From NCBI GenBank assembly GCA_965219455.1, contig OZ244744.1, positions 4,064,001 to 4,128,000 on the forward strand: a stretch of DNA of 64,000 nt, in the 5' to 3' direction. This stretch comes from Candidatus Latescibacterota bacterium (GTDB lineage: Bacteria; Latescibacterota; UBA2968; GCA-2709665). Shown here piece by piece: positions 1 through 64,000 of the stretch. The notes beneath the pieces are model-generated. The model saw nothing but the letters and a program-made list of their open reading frames with translations. It had not been told where the DNA came from and ran no database searches. Positions within the stretch are counted from its first letter, which is position 1. Each line of letters begins with the position of its first letter. The position numbers were made by a program, and so were the translations under genes.

Positions 1-940
1 GTTCGCTCATTGACTTCCTGAAGTACCCGGTGTTCTGCATCAGGGACCGTCGATATTCCGGCCGCGTCTGTACGAGATCCAGCGCTTTTAATCCGCCCGC
101 TGCAATGGGCGGCGCCAGGGTGTTGGAGAAAAGGTAGGGGCGGGACCGCTGCCGCAGGTACTCGATGATCTCCCTCCGGCCCGTTGTGAATCCGCCGGAG
201 GCGCCTCCCAGGGCCTTGCCGAGCGTACTGGTGAGGATATCGACCCGGTCTTCAACGCCGCACAATTCGGGGGTGCCGCGGCCGTTGGCGCCCAGAAAGC
301 CGGTCGCGTGGGAGTCGTCCACCATTACGAGCGCGTCGTAGGCGTCCGCAAGGCTACAGATCTCGTTCAGGGGCGCCACGGCGCCGTGCATGGAAAACAC
401 ACCGTCCGTGGCTATCATGCGGAAGCGGGCGTCCACGGCGTCCTTGAGCAGGGTTTCGAGATGCGACATGTCAGCATGAGGATAAATGCTGCGCCGTGCC
501 TTGCAGAGCCGGATACCGTCAATTATGCTGGCGTGGTTGAGCGCATCGCTGATCACGGCATCTTCAGGGCCGAGCAGTGTCTCAAACAGCCCGGTGTTGG
601 CGTCGAAACAGGACGTGTAGAGTATGGTGTCGTCGGTGTCGAGAAACCGGGAGATACGGCGTTCCAGGGCTTTGTGCAGATCCTGGGTTCCGCAGATAAA
701 GCGTACGGACGCCAGGCCGTATCCGTATGCGCCCAAACCTTCCGCGGCGGCTTCCACGATCTCCGGATGGTTGGCCAGCCCCAGATAGTTATTGGCGCAG
801 AAGTTGATCGCTTCTCCCTCCGCGGTTTCGATCCGCGTGTGCTGGGGTGTGGCGATCGCTTTTTCCGTCTTGTAGAATCCGTTCTCCCGGATGGATTGGA
901 TTTCTTTCTGCAACCATGTCTTCATGCCTGTATAGGCCAT
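1..940 (-). CDS. kbl: Glycine C-acetyltransferase (2-amino-3-ketobutyrate CoA ligase), 3' end beyond the window
   Basis: Manual minus-strand translation from ATG at 940: [24 protein letters not shown]...[10 protein letters not shown]...SVRFICGTQ...DDSHATG...[14 protein letters not shown]...[12 protein letters not shown]. Absent from the ORF track because it has no stop in the window. Confidence 0.93.
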
Positions 941-1065
941 GTCGGGCGCCCCTGTTGTTCATTGCGCGTTGTCCTGTCTTCCGGCCTCCAAAATAGAAGA
1001 TCCATGTTCGGAAATCAAGCCGGATATACCGGGCGTTGTCCCATATCCGGGAAGTTCATTTCACC

Positions 1066-1094
1066 TTGACATCGATTTGGGCGATTACCATATT
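1066..1094 (+). promoter_or_regulatory. Sigma70-like promoter
   Basis: TTGACA-17 nt-CATATT upstream of the 1381 operon. Confidence 0.55.
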
Positions 1095-1175
1095 TACCTC
1101 GCGGATTGGGCGATGGATCCGGTTAAATTCGACCCGATCTACGTTCCCGTGGCGGTGCAACGCGCCCTGTCGCTT

Positions 1176-1323
1176 GTGTTCTGTCCCGGAAATAGATTAT
1201 CGAAATCCGGCCGCCGAGCGATGGCAACGTAGCGAGGCGGGATGGATCGACCTGCCTGTGCGTGCTGTCTCACGCACGCAGACAGGCGGATGAATGGTAA
1301 CATATTTCCGGGACGGGACACTA
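1176..1323. repeat. MITE-like repeat, family A copy 1
   Basis: Imperfect terminal inverted repeats GTGTTCTGTCCCGGAAATA / TATTTCCGGGACGGGACAC. The core GCAACGTAGCGAG-CGGGATG...GAATGGT is shared with the copies at 11.2 kb and 44.6 kb. Confidence 0.75.
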
Positions 1324-1380
1324 TTTGCCCCTGTAAAGGCGAACCTCGTGTTCCCCTGTTATGTCGAAAGGTGGTTTCCA

Positions 1381-2565
1381 GTGTCCGAAATCAGGAAGAT
1401 CGCGGCGATCGTGACAACCTACTATGCACGTTCCCACGCGGACGTCATCATGACGAAGTTTCTGAAGGGATTTCCGTCCGATGACGGGTTGATACCGCCT
1501 CAGGTGGAAATCGCGTCCATGTATATGGACCAGGTTCACGAGAATGACGTGGGCGTCGAACTGGCAAAGGAACACGGGGTGCCCGTCTACAACAGTATTC
1601 CGAAGGCATTGACGCTCGGCGGAGGGCAACTGGCGGTAGACGGCGTGTTGATTATCGGAGAGCACGGCGACTACGCAAGGAACGAAAAACAGCAGCATAT
1701 GTATCCGCGCCGGTTCTTCTTCGAGCAGGTGTGCGGGGTGTTTGCCGCGTCCGGCCGGTCCGTGCCCGTGTTCAGCGACAAACACCTGGCATATGACTGG
1801 ACGAATTCAAAGTGGATGTACGACCGGGCGCAGATGCTGAAGGTACCGTTTTTGGCCGGATCTTCGGTGCCGCTGGCATGGCGAAGTCCTTTTCTGGAGT
1901 ACGAGCTGGACGCGCCGCTGGAAGAAGCGTTGTCAATCGGGTATTCGGGCCTGGACTCCTATGGGTTCCACGCACTTGAACTCTTACAATGTATGGTGGA
2001 ACGCCGGCGAGGCGGCGAGACGGGGATCGTCGCGGTGCAGTGCCTGGAAGGGGATGCCGTGTGGCGCGCCGGCGACGAGGGCCGGTGGTCCCGCGCGCTC
2101 GCAGACGCTGCCCGTGAACATATCGAGGCGAGCGCCCAGGGCGAGATGGAGGCTCACTGCCCCGACCCGGCGGTCTTTCTGCTGGAATATGCGGACGGAC
2201 TGAGGGCGGCGACCCTGATGTTGAACGGGTACACGGAAGGGTTCGGATATGGCGGCCGCGTTTCTGGCCGTGTCCGGGGGATGGAGGTGTTCCTGCCTGG
2301 CGATCCGCACGCTCATTTCAGCTATCTCAGCCGGAACATCCATGAGCTATACCTTACAGGTAAGCCGCCGTACCCCGTGGAACGTACGTTGCTGGTGAGC
2401 GGGGCGCTGGATGCGCTGATGGATTCGCGTTTCCGGGGGCATTTGAGGGTGGAGACGCCCCATCTCGATGTCCGGTACCGGTCGTACGAACGACCGCCGA
2501 TCCGACCCCGCGCGCCCAGGCCGTCCGGTGCGAGCCTGGTTCCGATTGTGCCGGGGCGAAGTTGA
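1381..2565 (+). CDS. Conserved hypothetical protein, divergent Gfo/Idh/MocA-like oxidoreductase
   Basis: GTG at 1381; motifs SHADVI, VDGVLIIGEHGDY, VFSDKHL, AGSS, YGFHALE. The ORF-track extension to 1294 lies partly inside the repeat. Confidence 0.7.
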   Translation: MSEIRKIAAIVTTYYARSHADVIMTKFLKGFPSDDGLIPPQVEIASMYMDQVHENDVGVELAKEHGVPVYNSIPKALTLGGGQLAVDGVLIIGEHGDYARNEKQQHMYPRRFFFEQVCGVFAASGRSVPVFSDKHLAYDWTNSKWMYDRAQMLKVPFLAGSSVPLAWRSPFLEYELDAPLEEALSIGYSGLDSYGFHALELLQCMVERRRGGETGIVAVQCLEGDAVWRAGDEGRWSRALADAAREHIEASAQGEMEAHCPDPAVFLLEYADGLRAATLMLNGYTEGFGYGGRVSGRVRGMEVFLPGDPHAHFSYLSRNIHELYLTGKPPYPVERTLLVSGALDALMDSRFRGHLRVETPHLDVRYRSYERPPIRPRAPRPSGASLVPIVPGRS

Positions 2566-2676
2566 GGGCGGCTCGGTTCATTGGGCTTCGGGGAGTCGTG
2601 CCGCGTATCGGTACTTGAGATACCCCATTCCCCATTGAAGATGTGCACGAGAATCGTGTCAGAGGAGGTCTGGCGA

Positions 2677-3678
2677 GTGGCATTGAACGCGGCAGTGATC
2701 GGACTGGGTGTGGGTACCGGGCATATCGGAGCATACCGGGAAGCCGGTGCGGCGGTCACGGCAATCTGCGACGTAAACGAGGAACTACTGGAAAAGGTAG
2801 GGGAGGCGCATGGGGTGCGGCGCCGGTATACGGATTTTCGCGAAATGGCCGAGCGGGACGACATCGACGTGGTGTCGATCTGCACGCCCGACCATCTGCA
2901 CGCCGACCCGGCCGTTGAGATGATGGACTCCGGGAAGCACGTGCTCGTGGAGAAGCCGCTGGCCACGTCCTTCGAGGATATCGAAAGAATCGTGCAGACG
3001 TCCCGCCGTACGGGACGCAAGGTGTCGCACGGATGTCAGATCCGGTTCGACGAGACATTTCAGGAGCTGAAACGCCAGGTCGAGGCACAGGCGTTCGGCC
3101 GGCTGTTTTACGCCGAAGCGGATTATATTTCGAATCACCTGAATCTGTTCCGGGAGGGATGGCGCGGCAGGCTGGGTCCCCGCTATAACGCGGCGGCCGG
3201 CGGCAGCATTCACCCCGTGGATGTGATTCAGTGGATTATCGACTCGCCGGCGGCGGAAGTCGCGGCTTACGGAAACGGCATATCCGCCGGATCGCACGGC
3301 CTGGATGTGACCGATTGCGTGGTGGGTATCATCCGCTTCGAGAACGGATGCGTGGCGAAGACGTTTACAACGATGGGTTCGGCCCGGCCCGGTTTTCGCA
3401 ATGTGCAGATATACGGCACGCGGAAGACATTTCTGACCGCCCAGGCGCCTCCCGCCCGCCTGGTCTCGGATCTGCAAGGCCGAAAGTGGGCGCCCATGGC
3501 GGTGGCGGACGATGCCCGCGACAGCCGGCGGAAGTTGATAGAAGACTTGCTTCAGGCTATAGAAAACGACACGGAGCCACAGGTGAACCTGGAGCAGTCC
3601 GTCCGTACGGCGGGAATCTGCGTGGCGCTTTTTGAATCGGTGCGCTCGGGTAAGCCCGTGGCGGTGCCCAGGTTGTGA
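2677..3678 (+). CDS. Gfo/Idh/MocA family oxidoreductase
   Basis: GAGGAGG RBS before GTG; VIGLGVG, ICTPDHLH, VLVEKPLA. Confidence 0.9.
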   Translation: MALNAAVIGLGVGTGHIGAYREAGAAVTAICDVNEELLEKVGEAHGVRRRYTDFREMAERDDIDVVSICTPDHLHADPAVEMMDSGKHVLVEKPLATSFEDIERIVQTSRRTGRKVSHGCQIRFDETFQELKRQVEAQAFGRLFYAEADYISNHLNLFREGWRGRLGPRYNAAAGGSIHPVDVIQWIIDSPAAEVAAYGNGISAGSHGLDVTDCVVGIIRFENGCVAKTFTTMGSARPGFRNVQIYGTRKTFLTAQAPPARLVSDLQGRKWAPMAVADDARDSRRKLIEDLLQAIENDTEPQVNLEQSVRTAGICVALFESVRSGKPVAVPRL

Positions 3679-3726
3679 TTTCGCAGGCGGATATCCGGTC
3701 CGACAGATCAAGCACGGAGTGTCGAG

Positions 3727-4071
3727 GTGGGTCTGGAGACGGTGGAAAACCCTAAGCCGGGTAGGCCGTACACGATCGAGTTTGCCTTTCCGGAATTCAC
3801 GGCCGTCTATCCGGTGACGAATGAACCGGTTTTTGCGACGGTCACGATTCGGTACGTGCCGGGCGCCAGGTGTATCGAAACCGTGTCGTTAAAGCAGTAT
3901 CTGGGTTCGTACCGGAACCAGGCGTTGTCTTACGAGGCAGCCGTCAACCGGATACTCGATGATCTGGTCGCGGCGTGTCACCCGGCGAATATGGTGGTGG
4001 TTGGCGAGTTCACGGTTCGAGGAGGAATTGCGGTAACGGTAACCGTGGATACGGGAGAGGCCGGGGTATAG
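3727..4071 (+). CDS. QueF-like T-fold protein lacking catalytic Cys/Asp
   Basis: PEFTAVYPVTNEPVF versus canonical PEFTSLCPxTGQPDF; also IETVSLKQY, YEAAVNRILDDL and VRGGI. Confidence 0.8.
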   Translation: MGLETVENPKPGRPYTIEFAFPEFTAVYPVTNEPVFATVTIRYVPGARCIETVSLKQYLGSYRNQALSYEAAVNRILDDLVAACHPANMVVVGEFTVRGGIAVTVTVDTGEAGV

Positions 4072-4081
4072 ACGCTTTCTG

Positions 4082-4462
4082 ATGAGGGGCGCCAGATTGC
4101 AGGGCCAGGCGAGCGAAATTCTGGAGGTCTTCGAGAATCCGCGTCCGTGTCGGCGGTACACGATCGAATTTACGTGTCGGGAGTTTACGTCGCTGTGCCC
4201 CCTTACAGGGCAGCCTGACTTCGCCACGATCATCGTCCGGTACGTTCCGGGCGATCGGTGCGTGGAACTCAAGTCGCTCAAGCACTATTTCAGATCGTTT
4301 CGCGACCGTGGCGTTTTCTTTGAAGACGTGACAAACCGGATTCTGGACGATCTGGTTCTTGTATGTGCGCCCGTGGAAATGGTGGTGGTTGGCCGGTTCA
4401 ACGTCAGGGGCGGGATCGGACACGAAATCACCGCGGAATACGACCAGGATCGAAACGCTTAG
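4082..4462 (+). CDS. queF: NADPH-dependent preQ0 reductase QueF (type I)
   Basis: EFTSLCPLTGQPDF, QueF motif ELKSLKHY, FEDVTNRILDDL, FNVRGGI. Alternative start TTG at 4097. Confidence 0.85.
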   Translation: MRGARLQGQASEILEVFENPRPCRRYTIEFTCREFTSLCPLTGQPDFATIIVRYVPGDRCVELKSLKHYFRSFRDRGVFFEDVTNRILDDLVLVCAPVEMVVVGRFNVRGGIGHEITAEYDQDRNA

Positions 4463-4505
4463 GACGCCTGCGCGGTGAGGTTCCTGTCCAATCGTCGCAA
4501 CCATT

Positions 4506-5333
4506 CTACCGAGCAATGAACGACTTGAGATAGTCTGCGGATCGGGTGGCGGCTTCGTCCGGCGTCAGGCGGCCGCCGAATGCCTGGTGAACGGTGACGT
4601 AGCCACTGTAGGAGATGGCGTGCAGCCCGTCGAAAGTCCTGCCGAAGTCGATACCTTCGGCAGCATCCAGGGGATGCAGGATGGACATCACGGTGCCGTT
4701 TGCCCAGGTGGTCATCGGCCGGTCGCCATCGGGGTGGGGTGCGTGGTTCTGCAGGTAGACATTGAACAGGTACGGCCGAAATCTGCGCAGCGTGTCCGGG
4801 CCGTAATCTTCGCCGCAGAGGGCGAGGTTGGCGGGTTCGTAGATCAGTCCGAAGTTGGATCTGCCAATTCTCCCGAGGACATCCAGGGAGCCTTGAACGG
4901 TTTCGAACAGGCTGAGCGTATGGCTCTGGTGGGCAAGGCGGATATTCCGATCGGCGGCTTCGTCAGCGGATCTTCGCGCGAACGGGATATCGGCTTCGGT
5001 TTTGATGCAGACGCGAATGAGATCGCATCCCAGAGCCTGCGCCAGATCGAGGTGCGGGGTGATGTTCCGGAGGCAACCCGGGCCCTGGTCGCCGTTTTCG
5101 GGAACGGCAAAGTCGCCGGTGACCATTGAGACCGCAAGGCGTTCCCGGCTCAGCAGTGTGCGGGCGGATTCCACGGTTTCCGGAGTGCTCCGGACCCCGA
5201 CAACCGAGGCGCGCATGCATAGTGCGCCGTATCCGGCCTTTCTTGCGATGCCCGCTAGGGTGGGCAAAGGTATGTCCACCACCCGTTTGTTGCTGAAGCT
5301 TTCGGCAACACGCACGGAAAGCGAGAGTTCCAT
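4506..5333 (-). CDS. Sugar-phosphate isomerase/epimerase (xylose-isomerase-like TIM barrel)
   Basis: AP-endonuclease-2-like pattern: NFGLIYEPANL, GIDF, YSGYVTVH; GAGGA RBS. Confidence 0.8.
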   Translation of the reverse strand: MELSLSVRVAESFSNKRVVDIPLPTLAGIARKAGYGALCMRASVVGVRSTPETVESARTLLSRERLAVSMVTGDFAVPENGDQGPGCLRNITPHLDLAQALGCDLIRVCIKTEADIPFARRSADEAADRNIRLAHQSHTLSLFETVQGSLDVLGRIGRSNFGLIYEPANLALCGEDYGPDTLRRFRPYLFNVYLQNHAPHPDGDRPMTTWANGTVMSILHPLDAAEGIDFGRTFDGLHAISYSGYVTVHQAFGGRLTPDEAATRSADYLKSFIAR

Positions 5334-5363
5334 GGGTTTTCCTCTTCTGACGGATGTGCGTGT

Positions 5364-5392
5364 AATTTATCCGTTGAACCGGTGCATGTCAA
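5364..5392 (-). promoter_or_regulatory. Sigma70-like promoter
   Basis: Minus strand TTGACA-17 nt-TAAATT, about 30 nt before the ATG at 5333. Confidence 0.6.
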
Positions 5393-5468
5393 CCCGTGAA
5401 TGGATCGCACGCGGGTAATCGAGCGTATGACGCGGCGATGAGTCGCGTACCCGCTGCTATATGGAGGA

Positions 5469-6779
5469 ATGCTGAAAATGTTGATGGCCGGCGCGGCGAA
5501 AACATGCGTGACCCCTCCCACGTGGGTGCCGTATCTGACGTCTTCCGGGGGCGGCACGTGCGAACCGTTCGAGGGCGTCCACGACGAACTGTACGCCAGG
5601 GCCCTGGTACTCGACGACGGTCGCAAGTCGATTGCAGTTTTGGCGGTGGACTCGGTAGGATACGATAACGCGATTCTGGGACCGGGACGAAATTTCACGA
5701 AGGAGTTGCGTTCGCGGATTTCCGAACGGACGGGCTTATCCGAAGAAGGCGTGATGCTTTCGGCCACCCACTCCCACTCCACGCCCGAAATGCTGGGATT
5801 GACACCGTTCCGGGAAACGGAAGGGATTCAGGGCTGGCTGGAGGCGCACCTGGAGTCACTGGCGGCCACGGTCACCGAGGCGTGGGAAAGACGTGCCGCG
5901 GTCCGGGCTTACGCCGGGGTGACGCAGGTGCCGGGTGTGGCCCGCCATCGGCGAATTCTCTTGAAAGACGGCACATTGAACCGGGGCGGAGCGCTGCCTT
6001 CACGAGAGCAGGCCGACGCACCGTGGGCCGTGGATGAGGCGCTTTCCGTGCTGTACCTGGAAGCCAAGACCGGAGAGCCCACTGCGGTTATGGTGAACTA
6101 TGCCGCACATCCGGTCGTGGCCATGTTGCTGCCGCCGGTGTCGGCGGATTATCCCGGTGCCCTGTCGGCCTGCGTGGAACAAGGCCTGGATGGCGCGACA
6201 TGTCTTTTCGTCAACGGCGCGTGTGGTAATGTGAACTCGATATGCGTGACGACCCATTTCGAGGACGTGTCCTGGATCGGGCGAGCGCTGGGTCGGGCGG
6301 CGCTGGATGAGATTGCCCGGCTGAAAAAGGGCGCTCCGCTCCGATCGGCCGAAGTGGCATACGTTACGGACCACCTGGAACTGGATGCGAGGCCCTGTCC
6401 GCCGCTGAACGAGGCGGAGAAAACGGCGGCGCAGAATCCTTCCTCCGGCAACCGGCTGGCATTTCGGCTCGCGCGCAAACTCGCGGAAGGGCCGCTCGAG
6501 GTCGAGGTACAGGCCATGGCTCTGGGCCGGCTGCGTTGGGTGGCGCTTCCGGGGGAAGTATTCGTCGAGACCGGGCTTGCAATCAAACAGGCGGGCGCCT
6601 GGTTCGTAACGGGTAATGCGAATGGATGGATCGGATATTTCCCCATCCACAGAGCTTACGCGGAGGGTGGATACGAGGTCGTGGCCGGACCCTGGTCACG
6701 GGTTGCGCCGGGGAGTGCGGAACGGCTCGAGGCGGTGTGTGCTCGCTTGATGGAACGGTTCGCGTCGCAATGCGTCTAA
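5469..6779 (+). CDS. Neutral/alkaline ceramidase-like amidohydrolase
   Basis: GVHDELYARALVL, SATHSHSTP, NYAAHP, SADYPG, GACGNVN, LPGEVF, GGYE. Confidence 0.8.
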   Translation: MLKMLMAGAAKTCVTPPTWVPYLTSSGGGTCEPFEGVHDELYARALVLDDGRKSIAVLAVDSVGYDNAILGPGRNFTKELRSRISERTGLSEEGVMLSATHSHSTPEMLGLTPFRETEGIQGWLEAHLESLAATVTEAWERRAAVRAYAGVTQVPGVARHRRILLKDGTLNRGGALPSREQADAPWAVDEALSVLYLEAKTGEPTAVMVNYAAHPVVAMLLPPVSADYPGALSACVEQGLDGATCLFVNGACGNVNSICVTTHFEDVSWIGRALGRAALDEIARLKKGAPLRSAEVAYVTDHLELDARPCPPLNEAEKTAAQNPSSGNRLAFRLARKLAEGPLEVEVQAMALGRLRWVALPGEVFVETGLAIKQAGAWFVTGNANGWIGYFPIHRAYAEGGYEVVAGPWSRVAPGSAERLEAVCARLMERFASQCV

Positions 6780-6797
6780 GAAGGGCGTAAATTAATC

Positions 6798-6825
6798 TTG
6801 CCGTCGAACCTGACTTTCGTATATT
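6798..6825 (+). promoter_or_regulatory. Possible sigma70 promoter
   Basis: TTGCCG-16 nt-TATATT upstream of ATG 6868. Confidence 0.4.
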
Positions 6826-6867
6826 TTTCGGACCGTGTTTTGGGCGAAGAGAAATCGGAGGAATCCG

Positions 6868-7539
6868 ATGGTTGAAGTCAAAATCGACACTGAACGCACG
6901 CTGAACGCGCTACGACCAGTCCAGGTTTCCCAACCGCGTATGATCTGGCTTCGCGGCTGCGAGAACGACGTGTTGCTGCCGATTGTGATCGGGCTTATGG
7001 AGGCCAGCGCCATCTACGCCGAACTGGCGAACGAACGCCCGCCGCGCCCGCTTACACACGATCTGGTCCGGTCCATACTGGGGCAACTCGAGACCACAAT
7101 CGAAGGGGTTTACATTGTGGCGTTGAAAGAAGGCATCTTTTACGCGGAACTGGCGCTCGCGCGCGGCGAGAAGCGCTGGCGGGTCGACGCCCGTCCCAGC
7201 GATTGCGTTGCCCTGGCGTTGCGTTACGAAGCACCCATCTACGTATCGGAGGCCGTTCTCACCGAAGCCAGACACGAAGACGGGCCCGGAGTCGACGCCG
7301 AGGAACCGGAGGCTATCGAAGCCTGGGCGCCGCCCAAACTTGCGGGGGACAAGGAAGAAGCCCTGATGACGGTGGCAGAAGTTCCCAAGAGCGGGACAGC
7401 CGATTCGGGAGACCCTCTCGAGGTACGGATCAACGATCTCCGACGAAAAATGGAACAGGCCAGCCGGCAGGAGCGTTACGAAGAGGCCGGGCGGCTGCGA
7501 GACGAAATAGACCGGTTGAAAAACAGCCGGGAAGAATGA
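6868..7539 (+). CDS. Bifunctional nuclease (DUF151) with C-terminal UvrB/C (UVR) motif
   Basis: LPIVIG..EA, RPLTHDL, DARPSD; C-terminal EQASRQERYEEAGRLRDEI; GGAGG RBS. Confidence 0.88.
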   Translation: MVEVKIDTERTLNALRPVQVSQPRMIWLRGCENDVLLPIVIGLMEASAIYAELANERPPRPLTHDLVRSILGQLETTIEGVYIVALKEGIFYAELALARGEKRWRVDARPSDCVALALRYEAPIYVSEAVLTEARHEDGPGVDAEEPEAIEAWAPPKLAGDKEEALMTVAEVPKSGTADSGDPLEVRINDLRRKMEQASRQERYEEAGRLRDEIDRLKNSREE

Positions 7540-7548
7540 GATATCCCG

Positions 7549-7595
7549 ACACAAAACAAGCGGATGAGAGTCGTTCTCATCCGCTTGTTTTGTGT
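7549..7595. terminator. Perfect 21-bp stem hairpin, likely intrinsic terminator
   Basis: ACACAAAACAAGCGGATGAGA-GTCGT-TCTCATCCGCTTGTTTTGTGT, about 10 nt after the stop. Confidence 0.75.
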
Positions 7596-7823
7596 ACGAC
7601 ATCCATTACGCGAATTTTATCTGGCGCGGGCCGGGTTCGGTCGTGTTGCCGCCCACCCGGATCGGGCCAAGGCAAGAGTCCGGCGTTTTTCATGTTGACA
7701 TGGGGTTCATCCTGTACATCTATGGAATACTATTGTGCTTGCGGCCGATGAACGGGGTGCATTGGCTGCGGTGTCCATAACGCGGTTTCCATCTAACTCC
7801 CCAATTTCAGAAGGAGACACACG

Positions 7824-8258
7824 ATGGCAGGCACGATTCCCCTTATCAGTTCCGGTGTTGCGGGGCCTCTCGGCGCCATCCACCTCCCCAGGTTGTGGTT
7901 GAAGTTGACGCTTTCCGCAAAGGGACAGCTGGCTGACGACTATCCCGAGTGCGGCGCCGGTTACGACCAGATGGTGCTGGACGGATTGCAAGTCGATCGA
8001 GATGCGGCGGTGAATTACGTGAAGAGCAACCTGCCGACGTATATCGGGTTTGAGAACTGGGTCGTAAATCAGCGCGGCGGCAGCATACCTCAGGAGGAGA
8101 TTGAGGCTTCGAATGCGGCCATACGCGGGTATCACCACGACGACGACACGCGGGGGTCGATCCTGTCGGCAGCCGGCGTGGAGGATGACGGGTCGATTCC
8201 GGACGCGGTGAACCTGAACAATCTCGACGATTGGACGGAATTCCACAACAGCCTGTAG
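7824..8258 (+). CDS. DUF5069-like protein
   Basis: GPLGAIHLPRLWLK...GYDQMVLDGL...LDDW; AAGGAG RBS. Confidence 0.7.
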   Translation: MAGTIPLISSGVAGPLGAIHLPRLWLKLTLSAKGQLADDYPECGAGYDQMVLDGLQVDRDAAVNYVKSNLPTYIGFENWVVNQRGGSIPQEEIEASNAAIRGYHHDDDTRGSILSAAGVEDDGSIPDAVNLNNLDDWTEFHNSL

Positions 8259-8342
8259 AATGTTCCGACCGGAGCGTTCGGCCGTTGGCTGCATTGGTAA
8301 AGGCGCCGGTGGTTGAACGCTCTTTGTATGCCGGAGGTAAAG

Positions 8343-9233
8343 ATGGCGACTTCTGATTTCAGAATTGGTGTGGTGGGTGTCGGGCGAATGGGCGCGAATA
8401 TAGCATGGCATCTGAAGGATGACGGTTTTTCCGTGACTTCAGTGTACGATGTCCGAACCGATGCCGCGGCCGAACTGGCGCGGGAACTCGGGTGCGAGGC
8501 ATCCGGGACGCTGGCGGGTGTGACCGCAGCGGCGGATCAGATCATTACGGTCGTCACCGACGACGACGCGATGCGTGCGGTTTTTTCGACCGAGGGCGAT
8601 AGTCTGCTGCACGGTGCGGACGGAATGGTCTTCATCAATTGCGCGACCATCACCCCCCAGGTGCACGTCGACGTCGAGGCGCTGGCGGAGGAGGCGGGCG
8701 CCAGAAGCCTGGAGGGGTGTATGGCAAGCAGTATCACCCAGGCTCGTGAAGGCACGCTTTATCTGATGTGCGGCGGCAAGAAGGAAGTATTCGACGACGT
8801 GCGGCCAATTCTGGATTCGATGAGTACGGATCTGAATTACATCGGAGGGGCCGGAAGCGCGGCGCAGGTCAAGGCGCTCGTGAATATGGTGATGAATATC
8901 AATACGGCAGGCCTCGCGGAAGGGCTGGGGCTTGGGTCGGCTCTTGGCCTCGATCTGGAGATGCTTCAACAGGTGTTTTCGCAGACGGGCGCAAATTCAC
9001 GGGTTCTGGAAACGGATGGTGAGGACATGGTTGCCCGGGATCATGAATGTTATTTCTCGTCTGCACACGCATCCAAGGACTCCGGCATCGCCCTTGATCT
9101 TGCTCGTGATGCAGGGCTGAATCTGCCGCTTGCGGATGCGACCAAGAAGCAGTTCGACCGCATGATTGAAATCGGCAAGGGCGAACTGGATAAGTCGGGC
9201 GTTGCCGAGTTGACGTTTCCAGGGCGAGGATAG
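8343..9233 (+). CDS. 3-hydroxyisobutyrate dehydrogenase family NAD(P)-dependent oxidoreductase
   Basis: GVVGVGRMGANIA, VKALVNMVM; GGAGGT RBS. Confidence 0.88.
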   Translation: MATSDFRIGVVGVGRMGANIAWHLKDDGFSVTSVYDVRTDAAAELARELGCEASGTLAGVTAAADQIITVVTDDDAMRAVFSTEGDSLLHGADGMVFINCATITPQVHVDVEALAEEAGARSLEGCMASSITQAREGTLYLMCGGKKEVFDDVRPILDSMSTDLNYIGGAGSAAQVKALVNMVMNINTAGLAEGLGLGSALGLDLEMLQQVFSQTGANSRVLETDGEDMVARDHECYFSSAHASKDSGIALDLARDAGLNLPLADATKKQFDRMIEIGKGELDKSGVAELTFPGRG

Positions 9234-9284
9234 CCCCCTTTTTGCGCGCGTCCTGTCATTGAAGCTGCCCTTTCGGCACCCGGT

Positions 9285-10085
9285 ATGGATCCGATTCGTT
9301 ATCGCTATGTGAAGGGGTTCACGAGGCTTTCCCTCTGGTACGTGTGGCGCGTGGCGAGAACAGGGGCGGAACCCTTTGCCGACGTGGTGAATAAGCGGGT
9401 GAACATTTATCGGAACACCTCTTTCTACGACGGGAAACACCATCCATCCAGGGACAATGTCGGTTCGGAGTGGGCGGCCGAGGTCGACCGGCTGGCGGCC
9501 ATGTACTCCATGTATAAGGAGGACACGGCAACAGACGGCTTTGAAGAGGACGGGCTCAACCTGCTGTGGCCCTGGCTCGAGGCGCGCCTGAAGAAAGGCG
9601 GCGACGGTCCTGCCGGGGATCGGCCCTACGAATGCTGGTCTTGCGACTATACCGGGTCGGGTCGTCTGAATATTCACATCGACAACGTGTACCAGCCCGC
9701 ATCGCCCCTGAGCGAAATGTTCACGCCTTTCGCCGCGTCCTTGATCCGCATGCTGCTGGATTCACTCGCCCGGCGCCCTGAAATCACAAGGGTGCGTTGC
9801 TCCAGCTGGATGAATTCAACGCCGAGATTCCGGTCCCTTTTTCCGCCTCGCTGGGTGGAGAGCGAGGTTTTGAATCCCCATATCGGCTTTACAATGGGGC
9901 ACTGGGGCCAGTTCATGGACCGGCGCGGCGATTTTCACGTCAAGAACGGCGAACGGTTTCGCGGCGCCGGGACATTGCCGTACGCGGCTTCAAGTTGCGA
10001 ATGCGGAATCAACGAAACACTGGACCATCTGAAAGGTCGGTTTCCGGAGGCGGCTGCGTACAACCGACGGAGGGCTTCAGGTTGA
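9285..10085 (+). CDS. Hypothetical protein
   Basis: 266-aa ORF filling the operon gap; aromatic-rich motifs CSSWMNS and WGQFMDRRG; no family recognised. Confidence 0.65.
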   Translation: MDPIRYRYVKGFTRLSLWYVWRVARTGAEPFADVVNKRVNIYRNTSFYDGKHHPSRDNVGSEWAAEVDRLAAMYSMYKEDTATDGFEEDGLNLLWPWLEARLKKGGDGPAGDRPYECWSCDYTGSGRLNIHIDNVYQPASPLSEMFTPFAASLIRMLLDSLARRPEITRVRCSSWMNSTPRFRSLFPPRWVESEVLNPHIGFTMGHWGQFMDRRGDFHVKNGERFRGAGTLPYAASSCECGINETLDHLKGRFPEAAAYNRRRASG

Positions 10086-10104
10086 AGAAGGTCGGCGATT
10101 CGAA

Positions 10105-11214
10105 ATGAAGATAACCGATATCAGGGTCTACAATCTCCGGTATCCGCTGGAAGAGCCGTTTGCGAATTCGATTGCCTGGAATACGGCACGGACGGCCGGT
10201 GTGATCGAAGTCATCACGGACGCGGGTGTGACAGGTTGGGGCGAAGGGGTCGCGGGTCTGAACGAGAAGGCGCTGCGGGCGCGGCTCGTGGGCCGCGATC
10301 CGTTCGATATTGAAGTTGTCTGGAACGATCTGTATCTGCGGGGCGGGGTCGGTTTTTCGGAGTTGAGCGCCGTGGACATCGCGCTGTGGGATATTGTGGG
10401 CAGAGCCCTCGAGATGCCCATATACCGGCTTCTGGGTGGCGCGTTCCGGGAGCGGATTCCGGCTTATGCCAGCGGATTGTTCAAGCAACGGAAGGCCGAT
10501 ATGACCCTGTCGTTAATCGACGAGGCGGGGTCGTACGTGGATCTGGGGTTTCCGGCCGTAAAGATGAAGATCGGATTCGGCGCGGACTACGATGCAAAAA
10601 ACGTCGCCGCCGTGCGCGGAGCGATCGGTGATTCGGTTCAACTTGCGGTGGACGCCAATTGCGGTTACGATACCGGCACGGCGATTGCCGTCGGGCGGCG
10701 GCTCCTGGAGAACGATCTATTGTGGTTCGAGGAACCGATTTCAACCGACGACGTGGCCGGCTACCGCGAGATCCGTCAGGCGTTAGGCGTGCGCGTCGCG
10801 GGTGGCGAGGCGCTCCAGGGCCGGTGGGCGTTTCGCAGCCTCATCCAGGAACGGGGGCTGGATATCGTGCAGCCGGACATCAGCGATGCCGGCGGATTTA
10901 CGGAGTGCCGGAAAGTTGCCGCGCTGGCAAGCGCCAACCACGTGCGGGTGCTGCCCCACATGTGGGGAACCAGTATTCGTCTGGCCGCCACGATACACTG
11001 GCAGGCAACCCTGCCGGATGCGCCCGATACGTTGAATCCGTTTCCATCGTTATTTGAATTCGACATGACCGAGAACCGGCTGCGTACTGAACTCTCCAGA
11101 GAGCCAATCCAGGCCGTGGACGGGTACGTGCCGGTGATACAGCAACCGGGTCTGGGAATCGAGATTGACAGAGAGGTGCTGGAGGAATACGCGGTTTCCG
11201 GGACAGAACACTAG
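10105..11214 (+). CDS. Mandelate racemase/muconate-lactonizing enzyme family (enolase superfamily)
   Basis: DIALWDI, KMKIG, VDAN, WFEEP, AGGE, QPD, PHMW, PGLGIEID. Confidence 0.92.
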   Translation: MKITDIRVYNLRYPLEEPFANSIAWNTARTAGVIEVITDAGVTGWGEGVAGLNEKALRARLVGRDPFDIEVVWNDLYLRGGVGFSELSAVDIALWDIVGRALEMPIYRLLGGAFRERIPAYASGLFKQRKADMTLSLIDEAGSYVDLGFPAVKMKIGFGADYDAKNVAAVRGAIGDSVQLAVDANCGYDTGTAIAVGRRLLENDLLWFEEPISTDDVAGYREIRQALGVRVAGGEALQGRWAFRSLIQERGLDIVQPDISDAGGFTECRKVAALASANHVRVLPHMWGTSIRLAATIHWQATLPDAPDTLNPFPSLFEFDMTENRLRTELSREPIQAVDGYVPVIQQPGLGIEIDREVLEEYAVSGTEH

Positions 11215-11376
11215 TGTTCTGTCCCGGAAATAGGTTGCCTGAATTCGGCCGACGAGTCGCACGGCTCGCAAGGCGCCTGAGCGCAGGCGACCTGCGCAAG
11301 GTCGGCGAGCGAGGGCAACGTAGCGAGACGGGATGAATCGTCGGCCGAATGGTGAGATATATTTGGGACAGAATAC
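11195..11376. repeat. MITE-like repeat, family A copy 2, preceded by an extra inverted end (36-bp perfect palindrome)
   Basis: TTTCCGGGACAGAACA-CTAG-TGTTCTGTCCCGGAAA at 11195-11230; right end ATATTTGGGACAGAATAC; same core as copy 1. Confidence 0.8.
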
Positions 11377-11390
11377 CAGAGGAGGGTGGT

Positions 11391-12644
11391 TTGGCAAAGG
11401 GTTCGAGGAAGTCCGATCTGGCGATTCACGGCGGCAGACCGGTATACCGCAAGCCGTGGCGTTCGGGAGCGTTCCACTTCAGGGAGGAACTGGCTGCGCT
11501 GGAGAAGCTGCTTGCCGGTCCGGCGCTGCCGCTGGCTCGGGGCAAGGCCGTCATGGCTTATCGCGAGGGGTTGCAGAAGCTATATGGCTTGCCATATGCC
11601 GTACCGACGAGTTCGGGGAGCGCAGCCATCCACGTGGCGTTGGCCGCGGCGGGTATCGGCGCTGGAGACGAGGTCATATTGGGCCCGCTGACCGACTATG
11701 GCAGCATTATGGGGATATTTCAGTTGAACGCGATTCCGGTATTTGCCGATGTGCAGCCGGACGGGTTGTTGATGGACGTTGGGGCGATGGAAGCGTCAAT
11801 CACGCCGTTTACCCGGGCTATAATGCCGATTCACAACGGGGGGTACGCGGTGGATATGCCCGCGGTCATGAGGGTTGCCCGCAGCCATCGACTGATCGTC
11901 ATCGAGGATTGCGCACAGGCGCATCTCGCGTCCATCAAGGGCAGGTATCTCGGCACGTTCGGACAACTTGGCGCGTGGAGTACAAACGAGAGCAAACACA
12001 TGAAGTCGGGTGAGGGCGGGTTTGTTCTGACCCGACGCCGAAAATTGGCTGAAACGGCGGATCTGTTTTCCGATAAATGCTATCCGAGGTTCCCGGGAGC
12101 GCCGGCGACACCTGCCTTTCCGGCGTTGAATGTGCGGCTGAGCGACGTTAACGCCGCATTGGCATCGGTGCAACTAAAGCGGGTACCGGGGTGGATTGCC
12201 AGGCGCCAGGCGTTTGGCGAGGCGTTTGATCAGGGGATTTCGGGGCTGCCGGGCGTCAAACCACATCCGCAGCCGGCAGGGGCGAAGCCCAGTTACTGGT
12301 GGGCGTTGTTTTCCGTAGACCCGGAGGTGCTCGGGGTGAATGCGGTGGATTTCTGTCGGATGGTCGCGGCGGAAGGCATTCCGGCATTCGCGAGTCCTCA
12401 GCAGTACGTGCTCAAATGGCAGGTTTTCCGGAGGCTGCACAAGGATCCGGCGGTGTTCAACAGCTACAGGCCCGGCCGGCTCGACAAGGGCGCGTATCCG
12501 CTTGAGGCGTGTCCGAATGCCAGAACCTGCGGAGAACGCGTCTGTGCGGTCAGGATGACCCAGCACAATACCGTGGGCGAGGCGAACGCCGCGGCCCGGG
12601 CGGTTCGGAAGGTCACAGAGGCGTTGTTGGGACAACGGGTATGA
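11391..12644 (+). CDS. DegT/DnrJ/EryC1/StrS PLP-dependent aminotransferase
   Basis: SSGSAAIHVAL, IEDCAQAH, STNESKHMKSGEGG; GGAGG RBS before TTG 11391. Confidence 0.9.
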   Translation: MAKGSRKSDLAIHGGRPVYRKPWRSGAFHFREELAALEKLLAGPALPLARGKAVMAYREGLQKLYGLPYAVPTSSGSAAIHVALAAAGIGAGDEVILGPLTDYGSIMGIFQLNAIPVFADVQPDGLLMDVGAMEASITPFTRAIMPIHNGGYAVDMPAVMRVARSHRLIVIEDCAQAHLASIKGRYLGTFGQLGAWSTNESKHMKSGEGGFVLTRRRKLAETADLFSDKCYPRFPGAPATPAFPALNVRLSDVNAALASVQLKRVPGWIARRQAFGEAFDQGISGLPGVKPHPQPAGAKPSYWWALFSVDPEVLGVNAVDFCRMVAAEGIPAFASPQQYVLKWQVFRRLHKDPAVFNSYRPGRLDKGAYPLEACPNARTCGERVCAVRMTQHNTVGEANAAARAVRKVTEALLGQRV

Positions 12645-12721
12645 CGATGCGGTCATCACGAGCCCATGGATGAACGGCATCCGCGGGGGCTCTGTGTTTG
12701 TCCATTTTGTGGAGGGTTTGG

Positions 12722-13291
12722 ATGGATGTTCTCGATGTGCTGAAGGCACGGCGGACGATCTTCAAATTCAGTTCCAGGCCCGTGCCTCACGAGACACTGA
12801 CGCGCATTTTCGAGTTCGGCCTGTGGGCGCCGAATCACCATGTAACGGAGCCGTGGCGTTTTGTCGTTCTCGGGGAACGGACGAAAGAGACGCTGGGGCG
12901 GCGATATGCAGAAATCCAGGAGGGCAAGGCGCCCGGCCATGTCGCCAGGGAGAACCGAAAAAAACTCTGGCAGGCGGGTTACGACAAGTTTATGTCCAAA
13001 CCCACAATTGTCGCGGTATCCTGCCTGCAGGAGGGAGATGAACAGCGGCGGCGGGAGGACTATGCGGCTGCGTGTTGCGCAATGCAGAACGTACAGCTCG
13101 CAGCCTGGGAACTGGGGGTGGGTGTGCAGTGGAGCACGGGACCCATTACAATGCAGAAGGAAACGTACGAGTTGCTCGGCGCGGATCAGGCCCGGGAGTA
13201 TATCATCGGATTTTTCTATATGGGATATCCGCGGGAGATTCCCTCGCCCAGGCGAAAACCGTTAGGTGACGTGATGCGCTGGTCGGCGTGA
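12722..13291 (+). CDS. Nitroreductase family protein (YdjA-like)
   Basis: RRTIFKF, WAPNHHVTEPWRF, QNVQLAAW..G.G..WSTG. Confidence 0.9.
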   Translation: MDVLDVLKARRTIFKFSSRPVPHETLTRIFEFGLWAPNHHVTEPWRFVVLGERTKETLGRRYAEIQEGKAPGHVARENRKKLWQAGYDKFMSKPTIVAVSCLQEGDEQRRREDYAAACCAMQNVQLAAWELGVGVQWSTGPITMQKETYELLGADQAREYIIGFFYMGYPREIPSPRRKPLGDVMRWSA

Positions 13292-13298
13292 GGGCGCG

Positions 13299-14204
13299 TC
13301 AGCGCGGTCGGGCGGTCCGGGCCCGGATACCGGCCAGGTCTTCAATGACGGTCAGAAGGCCGGAGTGATCCAGTTCGCCCCGGTCTTTGGCCAGAGCCAG
13401 ATTGAACAGTTCATGAACGATGCTTGTAACCGGCAGCGGCACCTTGTAGTCGCTGCCGGTTTTCATGATAATGTTGAGATCCTTGTAGTGAAGCCGGATG
13501 CGGAAGCCGGGGTCGAAGTCTCCGTTAACCATACGTTCGCCCCGGTTCTCGAGTACGCCGCATCGGGCAAGGCCCCCACTCAGGACCTTTACGATGTTTG
13601 CCGGGTCGACGCCCGCCTTGGCGCCGAGTGTCAATGCCTCTGACACCCCGGCGATGGTGACGGCAACCAGAACCTGGTTGCATGCTTTCACGGTCTGTCC
13701 GGCGCCGAGGGGTCCGCAGAGCACGATATTCTGACCCATCGCCCCGAAGATGGGTTGTACTGTGTTGAATACATCCTCTTCGCCGCCCACCATGATGGAA
13801 AGGGTGGCATTCCGCGCTCCGACATCTCCTCCGCTTACCGGCGCATCCAGGCAGTGGACGCCTTTTTCGGCCATTGCCTTGCCTACGCTCAGGGCAACGC
13901 TCGGCGCGATCGTGCTCATGTCGATGTAGATGTCGCCACGGCCAGCGCCTTCGATGATGCCGCCGGATCCGAGAGCGACTTCCTCCACGTCCGGCGAGTC
14001 GGGCAACATGGTGATGACGATGGCGCTGTTTTCGGCTACCTCTCCGGGTGAATGGGCTTCCCGGGCACCGGCGTCAACCAGCTCGGCTACGGGTTCCCGG
14101 CTGCGGTTGTGTACAACGAGATCGTAACCGGCATGAAGCAGGTGCTTGGACATGGGTTTTCCCATAATCCCGAGTCCGACGAATCCGATCGTGGGTTTTG
14201 ACAT
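13299..14204 (-). CDS. 2-hydroxy-3-oxopropionate (tartronate semialdehyde) reductase, GarR/GlxR-like
   Basis: GFVGLGIMGKPM, LDAPVSGG, KACNQ, GFRIRLHYKDL, LDHSGL. Confidence 0.88.
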   Translation of the reverse strand: MSKPTIGFVGLGIMGKPMSKHLLHAGYDLVVHNRSREPVAELVDAGAREAHSPGEVAENSAIVITMLPDSPDVEEVALGSGGIIEGAGRGDIYIDMSTIAPSVALSVGKAMAEKGVHCLDAPVSGGDVGARNATLSIMVGGEEDVFNTVQPIFGAMGQNIVLCGPLGAGQTVKACNQVLVAVTIAGVSEALTLGAKAGVDPANIVKVLSGGLARCGVLENRGERMVNGDFDPGFRIRLHYKDLNIIMKTGSDYKVPLPVTSIVHELFNLALAKDRGELDHSGLLTVIEDLAGIRARTARPR

Positions 14205-14222
14205 TGAAGCAGCTCCTTTCAA

Positions 14223-15056
14223 CTACCTGTCGATAAAGAGAGATTTGTCCGATGCGGGAACAATACCGGCGGTTTCGGCGCGGGCGAAGAGATCGGTGAT
14301 GGCGGCCTCACCGTCTGGGCCGTAGTCCCGGGTGTAGGCGTTTACGTAGAGGTCAATGTGGTGTTGTGCGACGGATGCATCGATTTCCGGGGCGTGCCGG
14401 CGGATGTCGTTTCGGACCCGGCCCGCATGCGTGTGGGCGTATTCCACGCTTTTTCGTATAGCTCTATCAATAGCCCGGACCCGGTCGGCGCCCAGGTCCC
14501 GGCGGGCAAGGATGCCTCCCAGCGGAATGGGGTGGCCGGTGGTGTGTTCCCACCATTCGCCCAGGTCGATTATTTCGTGCAGTCCGAAATCGGGAAAGGT
14601 AAATCGGCTTTCGTGAATGATGAGCCCGGCGCGGACTTCGCCGATCCGCACGGCGTCCATAATGCGGTGATACGGCAGAACCACGAGTTCGTCGAGTGAC
14701 GGATCGAACAGGCGCAGCAACAGGGCCGCGGTGGTCAGTTTTCCGGGGATCGCGATTTTTCCTCCGGTCAGATCCGACGGGTGAAGGGGTGTGGCGGCAA
14801 CAACCAGCGGACCGCATCCGCGGCCCAGCGCGCCGCCGGATTGGAGGAGGCAGTACCGGTCCCGCAGATGGCCCAGGGCGTGAAAGGAGACCTTGGTTGC
14901 GTCCAACAGGCCGTCCATGGCCAACCGGTTGAGGGTTTCTATGTCTTCGAGAATGGTCTCAAACTGGGGCGCGCCGGGGATTTTTCCATGGGTGATGCCG
15001 TAGAAAATGTAGGTGTCGTTCGGGCTGGGAGAGTAGCCGAGAGAAACGCGAGCCAT
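14223..15056 (-). CDS. mqnD: 1,4-dihydroxy-6-naphthoate synthase
   Basis: SPSPNDTYIF, DIETLN, GGALGRGCGP, IIHESRFT, DLGEWW, HIDLYVN. Confidence 0.93.
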   Translation of the reverse strand: MARVSLGYSPSPNDTYIFYGITHGKIPGAPQFETILEDIETLNRLAMDGLLDATKVSFHALGHLRDRYCLLQSGGALGRGCGPLVVAATPLHPSDLTGGKIAIPGKLTTAALLLRLFDPSLDELVVLPYHRIMDAVRIGEVRAGLIIHESRFTFPDFGLHEIIDLGEWWEHTTGHPIPLGGILARRDLGADRVRAIDRAIRKSVEYAHTHAGRVRNDIRRHAPEIDASVAQHHIDLYVNAYTRDYGPDGEAAITDLFARAETAGIVPASDKSLFIDR

Positions 15057-15082
15057 AGGTTTCTCGTGATACGCTTTATGGT

Positions 15083-15817
15083 TCAGGGCACCAGATCTTC
15101 TATCAGTACACGGGCAGCCCGTTGCGCGTTCCGGGAGGCCAATGGGAGATTCCAGGCGCCGGGGTTCCGGTCTTCAACGAGGTTGCTGATGCCTCGCAGT
15201 TCGACAAAAGGAACCTCGTACAGCGTGCAGAGTTGCGCGGCGGCGGCGCCTTCCATATTCTCGCAGATGGCGTTGAACCGCGCGGCGAGTTCACTGCCTC
15301 TGGCGGCGAGGCCGCTGCATTGTTGCACGGTGACAAAAGGACCGGAGCGCACGGCCGGAGTTCCACCCGGCCATGCGGCGTTGAGGATCTGAGCCGCCGC
15401 GCGTCGGGCCAGGACCTTGTCAAGCGGAAAGGTATTGTAGTGGTTCAGGTTCTTGCTGAGGACGGGGATGCCGATGGTATCGGCCGGCAGCCAGCCGTCC
15501 GGGGCGAGGACCCCAAGTTCCCCGTCGTTCTCTTCGGTGGCCACGGCAAGGTCGCCCACGTTCAGTTGCGAGCCGGCGTAGGCCCCACCGACGCCGGCTT
15601 GCAGAACGAAGTCGGGTCGACCGGTTTCCAGAGCGGCGGTCAGCGCCTGGGCCGTATTGACGGCGCCGATACCGGTTTCGATCAGGTCGACGCGGCGGGT
15701 GCCCAGTTTGCCCTCCGTGCGTGCGCGGTAGGCGAAGGTCCGCGTCGTCGGATGCGGAATGCTCCTGCGGAGCGTTTCCTGCTCGAAAGCGGTGGCTGTC
15801 AGGACGAGGATGTCCAT
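15083..15817 (-). CDS. mqnB: Futalosine hydrolase
   Basis: PNP/UDP fold: TGIGAVN, GVGG, ENMEGAA, RGISN.V..R...W; adjacent to mqnD. Confidence 0.88.
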   Translation of the reverse strand: MDILVLTATAFEQETLRRSIPHPTTRTFAYRARTEGKLGTRRVDLIETGIGAVNTAQALTAALETGRPDFVLQAGVGGAYAGSQLNVGDLAVATEENDGELGVLAPDGWLPADTIGIPVLSKNLNHYNTFPLDKVLARRAAAQILNAAWPGGTPAVRSGPFVTVQQCSGLAARGSELAARFNAICENMEGAAAAQLCTLYEVPFVELRGISNLVEDRNPGAWNLPLASRNAQRAARVLIEDLVP

Positions 15818-15846
15818 CTGTCATTTTCGGATCTGCCGCGGGAGTG

Positions 15847-16866
15847 TCATCCCAACCGCTTGGAGACGCCGAGTTGGGCAGCAACGGATTCCAGGTCGGT
15901 CACATGAGGAAGAAGCATGGGGATGCCGTTTTCGAGGTTGCGCTCGCGAGTGATCCATTCGGGTTCTCCCGGGTAGTAGACGCGGTCTACGCCGGATGCG
16001 GGCCTGGCCTCGCGGATGGTCTGAATACGGGCGTCAACTTCCGTTGTGAAGGATTCCGGATCAGCGAAGGTGGATACATTGATCGCGATGAACAGATAGC
16101 CGAACTTTTCGACGTCCGGAAAGGCGGCGCCGGCCAGGATGCCTCCGATACATTGCATCACGATGGCGAGGCCCGATCCCTTCGGCCCGAGGGGTACCAC
16201 AATACGCGCTTCCCGGGGGTCGTCCGTTGGCTGGCCAGCCGCATCCAGTGCCCAGCCCAGGGGGATTTTCTCGCCGCGGTCCCCGGCGACGCCGATTTTG
16301 CCGGCGGCAACCACCCCGGTGGCCATGTCGAGGATGATGGGGCGTTCACGGCCGGCAGGGATGCCGTAAGCGAAGGGCGCGTTCCCGATGGCGGGTTCGA
16401 TGCTGCCGTACGGCGCCATGTTCCCGTAGTTTTTACGTCCACCGGTGGTGTTGAAGCCCACCATACCGGCCTCAGCCGCCATGTTGGCATAGTAGGCCGC
16501 GGCGCCATAGTGATTGGTATTTCGAACGGCGGCCATGCCGATGCCCGACCCTTCGGCTTTTTGGATGGCGCGCTTCATAGCGTTATATGCCGCCACCTGC
16601 CCGAGGGCGTTATCCGCGTCGATATGGACGTACGCGTCGCCCTCTCTCAGGATCCGGGGATGCGCGTTCGGGTTGATTTCGCCTCTGAGGATCTGGCGGA
16701 TATAGCCCGCAATGCCGCGCGCGCCGTGGGAATGTACGCCGCGGAGGTCTGCTTCAACCTGGATGCGGGCCGTGATCCGGGCGTCGGATTCAGGTACACC
16801 CGCCGCGTTGAGGAGGTCAACGCAAAAGGCGTTGAGTGCGGTGTGGGAGACGGTTCGGGTCGTCAC
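15847..16866 (-). CDS. Ldh_2 family (malate/lactate/ureidoglycolate-type) oxidoreductase
   Basis: ADLRGVHSHG, NHYGAAAYY, GNAPFA, LDMAT, KGSGL, YYPGE. Confidence 0.9.
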   Translation of the reverse strand: MTTRTVSHTALNAFCVDLLNAAGVPESDARITARIQVEADLRGVHSHGARGIAGYIRQILRGEINPNAHPRILREGDAYVHIDADNALGQVAAYNAMKRAIQKAEGSGIGMAAVRNTNHYGAAAYYANMAAEAGMVGFNTTGGRKNYGNMAPYGSIEPAIGNAPFAYGIPAGRERPIILDMATGVVAAGKIGVAGDRGEKIPLGWALDAAGQPTDDPREARIVVPLGPKGSGLAIVMQCIGGILAGAAFPDVEKFGYLFIAINVSTFADPESFTTEVDARIQTIREARPASGVDRVYYPGEPEWITRERNLENGIPMLLPHVTDLESVAAQLGVSKRLG

Positions 16867-16909
16867 GATATGTCGCCAAAGGCCGGCAATATGCGGCGAA
16901 AAGGGCGGA

Positions 16910-18301
16910 TCAGCTGGCTTTGCGGCCGGCCTGGTAGGTTGCGTACCGGTCCGGCAGGTTGATTTTGACCTGTTCTTCCAGTTCCTCGTCCGTAATTGCG
17001 CTCATTCGACCATGAATTTCGTACTGATCCATAACCCACCGGGCGATTTTGTGCACTTTGATTTTGCTGAGCCGGGCGTTGCCCTTGAGACCCAGGAACT
17101 CATTGACCCAGAGGGCAACCCCGTCGACACCGGTTTTGTCCGTTATCGCCACCCGAGGTGGTCGTCCGAACAGGGCGGTGGTATCGAAAATGTTGTAGAT
17201 GCGTTCATCGGAACGCAGGCCGCCCGCGTGGATACCGGCCCGCGTGGTGTTGAAGTCCCTGCCAACAAACGGGTAGTTTGGAGCGATGTCAACGCCGATG
17301 GAACGCATGTAGTCGGCCATTTCCTGGATCATCAGGGTATCGATGCCGCAAAGGCTTCCGCGCAGGCCGATGTATTCGAGTATCGCACCTTCGAGGGGAG
17401 GGTTGCCGGTGCGTTCGCCGAATCCGAACAACGTGGTGTTGAGGGCATTGCAGCCGTAGAGCCATGCGGTAGCCCCGTTTACATGAACTTTGTGGAAGTC
17501 GTTGTGCCCATGCCATTCCAGGCAATCGTGCGGAACCCCGCCGTCGTTGGTCATCCGGTAGATGAGCTTGGGAATCGAGCGCGGGAGGCTTGCGCCGGGA
17601 TAGCTGATCCCGAAACCCATGGTGTCGCAGAGCCGGATCTTGGCGTGGAGTTCCGGCGGCACCTGCTCGGAACGGCGCATCAGTTCCTGGACAAATGGCA
17701 ACACGTAGCCGTCGATGTCCGCCCGGGTGACGTCCTCCAGGTGGCACCGCGGCCGTATGCCGGATTCCCAGGCGGCTTCGACGACCTCCAGGTAGTCGTT
17801 GAATGCCTTCCTGCGGTCTTTTTTGAGTTTGTAAAAGATGTGATAGTCGGAACTGGGCGTGAGCATCCCGGTTTCTTTAACGCCGGCTTCCCTGACCAGG
17901 CGAAAGTCGCCCTTGTCGGCACGGATCCAGGAGGTAATTTCGGGAAAACGGTGTCCGAGCGTACGGCATTCTTCCAGGGTGCGCCGATCATTTTTGGTGT
18001 AGAGGAAGAACTCGGTCTGGCGGATAATGCCGTTCGGCCCGCCGAGTCTGGCCATCATATCGAAGAGTTTGACCTGCTGTTCCACGGAATACGGCGGGCG
18101 GGCCTGCTGTCCGTCGCGAAAGGTCGTATCGGTGATGACGAGGTCGCGGGCGAGGGCTTCCTCCGGATCGAATCTGACGAGCCGGTCTCCGATTTCTTCG
18201 TAGAGGGGGCCGTCAAACAGAATTTTGGGCGGCAGGTTGTAGTCGAACTGCTCGTCGAGGAGGTTCGGCTCGCCGACTTCGATCAGGTCTCCTGTTCTCA
18301 C
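16910..18301 (-). CDS. Re-citrate synthase-like DRE-TIM metallolyase (LeuA/homocitrate synthase superfamily)
   Basis: ITDTTFRDGQQARPPY, GGPNGIIRQTEFFLY, RCHLEDVTRAD, CDTMG, HGHNDF, GERTGN, TRAGIHA; AGGAG RBS before GTG 18301. Confidence 0.8.
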   Translation of the reverse strand: MRTGDLIEVGEPNLLDEQFDYNLPPKILFDGPLYEEIGDRLVRFDPEEALARDLVITDTTFRDGQQARPPYSVEQQVKLFDMMARLGGPNGIIRQTEFFLYTKNDRRTLEECRTLGHRFPEITSWIRADKGDFRLVREAGVKETGMLTPSSDYHIFYKLKKDRRKAFNDYLEVVEAAWESGIRPRCHLEDVTRADIDGYVLPFVQELMRRSEQVPPELHAKIRLCDTMGFGISYPGASLPRSIPKLIYRMTNDGGVPHDCLEWHGHNDFHKVHVNGATAWLYGCNALNTTLFGFGERTGNPPLEGAILEYIGLRGSLCGIDTLMIQEMADYMRSIGVDIAPNYPFVGRDFNTTRAGIHAGGLRSDERIYNIFDTTALFGRPPRVAITDKTGVDGVALWVNEFLGLKGNARLSKIKVHKIARWVMDQYEIHGRMSAITDEELEEQVKINLPDRYATYQAGRKAS

Positions 18302-18342
18302 GGGATACACTCCTGGCATGATCGGGGACATGGTTGCCGGTT

Positions 18343-18588
18343 TCAACCGCTTACGTACTGTGCGATGAAGTCGATGGCGCCACCCACGGTTTGTACGGCC
18401 AGAGCTTCATCTTCGTCCATTTCTATATCGAATTCCTCTTCAAAGCCGGCCATGAGTTCTACGGATTGTACGGATTCAGCGCCCAGATCGGCGGTGAAGC
18501 TCTGATTGTCTCCGACCTCCGCAGTGTCGATTCCGAGAACACGGGATATGACCCGGTACACGCCTGCCTTAATCTCTTCGCGATCCAT
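18343..18588 (-). CDS. Acyl carrier protein, atypical (LGAES motif)
   Basis: 81-aa acidic protein with DLGAESVQSVELMAGFEEEFDIE and TVGGAIDFI. Confidence 0.85.
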   Translation of the reverse strand: MDREEIKAGVYRVISRVLGIDTAEVGDNQSFTADLGAESVQSVELMAGFEEEFDIEMDEDEALAVQTVGGAIDFIAQYVSG

Positions 18589-18662
18589 TTGAAACTCCGT
18601 GAAAATTCGAGGAAATTGAGTGCATTCCCCATCGTGGGGCCGGGGAACGGTGGTCTCTTGGT

Positions 18663-19421
18663 TCAGACCACACTGGATTCAAGTCTTGAAGCCGCGTTGC
18701 GGTCCACAACAAATGTGCAGTCCGGGTGGCTCTGTAGCAGGCTGGCCGGGCAGTCTGTTGAGGGCGGCCCCTCCAGAGCCTGTGCAATGGCGCCGGCCTT
18801 CTGGGAACCGGTGGCCAGCAGCAGAATACGCCGTGCCTCTCGGATAGTGCCGATTCCCGCCGAGAGGGCGAATCGGGGGACGCTGCCGGCATCTTTGAAG
18901 AAACGGCCGTCGCTGTTCGCTTCGATTGTGCTCGCAGCGAGGTTGACGAGGCGCGTGCGGCTATCCACGGGGCTGCCGGGTTCGTTGAAGGCGATATGAC
19001 CGTTGGTGCCAATACCGAGCAGCCACAGGTCGATGCCGCCCGCAGCGAGGATTTTGGTTTCGAAGGACCTGCATTCGAACTCGGGATTGGCGGCCGTACC
19101 GTTCAGGACGTGGGTATTCCACGGGCGAATGTCGATCTTCCGAAATAAGCGATCGTTCATGAAATAGCGGTAGCTCTGGTCGTGATCGCCATCCAGGCCC
19201 CAGTATTCGTCAAGATTGAAAGCGGTAACCCTGGCGAATCCGAGACCCTCGTTACGATGCAACTCCGCGAGTCTGGTATAGGTCTGTTCGGGTGTGGATC
19301 CGGTGGCCAGTCCGATCACCGCATCCGGCCTGACGCCAATCAGATTTGCGATGATTTCCGACGCTTCTGACGCCACCTCGGCGCTGGTCTCGCATACTTT
19401 GAGCTTGATGCTGCCGGCCAT
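18663..19421 (-). CDS. nagB: Glucosamine-6-phosphate deaminase
   Basis: GLATGSTP, FNLDEY, QSYRYFM, LLGIGTNGHIAFNEPGS, CPASLLQ.H. Confidence 0.95.
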   Translation of the reverse strand: MAGSIKLKVCETSAEVASEASEIIANLIGVRPDAVIGLATGSTPEQTYTRLAELHRNEGLGFARVTAFNLDEYWGLDGDHDQSYRYFMNDRLFRKIDIRPWNTHVLNGTAANPEFECRSFETKILAAGGIDLWLLGIGTNGHIAFNEPGSPVDSRTRLVNLAASTIEANSDGRFFKDAGSVPRFALSAGIGTIREARRILLLATGSQKAGAIAQALEGPPSTDCPASLLQSHPDCTFVVDRNAASRLESSVV

Positions 19422-19704
19422 TGTAGCCCTTTCATTTCCGGACACCAGGGTCCCTGACCGCAAACCGCCATTTCGAGAAATGGCGAGGGATTATAAAGGA
19501 ACGCCAATATACCAAAAGGTCAGATTGATGTAAAGGATTTTGCCCGGAGACATGGAGTGACTGAATGCGCCGGGAAAGCGTTGGAAAACGCTTGCCGTCG
19601 GACACGGTCCTGAATATCTTTCCCGTCTCCCGAATCGGTAATGACCGGTTTTTTAGTGAGATACGAGCCACTGAATCGAACCATAGAAGGAGGTTGAGTC
19701 ACAT

Positions 19705-21627
19705 ATGGCTGGCTATCGTGCGCTTTCCGCGGCTGAGATCGCGGTTCTGGAACGGAACGGGTGCGCGGCTGCGGATTGGTCGAAGGTGGTTGTGAAGCGC
19801 GGATTCAATCCGGATCGGGTGAAGTATGTCGTTTTTTGCGGAAGGGTAAAGATCGGTGCTCTGGAGGGCACGGTGTCTTTCGCTGGCGTGGATTTACCCG
19901 CTGAAATTTCGCACGCCACGTTGATAAACTGCGAACTGGGGGATAACGTGCGGGTGACACGGGTGCATAGTCATCTCGCGAATTACCGGGTTGGCGAAGG
20001 GGCGGTCGTAATCGATGTGGGGCAGATGACGACCGGCGCCGGTGCGACATTCGGAAATGGCGTGGTCGTGGAACCGGTTAACGAGGGGGGTGGGCGGGAG
20101 GTGCCGATGTTCAATGAGATGTCCAGCCAGTTCGCCTACCTGATGAGTATGCACCGGTATCGAACCGAGATGACGGCCTGTCTCCTGGCAATGGCAGACG
20201 CATTCGTCGCTGGGATAACGTCGGATGTGGGCGTGGTTGGCGACCGCGCCGTCGTCGCGCATGTGAATGAGATTGAGGATGTAAATATCGGTCCCCGCGC
20301 GGTGGTCACCGGGGCGGCCATGCTGAAAAACGGCACCGTCCTGAGCGAGGCGGATGCGCAGACGCGTATTGGCGCATCCGTTGTGGCCGAAGATTTCATT
20401 ATTTCCGAGGGCTCCCGCGTGGAGAGTGGCGCTATTATTAACCGGTGCTTTATCGGACAGGGAGTAGAGGTCGGGAAGCAGTTTTCGGCCGAGAATTCCC
20501 TCTTCTTCGCCAATTCGGAGTGCTTTAACGGCGAAGCCTGTGCGGTGTTCGGCGGCCCCTACACAGTGACGCACCACAAGAGCACGCTGCTGATCGCGGG
20601 GTTGTTTTCGTTCTATAACGCCGGTAGCGGGACCAACCAGAGTAACCATATGTATAAGCTCGGTCCGGTGCACCAGGGTGTGCTGGAACGCGGCAGCAAG
20701 ACGGGATCGTCTTCCTATATGCTTTTGCCGAGCGCCGTGGGGCCGTTTACTGTCGTCATCGGCAAACATATGACGAATTTCGATATTCGGGATCTGCCGT
20801 TTTCCTACGTCGTTGAAGAAAACGGAGCGAGTTTTCTTACGCCTGCGATGAACCTGCACACAGTCGGAACGGTTCGCGATGGGGAGAAGTGGCCAAACCG
20901 GGACCGGCGCACGGCTTCCCTAAAGCGTGACCAGGTCCGGTACGAGGTATTCAGTCCCTACACGGTCGAGCGGATGATGCGGGGAGAGGCGCTGCTGACA
21001 GCGCTGTACGACGAAACGCCGCGTGAGGTGGTCCACGTGCGTCACAACGGGGTGAGGATACGGCGGCTGGTGTTGCGCCACGGCATCAGGAATTACGCGG
21101 CGGCGATCGACATGTACCTCATTGGCAAGATTCTACAGCGATTGGCGGAGGGAAAGGCGCTGGGCCCGGATGAAGGCGAAGTATACGACAAGCGTTGGGC
21201 GGACGTGGGCGGTCTATTGCTTGCCGGGGCACGGTTGGCCCAAATTGAAAGGGATATCGTGTCCGGAAGAATTGACGCGGTGGCGGCTTTCAATGCGGCA
21301 TTCGAGTCGGCCAACCGGATGTACGAAAGGGATGAGTGGGCGTGGGTGCGGCGGGCGTTCCGGACCCGAAACGGCACCGGCGTGGAAGCGCTGGCGGCGG
21401 AGGACATCGAGAAATTGAAAGCAACGCACCGGAAAGCGCATGCCTCGTCTACGAAAAAGGTGCTGGCGGATGCGGAAAAGGAATTTGGCGCCGCCGCCGC
21501 AATCGGTTATGGCGCCGACGGCGGCGAGGACGAGGTGGAGGCGGATTTCAGGGCCGTGCGCGGCGACTTTTCGGGAAACGCGTTTGTGCGGCAGATGCGC
21601 GAACGTGGCGCGAACGACGGGGTTTGA
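19705..21627 (+). CDS. DUF4954 family protein (left-handed beta-helix)
   Basis: FGNG..VEPVNEGGGREV, GPYTVTHHKSTLLIAG, NAGSGTNQSNHMYKLGP, KWPNRDRR; AAGGAGG RBS. Confidence 0.85.
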   Translation: MAGYRALSAAEIAVLERNGCAAADWSKVVVKRGFNPDRVKYVVFCGRVKIGALEGTVSFAGVDLPAEISHATLINCELGDNVRVTRVHSHLANYRVGEGAVVIDVGQMTTGAGATFGNGVVVEPVNEGGGREVPMFNEMSSQFAYLMSMHRYRTEMTACLLAMADAFVAGITSDVGVVGDRAVVAHVNEIEDVNIGPRAVVTGAAMLKNGTVLSEADAQTRIGASVVAEDFIISEGSRVESGAIINRCFIGQGVEVGKQFSAENSLFFANSECFNGEACAVFGGPYTVTHHKSTLLIAGLFSFYNAGSGTNQSNHMYKLGPVHQGVLERGSKTGSSSYMLLPSAVGPFTVVIGKHMTNFDIRDLPFSYVVEENGASFLTPAMNLHTVGTVRDGEKWPNRDRRTASLKRDQVRYEVFSPYTVERMMRGEALLTALYDETPREVVHVRHNGVRIRRLVLRHGIRNYAAAIDMYLIGKILQRLAEGKALGPDEGEVYDKRWADVGGLLLAGARLAQIERDIVSGRIDAVAAFNAAFESANRMYERDEWAWVRRAFRTRNGTGVEALAAEDIEKLKATHRKAHASSTKKVLADAEKEFGAAAAIGYGADGGEDEVEADFRAVRGDFSGNAFVRQMRERGANDGV

Positions 21628-21710
21628 AAAGACGGGCGTGTCCGTTGAAGTCCAGACCATGCACGTGCAGGGTGCATGGCGGGGGAATTCAGGCCGTGAA
21701 CAAGCAAGGT

Positions 21711-22673
21711 TCAACAGATCATGCCCTGTTTCGCGCGTATTCCGTGAGCCGGTGGGCGGGTCCCGATCCAGCGTTCGTCCTGCGGTTCGGAGGCGAGTTG
21801 ATAGCGGGAGTCTGAGGAGATGCGGATACGGTCGGTGTGGTTGTCGGAGCTGGCGTGCAACGTGTGCATGGAGAAGACGAGCACGTCGCCCAGTTTGTAG
21901 TCCGCCGTCAGCCAGCGGCCGCCCAGATCGTTTCGAGCCTGAATGGCGTCGGGCGCAAACGAACCTGTGGAATTCCAGCGGATTCGGGACTGCTCCTCGC
22001 CGGTGAGATCGCGCGCTTGCACCCTGGCGGTTTCAACGATCCGCCTGGCCTGATTTTCGTTCTCGCAGTATTTGTCTACATCGGTACGTGCGTAGGTGTG
22101 CCGAAGGCGTTCGCTCTTGTGTGAATTCTCCAGGATAATCAGACCGCCCATTTCAAACGGTACGTCGCCGAGCGGGGTCCAGGAAGAGTAGAGGTTGGGG
22201 GTGCCGCGGCCCATGTAGACCATGTCGTAGTGGGGCTGGGTGGGTGACGCGGCACCCGGGGCTTTGACCCGAAACCATGTATAGTCGAAATGGGTGACGG
22301 GACCCCCCAGGAATCGTTCGTAGAACCGGATCATGGGCCCGTCGTAGAGTACTTTCATCAGTGCCGGATTATCGAGTGTGAAGTCGAACATGGTGCCCAG
22401 CCCGCCGCCGGGTTTGTATTTTCCGTCGAGCAGGGGACGGGTTTCATCCACTGAGCCCAGCCTGGCAAGACGCTTCATCACTCCCAGGCGCGCCGCCAGC
22501 GTTTCTTCGGGGTCGAGGAGTCCTGGCAGGTAGAGGTACCCGTCTTCGGCCATGCGGGCGTGGAGCGAGACCGGATCATGCGACAGGTCGTCCGAACGCC
22601 GCAACTCGCCGGCGTCACTGACGGATCCGACCAGCGGATTCCCGCGAAAGGTCAGGTCAAGCAGGGCGTTCAT
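21711..22673 (-). CDS. Phytanoyl-CoA dioxygenase (PhyH) family Fe(II)/2OG enzyme
   Basis: HYD...WTPLGD...GDVLVF...LHAS...RISSDSRYQ. Confidence 0.88.
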   Translation of the reverse strand: MNALLDLTFRGNPLVGSVSDAGELRRSDDLSHDPVSLHARMAEDGYLYLPGLLDPEETLAARLGVMKRLARLGSVDETRPLLDGKYKPGGGLGTMFDFTLDNPALMKVLYDGPMIRFYERFLGGPVTHFDYTWFRVKAPGAASPTQPHYDMVYMGRGTPNLYSSWTPLGDVPFEMGGLIILENSHKSERLRHTYARTDVDKYCENENQARRIVETARVQARDLTGEEQSRIRWNSTGSFAPDAIQARNDLGGRWLTADYKLGDVLVFSMHTLHASSDNHTDRIRISSDSRYQLASEPQDERWIGTRPPAHGIRAKQGMIC

Positions 22674-22743
22674 ACGAATCTCCTTGTTTTCGGTGCCCGT
22701 GAACCGGGAAGACGAAGTCAATACGCTTTCGACGCCGGGTCGT

Positions 22744-22772
22744 AATATGCCACTTTCGTTTCATGCTGTCAA
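22744..22772 (-). promoter_or_regulatory. Sigma70-like promoter with extended -10
   Basis: Minus strand TTGACA-17 nt (ending TGG)-CATATT. Confidence 0.6.
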
Positions 22773-22815
22773 ATTCAATGCGGTGAACCGGTAGAAGCGT
22801 CACGTCGGTACCGGA

Positions 22816-23769
22816 TTACGGACGGTGCGTATCCGGTGGCGGGGATGTTACCGTCGCAAGCTGTTCGAGCGCGGCCTGCAGGGCGGATTCGACCGAAAGG
22901 GAAGGAAGGTGTCCGTCCGGGGCTTTCAGAACACGGGAGAGCGGATGCCGAGGCGCCCACGTTCCAGCGTCCGTGGGCCCGAACAGGGTGAGCGTAGGGG
23001 TGCCCACTGCTGCGGCAACGTGTCCCGGGCCGGAGTCGTTTCCAATGAACAGGTCGGCTCGGTGTAGCAGGCCGGCAAGGCGACGAAGGTCGGGAGGAAT
23101 CAGGCAGGGAAGGTGACCCTGCAGCTCATCGACGATGTCCCGTTCCACGGGTCCGCACAGGGCTACGACGCCTGCGCCGCGGATTTGGAGTCTGTGGGCA
23201 AGCTTCAAAAAGGAGGATAGCGACCAGCATTTTCCCCGGCCGCCGCTTCCCGGGTGAATGGCCACCAAAGGGGAGGGCAAACGGTGCTCTTTAAGGGTGT
23301 CGTCAGCGCGAGCCAATTCGTCCTGGTGTAAACGGATCCGGGGGTTCGGGTCGGACGTGGCAATACACAGCCTTCTCAGCGGCGCCAGGAGGTGTTCTAT
23401 GATGTGGATGCCCCCTTTCGGGCGGGGGTCGTGTACGATTGCGCGGCCTCTGACCAATTCCGTCAGACGGGATTGAAGGTTTTTCTCCGGGTCGACGGCG
23501 TAGGCCAGAAGCAAATCGACATTGGAGAAGAGAGCGCGGGTGCGTTCGGGAACCGGACCTGCGGGATTATATAGTCCGGCAATGGCGGCGCTGTTGATGT
23601 CGAAAAGGCCGTTTACGGGCGCGAGGCGCATCATTGTGGGGTTGCCGACAAGACGCAGGCTGGAGCGTGGGTAAGCCATACGCAGGGCGTACACCGCAGG
23701 GAGTGTAAGTACGAAATCTCCGATGGCGCCGCTTCGGACAAGCGTGATTTGTTCCGGGCTGACGGGCAT
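22816..23769 (-). CDS. Glycosyltransferase family 9 (LPS heptosyltransferase-like)
   Basis: GAIGDFVLTLP, IHPGSG..KCW, IGNDSGPGHVAAA..PTLTLFGPT. Confidence 0.92.
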   Translation of the reverse strand: MPVSPEQITLVRSGAIGDFVLTLPAVYALRMAYPRSSLRLVGNPTMMRLAPVNGLFDINSAAIAGLYNPAGPVPERTRALFSNVDLLLAYAVDPEKNLQSRLTELVRGRAIVHDPRPKGGIHIIEHLLAPLRRLCIATSDPNPRIRLHQDELARADDTLKEHRLPSPLVAIHPGSGGRGKCWSLSSFLKLAHRLQIRGAGVVALCGPVERDIVDELQGHLPCLIPPDLRRLAGLLHRADLFIGNDSGPGHVAAAVGTPTLTLFGPTDAGTWAPRHPLSRVLKAPDGHLPSLSVESALQAALEQLATVTSPPPDTHRP

Positions 23770-23846
23770 ACGAATGAGACCGCGTTTCGGTTATTTTACA
23801 TTCGTCTTCCGTTCGGGGTGGTGCATCAAGGGCCGGTAGGTGCCGG

Positions 23847-24533
23847 CTACGTTTCGTTCCAGCCTAACCCGATAAACGTCGCCTGGAGATCTTCCGTAGG
23901 ATCCGCGACCACGGCAACCCCTTCCCCGGTATATGGATGCAAAAATGCCAGCCGGGCGGCCATGAGCGCCAGACGGCACAAACCAAACCTGGTACGAACG
24001 AACCGGGTGTGCGCGCCGTCGCCGTACGTGGTGTCACCCACAACAGGATGGGAAACATGGGCCATGTGTTTTCGGATCTGGTGCATGCGGCCGGTCTGAG
24101 GAACGGCGCGTACAAGTGAGAAACGCGCGGTGTCGTGTACACCCACGGGTTCCTGAAGTTCGACCGTTCGCATGCGAATGAAGTCGGTGACCGCTTCCAC
24201 TGCTGCTTTTTTCTTGTGTTCACGCAGGGGGTGATCTATCCTTCCGGATTCAGGCGTGAATCCGCGTACCACGGCCAGGTATTCCTTTTGGATGAGGCGG
24301 TTTTCGAACAGGAGGCACATTTTCCGGGCCGCCTCGGAACTCAGGGCGAAGAGCAACACACCTGAGGTGGCGCGATCCAGCCTGTGAATGGTGTAAACGG
24401 AACGACCGAGTTGCCTGCCCAGCCTGGACATGCAGTTCGGTTCCCGGGGACCGAGTCGGGTGGGGTGTACGAAGATGCCGCTCGGTTTGTCAAGGGCAAC
24501 GTAGTGGTCGTCCTGGTAGAGGATTTTTAACAT
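23847..24533 (-). CDS. truC: RluA-family pseudouridine synthase, TruC-like
   Basis: KPSG, HRLDRATSG, TGRMHQIRKH, HPVVGD. Confidence 0.8.
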   Translation of the reverse strand: MLKILYQDDHYVALDKPSGIFVHPTRLGPREPNCMSRLGRQLGRSVYTIHRLDRATSGVLLFALSSEAARKMCLLFENRLIQKEYLAVVRGFTPESGRIDHPLREHKKKAAVEAVTDFIRMRTVELQEPVGVHDTARFSLVRAVPQTGRMHQIRKHMAHVSHPVVGDTTYGDGAHTRFVRTRFGLCRLALMAARLAFLHPYTGEGVAVVADPTEDLQATFIGLGWNET

Positions 24534-24552
24534 AGTACTCTATTTTCGAAAG
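24525..24552 (-). other. Candidate dif (XerC/XerD) site
   Basis: Minus strand CTTTCGAAAAT-AGAGTA-CTATGTTAAAA. The right arm matches the E. coli XerD arm TTATGTTAAAT at 9 of 11 positions, and the site lies at the apparent GC-skew switch. Confidence 0.5.
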
Positions 24553-24688
24553 CCACGATTTCTTGGGCGGGCCCCGGCGCGCGGGCCGTTTCGGGGACTG
24601 CGTTACGAAAGTGGTGGTGCGGGCGACCCGTGATGTTCGTGCCGACGGGTTGAACGCAATCCAAAGCGCTTCCCATTGTCAAATTCAA

Positions 24689-24717
24689 TTGCTCCTCCGT
24701 CAGACGGGTTATATATT
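24689..24717 (+). promoter_or_regulatory. Sigma70-like promoter for prs
   Basis: TTGCTC-17 nt-TATATT. Confidence 0.5.
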
Positions 24718-24784
24718 TCACACGTTCTTTCCCGAGACAATTCTTCAAACCCGCGGTTCGAACTCCCCTAAGGAGGCTGACGTT

Positions 24785-25753
24785 TTGGGTTACGACTTTC
24801 AAGTTTTCACCGGCAACATCAACAGACCCCTCGCTGAGGAGATCTGTCAACACCTCGATATCAACCTGGGTGAGGCCGAAGTCACCAGTTTTCCGGGAGG
24901 AGAAACCGGCGTTCAGATCCGCGAGAACGTGCGTGGAAACGACGTCTACATCGTTCAGCCCATCTGCGGCAACGGGATACACACGCCCAACGACGCCCTG
25001 ATGGAAATCCTTATCCTCATTGACGCCGCCCGTCGGGCCTCCGCTCGGCGAATCACCGCCGTACTGCCCTATTACGGCTATGCCCGGCAGGACCGCAAAG
25101 ACAGGCCGCGGGTGCCAATCACCGCCAAACTGATCGGGAACCTCATCGTTACCGCCGGCGCCAGGCGGGTCCTATCGCTGGATCTACATTCCAACCAGAT
25201 CCAGGGATTCTTCGACATTCCCATGGACCACCTCTACTCCATCAATGTCTTCGCAAACTACCTGATGGAAAAGGGCATGGAAAACCTGGTTACGGTCACG
25301 CCAGACGTGGGCAACATCAAGATGACCCGGGCCTATTCCGAACTGTTGCACGCTCCCCTGGCCATTGTAGACAAACGACGCTCGAGCGGCACGCAAACCG
25401 AAGTTCTGAACATTATCGGCGACGTCGAAGGAAAGAACGTCGTGATCATCGACGATCTTATTTCCACCGGCGGGTCTCTTGTTGAAGCCGCTGCTGCGCT
25501 GAGAGAACACGGCGCTCTCGACATCAGCGCCGTAATTGTACATCCGGTGCTGGCCGGGCCCGCAATCGAGCGCGTGGAGAACTCCGTTCTCACCGAATTG
25601 GTGGTGTCAAACTCCATCCCCGTGCCGGAAAAGGTTCAGAATGGAAAGATAAAGGTACTCTCGGTGGCCTCCATTCTGTCGGAAGCCATCCGTCGCATCC
25701 ACAACGACGAATCCGTCAGCACCCTGTTCGGAGACGTTCAGGTCGAAGGATAA
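24785..25753 (+). CDS. prs: Ribose-phosphate pyrophosphokinase
   Basis: PYYGYARQDRK, DLHSNQIQGFF, IIDDLISTGGS; AAGGAGG RBS before TTG 24785. Confidence 0.97.
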   Translation: MGYDFQVFTGNINRPLAEEICQHLDINLGEAEVTSFPGGETGVQIRENVRGNDVYIVQPICGNGIHTPNDALMEILILIDAARRASARRITAVLPYYGYARQDRKDRPRVPITAKLIGNLIVTAGARRVLSLDLHSNQIQGFFDIPMDHLYSINVFANYLMEKGMENLVTVTPDVGNIKMTRAYSELLHAPLAIVDKRRSSGTQTEVLNIIGDVEGKNVVIIDDLISTGGSLVEAAAALREHGALDISAVIVHPVLAGPAIERVENSVLTELVVSNSIPVPEKVQNGKIKVLSVASILSEAIRRIHNDESVSTLFGDVQVEG

Positions 25754-25851
25754 AGTCCCGGGTCACAACGGGGTGGCGTTGGCGGGAGCATCTCGAAAAT
25801 TGGAAAGAAATACCAGCTGTGTTACGTTCGGGATGTAGAAGGGTGGGCGCC

Positions 25852-26973
25852 TTACATCACAGCAGCTGCAACCGCATTGCCCACCCGCGGACGTAGAGAC
25901 GCCGCACCGTTCGGGTCGTTGGTAAACAGCACGCACGTCGTCTCCGTTTCGGGATCCACCCAGGCCACCGTGCCCGTCGCCCCCTCGTGCCCGAAGGTGG
26001 CGTCCGAAGTCAGATCACCGAAGATTGAGCTCACCCGGTCGCGCAGGCGCCATCCCAACCCCCAACGCTGTCGGAGTCTGTCACCCCGGGTCAGATCCGG
26101 CATCGCCGACGTCTGATCCGCCGTCATTGCGGCAACCGTTGCAGGCTTCAGAATGCTGATTCCGTTCGGCGCACCGCCGTACAGAAAGGTCTGACAGAGC
26201 GCCGTCATCTCCGCCGTGGTCGTCAACAGCCCTCCCCAGGGAGCGCCGAACCCTCTCCAGTAATCCGAATTCCAATTCCACGACTCGGCGTCCGCTCCGC
26301 CGTACTCGCCGCTGTGTATCTTCACGTCGGACTCCCGCGTGTTCCGCTTCCGAAGACCCAGTGACGTATCCTCGAGACCCAGCGGTTCAAAAAACCCCCG
26401 TCTCAAGAATTCCCGTATCGGCGTCGCCTCAACCCGCTGAACGATTTCGCCCAGCATTGCGATTCCACAGCTCTGGTAAGATATCCGTGTGCCGGGTTCA
26501 AATAGCAACTTCACCTTGCAGATTTGCTGTATAAAAACATCCAGCGATGCGTGTTCGGCCCGCAATGCCAGATTCTCCGGCAGCATGTCCGGCAGTCCGG
26601 ATGTGTGGGTCAGGAGATGCCGCACCTGCACACCTTCCTTGCCCGCCTGGCCGAACTCCGGTACAAGTTCCGCCACCAGGTCGTCCAGGCAGACCTCGCC
26701 GCGCTCCACGAGCAGCATGACCGCCGCGGCCACGATCGGCTTGGTAATGGATGCAATCAGAAAAACCGTATCCGGCTCAACCGGCGGCCCGTCGGGATCC
26801 AGCTTGCGGCGCCCGAAACACGCAGGTGGAAGGGCGACTCCGCCCCGGGATACCTGCAGTGCCGCGCCCATTAGCTCTCCCCGCACCACCGCCTCCTCCA
26901 GGATCCCGCAAGCCGTTTGGATGGCTTCCCCGGATAACCCGATCTCTTCCGGGTTTTCGGTCTGTCGAATCAT
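25852..26973 (-). CDS. Serine hydrolase, beta-lactamase (AmpC-like) family
   Basis: ASITK (SxxK), LLTHTSGL, SYQS, GHEGATG. Confidence 0.9.
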   Translation of the reverse strand: MIRQTENPEEIGLSGEAIQTACGILEEAVVRGELMGAALQVSRGGVALPPACFGRRKLDPDGPPVEPDTVFLIASITKPIVAAAVMLLVERGEVCLDDLVAELVPEFGQAGKEGVQVRHLLTHTSGLPDMLPENLALRAEHASLDVFIQQICKVKLLFEPGTRISYQSCGIAMLGEIVQRVEATPIREFLRRGFFEPLGLEDTSLGLRKRNTRESDVKIHSGEYGGADAESWNWNSDYWRGFGAPWGGLLTTTAEMTALCQTFLYGGAPNGISILKPATVAAMTADQTSAMPDLTRGDRLRQRWGLGWRLRDRVSSIFGDLTSDATFGHEGATGTVAWVDPETETTCVLFTNDPNGAASLRPRVGNAVAAAVM

Positions 26974-26991
26974 AACGCCTCCCGCGCGTAT

Positions 26992-27117
26992 TTATCGTTC
27001 GGCCGTAATTTGCTCCAGGACTTCGCGAGTGGACTTGAACCCCGTACTGGTAACCACCATCACCACCGTCTCGTCTGTCGAAAACGCGCCGGCTGATTCA
27101 ACTTCAACGACGTTTGT
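26992..27117 (-). pseudogene. C-terminal remnant of a threonine-synthase-like PLP enzyme
   Basis: Manual translation ...GAFSTDETVVMVVTSTGFKSTREVLEQITAER*, resembling the VVxxxTGxGLK C-terminal motif. Bounded upstream by TGA, no N-terminal part. Confidence 0.5.
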
Positions 27118-27149
27118 TCACCCGAACGCCTGCCGGGTAAGGAGTTGAA

Positions 27150-28121
27150 TTACAAAGGTAACACCATCCCGATTTCCCGCTCCATAGCACGGCGATAAAC
27201 CAGTATCGCTGTGGCCATGTCTTCCAGGCCCAGGCCCAGATTGATCGCAATCGTGCGCTCCGTGTCCGACTCCCGTCCGGGTTTCAGCCCGGCCGCGATT
27301 TCACCAAGATCGGCATACGGTTCAGGTGTATCGCTGAAATAACCGGTCTGCCGGTAATAATTCAACTGATCGGTATCGTCGCTTGCCAGCTTGTCCGCTT
27401 CGCGGAATGCTTCGGCCCGAAAGCAGGAATCGAAATCCAGAGGGCATGCGAATGACCCCTCCGCCAGCCAGCCGGCGTCCACGACTGGCGCCGGTCGTTG
27501 CCTGACGGGTCCGCTGGTCACCACAAGGTCCAGTCCCTTGACGGCCTGTGAAACCTCGCGAACCGGCTCGATCCGCACCCCCAGTCGGGGTCCCATTTCC
27601 GCGGCGAATCGATCCGCAAGCTCAGGATAAAGATCGTACGCCTTAACTTCCCTGATGTCGAAAACACACGACAGCGCTTCGAGATTGCCGCGACCCTGAA
27701 CGCCACAGGCGACAATGCCAACCGTCGAGCTATCCTTGCGTGCCAGATACTTCGCGGCAACCGCCGTTGCCGCTCCCGTCCGCATCGCCGTGATCCATGT
27801 GCAATCCATAACGCACGTGGGAATGCCGGTTTCAGGATCGTTCAGAATCAACAGCCCGGTAATGTACGGCAACCCCTTCTCCTGGTTTGCCGGGTACCCG
27901 GATACCCACTTCATCCCCGCCGATTCAAGGCTGGGTATATACGCCGGCATCGCGTGGATAAACGCATCCGGCTGCGTATGGATGCCCGGCTTGGGTGGCA
28001 TTTCCACTTTCCCTTCTCCTTTTTCCACAAACATCCGGTCCAGCCCGTCGATGATTTCTGCCATCGACAGATTCACCGTTTCCACGTCGCTTCTCGAGAG
28101 ATACAATACCGTATCCGACAT
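27150..28121 (-). CDS. Ornithine cyclodeaminase/mu-crystallin family (alanine dehydrogenase-like)
   Basis: HAMPAY, KWVSGYP.N, ITAMRTGA, ACGVQG, GLGLED; GAGGAG RBS. Confidence 0.9.
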   Translation of the reverse strand: MSDTVLYLSRSDVETVNLSMAEIIDGLDRMFVEKGEGKVEMPPKPGIHTQPDAFIHAMPAYIPSLESAGMKWVSGYPANQEKGLPYITGLLILNDPETGIPTCVMDCTWITAMRTGAATAVAAKYLARKDSSTVGIVACGVQGRGNLEALSCVFDIREVKAYDLYPELADRFAAEMGPRLGVRIEPVREVSQAVKGLDLVVTSGPVRQRPAPVVDAGWLAEGSFACPLDFDSCFRAEAFREADKLASDDTDQLNYYRQTGYFSDTPEPYADLGEIAAGLKPGRESDTERTIAINLGLGLEDMATAILVYRRAMEREIGMVLPL

Positions 28122-28236
28122 TGGCGGCTCCTCGAGGAAAACTTGATGTACGATCCCGACTTGGTTATCTTCCGCCGAGTATCCCCCTCTCACCGAACCC
28201 GGATGGCGGACGCCGGGTTCGCGGGTTCACCGCCGA

Positions 28237-29034
28237 ATGACACCAATGAACAGTCTGACAGACGAACAGTGGGAACGGTTTGACGCCAGGGGTTATCTTC
28301 ACCTCGGCAGGGTTGCAGACGCGGCCGCGGTGGAAACCCTCAAGTGTCGTATTGACGATATCATGCTGGGCACGGCCCCGCTGGACTACGGCCGCATGCT
28401 GATGCAGCTGGACGTCGTCGAAGGCCGGGACGGCCCGGGACCACAGACCAGGGGGCACAAGGGCGCCACCCTGAACTACCGGAAAATTCAGGATCTGGAG
28501 TTCGACAACCTCTTCCTCGCCTACATGCAGAAACCGCTTTTTCGCAGCATTTGTGCCCGCGTCTACGGGAGGGATGCGGCGGTGGCCTGCTTCCGTGCCA
28601 TGTTTATGAACAAACCGGCCGGAAAAGGACACGACCTCACCTGGCACCAGGACCGCTGGACCGACCTCGACCGGGATCCACTCGTTACCGTCTGGACGGC
28701 TTTAGACGATGCCACCATCGAAAACGGCTGCGTCAAAATCATCCCCGGGTCTCACAAACGGGGCCTGGTCAACCCCGAAAACCCAAGTGGGTTTCTCGTT
28801 CCTGAGCAGATCGACGAACGGACGAGAAGGGTCGGGCACGTCTACCTGGAACTCGGCGCGGGCGAGGTCGTACTCTTACACAACTGGCTGTTGCACAGCT
28901 CCGGTACGAACCATACCGACGTTCCGCGCAGGGCATTCAGCGCCTGTTACATGCACGCGGCAACGAAATCTGCTCGCGGCGACGCTTTTCCGGTCATTTT
29001 TGGAACAGATGCATTGTCGCCGAAAACCGTATGA
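28237..29034 (+). CDS. PhyH family dioxygenase
   Basis: WHQD, WTALDDATIENGC..IPGSHK, LLHSS, RRAFS. Confidence 0.9.
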   Translation: MTPMNSLTDEQWERFDARGYLHLGRVADAAAVETLKCRIDDIMLGTAPLDYGRMLMQLDVVEGRDGPGPQTRGHKGATLNYRKIQDLEFDNLFLAYMQKPLFRSICARVYGRDAAVACFRAMFMNKPAGKGHDLTWHQDRWTDLDRDPLVTVWTALDDATIENGCVKIIPGSHKRGLVNPENPSGFLVPEQIDERTRRVGHVYLELGAGEVVLLHNWLLHSSGTNHTDVPRRAFSACYMHAATKSARGDAFPVIFGTDALSPKTV

Positions 29035-29086
29035 GGCTTCAAAAAGGTGGATCGGGCGCCGTCTCGGGGTTCCCGGCGGCCTATTG

Positions 29087-30205
29087 CTACACCCAGGCCC
29101 TCGAATCGGGCACATCCAGCCATGCGCCGTCATCTGCGATGGATGCCTGGCTGATCAGACCGGGAAGTGTCATATCCATGGCCTCGTGGATCCCAATTGG
29201 GCAGGGTGCCGTTCCCGCGATGGCGTTCACAAAATCAAGAATCTCGAAATAATCCCCTCCGCCGTGGCCCGCCTTTAGCGCATCTTCGGAAGGGTTTCGC
29301 CACATCTCCGGTATATATTCTTCTTCCAAATCCGACAGATCCATCCAGGAATTCCTGTCCTGGCACAAATCCGCCAGCCAGATACGGTGCGCCTCCCCTT
29401 TCGCACGTGCGGACTCATAACACCCGGTGGTGCCTTGAAGGGAATAGTTCGTCATTGAATGGGGTCGCTCCGACAGCATATCGACCCGAATCTTGATCAA
29501 CCCGCCCCGGGCGGTTTTGCACAGCATCACGCAGGAATCCTGATTCTCATATTGATTCCCTCGGGGATCTTCGTAATGATGTCCGCTGCCCTCGCAACAG
29601 ACCCGCGCCACCCGGTCGCCCGCCATCCATTGAAGAATCGGTCCCAAGCTGTGCGTGCCATAGGTTACGCCGTCGATCCCGGTCTGCCATTTCCGCCGCC
29701 ACGTGGTCTTCTCATTCAACCCCTTCAACTCGTGGATATACTCCCCCTCCGCATAATAAACCTCCCCGAACAGCCCGCGCCGCGTGAGCTCTTTCACGAG
29801 CACATTGGGTTTCATATACGTGAAATTTTCGGCCATCATGTATATTGCGTGGCTGGCAGTGGCGGCGACTACGAGACGTTTGCACTCGTCGACTGAAACC
29901 GACGCTGTCACCTCGCTCAGTACATGGACGCCCGACTCCAGGGCCGCGATCGCCTGCGGAGCGTGGAACTGCATTGGCGTGCCGATAACCACGGCATCCA
30001 GGTCGGATTTTTCCAGCATTACCTCGTAGTCTGCATAGGTCTCCGAGGCGCCCAGCTTTTCGGCCGCCGCATCCAGCATCTCCTCCCGGATATCGCAGAC
30101 GGCATGCAGCCGGGCGATGGGATGCGCGTCAAAAGCCGCCCTAAAACCTCCGCCTCTTCCCGCCGCGCCGGCAACGCCGACATTCAACCTCTCCAGAATG
30201 GCCAT
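29087..30205 (-). CDS. Gfo/Idh/MocA family oxidoreductase
   Basis: IGTPMQFH, VLSEV, YMMAEN, EGEYIH, YGTHSLGP, GHGGGD. Confidence 0.9.
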   Translation of the reverse strand: MAILERLNVGVAGAAGRGGGFRAAFDAHPIARLHAVCDIREEMLDAAAEKLGASETYADYEVMLEKSDLDAVVIGTPMQFHAPQAIAALESGVHVLSEVTASVSVDECKRLVVAATASHAIYMMAENFTYMKPNVLVKELTRRGLFGEVYYAEGEYIHELKGLNEKTTWRRKWQTGIDGVTYGTHSLGPILQWMAGDRVARVCCEGSGHHYEDPRGNQYENQDSCVMLCKTARGGLIKIRVDMLSERPHSMTNYSLQGTTGCYESARAKGEAHRIWLADLCQDRNSWMDLSDLEEEYIPEMWRNPSEDALKAGHGGGDYFEILDFVNAIAGTAPCPIGIHEAMDMTLPGLISQASIADDGAWLDVPDSRAWV

Positions 30206-30356
30206 CTCGTCTTCCCCTGTCGGGTTGGAATGCGAATGAATCCTCGATGTCGGCGACCCGCAGAAAGGTCCGGGACCGCCACCGAAAGATCGAAAGTCCA
30301 TTGGCAGGCAGCCGCCATCAAGGCGTCGCAAACAAACGGATGTCGCGCGTGATGCG

Positions 30357-31148
30357 TCAGTTCCGCCCCGGTCGCTCGATCTTTCGCCGGGAGGCCGGAA
30401 CCCGGAAGCCATCCCCTATGAATACGTCGAGAGCCGGCCCCGACTTCAGGAAGTCCATAAACCGCCGAGTATTTGCGTCATCCCGTCCCATCACGATCGC
30501 AACGACATAAACAATCGTTTCATGCGTCTCGGCTGGAAACACGGCCAGCGCTTCCACCCGATCGCTGGAGGCCGCGTCGGTCGCATACACAACGCCTGCC
30601 GCGCAGGCGCCCTGTTCCACAAATGCAAGCGCAGAACGCACGTCCTGACCGGCGGCCAGGCGGCTGCTCAGATCCGCCCACCATCCAAGGCTGACGAGCG
30701 CCTGCTTCGCGTATATCCCTGCAGGAACGAGATCGGGATCCGCTACAGCCAGCGGCCCTTCGAACGCCGCGGCGAAATCAAATTCCTTCTCGCATACAAC
30801 GTCAAACCCCTTTCCCCTGGGAGCCACCACCACCAGCGCGTTGCCAAGCAGGTCGGTCCGGGTGTACGGGTGAATCAACCCCCGTAACTCCAGATAATCC
30901 ATCCACGCCGGATTCGCGGAGATGTAAACCTCGGCCGGCGCCCCCCGCTCGATCTGCCTGGCCAGTGTCGAAGACGCCGCGAATGAAAACCGGATATCTA
31001 CCTCGTTCTCCTTCTCGAATATTCTTTCAATCCGCTTCATTGAACCGATCAAGCTGACCGCGGCATACACCCGGACGGATTCAGCCTGAAGCCGTGAATT
31101 CATCCAAACCAATAGGACAAGACACCATGCCAACCGGAATACCGTCAT
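30357..31148 (-). CDS. modA: Molybdate ABC transporter substrate-binding protein
   Basis: Signal peptide; YAAVSL, FAASSTLARQIE.GAPA, VPAGIYA, GVVYATDA. Confidence 0.92.
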   Translation of the reverse strand: MTVFRLAWCLVLLVWMNSRLQAESVRVYAAVSLIGSMKRIERIFEKENEVDIRFSFAASSTLARQIERGAPAEVYISANPAWMDYLELRGLIHPYTRTDLLGNALVVVAPRGKGFDVVCEKEFDFAAAFEGPLAVADPDLVPAGIYAKQALVSLGWWADLSSRLAAGQDVRSALAFVEQGACAAGVVYATDAASSDRVEALAVFPAETHETIVYVVAIVMGRDDANTRRFMDFLKSGPALDVFIGDGFRVPASRRKIERPGRN

Positions 31149-31313
31149 TTTCGATCTCAAGGACAGCCTGAATTTCCGTTGCGTCAGTCACGTCTTATTT
31201 AACAAAAAAACACCTTCCGTGCAAATCACTTTTTCTATGCCGAATCGCCCCGGAATGGCTCCGGCATTGGCCTGGTGCGCATCCTGAAAGATCAGAGGCA
31301 CCACCCGCCCCAC

Positions 31314-31342
31314 TTGATAGCACACCCGATTTCATGTATACT
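31314..31342 (+). promoter_or_regulatory. Sigma70-like promoter
   Basis: TTGATA-17 nt-TATACT upstream of ATG 31379. Confidence 0.6.
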
Positions 31343-31378
31343 ATCGCCAACTTCATTTCACTGAAGGAAACCAATGCC

Positions 31379-32842
31379 ATGACGATTGACGTCAACCCGG
31401 GTCCGAACCCCGAAGTGCTGGAAGCCCAATCCCGGGTCTGCACCGGACCCCATCAATCCCGCCCGCTGGGTCTGAAGCCCGCAGACCCCCACCCCGGCCG
31501 TATTCTGGATCTGATTCTTTGTTCGGCCAGGGGTGAATTGCCCGATAGGCTGCGGGTATCGCCCGTTCAGATGGGCGCGTTCTTCGTGGCCATGGCCCTG
31601 CGACGCCACTTTCCGTCCAGGACAGGGTGGAGTTGCGCCGAAACGGGAGCTTTTGAAAAATGTCGTTCGGCCCTCCGTCAAGACCTGCCGTCCGAAATCC
31701 TCTATCTGCTGGACACGCGCACGAAACCGGAAGCGCAAAACGAACAGGAAGCGGTTCTCATTTCCGCTCTCGGTAAAATCCTCGCCGGGGAGCATCTCAG
31801 CTACGGCGGGACCCGCCGGATGTGCGAGGCCATCCTGAGCGGGCATGTGCGAGCCGCTCTCAAGGGCGCGGCGCTCATCGGCCAGAGGATGAATCGCGAA
31901 ACATACGACGAGGCGCGCGGATACCTGGACGCCGCGTTTGACCCGTCTGGCGTCGTGGAACTGAACGTTGGCTCGCTGACCCATTTCGGTGAACCGTACG
32001 ACGGATCGAGCAAATATTTCCGCCCGACCCTCTTCGTCGCGGCGGTCAGGGCGGCGCTGGGTCGACCGACGGTTCTGCACGGCGTAGACGGAATGCCGCC
32101 GAAATGGGGGGTCACCGACGAACAGATCCTGAAGGCGCTGGGGGCAAGCGTAGATCTCACTCTGCAACAGGCCGGGCGTCTGATTGAGAACCCAAATGTG
32201 GGTTTTGCCTACGTCAGCCAGCGCATTTTCTCACCAGAGGCTTACGCTGCCAGGGAACTCCGTGCGCATATTGGAAAACGGCCTCCCTGGGCGGCAACGG
32301 AGAAAGCCCAGCAGCTTTTCACGTGTCCAGGCAAGAACCACATGGTCGTCGGCTACTACCATCCGGGCTACGAAGATATGTTTCTTCAACTGGCAAAGGA
32401 TCGCGGTCTCAACTCCGGCCTTGTCGTGAAGGGTATCGAAGGCGCCGGTTCCTTCGGCCTCCGACTGGGCAAACCCTCCGACGGCGAACGAAAGGCCATC
32501 AACAATATACGGGGCTTCAAAACCAGCGCAGCGAGACTCGAATCCTACGATCGCGACATTGACCCGGCTGCCGCAGGATTCTGTTATAACCGGCATCCGC
32601 GCCCCGAAACCGTATGTGCGGAAGCCTTCGCAAAAGCGGGCTATGCCGCGCTTTCCGGACAAAGAGGCTGGGTCTACGACCAGATCGTGCTCAACGCCGC
32701 AATTAAAGACAATTTACTCGGATTTGATGTCGATCCATCCGCGGCAATCGAACGCGCAAAGGGCGCTATTGACAGCCGCCGCGCCGTGGCGCACCTGAAC
32801 GCATACGTCGAAGCATCGAACGGAGTCGTACCTGAAGCGTAA
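31379..32842 (+). CDS. Anthranilate phosphoribosyltransferase-like (TrpD2/YbiB-type) protein
   Basis: GEPYDG, LHG...MPPKWGVT, IGKRPP.AT.EK, GYYHPGY, VKGIEG; no GTGGD motif. Confidence 0.7.
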   Translation: MTIDVNPGPNPEVLEAQSRVCTGPHQSRPLGLKPADPHPGRILDLILCSARGELPDRLRVSPVQMGAFFVAMALRRHFPSRTGWSCAETGAFEKCRSALRQDLPSEILYLLDTRTKPEAQNEQEAVLISALGKILAGEHLSYGGTRRMCEAILSGHVRAALKGAALIGQRMNRETYDEARGYLDAAFDPSGVVELNVGSLTHFGEPYDGSSKYFRPTLFVAAVRAALGRPTVLHGVDGMPPKWGVTDEQILKALGASVDLTLQQAGRLIENPNVGFAYVSQRIFSPEAYAARELRAHIGKRPPWAATEKAQQLFTCPGKNHMVVGYYHPGYEDMFLQLAKDRGLNSGLVVKGIEGAGSFGLRLGKPSDGERKAINNIRGFKTSAARLESYDRDIDPAAAGFCYNRHPRPETVCAEAFAKAGYAALSGQRGWVYDQIVLNAAIKDNLLGFDVDPSAAIERAKGAIDSRRAVAHLNAYVEASNGVVPEA

Positions 32843-32878
32843 TGTAATCATCGGTTCGAAACGAAGGGAACCATCTCT

Positions 32879-34414
32879 ATGGACTCGGATGTCGTCGTCG
32901 TTGGCGCCGGCCACAATGGCCTCACCGCCGCTGCCTATCTCGCAAAATCCGGGCTAAACGTCCGGGTGTTTGAACGCCGGTCCTTTGTCGGCGGCGCCTC
33001 CATCACAGAAGAACTCTGGCCGGGGTTCCATTTCTCAACCTGCGCCCACATGATCCATGGCCTGCCCCCGAAAATAATACGGGATCTCGAACTCTACGAA
33101 CGTGGTATGAAGATGCTGCCGCGCGAGGGGTACATCCGCCTCCGCGCCGACGGCACCTATCATGGACCCTCAGATCACGACTCTCCCAGAAATCGAACCC
33201 ACGGGAGCCGCCTCACCAATACCGAACGCGCGGACTCACGTCGGTACGGTGAGTTCAAGCGCATTCTCTCTGATATCGTCACCCCTTATAGATTCCAGGC
33301 GCCCCCACCCCTGGACGAAGTACGTTCCCGGATAGCCGGTACTCCAGCGGCCGGCGTGCTCGAGAGAGCCATTTCCACCCGAATCCGGGAACTTCAGGAC
33401 GAGTTCCTCTCTACCGACCACCTGAAGGATCTCCACGCCTCGGAGGGTGCCTCCGTCGGCCGGAATCCCCTTGGGCTGCACTTTGCCTACGGTTCCATCA
33501 ACCGCCCCGACACCGAAACCGGGGAAGCCCATCCTTATGGCTACGTTTCAGGCGGAATGGGCGCCGTCAGCGATGCAATTGCCGAGGCAGCGCGAGAGAC
33601 GGGCGCGGCCATCCACCTCGATGCAGGCGTCGAGGGATTCCTCGTGGAAGACAATGCCGTTATCGGTGTCCGCCTGGAAAACGGGGAGGAGGTCCGCAGC
33701 CGCATCACCGTTTCCAACCTGGACCCCAAGCACACCTTCCTCAGACTCATGCCGTCCGAATGGGTGGACGCCCGGTTGCGCAGGCGTCTTGAAGGCCTGA
33801 TTACCCACGTAAGCTGTTACAAACTCCTCGCCGTTATCAGCGAAGCGCCGCAGTGGAAGTATTGGGACGGGGACCCGGAACAACCCTACCGGGGGGCGAT
33901 CACCCTTCACGCCTCAAGGGCGGAAATCGACGCGGCCTATGACGAGTTGGAAGCCGGTCTGCCCGTGCGCAAACCCGTTATCAGTTTTTCGATGCCGTCG
34001 TTCGCAGACCCCGCCCTCAGCCGACCGGGCTATCACACCGCCTCCGTGTGGATCTATCCGGCGCCCGCAAGCCTGCGCTCCGGCAAGTGGGACGACGTCC
34101 GGGAAGAGGTCGCGGAAGGGATCATAGACCAGATCACCGAGTTTGCGCCCAACTTCAGGTCCTCCATACGAAACTACATCTTCCGAACGCCCCAGGACAT
34201 CGAACGGGAAAACGGCCTGACGGACGGGTGTATCTGGCATGTACAACACGCCGGCGAGCATCTCTTCTGGAACCGGCCCCTTCCGGAACTCTCGCAGTAT
34301 CGAGCGCCGCAAAAAGGCCTGTACCTCTGCGGCGCGGGACAGCATCCCGGCGGCGAAGTGAGTGGTATTCCAGGCCACAATGCCGCGCAGGAAATCCTCA
34401 AGGATCTGGCATGA
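32879..34414 (+). CDS. Phytoene desaturase-like NAD(P)/FAD oxidoreductase
   Basis: VGAGHNGL.AAAYLA, GGMGA, LYLCGAGQHPGGEVSG.PG.NAA. Confidence 0.9.
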   Translation: MDSDVVVVGAGHNGLTAAAYLAKSGLNVRVFERRSFVGGASITEELWPGFHFSTCAHMIHGLPPKIIRDLELYERGMKMLPREGYIRLRADGTYHGPSDHDSPRNRTHGSRLTNTERADSRRYGEFKRILSDIVTPYRFQAPPPLDEVRSRIAGTPAAGVLERAISTRIRELQDEFLSTDHLKDLHASEGASVGRNPLGLHFAYGSINRPDTETGEAHPYGYVSGGMGAVSDAIAEAARETGAAIHLDAGVEGFLVEDNAVIGVRLENGEEVRSRITVSNLDPKHTFLRLMPSEWVDARLRRRLEGLITHVSCYKLLAVISEAPQWKYWDGDPEQPYRGAITLHASRAEIDAAYDELEAGLPVRKPVISFSMPSFADPALSRPGYHTASVWIYPAPASLRSGKWDDVREEVAEGIIDQITEFAPNFRSSIRNYIFRTPQDIERENGLTDGCIWHVQHAGEHLFWNRPLPELSQYRAPQKGLYLCGAGQHPGGEVSGIPGHNAAQEILKDLA

Positions 34415-34550
34415 TGCTCGAATCCACCGGACCGAAGGGTCGCCCGTTGGTCCCTTTCTCACCCACTGGGAGAGGGACGTCGCGCGTCATGCCGCCGATC
34501 GAGCGCTATCTCAAGTATCACCCTCACGTCCCCTTCTTTTAGGGTGCCCC

Positions 34551-37508
34551 ATGCCTGGCGAACATTTCATCGCCTCCGAACGGATCGCCAACGCGCGTCG
34601 CAACATTGAACAAATGCCCTGGGCTGCCGCCGAACGGGACGCTGCCGTCGATTGTGCCCGACGCTGGCTTGACCTGGACGATGACGCCCTGTGGACACTG
34701 GTTGCCGGGCAAACCACCGGTCGCAGCACCAACGCGAGCGTCTCCAAAGGGTGTCCGCAATGCGGCGACGGCATCAATCGCTATGGGGGTGCCTTCAAAG
34801 TGGACGTTCTCCGCGACCCCTGGAAGATCATCTGCCCCAACTGCAGCGGCCGTTTCCCCAGCAACGACTTTGCCGCTTTTTACAAGAGCGGCAAAGGCCC
34901 CGACGGACTCTTTCATCCCGAGAAAGCCGACCGTAGCCTGCTCTTCAATACCCAACATCCTGATAGCAACGACCCCCTTTACGCGTGGTGCGTGGACGAC
35001 GGTACTGGCTGGACCGACGACACCGGAGAATCATTCAAACTCGTTGGCGTCTATGGACACCATGGCATCTGGAACGAAATACGGTCCGCCTGCCAGGGGT
35101 TGAAGCGGGCATACCTGCTCACGGGCGACCCCATGTACGCCCACAAAGCCGGCATCCTGCTGGCCAGAATCGCCGACGTCTATCCCGACATGCACTGGTC
35201 CTACTGGGCGAGACTCGGATTCTTCAACTCGGACGGATTGAGCGGACGGGGTCGTATCTACGGCCGCATCTGGGAGCCGGGCCTGCTCATCACCTTCACG
35301 GAATGTTATGACGCCGTCCGAACGGCGTGGCGGGATGACGACCCACTCTTCACTTTCCTCTCACGTAAACAAAACGTCCACGGTTTGTTTTCCCGGAACA
35401 ACGTGGACGAACTGTGCCGCCATATTGAAGATCGTATCATCCGCGAGGGCATTGCCGCCATCCTCGCGGGCGACGTCGCCCGAAACGAACCCGGCGATCA
35501 GGTCACGATGGCCGTCCTCTCCGTTGCCCTGGATGCGGAAGATACCGATCACTGGCTGGACTGGGTCTTCAAAGCCGGCAAACTGCGCGGTCAAAAACCG
35601 AACGGCGGTCACATCCCGAAACTCTTCGCGGGAGAAATCGACCGGGACGGTATCGGCTCCGAAGCCGCGCCTTCCTACAGCTTGGGCTGGCTCCACAAAT
35701 CCCAGGGTATGAACGATCTGGACCGTGTACTCAGATGCCGGCGCTCGTACACCCGTCACAACGTCCGCGGATATTTCCGGTACAAGCAGATGTTTCTGGG
35801 CCACATTCGCATGATCTGCCTGGGGAAATACATCCCCAACATTGGCGACACGGGCCACACGGGCAGCCCCAACCTTTGCGGTCTCACCGCCGAGCAATGT
35901 CTGGAGGGCCTTGAGCTGTTCGGCGATCCCATTTTCGCCAGGGCCGCTCACCACCTCGTTGGCGGAGATCTGACACGGATTCACGGCAGCATCTTCGACG
36001 AGGATCCGGAAGCCATCCGGCGTCGCGTGACAGAGACCGTAGCGCAACACGGACCCTTCCGCCTCGATTCTGACGTGATGGCGGGGTACGGTCTGGCCCT
36101 GCTCAGAGACGGCACGGATGAAACCGAACGCACCCTCTGGCTCTACTACGGCCGCAACACCGGCCATGGGCATGCGGACCGATTAAATCTGGGTCTCTAC
36201 GCCTTCGGCTTGGACCTGTTGCCTGACCTGGGCTATCCCGAACACGCGCGCGTATGGCCCAAACGCTCAGGCTGGACAAGCCATACCGTCTCCCACAACA
36301 CGGTCCTGGTTGACCGAAGCAAGCAGATTGGCGATTATTCCGGAAAGGTCGACCTCTATGCAACCACGGAGGAAGCTCAGGTGGTCTCCGTTTCATCGAC
36401 CGACGTCTACCCACAGTGCTCGATCTACCGTCGCACCAGCGCGCTTGTGCGCATCTCCGATACGGACTTCTATGTGGCAGACCTTTTCCAGGTCTCCGGC
36501 GGTAATTCCCACCACTTTCTCTTCCATGCAGCCGAAGGGATCGTCCGGACTGAGGGTCTCGACCTAACGCCGCAGGATAAAGGCACCTACGCAGGCGAAG
36601 ACGTCAAGTTCGGAGAATTTTACGATGGCGAAGTTCGCAACTATAGTGGCAGCGGCTTCCAGTACCTCTACGACGTAAAGCGGTGTGCGGCCCCGGTCGG
36701 CACGGTCTCCGTCGACTGGACCATTACCGATACGTGGCAGGTGCTCCCCGCATCACCCAGGCCCGGCGCTCCAACCGACATCCACCTGCGATGGAATTTG
36801 ATGAACGCACCTGGCGAGATTGCCCTCTGTCACGGCGATCCACCCCTCAACAAACCCGGTAACCCCCGGTGTTTGACCTACGGCATTGTCGCCCATGAGG
36901 GTAAAACGCCCCTCAATTCCGGCTATTTGAGCCTCATCGAAGCTTTCAGAAAAAACCGGAATATTGTGCAAATTGAAGAAATCGACCTCCCTGGCGGACC
37001 CGTTCTCCGTGCGCTAAGAGTCCGCCTGCCGGACGAATATACCCACACAGTCATTTTCGGCGACGGGCACACCTCCATTAACATAGACGGCCGCATTCGC
37101 TTCGACGGCATTTTCGGAATCTTTGCCGAATCGAAAAACGGTCCGCAATGGGCCACGCTCGTCGGCGGGACTATCTTAGGTACCGAATCTCACGCCATCC
37201 GGAAAGCGGAAGCCGCCTGGACCGGCATCGTCTCCACCCACGAGCCCGGGGTCATCCACGCAGCCGGTCCACCACCCAACCGACCCCTTGCAGGCGCTTA
37301 CATCTCCATCCGGAACGATAACGAACGCGATGCCTGCTATCGGATCCGGAGCGTCGAGCGCAAAAACAATAAGACCCTCATCCACGTCGGCGATGAAAAT
37401 TTCATCCGCGGAATGGTGGACGACCTGGATGACACAAAAGGATTCCGCTACGACTTTGAATCGGGTGACGCGTTTAAAGTTGTCCACACCGCATTTGAAC
37501 GCTGGTAA
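34551..37508 (+). CDS. Heparinase II/III-like polysaccharide lyase
   Basis: GHGHADRLNL, PDLGY, SHNTVLVD; N-terminal CPQC...CPNC. Confidence 0.8.
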   Translation: MPGEHFIASERIANARRNIEQMPWAAAERDAAVDCARRWLDLDDDALWTLVAGQTTGRSTNASVSKGCPQCGDGINRYGGAFKVDVLRDPWKIICPNCSGRFPSNDFAAFYKSGKGPDGLFHPEKADRSLLFNTQHPDSNDPLYAWCVDDGTGWTDDTGESFKLVGVYGHHGIWNEIRSACQGLKRAYLLTGDPMYAHKAGILLARIADVYPDMHWSYWARLGFFNSDGLSGRGRIYGRIWEPGLLITFTECYDAVRTAWRDDDPLFTFLSRKQNVHGLFSRNNVDELCRHIEDRIIREGIAAILAGDVARNEPGDQVTMAVLSVALDAEDTDHWLDWVFKAGKLRGQKPNGGHIPKLFAGEIDRDGIGSEAAPSYSLGWLHKSQGMNDLDRVLRCRRSYTRHNVRGYFRYKQMFLGHIRMICLGKYIPNIGDTGHTGSPNLCGLTAEQCLEGLELFGDPIFARAAHHLVGGDLTRIHGSIFDEDPEAIRRRVTETVAQHGPFRLDSDVMAGYGLALLRDGTDETERTLWLYYGRNTGHGHADRLNLGLYAFGLDLLPDLGYPEHARVWPKRSGWTSHTVSHNTVLVDRSKQIGDYSGKVDLYATTEEAQVVSVSSTDVYPQCSIYRRTSALVRISDTDFYVADLFQVSGGNSHHFLFHAAEGIVRTEGLDLTPQDKGTYAGEDVKFGEFYDGEVRNYSGSGFQYLYDVKRCAAPVGTVSVDWTITDTWQVLPASPRPGAPTDIHLRWNLMNAPGEIALCHGDPPLNKPGNPRCLTYGIVAHEGKTPLNSGYLSLIEAFRKNRNIVQIEEIDLPGGPVLRALRVRLPDEYTHTVIFGDGHTSINIDGRIRFDGIFGIFAESKNGPQWATLVGGTILGTESHAIRKAEAAWTGIVSTHEPGVIHAAGPPPNRPLAGAYISIRNDNERDACYRIRSVERKNNKTLIHVGDENFIRGMVDDLDDTKGFRYDFESGDAFKVVHTAFERW

Positions 37509-37670
37509 AATTGAATGAGAATCAAGAACCTGCAACTGGCGCCGAATTTTTCTTCTGATTTCGTCCCGAAATTTCGTCCCGTACGTTATAATGGCGGAAA
37601 CACCACGAATTGTTGAGTTTACGTTGCCTGTGGTAAGATCCGCAGATTTTCACTTAAAATTCTGATTTTT

Positions 37671-38033
37671 ATGTCTCAAGCCCTTCTCATTGTAGATCAT
37701 GGCTCCACCCGGGACGAAGCCAATCGAATGCTGGAAGACGTTGCGGACGTCGTGCGGCGAAAACGTCCCGGGCTGATCGTACATATCGCCCATATGGAAC
37801 TCGCCCACCCCACCCTGGAAGAAGGCGTTGAAGCCTGCGTTCGCGACGGTGCAGCCGAGGTCATCGTTCACCCCTACATGCTCTCGCCCGGCCGCCACGC
37901 CGCTCACGACATCCCGGATATGGTTACACAAACCGCGGTCCGTTTTCCGGGCGTCAGGTTCCGGGTCACCGGCCCCCTGGGTATCCACGACAAAATCGGT
38001 GAGGTCGTCATCGAACGTGCCGGACTTGAATAG
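37671..38033 (+). CDS. Small CbiX/SirB-type sirohydrochlorin chelatase
   Basis: DHGS, AHMELA.PT, PYMLSPGRH...DIP, PLG.H. Confidence 0.88.
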   Translation: MSQALLIVDHGSTRDEANRMLEDVADVVRRKRPGLIVHIAHMELAHPTLEEGVEACVRDGAAEVIVHPYMLSPGRHAAHDIPDMVTQTAVRFPGVRFRVTGPLGIHDKIGEVVIERAGLE

Positions 38034-38107
38034 GTATGCCAGGTCGTGAGGTCTCCTTGCGGCAGCCCGCTGCCATCAACGCCGCCTTACGGCCGCCAGG
38101 TACTCCG

Positions 38108-39304
38108 ATGCCCGTAACGCAACGTCCCATGCTCAGGGTTTGTCTGATCACCTGTGCACACACGACGGTGGATTTCTACATGACCCTGTTCCCACCGTTG
38201 CTCGCCCTGTTTAAAAACCTCTACGGGCTTTCGCTGGTGGAGGCCTCCCTCCTTCCCATGGTCGTTTCTCTTTTCGGTAACATTCCACAACCGTTTATGG
38301 GCTACCTTGCCGACCGGACCAATCGAATGCGCCTGGCCTCGCTCGGCGTGCTGGCGTGCGGTCTTTTCGTATCCGTAATCGGCGTGTTACCCTCGGCAGG
38401 CGTGCTGGCCGTCTTTCTGGTTCTGGCCTCGCTCGGTTCATCCCTTTTTCATCCGACTGCCGGGGGCCTCGTGACGACTTCGTTGCCCAGGCGCACCAAC
38501 TTCGCAATGGCCGTCTTCCTCACTGGCGGTCCTCTGGGCATGGCCATCGCTCCCGTAACCGGGACGCAGATTGTTGCACGATACGGACTGGATACCCTCT
38601 GGATCGTTGTTTTTCCATGTCTCGTGGCCGCCGCTGTGCTATCCCGCCTGTCGAAGACAACAACCTCGGAAGAAAGGGCGAAACCTTCCGTCCGTATCAA
38701 CTTCGCTCTCTTGAGGGCGGCGGCGATGCGGCCGCTGTGGATCCTCTATGCAATCGCGGTATGTCGATCACTGGTACACGCTGCCTGTGTCAGCTTCATA
38801 TCCATCGTAGGTTTCGACAGGACGTGGGACATCTCCAAAATCGGCTGGGTGTTGTCCGCCTACCTGATCGCGGCCACGCTGGGCCGCCTGGCCGGCGGAT
38901 ATCTCGGCGACCGCGTGGCTCCCCGCAAGCTTCTGGGGTGGTCCTGTGCGTTCTCTACCGTTTTCTACGTTGTCTTTTGCTTCACTTCCGGACCCGTTTC
39001 TCTGGTTTGTTTTCTGTTCGCCGGGTTCATTTTCGACCTCGGCGCCACCACCAACATTGTGTTGGCGCAGCGTATCCTGCCGCAACACGCCAGTATGGCC
39101 ACCGGTCTGGTGATGGGATTTGCGTGGGGTGTCTCGGGTCTGCTCCTTCCCGGGATCGGACTCCTTGCAGACATCACGTCCATCGGTTTTGCTCTGGCGT
39201 GCGTCTCTCTCATTCTACTTCCCTCCGCCGCGCTTGTCGCGGCCCTGCCCGACCCGCCCCACCGGGAAAACGCCGTAGCAGCTTCCGATCGCCAAACGAC
39301 ATAA
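38108..39304 (+). CDS. MFS transporter (Fsr-like)
   Basis: About 12 hydrophobic segments; QPFMGYLADR, SLFHP, GGYLGDR. Start may be 38036. Confidence 0.88.
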   Translation: MPVTQRPMLRVCLITCAHTTVDFYMTLFPPLLALFKNLYGLSLVEASLLPMVVSLFGNIPQPFMGYLADRTNRMRLASLGVLACGLFVSVIGVLPSAGVLAVFLVLASLGSSLFHPTAGGLVTTSLPRRTNFAMAVFLTGGPLGMAIAPVTGTQIVARYGLDTLWIVVFPCLVAAAVLSRLSKTTTSEERAKPSVRINFALLRAAAMRPLWILYAIAVCRSLVHAACVSFISIVGFDRTWDISKIGWVLSAYLIAATLGRLAGGYLGDRVAPRKLLGWSCAFSTVFYVVFCFTSGPVSLVCFLFAGFIFDLGATTNIVLAQRILPQHASMATGLVMGFAWGVSGLLLPGIGLLADITSIGFALACVSLILLPSAALVAALPDPPHRENAVAASDRQTT

Positions 39305-39407
39305 ACGGAACCTTGGGGTGGATACCCCGTCCATAGTGAAAAGGCCGGTGAGAAACGGTGGATCAAATTCGTACGGTATCGATATATTATAATCCGGGAG
39401 CCGGACA

Positions 39408-42400
39408 TTGAATCGAACCATCGGAAAGCACGTGACACCTGTCATATTTCAACTCCTGGTATTAGTTCTTGCTTTCCGTTCCGCTACGGCCCAACCCGCC
39501 TACTCACCCGGACAAATTCTCGTCAAGTTCAAAACAGTGGCGGCCAAAACCGCTACCGGAGACCTGGCAAGCCTGCATGCACGATTTGGTGCGGGCACCC
39601 CCGAACCCGTGTTTCCGCGGGGTGCGGTTCTGTCCAAACGGGCGCGCGGATTCGAGCAGGTTTACCGCCTCGGTCTGGACCCCGACGTAAATCCGGCGGA
39701 AGCCGCCGCCGCATATTCCGAGCACCCGGACGTCGTCTATGCCCAGCCCATCCACCTCTTTTTCCATCACGACGCGCCGGACGACCCCCGCCTGCCCGAG
39801 CAGTACGGCCTGGAGCAGATCAGATGGCAGGCCTTGCGCGACGGGCTCCCGCCGGGTAAGCAGAACGTCGTCATCGCCATCATCGATTCCGGCGTGGACT
39901 ATACCCACGAAGACCTCGCCGGCAATATCTGGAGTAACCAGGTCGAAGCAACGGGCCGTCCAGGCGTTGACGACGACAACAACGGGTACGTGGACGACAT
40001 TCGCGGCTGGGACTTCACTCACACCCCGACACTTCCGGCAAAAGGCGACTACCTTGCCCCCGATAACGATCCGATGGACGAATCCAGCCATGGCACGCGT
40101 GTTGCGGGCATTGCCGCGGCTGTGACAAATAATGGCGTGGGCATCGCCGGCGTTGCGCCGGACGCCAGGATGATGGCCTTACGCGCCGGGGTTACCCTGC
40201 AATCCGATCTCACCTTTCTTGAGGAAGACGACCTGGCGGCGGCCATTCTCTATGCCGTGGAAAACGGAGCACATATCATCAATATGAGTTGGGGTGGACC
40301 GGAAAGTGCGTTCCTTATCCACGACGCGGTGCGCTATGCGGCTGCGAGTGGGCTTGTCCTCGTCAGTTCCGCTGGAAATAGCGGTGAATTCGGTCTGTCC
40401 TACCCCGCAGCCATGGACGAAACCATTGCCGTGGGGGCCACGGCGCCCCAGGACCGAATTGCCGGTTTCAGCAGCAGGGGAGTCCCGCTGGACCTGGTCG
40501 CACCAGGTGCCGGCACACTCACAACGATGCCACGGGATGCATACCGGCACGCCTCCGGCACGTCCTTCGCGGCGCCCCATATTTCGGGCCTGGCCGCGCT
40601 TATTCTCTCCCGTCGTCCTGAACTCGCTGTCGAACAGGTTCGTTCGCTGCTCGCCGCGTCCGTGATCGACCTCGGACCGAAGGGTTGGGACAGCAGCGCC
40701 GGCGCCGGCCGTATCGATGCGGCGATTCTGCTCGAAAATCTCACACGATGGGCCAATCCCCCCGTCGTGCGCATTGACCATCCCCAGACGGACGGCAGCG
40801 CCAGGCAGAGCTTTGACATCGTCGCTCGGGCCGATGGTCCGGATGTTGCCACCTACGAACTTTCCTGGGGCCTGGGTGAAGATCCTCAAACCTGGATCCG
40901 CCTCTCCGGTGGAACGTCAAATCCGGTCATCCGGCGCACCTGGACACCAGGTACGCCGACCGACACAACCGCCATCCTGCGGCTGACGGCTCGACTGACC
41001 GGCGGCACAATCCTGGAAGATCGCGTTAGAATTGGCATCCGGCGTGCTTCACCGGTTATATCAAAGGCGTCTTTCGCGCCTATACTCATAGGAAACCGCC
41101 AGACTTACCAGGCCGTCTGGCACACCCGGCACCCCACGCGGGGCGCTCTGATCTACCGTTCGTCTGCGGCGACGCGAGAAGACAGCCTCTTTTCGGACAT
41201 TGTCTACACCCGTCACAGCGTCACCCTGCCCCCGGACATCGCACCGGGACCTCTGGTATACCGGATTATGGCGCGGGACGCCGCCGGTCAGGCCGCGTTC
41301 TCCGAACCGATGACATTTACGGTAAATCCGCTGCGTATCTCCGCCCGTGGTTTTGTCCAGGTCGACACGTTGCCCGACGGGTTTCTTGCCAACGCGCCCG
41401 CCGACTTCGACATGGACGGACGATTGGAAATCGTACTGATGCCCTACGTTAGCGGCCGTCCTTACAACATGAACCGGATCATGGAACGTGACGACAATGG
41501 AAGCTTCACAACCGTCTTCCAGACCACTGAGTCGTTCCTTCCCTGGTCTGTGGGTGATGCAAACAACGACGGCCGAACCGACCTTCTCGGCATCAACTTT
41601 CCCCGCACCAACATCGCGCGCCTCCGGCTCTTTGTCGGGACTCCCTTCCCTTCCGAAACCCTTCTGGACCTGGCTCAAGCCGAGGGCGGGGAAATCGCCG
41701 ATATCGACGGCGATGGCAGAAACGAGATCGTGGCCCGGTCGGCTCTTACGCCGGGCATTCGGATCCTGAAGAGTACGCGGGAGGGCGCTTTCGTGGAAAC
41801 CGCCATGCTCCCGAACCCGACCGAAGGCTTCAACTGGCCGGGTCCACGGTTTGTCATTGCGGATTTGAACGACAATGGCCGGAAAGAAATCCTCTCCGGC
41901 GACGACGACGGCGACCTCTGGATCTACGAAGCTCGGCAGGGCGGCGGCTTCGAGGAGATCTGGAAAATAGCAGGCAGTGACAGCACCAACACCCAATGGA
42001 TAGGCGGCGGGGCCGATATTGACAATGACGGCGACGTGGAATTCGTCGTCGCCCGTGCGGAGGAAGACCGCAACGACGCGCTCAACGGTCGCTGGACCCT
42101 CGAGATCTACAGCCGGGACGGCCGCTCCTCCTACGCTCTGGAGTGGTCGATTCGTGTCTCGGGCGTGATTTCAACGGGTAACGGCATAGCAACGGGCGAT
42201 GTGGACGGCAACGGCATACCCGACCTGGCCGTCTGTCTGCGGCCGGATCTCTACCTCATCCGTGCCACGGGGCCGAATTCCTACGAGCCTTTCTGGCACG
42301 AAACCGTTTCGGTCACGCACCGTCCTCTCATTGCGGATTTGGACAAAGACGGTTACGTCGAGCTTCTCTACAACCGGGACGGCGCCGTGCGTCTGATGGA

Positions 42401-43157
42401 ACGAACTGAACGTCCCATCGGTAGTAGCCTTCAGGTTCTTCGCGCCCACCCGTTGGGACCAGACAGCGCCCGGCTCACGTGGACGCATTTGGAAGGCGCT
42501 GCCACCTATCGCATCCTGCGCGGCATTGGCGGAGAAACGCCGACCCTCCTTATAGACAACCTGACAGCCAATACCCACACGGACACGGGCCTCACTGAAA
42601 ACCGGGTCTATCGTTACGTTGTGGCGGCCATTTTGACCGACGGCGATGAAATTCGCTCCGAGACGTACACCCTTCGCCCCAACAAGGCTCCGGAACTCGA
42701 CCGCGTCGAAGTCCTTCGGGAGAACAGCCTCTCACTGACATTCAATGAACCGATGTCAGCCGGGACGGCCGATCCTCACGGTTATACGGTAGCCCCCGTC
42801 CTCGGACGGCCGACGTCTGCGATTCTGGACCGGACGAGCCGACGATGCCTGTTGTCGTTTTCGAAACCCTTTGAAGCCGGTCGCGCCTACAGCCTTACCC
42901 TCTCCACGGCGGCGGACACGTCAGGCGTCCCCCTTGCGCCCGGACACACCAGCATCACTTTTGCAACCGGCGAGAGCGCTTTCACCGCCGCAGGCCGGGC
43001 GGATTTTGACAATAACGGCCGGGTCGACTTTCCGGACTTTCTGCTCTTTGCCCTCGCTTTCGGTTCCACCGATTCCCGGTTCGATCTGGACGACGATGGC
43101 AAAGTCGCTTTCTCGGACTTCTGGCGATTTGCCCTCTTGTTCGGCAGTGCGGCATAG
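39408..43157 (+). CDS. Secreted S8 subtilase with FG-GAP/VCBS repeats, FN3/Ig-like domains and a C-terminal dockerin-like EF-hand pair
   Basis: Signal peptide; triad IIDSG / HGTRVAG / GTSFAAP; repeats DxDGDG, DLNDNG; C-terminal DFDNNGRVDFPDF...DLDDDGKVAFSDF. Confidence 0.9.
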   Translation: MNRTIGKHVTPVIFQLLVLVLAFRSATAQPAYSPGQILVKFKTVAAKTATGDLASLHARFGAGTPEPVFPRGAVLSKRARGFEQVYRLGLDPDVNPAEAAAAYSEHPDVVYAQPIHLFFHHDAPDDPRLPEQYGLEQIRWQALRDGLPPGKQNVVIAIIDSGVDYTHEDLAGNIWSNQVEATGRPGVDDDNNGYVDDIRGWDFTHTPTLPAKGDYLAPDNDPMDESSHGTRVAGIAAAVTNNGVGIAGVAPDARMMALRAGVTLQSDLTFLEEDDLAAAILYAVENGAHIINMSWGGPESAFLIHDAVRYAAASGLVLVSSAGNSGEFGLSYPAAMDETIAVGATAPQDRIAGFSSRGVPLDLVAPGAGTLTTMPRDAYRHASGTSFAAPHISGLAALILSRRPELAVEQVRSLLAASVIDLGPKGWDSSAGAGRIDAAILLENLTRWANPPVVRIDHPQTDGSARQSFDIVARADGPDVATYELSWGLGEDPQTWIRLSGGTSNPVIRRTWTPGTPTDTTAILRLTARLTGGTILEDRVRIGIRRASPVISKASFAPILIGNRQTYQAVWHTRHPTRGALIYRSSAATREDSLFSDIVYTRHSVTLPPDIAPGPLVYRIMARDAAGQAAFSEPMTFTVNPLRISARGFVQVDTLPDGFLANAPADFDMDGRLEIVLMPYVSGRPYNMNRIMERDDNGSFTTVFQTTESFLPWSVGDANNDGRTDLLGINFPRTNIARLRLFVGTPFPSETLLDLAQAEGGEIADIDGDGRNEIVARSALTPGIRILKSTREGAFVETAMLPNPTEGFNWPGPRFVIADLNDNGRKEILSGDDDGDLWIYEARQGGGFEEIWKIAGSDSTNTQWIGGGADIDNDGDVEFVVARAEEDRNDALNGRWTLEIYSRDGRSSYALEWSIRVSGVISTGNGIATGDVDGNGIPDLAVCLRPDLYLIRATGPNSYEPFWHETVSVTHRPLIADLDKDGYVELLYNRDGAVRLMERTERPIGSSLQVLRAHPLGPDSARLTWTHLEGAATYRILRGIGGETPTLLIDNLTANTHTDTGLTENRVYRYVVAAILTDGDEIRSETYTLRPNKAPELDRVEVLRENSLSLTFNEPMSAGTADPHGYTVAPVLGRPTSAILDRTSRRCLLSFSKPFEAGRAYSLTLSTAADTSGVPLAPGHTSITFATGESAFTAAGRADFDNNGRVDFPDFLLFALAFGSTDSRFDLDDDGKVAFSDFWRFALLFGSAA

Positions 43158-43233
43158 GATGAAGGCGTAGCATTGAACGCCCTTGCCTTTCGCTGCCTCG
43201 CACCATTATCGGCTGTGTCGTCATTGAAATAAA

Positions 43234-43262
43234 GAAACGCCGTTCAATTCGAACGGCGTTTC
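43234..43262. terminator. Hairpin between convergent genes
   Basis: GAAACGCCGTTC-AATTC-GAACGGCGTTTC. Confidence 0.65.
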
Positions 43263-43272
43263 CTGGATAATA

Positions 43273-44583
43273 TCAGTTCTTAACGCGTCGTCGCTCTATT
43301 CTTTGGAATGCCCAGACAAGGGCGAATCCGCCGAATAGCACACACTTTACCCATACCGCCTCCTCCCATATCCCTTCGCTCGCATATTTTATCAGGATCT
43401 GATACGAGATTGCGATAAGGCCGGTAAAGACGAGCCACGCCGGTTGTCTGTAAAATACCATGAAGGGTATAATCCAGATGGCATACCAGGGGTGCAATGT
43501 CGGTGTAAGCAACAGGAAGGCGCCAACGAGGAAAAACCCAGCCTGGATCGGCGGCATCCGGCTGAACGTGAACAGAATCACCGCCCCGGCAAATACAACA
43601 GCGATGACCGCGCGAGCCCAAAACGGACTTTCCAATAGATGGCTCAGGATGTAAAAAACAGGTGCGTTGAAGCTCCAGTGTTCGGCGTATACGAGCAACC
43701 CTGAAAACAGGTTTTCTCCCGCTTCGCGATATGGCAGGTATCCAACGGCCATTATCGCCGCGAAGATAACGACCGGCCAGACGGTTTGCGGCCTGAAGCC
43801 GGCCGGGAGCCGCCCTTCGGTTGTTCGGGCGGTTCTCCCGCAGATCCACCGCCAAAAGACCGGAACCAGGCAGATCGCAAAGAACTTGCCCAAACAGGAG
43901 AGGGCCAGCGCGGCGAACGCCCTCGCGTAACCCCCTACTTGAAGATACAGGAAAGCAAATACCATGAAGGCGACGCCCATCGCGTCTATATGGCCGTTGC
44001 CCGCCACCTCTACCAACAACAGGGGATGCCAGAGATAGATGAGCAGTTGTCCCGGATGCTGATCGTAAAGCCGGATCAAGCCCAGGAGAAACCACGCCGT
44101 TAGCAGATCGAAGAGGACCAGAGCCGTCTTTAGGGTCAAGATCGACGGATATACGAAATAACATATTCTGAAGAATATCTGAGCCAGCGGCGGATAAATG
44201 GTTGGTACATCGGGATGGTTTACCTGGGGGAAAACCGCATCGTCTCTCAGAAATGCGAGCTCCTCAGAAGCCGGTGGATACGCGTATGGGTTGATCCCCG
44301 CAGCCTGGACGCGCCCGTCCCAGAGGTACCGATACACGTCATCCGAAAGGCCGGGTGGGGAAAAGAGTAAAATGACCCGGAACAATACACCGAAAAGCAC
44401 GACAGTCTTGAGCGAGGCTGTCGTACATTGCCAGACAGCCGCCATGTAGAAAATCATCCACAGGCCGAACAGTACAAAAAAAAGCGGCACCTGGTACCGA
44501 AAATCGCCCAGTGCCAGCATGCCTATTGCACACAGTCCGATCAATATTCCGAATATCCAAAACCTGTTCTGCCTTTCCTCCAT
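43273..44583 (-). CDS. GT-C fold membrane glycosyltransferase (GT87/DUF2029-like)
   Basis: LSDDVYRYLWDG, INPY, TIYPPLAQ, GHID, HPWY; many TM helices. Confidence 0.85.
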   Translation of the reverse strand: MEERQNRFWIFGILIGLCAIGMLALGDFRYQVPLFFVLFGLWMIFYMAAVWQCTTASLKTVVLFGVLFRVILLFSPPGLSDDVYRYLWDGRVQAAGINPYAYPPASEELAFLRDDAVFPQVNHPDVPTIYPPLAQIFFRICYFVYPSILTLKTALVLFDLLTAWFLLGLIRLYDQHPGQLLIYLWHPLLLVEVAGNGHIDAMGVAFMVFAFLYLQVGGYARAFAALALSCLGKFFAICLVPVFWRWICGRTARTTEGRLPAGFRPQTVWPVVIFAAIMAVGYLPYREAGENLFSGLLVYAEHWSFNAPVFYILSHLLESPFWARAVIAVVFAGAVILFTFSRMPPIQAGFFLVGAFLLLTPTLHPWYAIWIIPFMVFYRQPAWLVFTGLIAISYQILIKYASEGIWEEAVWVKCVLFGGFALVWAFQRIERRRVKN

Positions 44584-44615
44584 ACCTGCACCCCCCTTTT
44601 ACGGGCGTGCTCCTT

Positions 44616-44680
44616 GTGTTCTGTCCCGGAAATATATGTCACCATTCTCCCGCCGTTCCATCCTCTCTCGCTGCGTTGTT
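44616..44680. repeat. Family A repeat, partial copy 3 (reverse orientation)
   Basis: Reverse complement reads AACAACGCAGCGAGAGAGGATGG...GAATGGTGACATATATTTCCGGGACAGAACAC. Confidence 0.7.
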
Positions 44681-44793
44681 AAAAGGCGGTGAGACGGAAG
44701 AGGTAAGCCGTGTTAGTTACTTTCCCGTATCACTCGTCCGTAAAAGGACACTCGTTGTGCGAAACGAGAAGCGAATTGCGCAGCGGAGCGCTA

Positions 44794-44990
44794 GACCTAC
44801 CCCCTAACCCCCTTCCTGAAGGAAGGGGGAACTGTCGTCGGTTGAATGCAGATTGATCGATGAATAAATCCAGGCGTCATATTGTGATCGCGCGACACCC
44901 GGTTCTGCTCCCCCTCTCCCCCCGGGAGAGGGGGTTGGGGGGTGAGGTCCTCCCCCTTTCCTTTAGGAGAGGGGGCCGGGGGGAGAGGTC
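44794..44990. repeat. Three C-tract/G-tract palindromic units, REP-like
   Basis: Units at 44794-44830, 44908-44947 and 44951-44990 (CCCCCT(C/T)(T)CC...GG(A)(G)AGGGGG); the first and last are mutually inverted. Confidence 0.7.
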
Positions 44991-45027
44991 ACGGCGCTGA
45001 TATCAACTGATTGGGTTTTTGATTCAA

Positions 45028-45052
45028 GCTGACGGCTGAGGGCTGATAGCTG
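45028..45052. repeat. Heptamer tandem repeat
   Basis: GCTGACG GCTGAGG GCTGATA GCTG. Confidence 0.55.
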
Positions 45053-45106
45053 TTTTTGCTGCTTCTGGTCGGCCGAATTTCGGCAATCTATTTTTGGGGC
45101 AGAACA

Positions 45107-45610
45107 CTAACGCCGGACAGAAACAATCCTTGCCCGGCGCCGCGTTACCTCATCCGGGACGAGATCGCGGATCGTATTTCGACTATCCCGGTCCATTGTC
45201 CAGTAATCCTCGATCAGATAACGCCTGCCGTTCTCGTCCGTTACCGTGATCGACGGCGGTTCCGAACCATCCAGCGCCTCACGGTCCTGCGTTCGGAACA
45301 CCAATTCTCCATCTACCGAAACAACGGTCCATACACCGCCCGTTCCACGAGGTGTCATCGAGAGAATTTCCCGAATCCGGGGAATAAAGTACGCGTCCTT
45401 CAACGCGTCATCCAGTACTTCCTGGGAGCTCCTGTCCAGTGTGCCGGGATCGTCAATCAGGCAAATCTCATGGCCGTCTTCTCCCAATAGCCCCACGAAG
45501 TGGTCAGGGTTGCTTCTGGGGAACGCCTTGGCGACGCGGGCCACCGTGTGTACATTTTCTCCAATCTCGGCCCTTATTCCGTTTTTGCACCGCACCAACC
45601 GAATTTTCAT
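45107..45610 (-). CDS. DUF1854-like protein
   Basis: AFP.SNPD.FVGL....G.EI, YFIPRI.EI, VTDENG.RY.I. Confidence 0.75.
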   Translation of the reverse strand: MKIRLVRCKNGIRAEIGENVHTVARVAKAFPRSNPDHFVGLLGEDGHEICLIDDPGTLDRSSQEVLDDALKDAYFIPRIREILSMTPRGTGGVWTVVSVDGELVFRTQDREALDGSEPPSITVTDENGRRYLIEDYWTMDRDSRNTIRDLVPDEVTRRRARIVSVRR

Positions 45611-45727
45611 CGAGGTTCTTCCCACGGGTCCCGTCGGAAGTGGTAATGGTTCCCCCAGATCCCCGTATCGTTTACTTTCCCTTACCAGCCTTTTCTCACC
45701 CCGTGTACAGCAACCCGCACCCACCGC

Positions 45728-46624
45728 TTAACGTGCGGTGCGGCGGTTCGGGTCCCGCCGGAGCACAATCTCTCCGCACTTAAAAGCGCGTACCGTTCCG
45801 GTAGATTCCGAAACCGCCACCGCGATGGCGTTGGTGTTTTTGGTTATCGCCGCTGCCGCAACGTGCCGTGCACCCAACCCCTTGGGTAGGGTTAGACCTC
45901 TCACGTAGGAAGTGATATAACGACAACCTGAGCGTATAACGCCGTCCTCCTGGACGATGAAGGCGCCGTCCATCAAGGCAACCTCCTTCACGCCTTCCCG
46001 GTTGTCGGGGTCGCAGATATTCCGCTCCCGTTTTGAATACCCGCGGAACGGATCATACGTCATTACGCGGGAATTAGCCAGGACGCGGTCCGAATCACCA
46101 AGGACGAAGAGGGTGCCAACCTGTTCTCCTTCGCGGCCCTCCCGTCCGATGTCGAGGGCGATATCCAGCACCGATTTGACAACTTCAATGGGCAGATCGC
46201 CGGCCAGCATCGCCAGACTTTCCGGATCGAAATCCTCGAACTCCCAGCGGGTGTCCACAGTCATCAGCGTATCCACGCCGCCGTGTCCCATGACATTAGT
46301 AAGGCAGATCAGCCGGCTGCCCTTTTTAATGTGGCCGCCCTCCATGCCCAGCGCAATGCCCTGTCGTACCCGTTCGAAATAGGATACGTCGTCAAGGTCA
46401 AAATCGAACCTCAACCTGCGGATGCCCACGCCGTCGATGCCTTGAAGAAACCGATTGTGTCGGGTGACCAGCAGCACCGGACAGACCTCATTCAGGGTTT
46501 GCACTGCGGTCCGGTTCACGCCGGAATCCGCCAAGAGCAACACGAGATCGGCTCCAATCTCGCCGGAGAGTCTCGCGGCGGTTTTCAACAACGCGTGGGC
46601 TCGAGCCCGTTCTTCTCTTGCCAT
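45728..46624 (-). CDS. Diadenylate cyclase, DacZ-like (N-terminal alpha/beta domain plus DisA_N)
   Basis: EGREGEQVGTLFVLGD, DGAF, GLGARHVAAAAIT, VSES.G; no TM segments. Confidence 0.85.
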   Translation of the reverse strand: MAREERARAHALLKTAARLSGEIGADLVLLLADSGVNRTAVQTLNEVCPVLLVTRHNRFLQGIDGVGIRRLRFDFDLDDVSYFERVRQGIALGMEGGHIKKGSRLICLTNVMGHGGVDTLMTVDTRWEFEDFDPESLAMLAGDLPIEVVKSVLDIALDIGREGREGEQVGTLFVLGDSDRVLANSRVMTYDPFRGYSKRERNICDPDNREGVKEVALMDGAFIVQEDGVIRSGCRYITSYVRGLTLPKGLGARHVAAAAITKNTNAIAVAVSESTGTVRAFKCGEIVLRRDPNRRTAR

Positions 46625-46742
46625 CGGATGTCCATCTCCCGTCGAGGATAAAAAGAGGGGGAGAGGTATTGGAAAGATCGCCGAACTGATCGGAAACAGC
46701 CCTATTTCTGACCAGTGTTTGCAGGGCAGCCGGGTGTGGGTA

Positions 46743-47381
46743 CTATCGTCGGGACCTAAATCTGCGTTTTCTTCCGTACGTCACTGGTCCCTCGCTTTGT
46801 TCCTTCGTCACGCCGCCATCCGACCTCGCTCCCGGTGTCTCTTCGATGGAGAGGAATTCAGGCGGAATCTCACGTGCCAGGATCGTGGGTCCACAGTCGA
46901 AAAACTGGATACCGTCCGCGGCCGCCCGGCCCGCCTCCACCCGTATCACAGCCCCGGGCTCCTGCCTGTGTCCTGCCAACCTTCGCGCGACGGCCGCTTC
47001 GAACGAGAGGTGTACATACTGCCTGTCTACGGGCTTCAAGCCCGATCTCAGAATTTCTTGCACTTCCGATACACTTGAACCCTTGTAGAGGTGTTCAGGA
47101 GGTTCCATGTGATCGGCTCCAAGTTCCATGGAAAAGCTATGCCCGTAGCGCGCTCGAATTCGCCCTTCGACAATCTCAAACCGTTTCTTCTCGGCTTTGT
47201 AAACCAGTGCTTCCACATCTCCGGATTCGATATCTGCATCCTGTTTCTTCAATGCAGATAACACCGCGTCGAAATCCGCATAGCCGTATCTGTCGACCTC
47301 AACGCCAAACTCTTCCGGCCGATGCCGAAGCATTAGGGTCAGCAGCTTGGATACCCTTACGGGAGATCGGTTACCTTCCAT
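46743..47381 (-). CDS. kptA: RNA 2'-phosphotransferase (Tpt1/KptA)
   Basis: LRH.P, KKRFE, IRARYGHS, RQYVHLS. Confidence 0.88.
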   Translation of the reverse strand: MEGNRSPVRVSKLLTLMLRHRPEEFGVEVDRYGYADFDAVLSALKKQDADIESGDVEALVYKAEKKRFEIVEGRIRARYGHSFSMELGADHMEPPEHLYKGSSVSEVQEILRSGLKPVDRQYVHLSFEAAVARRLAGHRQEPGAVIRVEAGRAAADGIQFFDCGPTILAREIPPEFLSIEETPGARSDGGVTKEQSEGPVTYGRKRRFRSRR

Positions 47382-47491
47382 ATCTATTCCTCGGAAAGAC
47401 ATTTCGATTGATTCGACCCGTTATCGTTGCCGGTCGCCGCCGGGAAGGCCGGCCGCTTGCCTGCCCGATACGGCTTACTGCGTGCGTTGCG

Positions 47492-48874
47492 TTAGAATGG
47501 ATCGCCCGGTGTGTAACTTGCAAATCGTAAAGTCTCGGGCAAAAACGTTAGAAACACGCTGCCCGTCGGGCCGTTGCGATGCTTGCCGATGATGATCTCA
47601 GCCTTCCCCGGCGCAATTGGCTGGTCCTCGTCGTCTACTATGCCGTACACCCCCGGCCGATAGAGAAACGCGACCACGTCCGCGTCCTGCTCGATGCTGC
47701 CGCTTTCGCGCAAATCGGAAAGCTGCGGCCGTTTGTCCGTCCTGGACTCAACGGCGCGCGACAACTGCGCACAGGCGACCACGGGCAGATCCAGCTCTTT
47801 GGCCAAAGCTTTGAGCGAGCGAGAAATGTGTGCGATTTCCTGTTCCCGGTTGTCTGTTCGCTGCGAGGTGGTCATCAGTTGGAGATAATCAACCACGATA
47901 AGGCCGATGTCGTGCTCCAACTTTACGCGCCGGGCCTTGGCCCGCAATTCCAGAATGGAGATGTCAGGTGTGTCGTCAATGAAAATAGGCAAGTCTGATA
48001 GCTTTTCAGCCTGTGCGGCCAGCCTTTGCCACTCATCGCCTGATAGTTTCCTATTACGCAATTCGTGTGAAGGCACGCTGGCTTCGGCGCAAAGCATCCG
48101 TAATGCCAACTGCTGCATACTCATTTCAAGGGAGAAATAGAGCACCGGCGTTTTTTTCTCCTCGTCGACAGCGGCATTGCGAGCCATGCAGAGCGTCAAC
48201 GCAGTCTTGCCCATCGACGGACGTGAGGCAATGATAATCAAGTCCGATGGCTGCAGCCCGGCGGTTATTTTGTTGAGATCGGGATACCCCGTGGTAACGC
48301 CCAACAAGGCGCCGGCCTCCCTTTGGGCTTTTTCGATCAGATCAAGTGTCTCGTGCAGTTTGGACTTGAGCGACACCACGCCCTGTCCGAGTTCGCCCTC
48401 GGCGATCCGGAATACCCGTTGCTCCGCACGGTCTATCACTTCCTTAACATCTTCCGCGTCGTCAAAGCACTCAGTCATCGTCTGTGTGGAAGCGTCGATC
48501 AACCTGCGGCGCTGGGCGCGCTCGAGCACGATTCTGGCATGGTATTCCGCGTTCGCGCTGGTCGCCATTTCGCCGCCCAGCCCGGCAACATAGGCATATC
48601 CGCCCACGTCTTCAAATTGCCCGCGGCGCTTCAACTCCTCTACGACCGTCACCTCGTCCACCGGCAGCCCGCGTTCGGATAACGCCAGGACGGCCGCATA
48701 GACCCTGCGGTTTGCAGTATGGTAGAAAGCCGTCTCGTCGCCCAGGACCTCAATTACCCGACTGACGGCCGTGTTGTCAATGAACATGGCGCCCAGAACT
48801 GCCCGTTCGACCTCCAGCGCCTGGGGCTGCGGACGATCTGCGGATGTCGGTGCCGTCGTTGGTTGGGAAGCCAT
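47492..48874 (-). CDS. dnaB: Replicative DNA helicase
   Basis: ASRPSMGKT, FSLEMS, VDYLQLM, QLSR, DLRESGSIEQDAD, KHRNGP. Confidence 0.98.
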   Translation of the reverse strand: MASQPTTAPTSADRPQPQALEVERAVLGAMFIDNTAVSRVIEVLGDETAFYHTANRRVYAAVLALSERGLPVDEVTVVEELKRRGQFEDVGGYAYVAGLGGEMATSANAEYHARIVLERAQRRRLIDASTQTMTECFDDAEDVKEVIDRAEQRVFRIAEGELGQGVVSLKSKLHETLDLIEKAQREAGALLGVTTGYPDLNKITAGLQPSDLIIIASRPSMGKTALTLCMARNAAVDEEKKTPVLYFSLEMSMQQLALRMLCAEASVPSHELRNRKLSGDEWQRLAAQAEKLSDLPIFIDDTPDISILELRAKARRVKLEHDIGLIVVDYLQLMTTSQRTDNREQEIAHISRSLKALAKELDLPVVACAQLSRAVESRTDKRPQLSDLRESGSIEQDADVVAFLYRPGVYGIVDDEDQPIAPGKAEIIIGKHRNGPTGSVFLTFLPETLRFASYTPGDPF

Positions 48875-48918
48875 AGGGTTACACAATCAAATTGGACCCG
48901 GCGTTCTGTCCCGGGGAT

Positions 48919-50627
48919 TAGAGTCTTACAGTGTGACTTCTACGCAAAATGCGTAGATAATTATTCATGCTGCTTGTTTAGTGGTAGGGTGTTGATGGTA
49001 AAGGGTCAAAGACAAGGCGAGTGTTTTGTGCCCCGCGGGTGTGACGCGCCATCGTCTGGACCGTGGGATTTTTGCAATCAGGCCGCGGACGTGTAGACGT
49101 TTGAGGAGGCGGCTGGTGGCATTGGCGTGCCGAGTGCGTTGCAGAAGGGATGCGGGTTGTTGGAAGAGGTGTGTTCGGATGTCCTGGTTGCGGAAGCCCA
49201 TAAGGGCGTGTTCGCCTTTCAACACAGCGGTAAACAGGTCGAGGTCGTAAAGGTCGGCGGGGTTAAAGCCCCGATAGGTACGTCCCTTGTGCCTGCGTGG
49301 CCGCGCCAGTGTGGTGAGGCTTTGATGTCCGGTAGCGGCGTCAGGGGCTGCGGACAGCGCCTGAAAGTAGCGTTGGTTGGCCGTCAACGAGATTTCCCGA
49401 TAGCGGTAGAGGTTGGCCACGCCTTTGGCCATGGGATACCAGCCCATCACGCGTTGTCCTCGCCGTATGCCCCAGCGGCGAACCTTGAACTGCCTTGGAT
49501 GGTTGATCACTGTTTCGACGCGTAGTACGCACCCGTGTTTGTCGTACATTTTAATCCAGTTCTCACACATCCGGTGTTTGACTCTTGCGCCTTTGTGGCG
49601 TTTGTTTTTGAAGTCCGTGAGGACTTCACCCTGAAAGTTGCCGTGGAGTTTGCGGCCCAGGAAGGTCAAGATGTCCTGGGGAGAGAAGCACAGCACCGTG
49701 TGTCTGAGCAGGTTTTCATACAGCGCCTTCAGGGCGTGGGGGTTTTGGAACATCACGTCGGTGGCGAACTCGGCCTGGTCAACGACCCAGTAGTAGTCCA
49801 TGCCCAAAAGCAGGTCGTTGAGCAGGGGGTTGACCTTGCGGGCGAACGCAGAGAGAATGCGCGGCCAATTCTTGCCCACAAAACGATCGGCAAAGCGTTG
49901 CGCCCGGTCCACATCGGCAATCCAGACAAACGCGTTGTCCAATTTTTCATAGGCGATGCCGTGTTTGTCGAGCTTGCGCGCCAAGAACTCGTGGCCATTG
50001 AGACAGATCTGTACCACCAGCGGGAACCAGGACTGGATGCGGATATGCATCAGTCCAAACTCCCGGTCAATCCAGTAGAAGTAGTAGCACAGGCATTTCC
50101 GTTGTGCGTTGATCAGGCGAGGCCTTCCTTCCCCTGGCACCAGCTTGAAACTCTGGCAGCCTTCCAGGGCCCGAAACACACAGACCAGGCCTTGCGTGAT
50201 CCCATCGCGTTTTGCCAACCGTCGCGCTTCGTCCTCTTTCCTGATGGTGTTGCGTTGCAGATAGATGAACGGGCGCTCGTGCTTGTTTGCCATCGCCTCC
50301 GCGTGGGCTTTGATCGTATCGGAATGCGTCATCACAAAACGCTTGAAGTCCTTCAACAACAAACCCTGATTGCTGATGAACCGCTCCATCGCAGTTCCAA
50401 ATCCCAGCGGCAGGTACCCTTTGAACAGAACCCGATCAAAACAGGATACCACTCCGGTGATTTTTTCACTACATTGGTCCACGAAGTCTTTCACGGCGTT
50501 CCTCCTTCCATTGATGGCGGTGGGTACCACCATCATAGGGGATGAACGCCGTTTTGCATACCCAAAAACAATCTGCTCTTGACTACCACCTATTTGGTTG
50601 CGGCTGAGCAAAGCGAAGCCGCGCTAG
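48919..50627 (-). mobile_element. Putative insertion element without TIRs; hairpin ends, flanked by TAG
   Basis: Interrupts the normally adjacent udg-dnaB pair. TAG at 48919-21 and 50625-27. Hairpins TCTACGCA-AAA-TGCGTAGA (48939-57) and GCGGCT-N11-AGCCGC (50600-22). Base skew looks opposite to its neighbours. Confidence 0.7.
48965..50494 (-). CDS. Putative transposase with Rep_trans-like motifs and a C-terminal winged helix
   Basis: AGGAGG RBS before GTG 50494, 509 aa; QAEFATDVMF, IKMYDK..VLRVET, C-terminal SRLLKRLHVRGLIAKIPRSRRWRVT. Confidence 0.65.
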   Translation of the reverse strand: MKDFVDQCSEKITGVVSCFDRVLFKGYLPLGFGTAMERFISNQGLLLKDFKRFVMTHSDTIKAHAEAMANKHERPFIYLQRNTIRKEDEARRLAKRDGITQGLVCVFRALEGCQSFKLVPGEGRPRLINAQRKCLCYYFYWIDREFGLMHIRIQSWFPLVVQICLNGHEFLARKLDKHGIAYEKLDNAFVWIADVDRAQRFADRFVGKNWPRILSAFARKVNPLLNDLLLGMDYYWVVDQAEFATDVMFQNPHALKALYENLLRHTVLCFSPQDILTFLGRKLHGNFQGEVLTDFKNKRHKGARVKHRMCENWIKMYDKHGCVLRVETVINHPRQFKVRRWGIRRGQRVMGWYPMAKGVANLYRYREISLTANQRYFQALSAAPDAATGHQSLTTLARPRRHKGRTYRGFNPADLYDLDLFTAVLKGEHALMGFRNQDIRTHLFQQPASLLQRTRHANATSRLLKRLHVRGLIAKIPRSRRWRVTPAGHKTLALSLTLYHQHPTTKQAA

Positions 50628-50642
50628 GACAAACGGGCGTCC

Positions 50643-51323
50643 TTAACCGGCCGCGCCGTCGTACACTCGTCTGAGAAGCTGCAAATCCTGCCAGGCGGGG
50701 CGCTTCCATTGCTGGTTTCGCAGCAGTGCGGCCGGATGATAGGTGGGAATCAGATGAATGCCTCGGTAAGTAAAAAGCCGACCCCGCAGCGTGCCCAGCG
50801 GTTCGTCCGTATCCAACAGTGTCTGCGCGGCGAATCGACCCAGCGCGCAGATTACGACTGGCTGTATGTGTTCAATCTGCCGTTCGAGATAGGGCTTGCA
50901 TGTATTCACTTCTTCCGGCTGCGGGTCTCGGTTTCCCGGAGGCCGGCATTTGATTACATTGGCGATATAGACCTCTTCGCGTTGAAACCCGATGGCCTCG
51001 ATCATGCGGGTCAGCAATGCGCCGGCTGGCCCGACGAACGGCAACCCCGTCCTGTCTTCGTCCGCTCCGGGCGCCTCCCCGATAAACATCACGCCTGCAT
51101 TCGGGCTGCCGCTGCCAAAGACAACGGTGCGCCGACCCTCCGAAAGCCCGCACTTCCGGCAGTCACGGACCGATTCGTGGAAATCGGCAAGCCGTGTGCC
51201 TGCATCCGTGCGCATGAGTCTGAATTCGGTCAGACCATATTCCGCCTGGGTCTGAACGAACGTCCGCACCGCTTCCAGCGTCTCTCTCGCCTCGACGTCT
51301 AAGTCCACCGGTCTCTTACCCAA
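50643..51323 (-). CDS. Uracil-DNA glycosylase family 4 (4Fe-4S)
   Basis: [38 protein letters not shown]. Confidence 0.95.
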
Positions 51324-52498
51324 TCCAGAATCCGTTCCGCAACCTCGAGCTTGGACATTTTCGGCAAGGATTCTGCCTCACCACCCGCGTCGATCAGCGT
51401 GACCACATTGGTGTCGACGCCGAATCCGGCGCCCGCCACATTCAAATCGTTCAGGACAATCAGATCCAGGTGTTTCTCTTCGAGTTTCTTTCGCGCGTTA
51501 GACAGGCCATTTTCCGTTTCCATCGCAAATCCGACCACAACCCGGTCTTCTTTTCGGGCTCCAAGTTCCACCAGGAAATCCTCGTTCGCGACCAGATCCA
51601 GAGTCAGCCCGTTGGCGCTTTTTTTGATTTTTCTGTCAGAGACGACGCGAGGTTTGAAATCCAACACGGCCGCCGTCATTACCAGGGCATCCGCCCCTTC
51701 AAATGCCGATTCGGTCGCCGCGCGCATTTCAGATACCGTTCTTACTCGAATCAGGTCCACGCCTACGGGCGGATCCAGAATGCCGGGGCCGCTTACCAGC
51801 ACCACCTCGGCGCCACGCTGCCGCGCGCGGCGCGCCACCGCATACCCCATCTTTCCCGTGGACCGATTTGTGATAAAGCGGACCGGGTCGATATCTTCTT
51901 CCGTCCGTCCACCCGTCACGACAATCCTGCGGCCCGAAAGGTCGCCGCGTGTCTCGACCGTGGATACGGCCTCCGAAACGATTCGCTCCGGATCTGCAAG
52001 GCGCCCTTTTCCACTTCGGCCCGATGCGAGAGCTCCCTCGTCGGGTCCAATCACACGATATCCCATATTGGCAAGTCGCTGAAGATTGCGCTGTGACGCA
52101 GGATGCCGGTACATTGCCGTTTCCATGGCGGGAGCCAACATCACCGATGACTCACTGGAAAGCACCGTGCACGTCAACAAATCGTCCGCCAGGCCGTTTG
52201 CCATTTTGCCGATCACATTGGCCGTTGCCGGAGCGATAAGAATCAGGTCGGGCCATTCACCCAACGTGACGTGGATAACTTCCGGATCACCCGTCTCAGG
52301 AAAAAGCCGGGTGTAGACACGGTGGCCGGAGATCGCTTCAAACGTTAATGGACGTATGAATTTCTGTGCCGCGGCTGTCATCATCACGCGCACTTCGGCG
52401 CCCTCCCGCTGCAGGCCGCGAAGCACTTCAACGCCCTTGTAGGCGGCAATCCCACCGCTAATTCCGAGAAGGATCCTCATTTTCGACGGCGTTGCCAT
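51299..52498 (-). CDS. coaBC: Phosphopantothenoylcysteine decarboxylase/synthetase
   Basis: GGIAAYK, APATAN, APAM, DPVRFITNRSTGKMG, VGFAMET. Confidence 0.96.
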   Translation of the reverse strand: MATPSKMRILLGISGGIAAYKGVEVLRGLQREGAEVRVMMTAAAQKFIRPLTFEAISGHRVYTRLFPETGDPEVIHVTLGEWPDLILIAPATANVIGKMANGLADDLLTCTVLSSESSVMLAPAMETAMYRHPASQRNLQRLANMGYRVIGPDEGALASGRSGKGRLADPERIVSEAVSTVETRGDLSGRRIVVTGGRTEEDIDPVRFITNRSTGKMGYAVARRARQRGAEVVLVSGPGILDPPVGVDLIRVRTVSEMRAATESAFEGADALVMTAAVLDFKPRVVSDRKIKKSANGLTLDLVANEDFLVELGARKEDRVVVGFAMETENGLSNARKKLEEKHLDLIVLNDLNVAGAGFGVDTNVVTLIDAGGEAESLPKMSKLEVAERILDWVRDRWT

Positions 52499-52712
52499 CT
52501 TCCGCTTCCTCATCGCCGTCGTACGAAGCCTGTACTTTGCCCGTCGACAGTCGATCAAGCGACAGCGTTGTGGGTTTTTCCGCCTCTCCTGAAACGTCTC
52601 TCGCCATCCGGGCCTGGTTGATCCGGCGGGACTCTTTCGAAGCGGCGCTGACCGCCTCGTATGGGTTTGTTTCGTCGTTGCTGATCTCTTCCAGAAAGAA
52701 AATCCGTGGCAT
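52458..52712 (-). CDS. rpoZ: RNA polymerase omega subunit
   Basis: NPYEAV..ASKESRRIN...EKPTTLSL; lies between gmk and coaBC; GGAGG RBS. Confidence 0.8.
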   Translation of the reverse strand: MPRIFFLEEISNDETNPYEAVSAASKESRRINQARMARDVSGEAEKPTTLSLDRLSTGKVQASYDGDEEAEDGNAVENEDPSRN

Positions 52713-52817
52713 ATGGACCTAATCCTCCATTTGTGGGGCGTGGCTGTCCGTGGTCGACGTAGAATTTCCTTTCGTGCACCTGTTTAGGACGATATGACGC
52801 CCCTGTGCAATGCTGCG

Positions 52818-53483
52818 TCAAGGCGCATTCCCCTGCCCGAATTCAACGAGGAGATCGGGCGTTCGCCATGGCCTGCGTCGCTCGACGCGAATCAGTTCCT
52901 GAACCTCGGTGATGGCTTGATCCAAATCTGTATTGACGATGAGATAATCGAACTCTATGGCTCTGGCAAGTTCCATTCGTGCGTTTTTCAACCTGCGCTT
53001 CAAGGCGGCGACCTCTTCGGTCTGACGCCCCCCCAAGCGCTTTTCAAGCACGTTGACCGATGGCGGCAGTATGAACACGCTTATGCACCGTTCCTTGAGC
53101 AGACGCTTCCACGCCGCCGTGCCCTGTACGTCTACCACGAGCAGCAAGACCCCGCCGTTACCAAGTGCCCGCGAAATCGCCTCAAAAGTCGTGCCATAAA
53201 GAAAGCCGTACACCTCCGCCCATTCGAGAAAATACCCCTGTTTCAACCTGGAACGAAACGCCTCCTCCGAAACGAAATGGTAATCCACTCCTTCCGTCTC
53301 GTCGTGACGCTTCGCGCGGGTGGTGGTGGTTACGCATCTCCGCAGCGCGTCGTCACGTGCCAGGAGTCCCCGGCTGATTGATGTCTTACCTGCCCCCGCA
53401 GGACCGGACAGCACGACGGCGAACGAAGTGGGATCGCGATCGAGTCGCCTTCGAAGGGTCTCAATTCCGAACGATTTTTCCAT
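52818..53483 (-). CDS. gmk: Guanylate kinase
   Basis: SGPAGAGKT, TTRAKR..E.EGVDYHFV, FLEWAEV...YGT. Confidence 0.95.
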   Translation of the reverse strand: MEKSFGIETLRRRLDRDPTSFAVVLSGPAGAGKTSISRGLLARDDALRRCVTTTTRAKRHDETEGVDYHFVSEEAFRSRLKQGYFLEWAEVYGFLYGTTFEAISRALGNGGVLLLVVDVQGTAAWKRLLKERCISVFILPPSVNVLEKRLGGRQTEEVAALKRRLKNARMELARAIEFDYLIVNTDLDQAITEVQELIRVERRRPWRTPDLLVEFGQGNAP

Positions 53484-53500
53484 CTGTGGAACCGATCACG

Positions 53501-54379
53501 CTATTCTATGTTCTGCACCTGCTCTTTGAGCTTCTCGATCTCTTCCTTGATCCCGACCACCAGATGCGCAATGTCCACGTCGCCGGCTTTGGAGCCGATT
53601 GTATTCGCTTCCCGGAGCATCTCCTGGAGCAGAAAATTCAGACGCCGGCCGATTGGCTCGTTTCGATCGAGTGTTTTTAGAAATTGCTCGTTGTGGCTGT
53701 GGAAGCGGACCGTTTCCTCGGTAATGTCCATTCGCTCGGCGAGCACGGCGATTTCCGTGATAAGGCGGTTCTGGTCAACCTGTTCCGGGGCGATCAGTTC
53801 CCGGAGTTTCTCATTGAGTTTCTTGTGCGCGGATTCGACCTGGTTGGGCGCCAACTTCTGGACCTGAATGATCAGATCCTCAAGGTGATGAACGCGCTGG
53901 ACGAAATCTTCTGACAGCCGTTTGCCCTCTCTGGCTCGCATCGATTGGCACTGGGCCACCGCCTGTTCGCAGGCCGGCGCGACCACCTTCCAGACGGCTT
54001 CAAAGTCCGGCGCCGTGGATTCGAATTCGAATACATTTGGCATCAGCGCCAACTGTATGGGATCGGGTGCATCCGAAAGACCCAGGCGCTGTTGAAGCCG
54101 CGCAAGCCCGTTGCGATATCCCTCAAAGATCCGCTCGTTTAGAACCGGAATGCCCTGTTCAAGCGCTTTACCGCTCAGGTTCAGCGAGAACCGGACGTGG
54201 CCCCGCGAGAAAACAGAAAGCGCGAGTTCCTTGATTTGGGGTTCCAGGGCCGATAGTTGCCCGGGCAGATGGACGGATACCTCGCCGTATCGCCCGTTGA
54301 CCGACTTCACCTCCACCGTGGCGCGATACCCGTCAGTTTCGGCTTCTCCCCTCCCGAAACCCGTCATGCTGACAACCAT
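53501..54379 (-). CDS. yicC: YicC/YloC family endoribonuclease
   Basis: SMTGFG, KSVN, DITEE, GRRLNFLLQEMLREANTIGSK, EQVQNIE. Confidence 0.95.
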   Translation of the reverse strand: MVVSMTGFGRGEAETDGYRATVEVKSVNGRYGEVSVHLPGQLSALEPQIKELALSVFSRGHVRFSLNLSGKALEQGIPVLNERIFEGYRNGLARLQQRLGLSDAPDPIQLALMPNVFEFESTAPDFEAVWKVVAPACEQAVAQCQSMRAREGKRLSEDFVQRVHHLEDLIIQVQKLAPNQVESAHKKLNEKLRELIAPEQVDQNRLITEIAVLAERMDITEETVRFHSHNEQFLKTLDRNEPIGRRLNFLLQEMLREANTIGSKAGDVDIAHLVVGIKEEIEKLKEQVQNIE

Positions 54380-54429
54380 ACGTTCTCCCGTCACTACGCC
54401 GCACAAAGGGTGTAAAAATGAAACTTATA

Positions 54430-54458
54430 AAGATAGCACATTCAAGGGCGTTTGTCAA
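54430..54458 (-). promoter_or_regulatory. Sigma70 promoter of the yicC-gmk operon
   Basis: Minus strand TTGACA-17 nt (ending TGC)-TATCTT. Confidence 0.65.
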
Positions 54459-54585
54459 CCGGCAAACCGCGGCGCCGTTGTCGAAAATTCGAATTGCCCC
54501 ATGAGTGGCGCCGGCGTACATTCCGGAAAACCACCGAACTCATGTCGGGCAGCGCCAGTCTCACACGCACTGAAAGGAACCAGGC

Positions 54586-55155
54586 ATGCACGATAGATGC
54601 CGTTTTGCGGTGTTGTCTTTTTGCACCTTATGGCTGTGTCTCAGCCATGCCCTCGCGCCGCGGGCATATCCAGCGGAAAAGGATCTGGTCAAGACCGAGG
54701 TTCATCAGGTCGGGCGGGACTCGGAAGATCAATATATCGTTTTTCTGCGGAACAGCGAGACCGGACGACTTCTGCCCATCTGGATCGGTCCCTGCGAAGC
54801 GATGGCAATCTGGCGAAAACTGAACAACGAGACGTTTCCCCGTCCGTTCACCCACGATTTATTCCACAACGTCATGGAGGAGGCCGGGGTTCGTCTTCGA
54901 TCCATCGTGATAGACGAACTTCGCCCACTGAAAGAGGGGGGTCTGAGGAGTACGTATTTTGCCGTTCTGACCCTGCAGAGTCCGGATGGAACAACCTTCA
55001 AAATGGACGCTCGCCCAAGCGATTCATTGGCGCTGGCCGTCCGAATGGGCCTTCCGGTTCACGTGGTACGCGACATTCTTGAAAGCCACGGAATCCCCGA
55101 AAAAGAGGCGCCTCCGAATCCGGCGGCGCCCCGCAAGACACCCAGATACTTTTGA
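54586..55155 (+). CDS. DUF151 bifunctional-nuclease-family protein with apparent signal peptide
   Basis: LPIWIG..EA, RPFTHDL, DARPSDS; N-terminal RCR plus hydrophobic stretch plus ALA. Confidence 0.82.
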   Translation: MHDRCRFAVLSFCTLWLCLSHALAPRAYPAEKDLVKTEVHQVGRDSEDQYIVFLRNSETGRLLPIWIGPCEAMAIWRKLNNETFPRPFTHDLFHNVMEEAGVRLRSIVIDELRPLKEGGLRSTYFAVLTLQSPDGTTFKMDARPSDSLALAVRMGLPVHVVRDILESHGIPEKEAPPNPAAPRKTPRYF

Positions 55156-55265
55156 TCGACCGGCGGAGAATGCCCTACTTCGCACCGGGCCATTTCAAAC
55201 TCCAACCAACGGGACTCCGCGCCTCTTATGGGTCAAATTCCGGCGATAGTTTCTTCCTGGTTGTA

Positions 55266-55811
55266 TCACGACACCACATCGAAATCGTGTACATCCTCTC
55301 CTGCCTCGGTCGATAGAATATCGAGCGCGGCGGATGCTCCCTGGCCGGCGGAAATAATCGCCTGTGTCTTCCGCAGTCGCGTACTCCAACCCACTACGTA
55401 CAGTCCTTCAACGGTCGTGCGTCCGTCCCTGTCGCATACCAGCCCGTCGGGGCCTCTCTCCAACCCGACATTCACGCCCAGTTTCACATTGGTTCCTGCC
55501 GCCAGAATCAGATAGTTTCCTGCGTGTGTGGCCCCGCCCTCCGTGGTCACCGTGAATCCGGTTTGGGTTTTTTCGACGCCGGCTACCTGTACATTTTCGA
55601 TGCGAGTACCCTGCGCCTTCACCTGATCCCGCGAGATCCGTTGAAATTCGCTCCCTGTCAACTCTGGAATACCCAGGTAATTGTAGAGCATTGCCTTATG
55701 CATGGGCGTTGTATCCTGCCCGAATACCGCCACATCCATGCCGTTCTTGGCCAGAAACAGGGCCGCGCTCAGGCCACCTGGACCATCTCCTACCACCAAT
55801 ACCGATGCCAT
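55266..55811 (-). CDS. Short FAD-dependent oxidoreductase (thioredoxin-reductase-like)
   Basis: VGDGPGGLSAA, NYLG, T.VEGLYVVG, QAIISAG.G, HDFD; GGAGG RBS. Confidence 0.85.
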   Translation of the reverse strand: MASVLVVGDGPGGLSAALFLAKNGMDVAVFGQDTTPMHKAMLYNYLGIPELTGSEFQRISRDQVKAQGTRIENVQVAGVEKTQTGFTVTTEGGATHAGNYLILAAGTNVKLGVNVGLERGPDGLVCDRDGRTTVEGLYVVGWSTRLRKTQAIISAGQGASAALDILSTEAGEDVHDFDVVS

Positions 55812-55829
55812 TATATCCTCCTGTCAGGG

Positions 55830-55999
55830 CTTAACAGTCAGTTGATAAAGTCGCTCTGCAGGCGAGGCCGAGCCATTGTGACCGAAGACAAGGCGCGCGA
55901 CCGAGTCGAATCTGGGGATTCGGGAAGGGAGCGCAACGCAGTAATTCGGGCACAAGAGCCGGCCGCAGCCCGGATGGACTTTTTTAACGGGCTGTTAAG
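55830..55999. mobile_element. MITE-like element, family B
   Basis: 23-bp TIRs CTTAACAGTCAGTTGATAAAGTC / GACTTTTTTAACGGGCTGTTAAG (4 mismatches); no convincing coding content. Confidence 0.7.
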
Positions 56000-56035
56000 T
56001 ATCGTTTGTTTCCTCGGTTGGCACTCTCGTGTTTC

Positions 56036-58114
56036 TCACGACGAATCCTGTAACAACGCGTCCAGTTGGGCTTCTGTCGTTACCGGCGCGGAACAGACGG
56101 AATCTCTGCACACGTACGCGGTGGGTTTTCCGTCCACTGTCGTCTTGCCGGCAAGAAGTGGAATACGTCGTGACAGATCCTCACTTTTCTCTGGATCCGT
56201 ACGCACAATCACCCGGTTGGAAAGCAGGCGTCTGTATGCGGCCGCCAAGAGCTTTTTCGTGTCTGCGTCCTCCGGTTCGCCCACCAATACGACCTCGACC
56301 GGACGCCGGGAGAAGAAATCGAGACCGCAGAGCATCTGACCGAAACCGGACGGCATCTCTCGGAGCATCGGTTCGAACAGCTTCAGGGTTTGCTCTGCCC
56401 TCTTCCACAGATCCGGCCGGTCGAGAATCGTACCCAGACGCATTAAGGACATAACGGCCATCGAATTTCCGGATGGGGTCGCGTTGTCGTAAGGATTCTT
56501 GGAACGGACAATCAGTTCCTCGTTCGACTTTCCGGAAAAAAAGAAACCACCCTCCGCCGGGTCCCAGAACTCATCGAGCATCGTCTCCGTGAGCGTCTCC
56601 GCCGCATCCAGCCAGGCCGGATCGAAGGAGGCCTCGTAAAGGTCGAGAAGTCCACAGCAGAAAAAGGCGTAATCGTCCTGGTATCCCACGAACCGGGCCC
56701 GTCCGGCCTTGTACGTGTGCAACAGACGTCCGGATTCCGTCAGCATGTGTTGGAGGATGAATCCGGCCGCGTTTTGTGCCGTTTCGAGATACTCTTGTTT
56801 TCCGAGAACCTGATAGGCACGCGCAAAAGCCGAGATCATGAGACCGTTCCAGCTCACCTGGATTTTATCATCCCGTTCCGGCTTGATCCTGCCCTCGCGA
56901 ACGGCTGCCAGTACCTCCCGCCCGCGCCGCGTCGCGGCTTCCAGGCGCGCCAGGTCCACGTCCAGGAACCGGGTTAACTCTTGCGCCGCCACAGGTATAT
57001 TCAGAATACTCTTGCCGTGTTCAAAATTGCCCTCCGACCGTACATCGTAATGCCGGCAAAACAGCCGCCCGTCTTCTTCCTCCAGCAATGTGTGCACCTC
57101 CTCCTGATCCCAGACGAAAAATTTCCCCTCCTCCCCTTCGCTGTCCGCGTCCTGGGTGGAATAGAATCCTCCCTGCGGATCGGTCATCTCGCGCATGACA
57201 TACGACAGCGTTTCCTGTGCAATCTTTCGGAACAGCGGCTCTCGGGTAAGTTGAAAAGCTTCCAGATAGAGCCCGGTCAGCAGGGCATTATCGTAAAGCA
57301 TTTTCTCGAAGTGTGGGACCAGCCATTGATGGTCAACCGAGTACCGATGGAATCCGCCACCCAGGTGATCGTATATCCCGCCGTGCGCCATTTTCCGCAG
57401 CGTCAGCAGTACCATATCCAGTGCGTTGCGATTTCCGGTTCTCTCGAATTCTCGCAGAAAAACCGATAGGTTCATGGTACTTGGAAACTTCGGCTGCGAT
57501 CCGAACCCTCCGTTTTCTGAATCAAAATTGCGGGCGATCTGCGCAAATCCGTTAGAAAACAACCCACCGGTCAACTCTCCGTCCAGGTTTCGCAAGTCGG
57601 TCAGCCGTTTTAAACCGGCCATCAGCCGTTCGGCCGCTTCTCCCACTTTGTCCCTGTTCTCGCGGTAATGCCTGGCCACGGAGCGCAGCACGTCGGGAAA
57701 TCCCGGTCGACCGTATCTGCTGTCGGGAGGGAAATAGGTGCCGCCGTAGAACGGTGTTCCATCGGGCGTGAGAAACACGCTCATCGGCCACCCTCCGGCG
57801 CCGGTCATCATCTGAACCGCATTCATATAGATTTCGTCCACATCCGGACGTTCTTCGCGGTCTACCTTTACGTTTACGAAGAAATGATTCATCACGGTTG
57901 CAATGGTCTCATTCTCAAACGACTCCCTTTCCATCACATGGCACCAGTGGCAGGCCGAATAACCGATACTCAGGAAAATGGGGCGGTCCGATTTTTTCGC
58001 CTGTTTAAAAGCTTCGTCGCCCCACGGAAACCAGTCCACCGGGTTATGCGCGTGTTGCAACAGATAAGGGCTCGTTTCATGTAACAACCGATTTGTAAAA
58101 CGCGGCTTTTTCAT
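56036..58114 (-). CDS. Thioredoxin-domain protein YyaL/SSP411
   Basis: [47 protein letters not shown]. Confidence 0.95.
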
Positions 58115-58329
58115 CGATGGTTCCCGAGTCTTAATCGCATTGATGCTGATTGAGTCCGTGGGTGAGCTTCCGTGCGTAATGACACGGTCTACCTGCAGCG
58201 GGCGGGTGGGTCGCGACGGGTAATCCCGCGAGTTGCGGGCAATGTCGGTTCGACCCGATCGGTGATTCAGCCGGCTGGCGACGGCCTATCGACGCCGCAA
58301 GCCCTGGCGCAGGCAGGAAATGGCTGGAT

Positions 58330-59736
58330 TCATTGAAAGCACAACAAAGTCGTGGCGGGCCGTCCAGGGTACATTTTCAGCAGCCGGGTCGAATTCCACT
58401 CGCCCCACCGGTCGGACCAGGTAAAAATCTCGCCTGTTGGCCGCGTTCGAACAAATCTCCCACCGGGCAAGACCGCTTCGAGTACGAAATTGCCCAGTGT
58501 ACACGCCTCATTCCGGGGAACCCGGATCTCGATACGATTCTCCATCCGCAGATGTTCAAGGCATTTCGCGGGCAACTCCATCCGGATCGGCGCATATTCG
58601 TTTGCGGGAGGCAGGTTGCCAACCCACTCGTCATTGAGGAAAACCTGCTTATCAGTGCGCAAGGCATGCCATCCGCAGAACCGCAAGGAAGCACGCCGAA
58701 TATGGTTCAAGTCGTCATAAATCAAACGGGCATCGGGCGGGTGCTCCATTTTTTCGAATGCCGAAAGATCTCCGGGTCGATGCCAGGCAAGTCGGGTCTC
58801 CACACCTCTATTCAAATGATGCCATGCCGTTTCGACCGAAGTCTGGCCGACATGGACGATAAACCATCCGGGCGCCGTATTCTCAAGATAGCCCGGCCAG
58901 CAGGTCAGCACGTCCTGGGGATACGGTAACAGGTTTTGCACACGGTCCAGCGGCGTTGGCATCTCGCTGGAAAGGCCGATGGAAGCACACATGCATTGCA
59001 GAACGGGTCGTCCATCCGTACGGTGAAGCAACACGCTCTGGTTGTGGGTATGCCCACAAAAAAAGGCGTCTACGGGTTGTTCCCGCAGTATTTCCGGCAT
59101 ATCGAGATGAAAATCGATGTTCGTAAAAAAGGCCCTTGCCATTGGCCAGACCGGATGGTGCCCAAACAGAAACGTACGTTCGATTCCCGCAGCCTCCCGC
59201 CCATTTAACGCGAATTCCAGCCACTTCCTTTGTGCGCCCTGCCTTTTCCACGTGGGCGTGTCGAGGAAAACCAGCCGGCAGCCGGCAATATCCAGAAAGA
59301 AAAACCGCTCTCGGGGCGTGCTGCCGAGCCAACGGGAAAGGTAGGGTCGAACGACGCCGTCGAAGGCCTCGACGCGGTCCCTGTTTCCACATGCGAACAG
59401 CAGCGGAATCCCATATCCTTCGAAAAATCCCAGCCCTTCCTTGATCTCATCAATGGAGAGTTCGACGTCCTGGTGCCCCTCAACGAGATCTCCGGTGATG
59501 ACCAGAAAAGCAGGCGAGACTTCTTTTAGCGAAGCCATCATCGGCATAAGAACATAGTGAACGCTCTCGAGGTACTGGTCAACCTGCAAGGGTCGAAACG
59601 AACCACCGGGTTCACCTGTTTGTCGCCCGAACTTTGGGTGCAAAAAGTGCGTGTCGCCCACCACGGCAAAAGTGAACGGTTTGTCGATGCGGTCGCCGGC
59701 CTCCTGCAGATTCATTTGTACGCTTTCCTTGTTCAT
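58330..59736 (-). CDS. Calcineurin-like metallophosphoesterase with C-terminal beta domain
   Basis: GDTH, TGDLV, GNRD, GHHP, CGHTH. Confidence 0.82.
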   Translation of the reverse strand: MNKESVQMNLQEAGDRIDKPFTFAVVGDTHFLHPKFGRQTGEPGGSFRPLQVDQYLESVHYVLMPMMASLKEVSPAFLVITGDLVEGHQDVELSIDEIKEGLGFFEGYGIPLLFACGNRDRVEAFDGVVRPYLSRWLGSTPRERFFFLDIAGCRLVFLDTPTWKRQGAQRKWLEFALNGREAAGIERTFLFGHHPVWPMARAFFTNIDFHLDMPEILREQPVDAFFCGHTHNQSVLLHRTDGRPVLQCMCASIGLSSEMPTPLDRVQNLLPYPQDVLTCWPGYLENTAPGWFIVHVGQTSVETAWHHLNRGVETRLAWHRPGDLSAFEKMEHPPDARLIYDDLNHIRRASLRFCGWHALRTDKQVFLNDEWVGNLPPANEYAPIRMELPAKCLEHLRMENRIEIRVPRNEACTLGNFVLEAVLPGGRFVRTRPTGEIFTWSDRWGEWNSTRLLKMYPGRPATTLLCFQ

Positions 59737-60206
59737 ACGCCGCCACTCGGCGGACCGCCGCCCCGCCGCCCGCCGCCGCGTCCACGTTGAAACCCTCGTC
59801 GCATCCTCTCCAGATAACCATCCAGAACCTTATCCTGTCTGTCGTCCAGCACCGATTTGACCTTATCGAACATTGTGTTCCGAAGCCCGCCGAGCTTCTC
59901 CATAACTTGCTGCCGGTCCGCTCCATCCTGCATTTCTTTTACCAGTTCGGCCCGCTTGCCGTGTATCTCCATGAGTGCGCTTCGGATCTCAAGCATTTGA
60001 TTGTCTTTCAACGCGATCTTGCCGTCAAACGCCAGAAAACTCAGCGTTTGCTCTACAGGCAACATCATTCTGATCCGGGCTGCGCCACCGCGCCTTCCGC
60101 GTCCGCGCCCGCCCCTGCCCTCCGGTTGTGCTGCCGCCTCCACGGCAAACGCCAATACAATACACGCAACGAGCGTAAGTCCTGTGAACCTTTCACCCCG
60201 TTTCAT
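59733..60206 (-). CDS. Secreted helical protein, Spy/CpxP-like, with Gly/Arg-rich termini
   Basis: AAGGAGG RBS before ATG 60206; signal peptide ending AAA; VLDDRQ (LTxxQ-like); GGRGRG tails. Confidence 0.65.
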   Translation of the reverse strand: MKRGERFTGLTLVACIVLAFAVEAAAQPEGRGGRGRGRRGGAARIRMMLPVEQTLSFLAFDGKIALKDNQMLEIRSALMEIHGKRAELVKEMQDGADRQQVMEKLGGLRNTMFDKVKSVLDDRQDKVLDGYLERMRRGFQRGRGGGRRGGGPPSGGV

Positions 60207-60340
60207 CGGTGCCTCCTTCTTGTTGAAACATGCCTGTCGGTTCAGGCGGACGTAAAATCGCCCGGATTCGGCTTCTTTGGTAACTTCCTTAGACAGTCGG
60301 AATCCGGGCGGCGTTCCATAATGGAATGCAGTTTTCCGGA

Positions 60341-62389
60341 CTAGAAGACAACCTGGGAAACGGCCTTTGATATCAACACAACAGAAACCGAAGTCATCCC
60401 GATGAGCCCCATACCACAGTAGTATCCGGCCAGGAGAATGGGCGCGTATGCCCTCCATTTGGTCTCGCCGAAACGTCTGGCGAAGTAGAAACGTCCAAGA
60501 AGCGCGCCGGCAAACTGCAGAATCACAAAATGTGGCCACGTGGCGAGTGAGCCCACAAAACCGAAAAAGAACAGCGTCGGCGCCTTCAACGCGGCCAGAA
60601 TCAGATACATGAGGCCGCCCACGGCAAACCCGGCCCCGATGATTTCCGGCTTGATGATATCCTTAAGGAGTTCGACGCCGACGGTTCCCTGGCCTTCGAG
60701 TTCCGGCATCGTCGACTTCAACCACATCGTGGTCATTGTGGCGTCGTATGGCCAGAACGTCTGCACATAGTAATAGCTGGACGAGGGAATGGGCCCCAGT
60801 CGCCAGATGAATTCCCAGAAAATAAAGCTGAAAATGAAAATTACGACCATGGTCACCGCAGTCAATTTCACGTAACTGACAAATTTCGTCTTCGTCAACT
60901 CCATCTGTTTATATGTAGGCACGGCAAGGCCGTGGTCGTGCAGGGGAAGTGGCGCAAACCAGACCGCCACGCCCTTGTATCCGGACAGAAGAATCCCCGC
61001 TTCCCGCAAATAGGGAATGCTCGCCCCGTACGGGCTTCCCGTCAGGCCGATCATTCGGGCGCCTATATAAGACGAAATCGGCGTGTAGATGAGCCCGAAG
61101 AACACAACCCAGCCCCAGTGGAATTCCGGAACCAGCATCTGACATAGCACTATAAAGCCGAGTGTGGCGGCGCCCCAGAACAGAATCGGGTAAATCATTT
61201 TCATGTCCGAGCGACCTTCCGGCAGGTCCTCGAGGTCGATACCCGATGTATGATGCCCGGTTTCCTGTTTCTGACGACGTTGTTCCATAAGCACTCGAAA
61301 CACCTGGTAGAATCCGGTGAACGCGATTATAAACGAAGTGCCGATACCAAAACTCAACCAGAAGTCGAACTGGTTGGAGATCGAAGTCGGGATCGCCGTC
61401 ATGCCCGCAGACCAGCGGTCCAGGATTTCATATTTGTAAAGAAACGGGTTGACAACCAGGTTTCCCAGGACGGCGCCGGCAAACGACCCGATAACCACCC
61501 AGAACGGCAACACGAATCCGACAATCAGGTGGCCCAGGTCGGTTGCAATTCCGAACAGCGCCGCAGGTAAGATGGTTTTGATCTGCTCCGTAAAATCGAT
61601 CCAGGGAATGGGCAGAATCTGGACCGTATCGGTCAGGAATATGCTGGAAAGCGTGGGGACAACAATGTAGAGCAGGCCCCAGACCAGTCCGATGCACGCG
61701 CCGGTACTGAATACCCGCCATCTCCAGCCCTCCTGCTTGGCCGACGTCTCGGCCAGCGCGGTGGCTCCGCGCGCCTGTACGGGCGCCAGCGGAAACGGCA
61801 ACCGTTCGATATCGCTCGTAATGCGAAACATCACGTACCCAAGCGATAGTCTCGCGGTATTGCTTAACAGTGTTAATGCAACGAGGATGCCGATCGGCTT
61901 CAACCACGCAGCGTGCAAAAACGTACGTTCGGCGTAGATCTCCGGATGTTCGCTGATCCTGGGAACCACCCAGTCCGGGAAGAAATCCGCGAGCCCCCTG
62001 GCCGCCGGGGATTGGATCAAGTATTGATCCCAGATTAATCCGCCGAACGGGCCCCCATACACGAGCGCCGCGCTGCCCAGTCTCACCCCCACCCCCAGCA
62101 ATCCACCCGCCACCCAGTAGATTACCAGGACCTCCTGCGTCTTCAGCCGCACGAAGGACCGTTTGGCGATTTCCAGGAAGAGGATGATGGTCACCCATTC
62201 GGACGCGCCCGCCATGTTCTGTCCGGTGACCAACCCGAGGTAGATTGCCCCCGGCAACATCACCAGGCCCACAAATAGCGTCGCCCACATGGTCTTCATA
62301 TTGAAACCATCTTCAAACGGCGCATCCACCGGCATGATGTTTTCGTACTGTTCCTGATCTTCTCTATTGTCTTCGGGTTCGATTGCCAA
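60341..62389 (-). CDS. OPT-superfamily-like polytopic membrane protein
   Basis: Many TM segments; PFEDGF, EWVTIILF, IE.LPFP.APV; GAGGAG RBS before TTG 62389. Confidence 0.7.
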   Translation of the reverse strand: MAIEPEDNREDQEQYENIMPVDAPFEDGFNMKTMWATLFVGLVMLPGAIYLGLVTGQNMAGASEWVTIILFLEIAKRSFVRLKTQEVLVIYWVAGGLLGVGVRLGSAALVYGGPFGGLIWDQYLIQSPAARGLADFFPDWVVPRISEHPEIYAERTFLHAAWLKPIGILVALTLLSNTARLSLGYVMFRITSDIERLPFPLAPVQARGATALAETSAKQEGWRWRVFSTGACIGLVWGLLYIVVPTLSSIFLTDTVQILPIPWIDFTEQIKTILPAALFGIATDLGHLIVGFVLPFWVVIGSFAGAVLGNLVVNPFLYKYEILDRWSAGMTAIPTSISNQFDFWLSFGIGTSFIIAFTGFYQVFRVLMEQRRQKQETGHHTSGIDLEDLPEGRSDMKMIYPILFWGAATLGFIVLCQMLVPEFHWGWVVFFGLIYTPISSYIGARMIGLTGSPYGASIPYLREAGILLSGYKGVAVWFAPLPLHDHGLAVPTYKQMELTKTKFVSYVKLTAVTMVVIFIFSFIFWEFIWRLGPIPSSSYYYVQTFWPYDATMTTMWLKSTMPELEGQGTVGVELLKDIIKPEIIGAGFAVGGLMYLILAALKAPTLFFFGFVGSLATWPHFVILQFAGALLGRFYFARRFGETKWRAYAPILLAGYYCGMGLIGMTSVSVVLISKAVSQVVF

Positions 62390-62474
62390 AACCACCCCTC
62401 CTCATTGGGAGCAGCGAGTCACGGGTTGCGGGTGTCAAGCTACCGGCTGTCCACGAATCGCGGCACAACGCTTC

Positions 62475-64000
62475 TTATACCCTTGCCTCTTCCACTGTGT
62501 TTGACAGAATCCGACTGCCCTCGTCCGCGTACTGGTGTTTCAATTCGGGTGGAATGGTCCGCCAGACCAGGAATCTTTTCCTGAGCACGTTCAGGAATCC
62601 TCGGTTGATCCGCTTCCAGGAGGCGACGTCACCGCTGAGTCGGTTGATAACAACCTCAATTTTATAAATATTGTATTCTCTGGTTGGTATCGCCCTCAAC
62701 TCCACCTCCTGGCTGATGCCCAGGTCGTAGGGCGCAAGCCAGCAGGTCAGGTTGATTTCATACTGCGGTTCACCCTGAATGTCCTGCGAGGTAAAACGGA
62801 CGTAATCGGCCACAAAGTCGCCGACGGACCCTTCGCCGTAGGATTCAAAAACCCGCGTCAGATAAGTGTACATTCCCAATACTTCCGCGCCGCCGACCGT
62901 AAACGGAAAATCGAACACCCATCTGTCGCCGTCGGGCTCCGGAAACTCCCATTTTCGCGTCACATCCGGCACGGCCATATCGGCGGCCTTCTTCGCAGGG
63001 TACAGCGTAGAGAGGAACACCGTTGCCATGACAATCAAGGTGGAGGAAATGGCCGACAAAGAAGAATAGTTCAACTCCAGGCTGAGCAGTTGTCCCTGTG
63101 CCTGCGCCTGAGTAAACAGCACAAGAACCAGCACTTGTCCTATTAAATACCCAAAGACGGCGCCAACCGTGGCGAATACTGTCGCCTCCGCGAGAAACAG
63201 CGCCGCAATGTGGTTTGGCGCCAGCCCGACGGCCGAGTAGATGCCAATTTCGTTGAACCGTTCGTACACCGCGCCCATCATTGTATTCAACACGATCAAC
63301 GCGGCAATCAGGATCGGAATAAACAGTGTGCCCAGACCGGAAAGAGACGTGGATCCGATGGAACTGTAAACCGTGACTTTTTCCTCGTGGCCCACGAACA
63401 TGGTCAGGGACACCCGGGTCATGAACTCTTCGACATCCGGCAGGAAGTTCGTCTTGGCGTTGCCCTGTGAGTCCACAAAATTCGCTACCGCGACGGAATT
63501 CAGGGTACCTCCAATATTCCGCACGTAATCATAAGGTACGATCATCACGTTGGTCGATTCCAGATGCGTAAACGTCTCAATTGGTGCCGCTGCGACAACC
63601 CGCGGGTCCTGGTCCTGAGCATCAGCCAGGTCGTCCTTCTCCTTTACCGTATCCACGGGCGTAAGCTTCTCGTCGTCCATATCCTTGTATTTATTGAAAT
63701 CCTCCGAGTCCATAATTCCGATAACCGTGAAAACACCGCCCAGCATCTCTATCTTTGCGGTACCGGCGTCTTCGGGAAAAATACCCACCAATTCCGCCAG
63801 GTCGTTCGGCAGAATACATACATCCGTCTCTCCTGGATTAAACCACCGCCCGCTCATCAGATATCGGTCGATACCGGTAATTTCCGGCTCCTCCGCCGTG
63901 AGGCCCAGCAACCCATTCACAAAACTGTCTTTTCCCGTGGTGATACCCACGTCAAAATCGACATAGGTATCTCTCGAGCCAAGGTAGGAGGTCTGCTCGG
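62475..64000 (-). CDS. Large FtsX/MacB-like ABC permease, 5' end beyond the window
   Basis: Frame open to the window edge; LNTMMGAVYERFNEIGIYSAVGL, LFLAEA, LYPAKKA; C-terminal FPFT...LAPYDLG domain. Confidence 0.8.
   Translation of the reverse strand, partial: EQTSYLGSRDTYVDFDVGITTGKDSFVNGLLGLTAEEPEITGIDRYLMSGRWFNPGETDVCILPNDLAELVGIFPEDAGTAKIEMLGGVFTVIGIMDSEDFNKYKDMDDEKLTPVDTVKEKDDLADAQDQDPRVVAAAPIETFTHLESTNVMIVPYDYVRNIGGTLNSVAVANFVDSQGNAKTNFLPDVEEFMTRVSLTMFVGHEEKVTVYSSIGSTSLSGLGTLFIPILIAALIVLNTMMGAVYERFNEIGIYSAVGLAPNHIAALFLAEATVFATVGAVFGYLIGQVLVLVLFTQAQAQGQLLSLELNYSSLSAISSTLIVMATVFLSTLYPAKKAADMAVPDVTRKWEFPEPDGDRWVFDFPFTVGGAEVLGMYTYLTRVFESYGEGSVGDFVADYVRFTSQDIQGEPQYEINLTCWLAPYDLGISQEVELRAIPTREYNIYKIEVVINRLSGDVASWKRINRGFLNVLRKRFLVWRTIPPELKHQYADEGSRILSNTVEEARV

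Follow-up and report, generated by a model that had tools for sequence, protein, structure and literature searches.

Transposases fall into a small number of chemical classes, and to our knowledge the single-strand and rolling-circle transposons (IS200/IS605, IS91/ISCR, Helitrons and Replitrons) all use HUH enzymes. Our search of the literature, with ISfinder and TnCentral outside its scope, found no insertion sequence with a Rep_trans or TBP-fold transposase. For the locus described here, a close comparison is offered by two groups of Rep proteins. In the RepC-type Rep_trans proteins, according to the excerpted text of the structural report, the tyrosine Y191, its neighbours R189 and K193, and the ligands D46, D142 and E214 are carried on separate strands of a TBP-like sheet (Carr 2016, PMC4797284). 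The Rep-Arvir proteins are described, in the excerpted text of their report, as a fusion of a TBP-like domain with a MarR-type winged helix (wHTH) that acts on a hairpin origin (PMC13107129).

The window, by which we mean the whole stretch of 64,000 nucleotides that was analysed, belongs to contig OZ244744.1 of Candidatus Latescibacterota bacterium and contains 1706 bp of inserted DNA at 48919-50624 on the minus strand. The original prediction had proposed looking for an empty site, and exactly such a site is present in contigs assembled from other runs of the same organism (X4, X6 and the RNA-library run X14), which join 48918 to 50625 and omit precisely 1706 bp; the contigs of run X1 represent the filled junctions. 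The empty site of X4 is found in a contig of 5707 nt, and its flanks have 0 and 1 differing letters. Comparison of the empty and filled sites leaves three ambiguous letters at the element boundary, TAG, and because this trinucleotide is repeated, the element could equally be placed up to 3 nt further along, at most at 48922-50627. TAG on both sides of the element had been noted originally, and the comparison bears this out: the filled site has two copies of the trinucleotide and the empty site has one. Because the contigs place the boundary at 48919-50624, the extent originally given, 48919-50627, corresponds to the element plus the second TAG. In the genome, a segment of 1711 bp (window 48918-50628) is common to nine full-length copies. 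The neighbours of the element are dnaB at 47492-48886 (Pfam DnaB/DnaB_C) and a UDG-family gene at 50643-51323. In 12 of 12 genomes of the same genus, six of which were aligned, the two flanking pieces are 25-71 bp apart and the element is absent between them, in agreement with the view that it splits a udg-dnaB pair that is usually adjacent.

The element is mobile and multi-copy. The closed genome contains 11 copies, of which four are identical, six are at 97% and one is at 94%. MITEs are also present: at least three near-full ones, 245-269 bp long, and a shorter one of 125 bp, all retaining both ends. Distribution within the phylum is patchy (9 of 151 genomes), and the number of copies ranges from 0 to at least 10 within one genus; decayed fragments are also present. 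The original prediction would have been refuted by homologues that were single-copy, syntenic and devoid of conserved ends; the homologues are instead multi-copy, patchy and non-syntenic, and their ends and C(T/C)A target are maintained.

The element inserts at 5'-C(T/C)A↓A-3', where the arrow marks the junction, and has no inverted repeats. Read on the transposase strand, the TAG at 48919-48921 is the CTA of the right end (RE) and forms the proposed cleavage site CTA↓A, and the TAG at 50625-50627 is a CTA that abuts the left end (LE) and is interpreted as the cleavage trinucleotide supplied by the target. In the Latescibacterota copies, the LE flank is CTA in 19/19 and the RE is CTA followed by A in 19/19. 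The LE flank of 18 elements from other lineages is CTA in eight, CCA in eight, TTA in one and ATA in one, and among distant relatives the RE ends in CTA in 16 of 17, with A as the next base in 14 of 17. Furthermore, each of three paralogous empty sites contains one CCTAA-like word. The base immediately inward of the left CTA (50624; G or A on the transposase strand) tracks the phylogeny of the copies and is therefore part of the element. A possible avoidance of CTAA/TTAG inside the element (5 vs 25 and 2 vs 16.5 expected from dinucleotides, in seven elements) was dropped because these words are scarce genome-wide (1.05 per kb), with one or none in 35-58% of equal-size windows.

Conserved hairpins lie immediately next to the junctions, and each end has its own. 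None of the 25 longest inverted pairs joins the two tips; the element thus has no terminal inverted repeat, as originally noted, and the short hairpin reported just inside each end is likewise present. The left end (50586-50624, minus strand) has the first bases G-C, the hairpin GCGGCT(11 nt)AGCCGC at 50600-50622 and then the conserved AACCAAATAGGTGG at 50586-50599. The right end, which follows the stop codon (48922-48964, minus strand), is composed of the hairpin CTACGCA(3 nt)TGCGTAG at 48940-48956 and a terminal palindrome at 48922-48938, which is an imperfect AGTC..GACT in this copy and AGTCTTAC-T-GTAAGACT in others. The folding z of the right-end hairpins is -2.6 to -3.0. The left-end hairpin, with z -0.9 in an 80-nt window, is therefore unremarkable by energy alone, and it is conserved in relatives. 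Relatives from several phyla, at 27-61% identity, retain this end anatomy with different left-end stems (CCGG/CCGG, GAGGC/GCCTC and GCGGCC/GGCCGC); at several loci, where the stem is bulged or the automatic stem finder gave no motif, the stems were read by eye, and in relatives L060, L062 and L063 the left end was not recognised.

The transposase gene occupies 48965-50494 on the minus strand and is the single ORF of 509 aa that had originally been noted, with a GTG start, a GGAGGA ribosome-binding site and a stop codon. Its open frame reaches upstream to a TTG at 50611 (548 aa); the position of the GTG start coincides with that of relatives having ATG there. The ribosome-binding site and start codon (50493-50505) may pair with the leader at 50540-50552 in a stem spanning 50493-50552 on the minus strand (inverted repeat I12, 13 nt, 92%). 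A consensus fold of eight leaders contains this stem with almost no covariation, and because its pairs are mostly invariant, the stem is only suggestive. The protein has no family match in Pfam, NCBIfam (both at E<=1) or PHROGs, and its relatives form 7293 clusters at 50% identity (E<=1e-3). The original prediction reported no DDE, HUH or IS110 signature, and the searches agree: no Pfam transposase family and none of the NCBIfam DDE transposase families were matched, and no Pfam or NCBIfam model of the IS110/IS1111 DEDD transposase was matched, at E<=1.

The protein is predicted to have a TBP-like fold that carries the Rep_trans motifs in order. In the AlphaFold model, which is a confident one (pLDDT 93.5, pTM 0.84), residues 1-385 (49340-50494, minus strand) form the putative catalytic core, a TBP-like saddle of the Rep_trans type, which as modelled appears to be neither an RNase-H/DDE nor an HUH fold, the outcomes that would have refuted the original prediction. 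Among the fold-search matches listed there is no RNase-H-fold transposase, and absence from that list does not exclude the fold. The core aligns with TBPs at Z 8.0-8.6 and rmsd 3.3-4.1 over 172-180 of about 180 residues, and TBPs are the only non-wHTH fold among the best 50 of 48,161 chains. The best-ranked matches other than TBPs and winged helices are the Rep_trans initiators 4cij and 4cwc (4cij_D, Z 6.9, 195 residues aligned; 4cwc_A, Z 6.8, 206 aligned; rmsd 4.7-6.4), whose Z values lie below the caution line of the structure-comparison tool at about 8. Foldseek gives a probability of 0.90 against 4cij_A, and the predicted core has the crescent beta-sheet with TBP-like topology of Rep_trans. 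Matches in BFVD consist of giant-virus TBPs and Inoviridae Rep proteins, including A0A345MNV4 (E 1.2e-3), which the excerpted text of the Rep-Arvir report names as a Rep_trans initiator (PMC13107129). Residues from about 386 to 509 (48968-49339, minus strand) are predicted to form a linker helix and a MarR/HxlR-like winged helix (VIA Z up to 9.6 to 3df8). The winged helix that had been proposed downstream of the motifs is confirmed by the structure match, by weak MarR matches from the family profile and by the HTH families that match its members.

In an alignment of 74 family sequences, the residues D20, R21, G26, E111, Y138, Y140, E242, Y317, R325 and E327 are invariant, and within the predicted strands the invariant residues follow an i/i+2 pattern. 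Five family motifs are co-linear with the metal ligands and the R-x-Y-x-K tyrosine motif of RepC/RepD. On the minus strand, CFDRVLFKG (50417-50443), in which D20, R21 and G26 are invariant, would provide the first metal ligand and is the candidate counterpart of SFD46AMTIVG of RepC (hhalign P 0.01 for a segment chosen after the fact). QAEFATD (49757-49777; E242 invariant, D246 in 73/74) would correspond to R-x-D142-x-A-x-D of Rep_trans, an alignment produced only by permissive hhalign. KMYDK (49538-49552; K315 in 73/74, Y317 in 74/74, K319 in 72/74) contains the proposed catalytic tyrosine and may be equated with R189-I-Y191-N-K193 (local hhalign P 0.0037), in which R189, Y191 and K193 are invariant in the Rep_trans alignment. 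LRVET (49511-49525; R325 and E327 invariant) would match W-R212-V-E214, which includes a metal ligand (hhalign P 0.039, the segment again being chosen after the fact). Together, the segment runs recovered three of the five motif pairs, a result that is only suggestive because the segments are post hoc. The order QAEFATD, KMYDK, LRVET given in the original prediction holds, the residues concerned (E242, D246, K315, Y317, K319, R325 and E327) are invariant or nearly so, and the tyrosine on whose conservation that prediction depended does not vary. Moreover, K315, Y317 and K319 lie in the predicted strand 312-319 and reproduce the Rep_trans feature of a tyrosine with basic flanks on a strand. D20, E242/D246 and E327 fall in three different predicted strands and within matching local motifs, and a putative clustering of D20, E242, Y317 and E327 on one face is suggested by strand assignment and i/i+2 spacing only.

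Sequence profiles give no link between the family and the known Rep groups. The Rep_trans HMM (PF02486) has no match in the genome at E<=10, although it does match the B. subtilis genome used as a control, and none to the protein or the 74 family members at E<=1. The DUF7845 HMM (PF25227) likewise has no match in the genome at E<=10, with Haloferax volcanii as the matching control, and DUF7845 is not among the best 25 of the 61 families matched by the 74 members. Alignment by hhalign of the family profile with RepC, or with a profile of nine Rep_trans sequences compiled from plasmid records, was not significant (probability 0.1-1.5%).

We believe, with a probability of about 0.7, that the element represents a large unrecognised family of insertion sequences, and that its transposase is a tyrosine nickase of the Rep_trans/Rep-Arvir type that makes its cut following C(T/C)A, next to the end hairpins, and mobilises a single strand. 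The predicted fold, the invariant tyrosine, the mobility and the exact empty site support the Rep_trans-like transposase originally proposed. According to this model, the element would be an autonomous insertion sequence, the only protein of which joins a TBP-fold catalytic domain to a MarR-like winged helix. The catalytic domain would act as a metal-dependent tyrosine nickase through Y317 of K-M-Y-D-K, with D20, E242/D246 and E327 as the putative acidic ligands, and the winged helix probably reads the end hairpins. One strand would be nicked at two places, behind the CTA of the left junction and behind the CTA with which the element itself ends, with the formation of 5'-phosphotyrosine links. 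The donor would then be resealed, and the single strand may be either released (peel-and-paste) or copied out (rolling-circle, IS91-like). The RE-LE junction of this strand would recreate CTA↓R, where R is G or A, and the reaction would be reversed at a C(T/C)A↓A target, such that the left CTA would be the target's, the right CTA the element's, and no true duplication would arise. A target-specific duplication of 3 bp would likewise leave the constant CTA that is seen at the two junctions.

An alternative that we consider unlikely accepts the mobile insertion sequence and treats the TBP-like saddle as a DNA-binding scaffold only, with metal-dependent hydrolysis and transesterification by D20, E111, E242, D246 and E327, no covalent tyrosine intermediate, and the CTA as a true 3-bp target duplication. 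TBPs bind DNA, are not enzymes and do not cut DNA; that they are the top structural matches would suit such a scaffold, as would the five invariant or near-invariant acidic residues, the occurrence of CTA at each of the junctions against a single CTA in the empty site, and the lack of a sequence-profile link with Rep_trans. However, a duplication is not expected to leave CCA on the left and CTA on the right, as observed in 8 of 18 relatives, and two-ended chemistry of the DDE type normally needs inverted repeats, which are absent here; the ends are instead asymmetric hairpins that abut the junctions. The invariant tyrosine also occupies the Rep_trans context [KR]-x-Y-[DN]-K, and the order of the tyrosine and the acidic motifs along the chain is that of Rep_trans. 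We prefer the tyrosine nickase.

The fold and motifs of rolling-circle initiators would equally fit an integrated mini-replicon, in which a unit of 1.7 kb excises as a circle, replicates under its initiator and re-integrates through the same nick site, and an RE-LE junction that recreated CTA↓R beside a hairpin would resemble an origin. Element-length contigs are indeed present in several assemblies (e.g., 1687 bp for L030 and 1711 bp for another), but short-read assemblies of repeats yield contigs of this kind. All 11 copies of the closed genome are integrated, none of the 50,697 phage records matches, and where plasmids match, the match is a chromosome-like insertion in a megaplasmid. Furthermore, no joint leading from the RE back to the LE was found in the contigs of four runs, which cannot show rare forms. 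This explanation is accordingly improbable in our view. We give almost no credence to a domesticated regulator whose repeats are moved by another enzyme, although a Paraburkholderia homologue is named 'ArsR family transcriptional regulator' in RefSeq and the C-terminal winged helix would agree with that name. The moving unit consists of the gene with 130 and 46 nt of flank and has no other conserved ORF, its identical or near-identical copies occupy 11 unrelated sites, and a regulator would leave the 385-residue core with its invariant tyrosine and acidic residues unexplained.

If the tyrosine-nickase reading is correct, this type of transposase has not been described before, and a second, unrelated nickase fold has taken up the role of the HUH enzymes, which would be a clear case of convergence. 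The classification of insertion sequences would gain one more class, and thousands of genes now called hypothetical, which break metagenome assemblies at about 1.7 kb, could be re-annotated. With a short cut word, defined hairpins and a single chain of about 510 aa, the system should be tractable for biochemistry and may possibly provide tools for the insertion of single-stranded DNA.

Among known transposons, the element shares with IS200/IS605 the absence of inverted repeats and, on the preferred reading, of a real duplication, the subterminal hairpins, the MITE-like derivatives, and insertion 3' of a short specific word, which comes to flank the left end, with a similar word closing the right end. 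It differs in that its enzyme is not an HUH Y1 protein (there is no Pfam/NCBIfam match, and the predicted fold is TBP-like) and in that its hairpins directly abut the proposed cut sites and are not the same at the two ends. Unlike IS200/IS605, its 11 copies have no orientation bias with respect to replication; by GC skew, five genes run with the leading strand and six against it, a replichore assignment that is rough because the skew curve is asymmetric. With IS91/ISCR it has in common two different ends (ori-like and ter-like), a target tetranucleotide, the absence of duplication and a single large ORF. However, those elements use an HUH Y2 enzyme, with which the present enzyme is non-homologous (again with no Pfam/NCBIfam match), and the copies examined included no example of one-ended transposition or of captured flanking DNA.

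The resemblance to Rep_trans (RepC/RepD of pT181/pC221, RepSTK1, the inovirus initiators and the MOBT relaxases of ICEs) includes the predicted TBP-like crescent sheet, an invariant tyrosine in [KR]-x-Y-[DN]-K, and acidic residues in an N-terminal strand (phi-D-R-phi-x-phi-x-G), in [DE]-phi-A-x-D and in R-x-E, in the same order. It extends to a DNA site consisting of a hairpin beside the cut, which for the element is a proposed cut site, and to an extra DNA-binding domain after the core. In contrast to Rep_trans, the family gives no HMM or profile-profile match, its core has about 385 residues with helical insertions instead of about 200, its DNA-binding domain is a MarR-type winged helix, and it resides in a multi-copy chromosomal element of 1.7 kb with two different ends instead of in a plasmid, phage or ICE. 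The Rep-Arvir proteins of archaeal viruses and plasmids (RepSNJ2, DUF7845) come close in architecture. As described in the excerpted text of their report, they fuse a TBP-like catalytic domain of about 300 or more residues to a MarR-like wHTH, as the present protein is predicted to do, and act on a conserved hairpin, as is proposed for the element; their kinship to Rep_trans is seen by structure only, and their Foldseek spectrum is similar, with giant-virus TBPs and an Inoviridae Rep (PMC13107129). The differences are that the DUF7845 HMM gives no match, that the family is bacterial and not archaeal, and that the tyrosine context is KMYDK as opposed to KHYYM in Rep-Arvir; moreover, insertion sequences are not among the carriers of Rep-Arvir that the same excerpts name, namely viruses, plasmids and ICEs. 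On balance, we lean toward regarding the element as a member of a mechanistically new class of prokaryotic transposons, whose transposase would be a TBP-fold tyrosine nickase of the Rep_trans/Rep-Arvir superfamily with a winged helix attached. Such an enzyme would share no homology with transposases of the HUH, DDE, DEDD, serine, tyrosine-recombinase or Cas1 types. Such a class would be large (thousands of clusters at 50% identity in at least five bacterial phyla), its members having hitherto been annotated as hypothetical proteins or as regulators of the ArsR type. In bacteria, it would be the equivalent of the Rep-Arvir architecture of archaea and would thereby connect rolling-circle replicons with insertion sequences, much as in the HUH world, where Rep proteins stand beside IS91, IS200 and Helitrons.

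A scan for open reading frames finds a single long frame in the element (window 48919-50624), on the minus strand, between dnaB (47492-48886) and a gene of the UDG family (50643-51323). The transposase frame runs from a GTG at 50494 to 48965 and encodes 509 amino acids; this GTG, with GGAGGA before it, is the likely start. The frame is open farther, from a TTG at 50611 (548 amino acids), and relatives have ATG or GTG at the corresponding start position. A 13-nt inverted repeat (50493-50552) would allow the leader to pair with the ribosome-binding site and start codon, and such a pairing can be drawn in seven of eight relatives, with almost no covariation. The opposite strand of the transposase gene holds long open frames, of 339 codons in the window (49535-50545, plus strand), 533 and 545 codons in the relatives L028 and L030, and 317-319 codons in L049 and L050; they may stem from codon usage that avoids TTA, CTA and TCA, or from a genuine antisense gene.

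None of 12 genomes from the same genus (12 of 12 empty) has an element between dnaB and udg, whose flanks are separated by 25-71 bp; six of these spacers were aligned, and their divergence is too high to place the junction. Public sequencing runs with contigs from the same organism place it exactly. In a 5707-nt contig of run X4, whose two flanks differ from the window by 0 and 1 letters, position 48918 is followed immediately by 50625; the same joint occurs in one contig of run X6 and in another, of 260 nt, from the RNA library X14. These empty-site contigs skip 1706 bp, and three letters (TAG, or CTA on the transposase strand) fit either side. Run X1 contains the filled junctions; natural populations of this organism are thus polymorphic for the insertion. 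An inverted-repeat search of the element found no terminal inverted repeat. The original observation of an insertion element without such repeats is confirmed.

The mobile unit of 1706 bp targets C(T/C)A|A; CTA occurs once in the empty site and twice in the filled one, and the hairpins at the two ends are asymmetric and lie directly against the junctions. Read on the transposase strand, the left end of the filled site is flank-C-CTA-(G/A)-C-hairpin and the right end hairpin-CTA-A-flank. All 19 Latescibacterota copies compared (nine from this genome, ten from two related assemblies) have CTA as the left trinucleotide, preceded by C in 18, and CTA followed by A at the right end. The four identical copies and two mutually identical copies have G directly after the left CTA, and copies that cluster apart from these have A; as it follows the clustering, this base is inherited with the element and not from the target. 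Three copies lie within repeated DNA, where paralogous empty sites hold a single CCTAA-like word and the filled sites read C-CTA-[element]-CTA-A. CTAA and TTAG together occur at 1.05 per kb in the genome, and a rough estimate from base composition is about 5 per kb.

The ends were also examined in elements encoding proteins 27-61% identical, from Desulfobacterales, Phycisphaerae and Paludibacter MAGs, 17 metagenome loci, and Paraburkholderia and Burkholderia megaplasmids; layout and junction were readable in 18. The left flank trinucleotide is CTA in eight, CCA in eight, TTA in one and ATA in one. After it come A or G, a further base, a short G+C hairpin and A(A/G)CC(A/G)A, in this order; the stems are GCGGCT/AGCCGC, GCGGC/GCCGC, GCGGCC/GGCCGC, CCGG/CCGG and GAGGC/GCCTC, with loops of 3-11 nt. 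At the right end, the 3′ arm of a second, different hairpin runs into (T/C)CTA; the terminal word is CTA in 16 of 17 cases and TTA in one, and A follows it in 14 of 17.

This genome is a single contig of 5.84 Mb (G000:C1), in which the protein is encoded at 11 places, four identical, six at 97% identity (two of these with one internal TAA stop) and one at 94%. By DNA alignment, nine copies span a common 1711 bp (window 48918-50628), two more are broken near one end by other inserted DNA, and the flanks of the copies are mutually unrelated. Close to its right end, one copy of the element outside the window is interrupted by a different repeat of about 1560 bp (C1:4795363-4796915), which has at least six further near-identical copies in the genome (e.g., C1:1651082-1652641 and 2024815-2026374); a second copy of the element (C1:2449997-2451592) is split by about 1.6 kb of other DNA. 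Among the short derivatives, which keep just both ends, three are near-full (245-269 bp) and one has 125 bp; several solo ends exist as well. The MITE derivatives at C1:2727325-2727570, 3813120-3813364 and 4718392-4718660 carry an unrelated internal module between the ends (G-rich/C-rich palindromic), whose roughly 46 partial matches elsewhere in the genome mark it as a repeat family of its own. One copy (C1:4402914-4404624) lies within about 28 kb of highly repetitive coding-like DNA (C1:4388000-4416200), in which units of about 125-200 bp recur dozens of times at 70-90% identity. The cumulative GC skew of the genome is lowest near 3.52 Mb and highest near 0/5.5 Mb, a shape that would mean very unequal replichores or an assembly or rearrangement issue. 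Copy number in same-genus genomes ranges from 0 to at least 10, some holding fragments alone, and of 151 genomes sampled from the phylum, 9 give a match at E<=1e-10. In another assembly, two copies stand head to tail (L025 1-3077; G001:C15:527097-530191) with an odd joint, from internal position ~1411 of one to ~39 of the next at a common ..AA|G.., which could stem from a rearrangement or an aberrant event instead of ordinary insertion.

NCBIfam includes the models by which NCBI names IS transposases. The 509-aa protein has no match there, in Pfam or PHROGs, or among PDB sequences, and none among 50,697 phage records. Its relatives are numerous: more than 4103 of 8000 candidates scored reach E<=1e-3, as do 7293 clusters at 50% identity, 775 of them at E<=1e-30, and the best 120 relatives lie mostly on contigs of 1.7-3 kb. 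In a family alignment including 73 full-length representatives (30-46% identity), D20, R21, G26, G102, E111, Y138, Y140, G147, P158, N166, N187, W236, E242, Y317, R325 and E327 are invariant, and the near-invariant residues include D246, K315 and K319. The three motifs singled out at the outset (QAEFATD, KMYDK and LRVET) hold seven of these invariant or near-invariant residues.

The AlphaFold2 model built with this alignment (pLDDT 93.5, pTM 0.84) bears out the winged helix expected after the motifs, of MarR/HxlR type at residues ~386-509 (Z up to 9.6). Residues 1-385 match TATA-binding proteins (TBPs) end to end (Z 8.0-8.6, rmsd 3.3-4.1, 172-180 of ~180 TBP residues aligned), the sole fold other than winged helices in the best 50 of 48,161 chains. 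According to Carr et al. (2016; PMC4797284), the catalytic domain of Rep_trans rolling-circle initiators forms a crescent sheet whose strands are connected as in TBP, with Y191, R189, K193 and conserved residues on its inner face and the metal ligands D46, D142 and E214 each on a separate strand. Foldseek found nothing in the PDB at E<=1e-3; its matches of highest probability are Rep_trans initiators (4cij, E 7.7e-3, probability 0.90; 4cwe, 0.69; 4cwc, 0.57), and TBPs are also among them. Structural comparison gives Z 6.9 for 4cij_D (195 aligned, rmsd 4.7) and 6.8 for 4cwc_A (206 aligned, rmsd 6.4), both under the caution line of the method. Among viral models seven matches reach E<=1e-3, and the matches overall are a mixture of giant-virus TBPs and Inoviridae proteins; A0A345MNV4 (E 1.2e-3) is an inovirus Rep_trans initiator and A0A2N9QVX7, another match, a phycodnavirus TBP (PMC13107129).

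Five motifs of the family stand in the same order as in an alignment of RepC of pT181 and eight further plasmid Rep_trans proteins, judged by column counts. Invariant in that alignment are N113, P114, R140, D142, A144, D146, T176, Y178, G180, S184, R189, Y191, K193, E196, R212 and E214. The family's S-(G/C)-F-D20-R-phi-phi-F-x-G26 corresponds to S-phi-D46-(R/A)-phi-T-I-V-G, L-N166-G to F-N113-P-N, Q-x-E242-phi-A-T-D246 to R-x-D142-phi-A-x-D146, K315-M-Y317-(D/N)-K319 to R189-phi-Y191-N-K193, and L-R325-phi-E327 to W-R212-phi-E214. The conserved residues form i/i+2 pairs within predicted strands (12-27, 235-249, 312-319 and 323-330), the pattern expected of one sheet face. Whole-profile hhalign of the family against RepC or the Rep_trans alignment is not significant; a permissive run pairs motifs 3 and 4 as here at a probability of 1.5%. 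With segments chosen after the motifs had been seen, hhalign recovers motifs 1 (P 0.01), 4 (P 0.0037) and 5 (P 0.039) and not motifs 2 and 3. With the Rep_trans and DUF7845 HMMs, the genome gives no match at E<=10. The transposase is predicted to combine a Rep_trans-type fold and motif set with a winged helix, and the TBP-like model and the motif order support the Rep_trans-like interpretation first proposed.

We consider the element almost certainly an active insertion sequence and its enzyme a tyrosine nickase of the Rep_trans superfamily, at a probability of about 0.7. An artefact is ruled out by the 11 copies and the polymorphic site. The saddle could instead be a scaffold only, and the two CTA words a true 3-bp duplication. 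Eight relatives have CCA on the left yet CTA on the right, which argues against simple duplication and fits a left word from the target and a right word from the element; we regard the scaffold reading as unlikely. It is less probable still that the element is an integrated mini-replicon. Homologues are named 'hypothetical' or 'ArsR family' in RefSeq, and the element on a Paraburkholderia plasmid, which has a cytochrome c gene on either side, bears the annotation 'ArsR family transcriptional regulator'; that the gene is a domesticated regulator is highly improbable.

With a Rep_trans-type nickase, the winged helix and saddle would bind the end hairpins, and Y317 would cut a single strand at both junctions, after CTA. 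Resealing would restore the donor to C-CTA-A, and the element strand would either close into a circle, in a peel-and-paste mode, or be copied out in a rolling-circle mode, by displacement synthesis that starts at the left-end nick and proceeds to the right end. The resulting right-left junction (...GACTCTA-GCGCGG...) would then exchange with a C(T/C)A|A target. The last seven bases of the element, ACTCTAA, recur in pT181 on the repC strand (L042 4365-4371). They lie there 5′ to the repC frame, which is cut by the start of the record, in what we take to be the origin hairpin loop and RepC nick site; the shared 7-mer may be chance.

Full-text searches of the literature outside subscription journals returned no insertion sequence with a Rep_trans or TBP-like-fold transposase and no new tyrosine/hairpin family with this enzyme. 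The papers returned concern Rep_trans initiators, MOBT relaxases, Rep-Arvir initiators and HUH transposons, and the Rep-mobilised transposons counted in the abstract of a 2022 preprint are HUH groups only. According to a 2026 paper on Rep-Arvir (PMC13107129), the TBP-like domain of these archaeal initiators, with a catalytic Tyr and two essential acidic residues, is related to Rep_trans at the structure level only, and a fused MarR-like winged helix, unseen in bacterial Rep_trans proteins, is one of their defining features. The same fusion is predicted in this bacterial family, and the spectrum of matches reported there for RepSNJ2 is similar to that of the transposase among viral models. The element's two different ends resemble the ori and ter ends of IS91 more than the two like hairpins of IS608.
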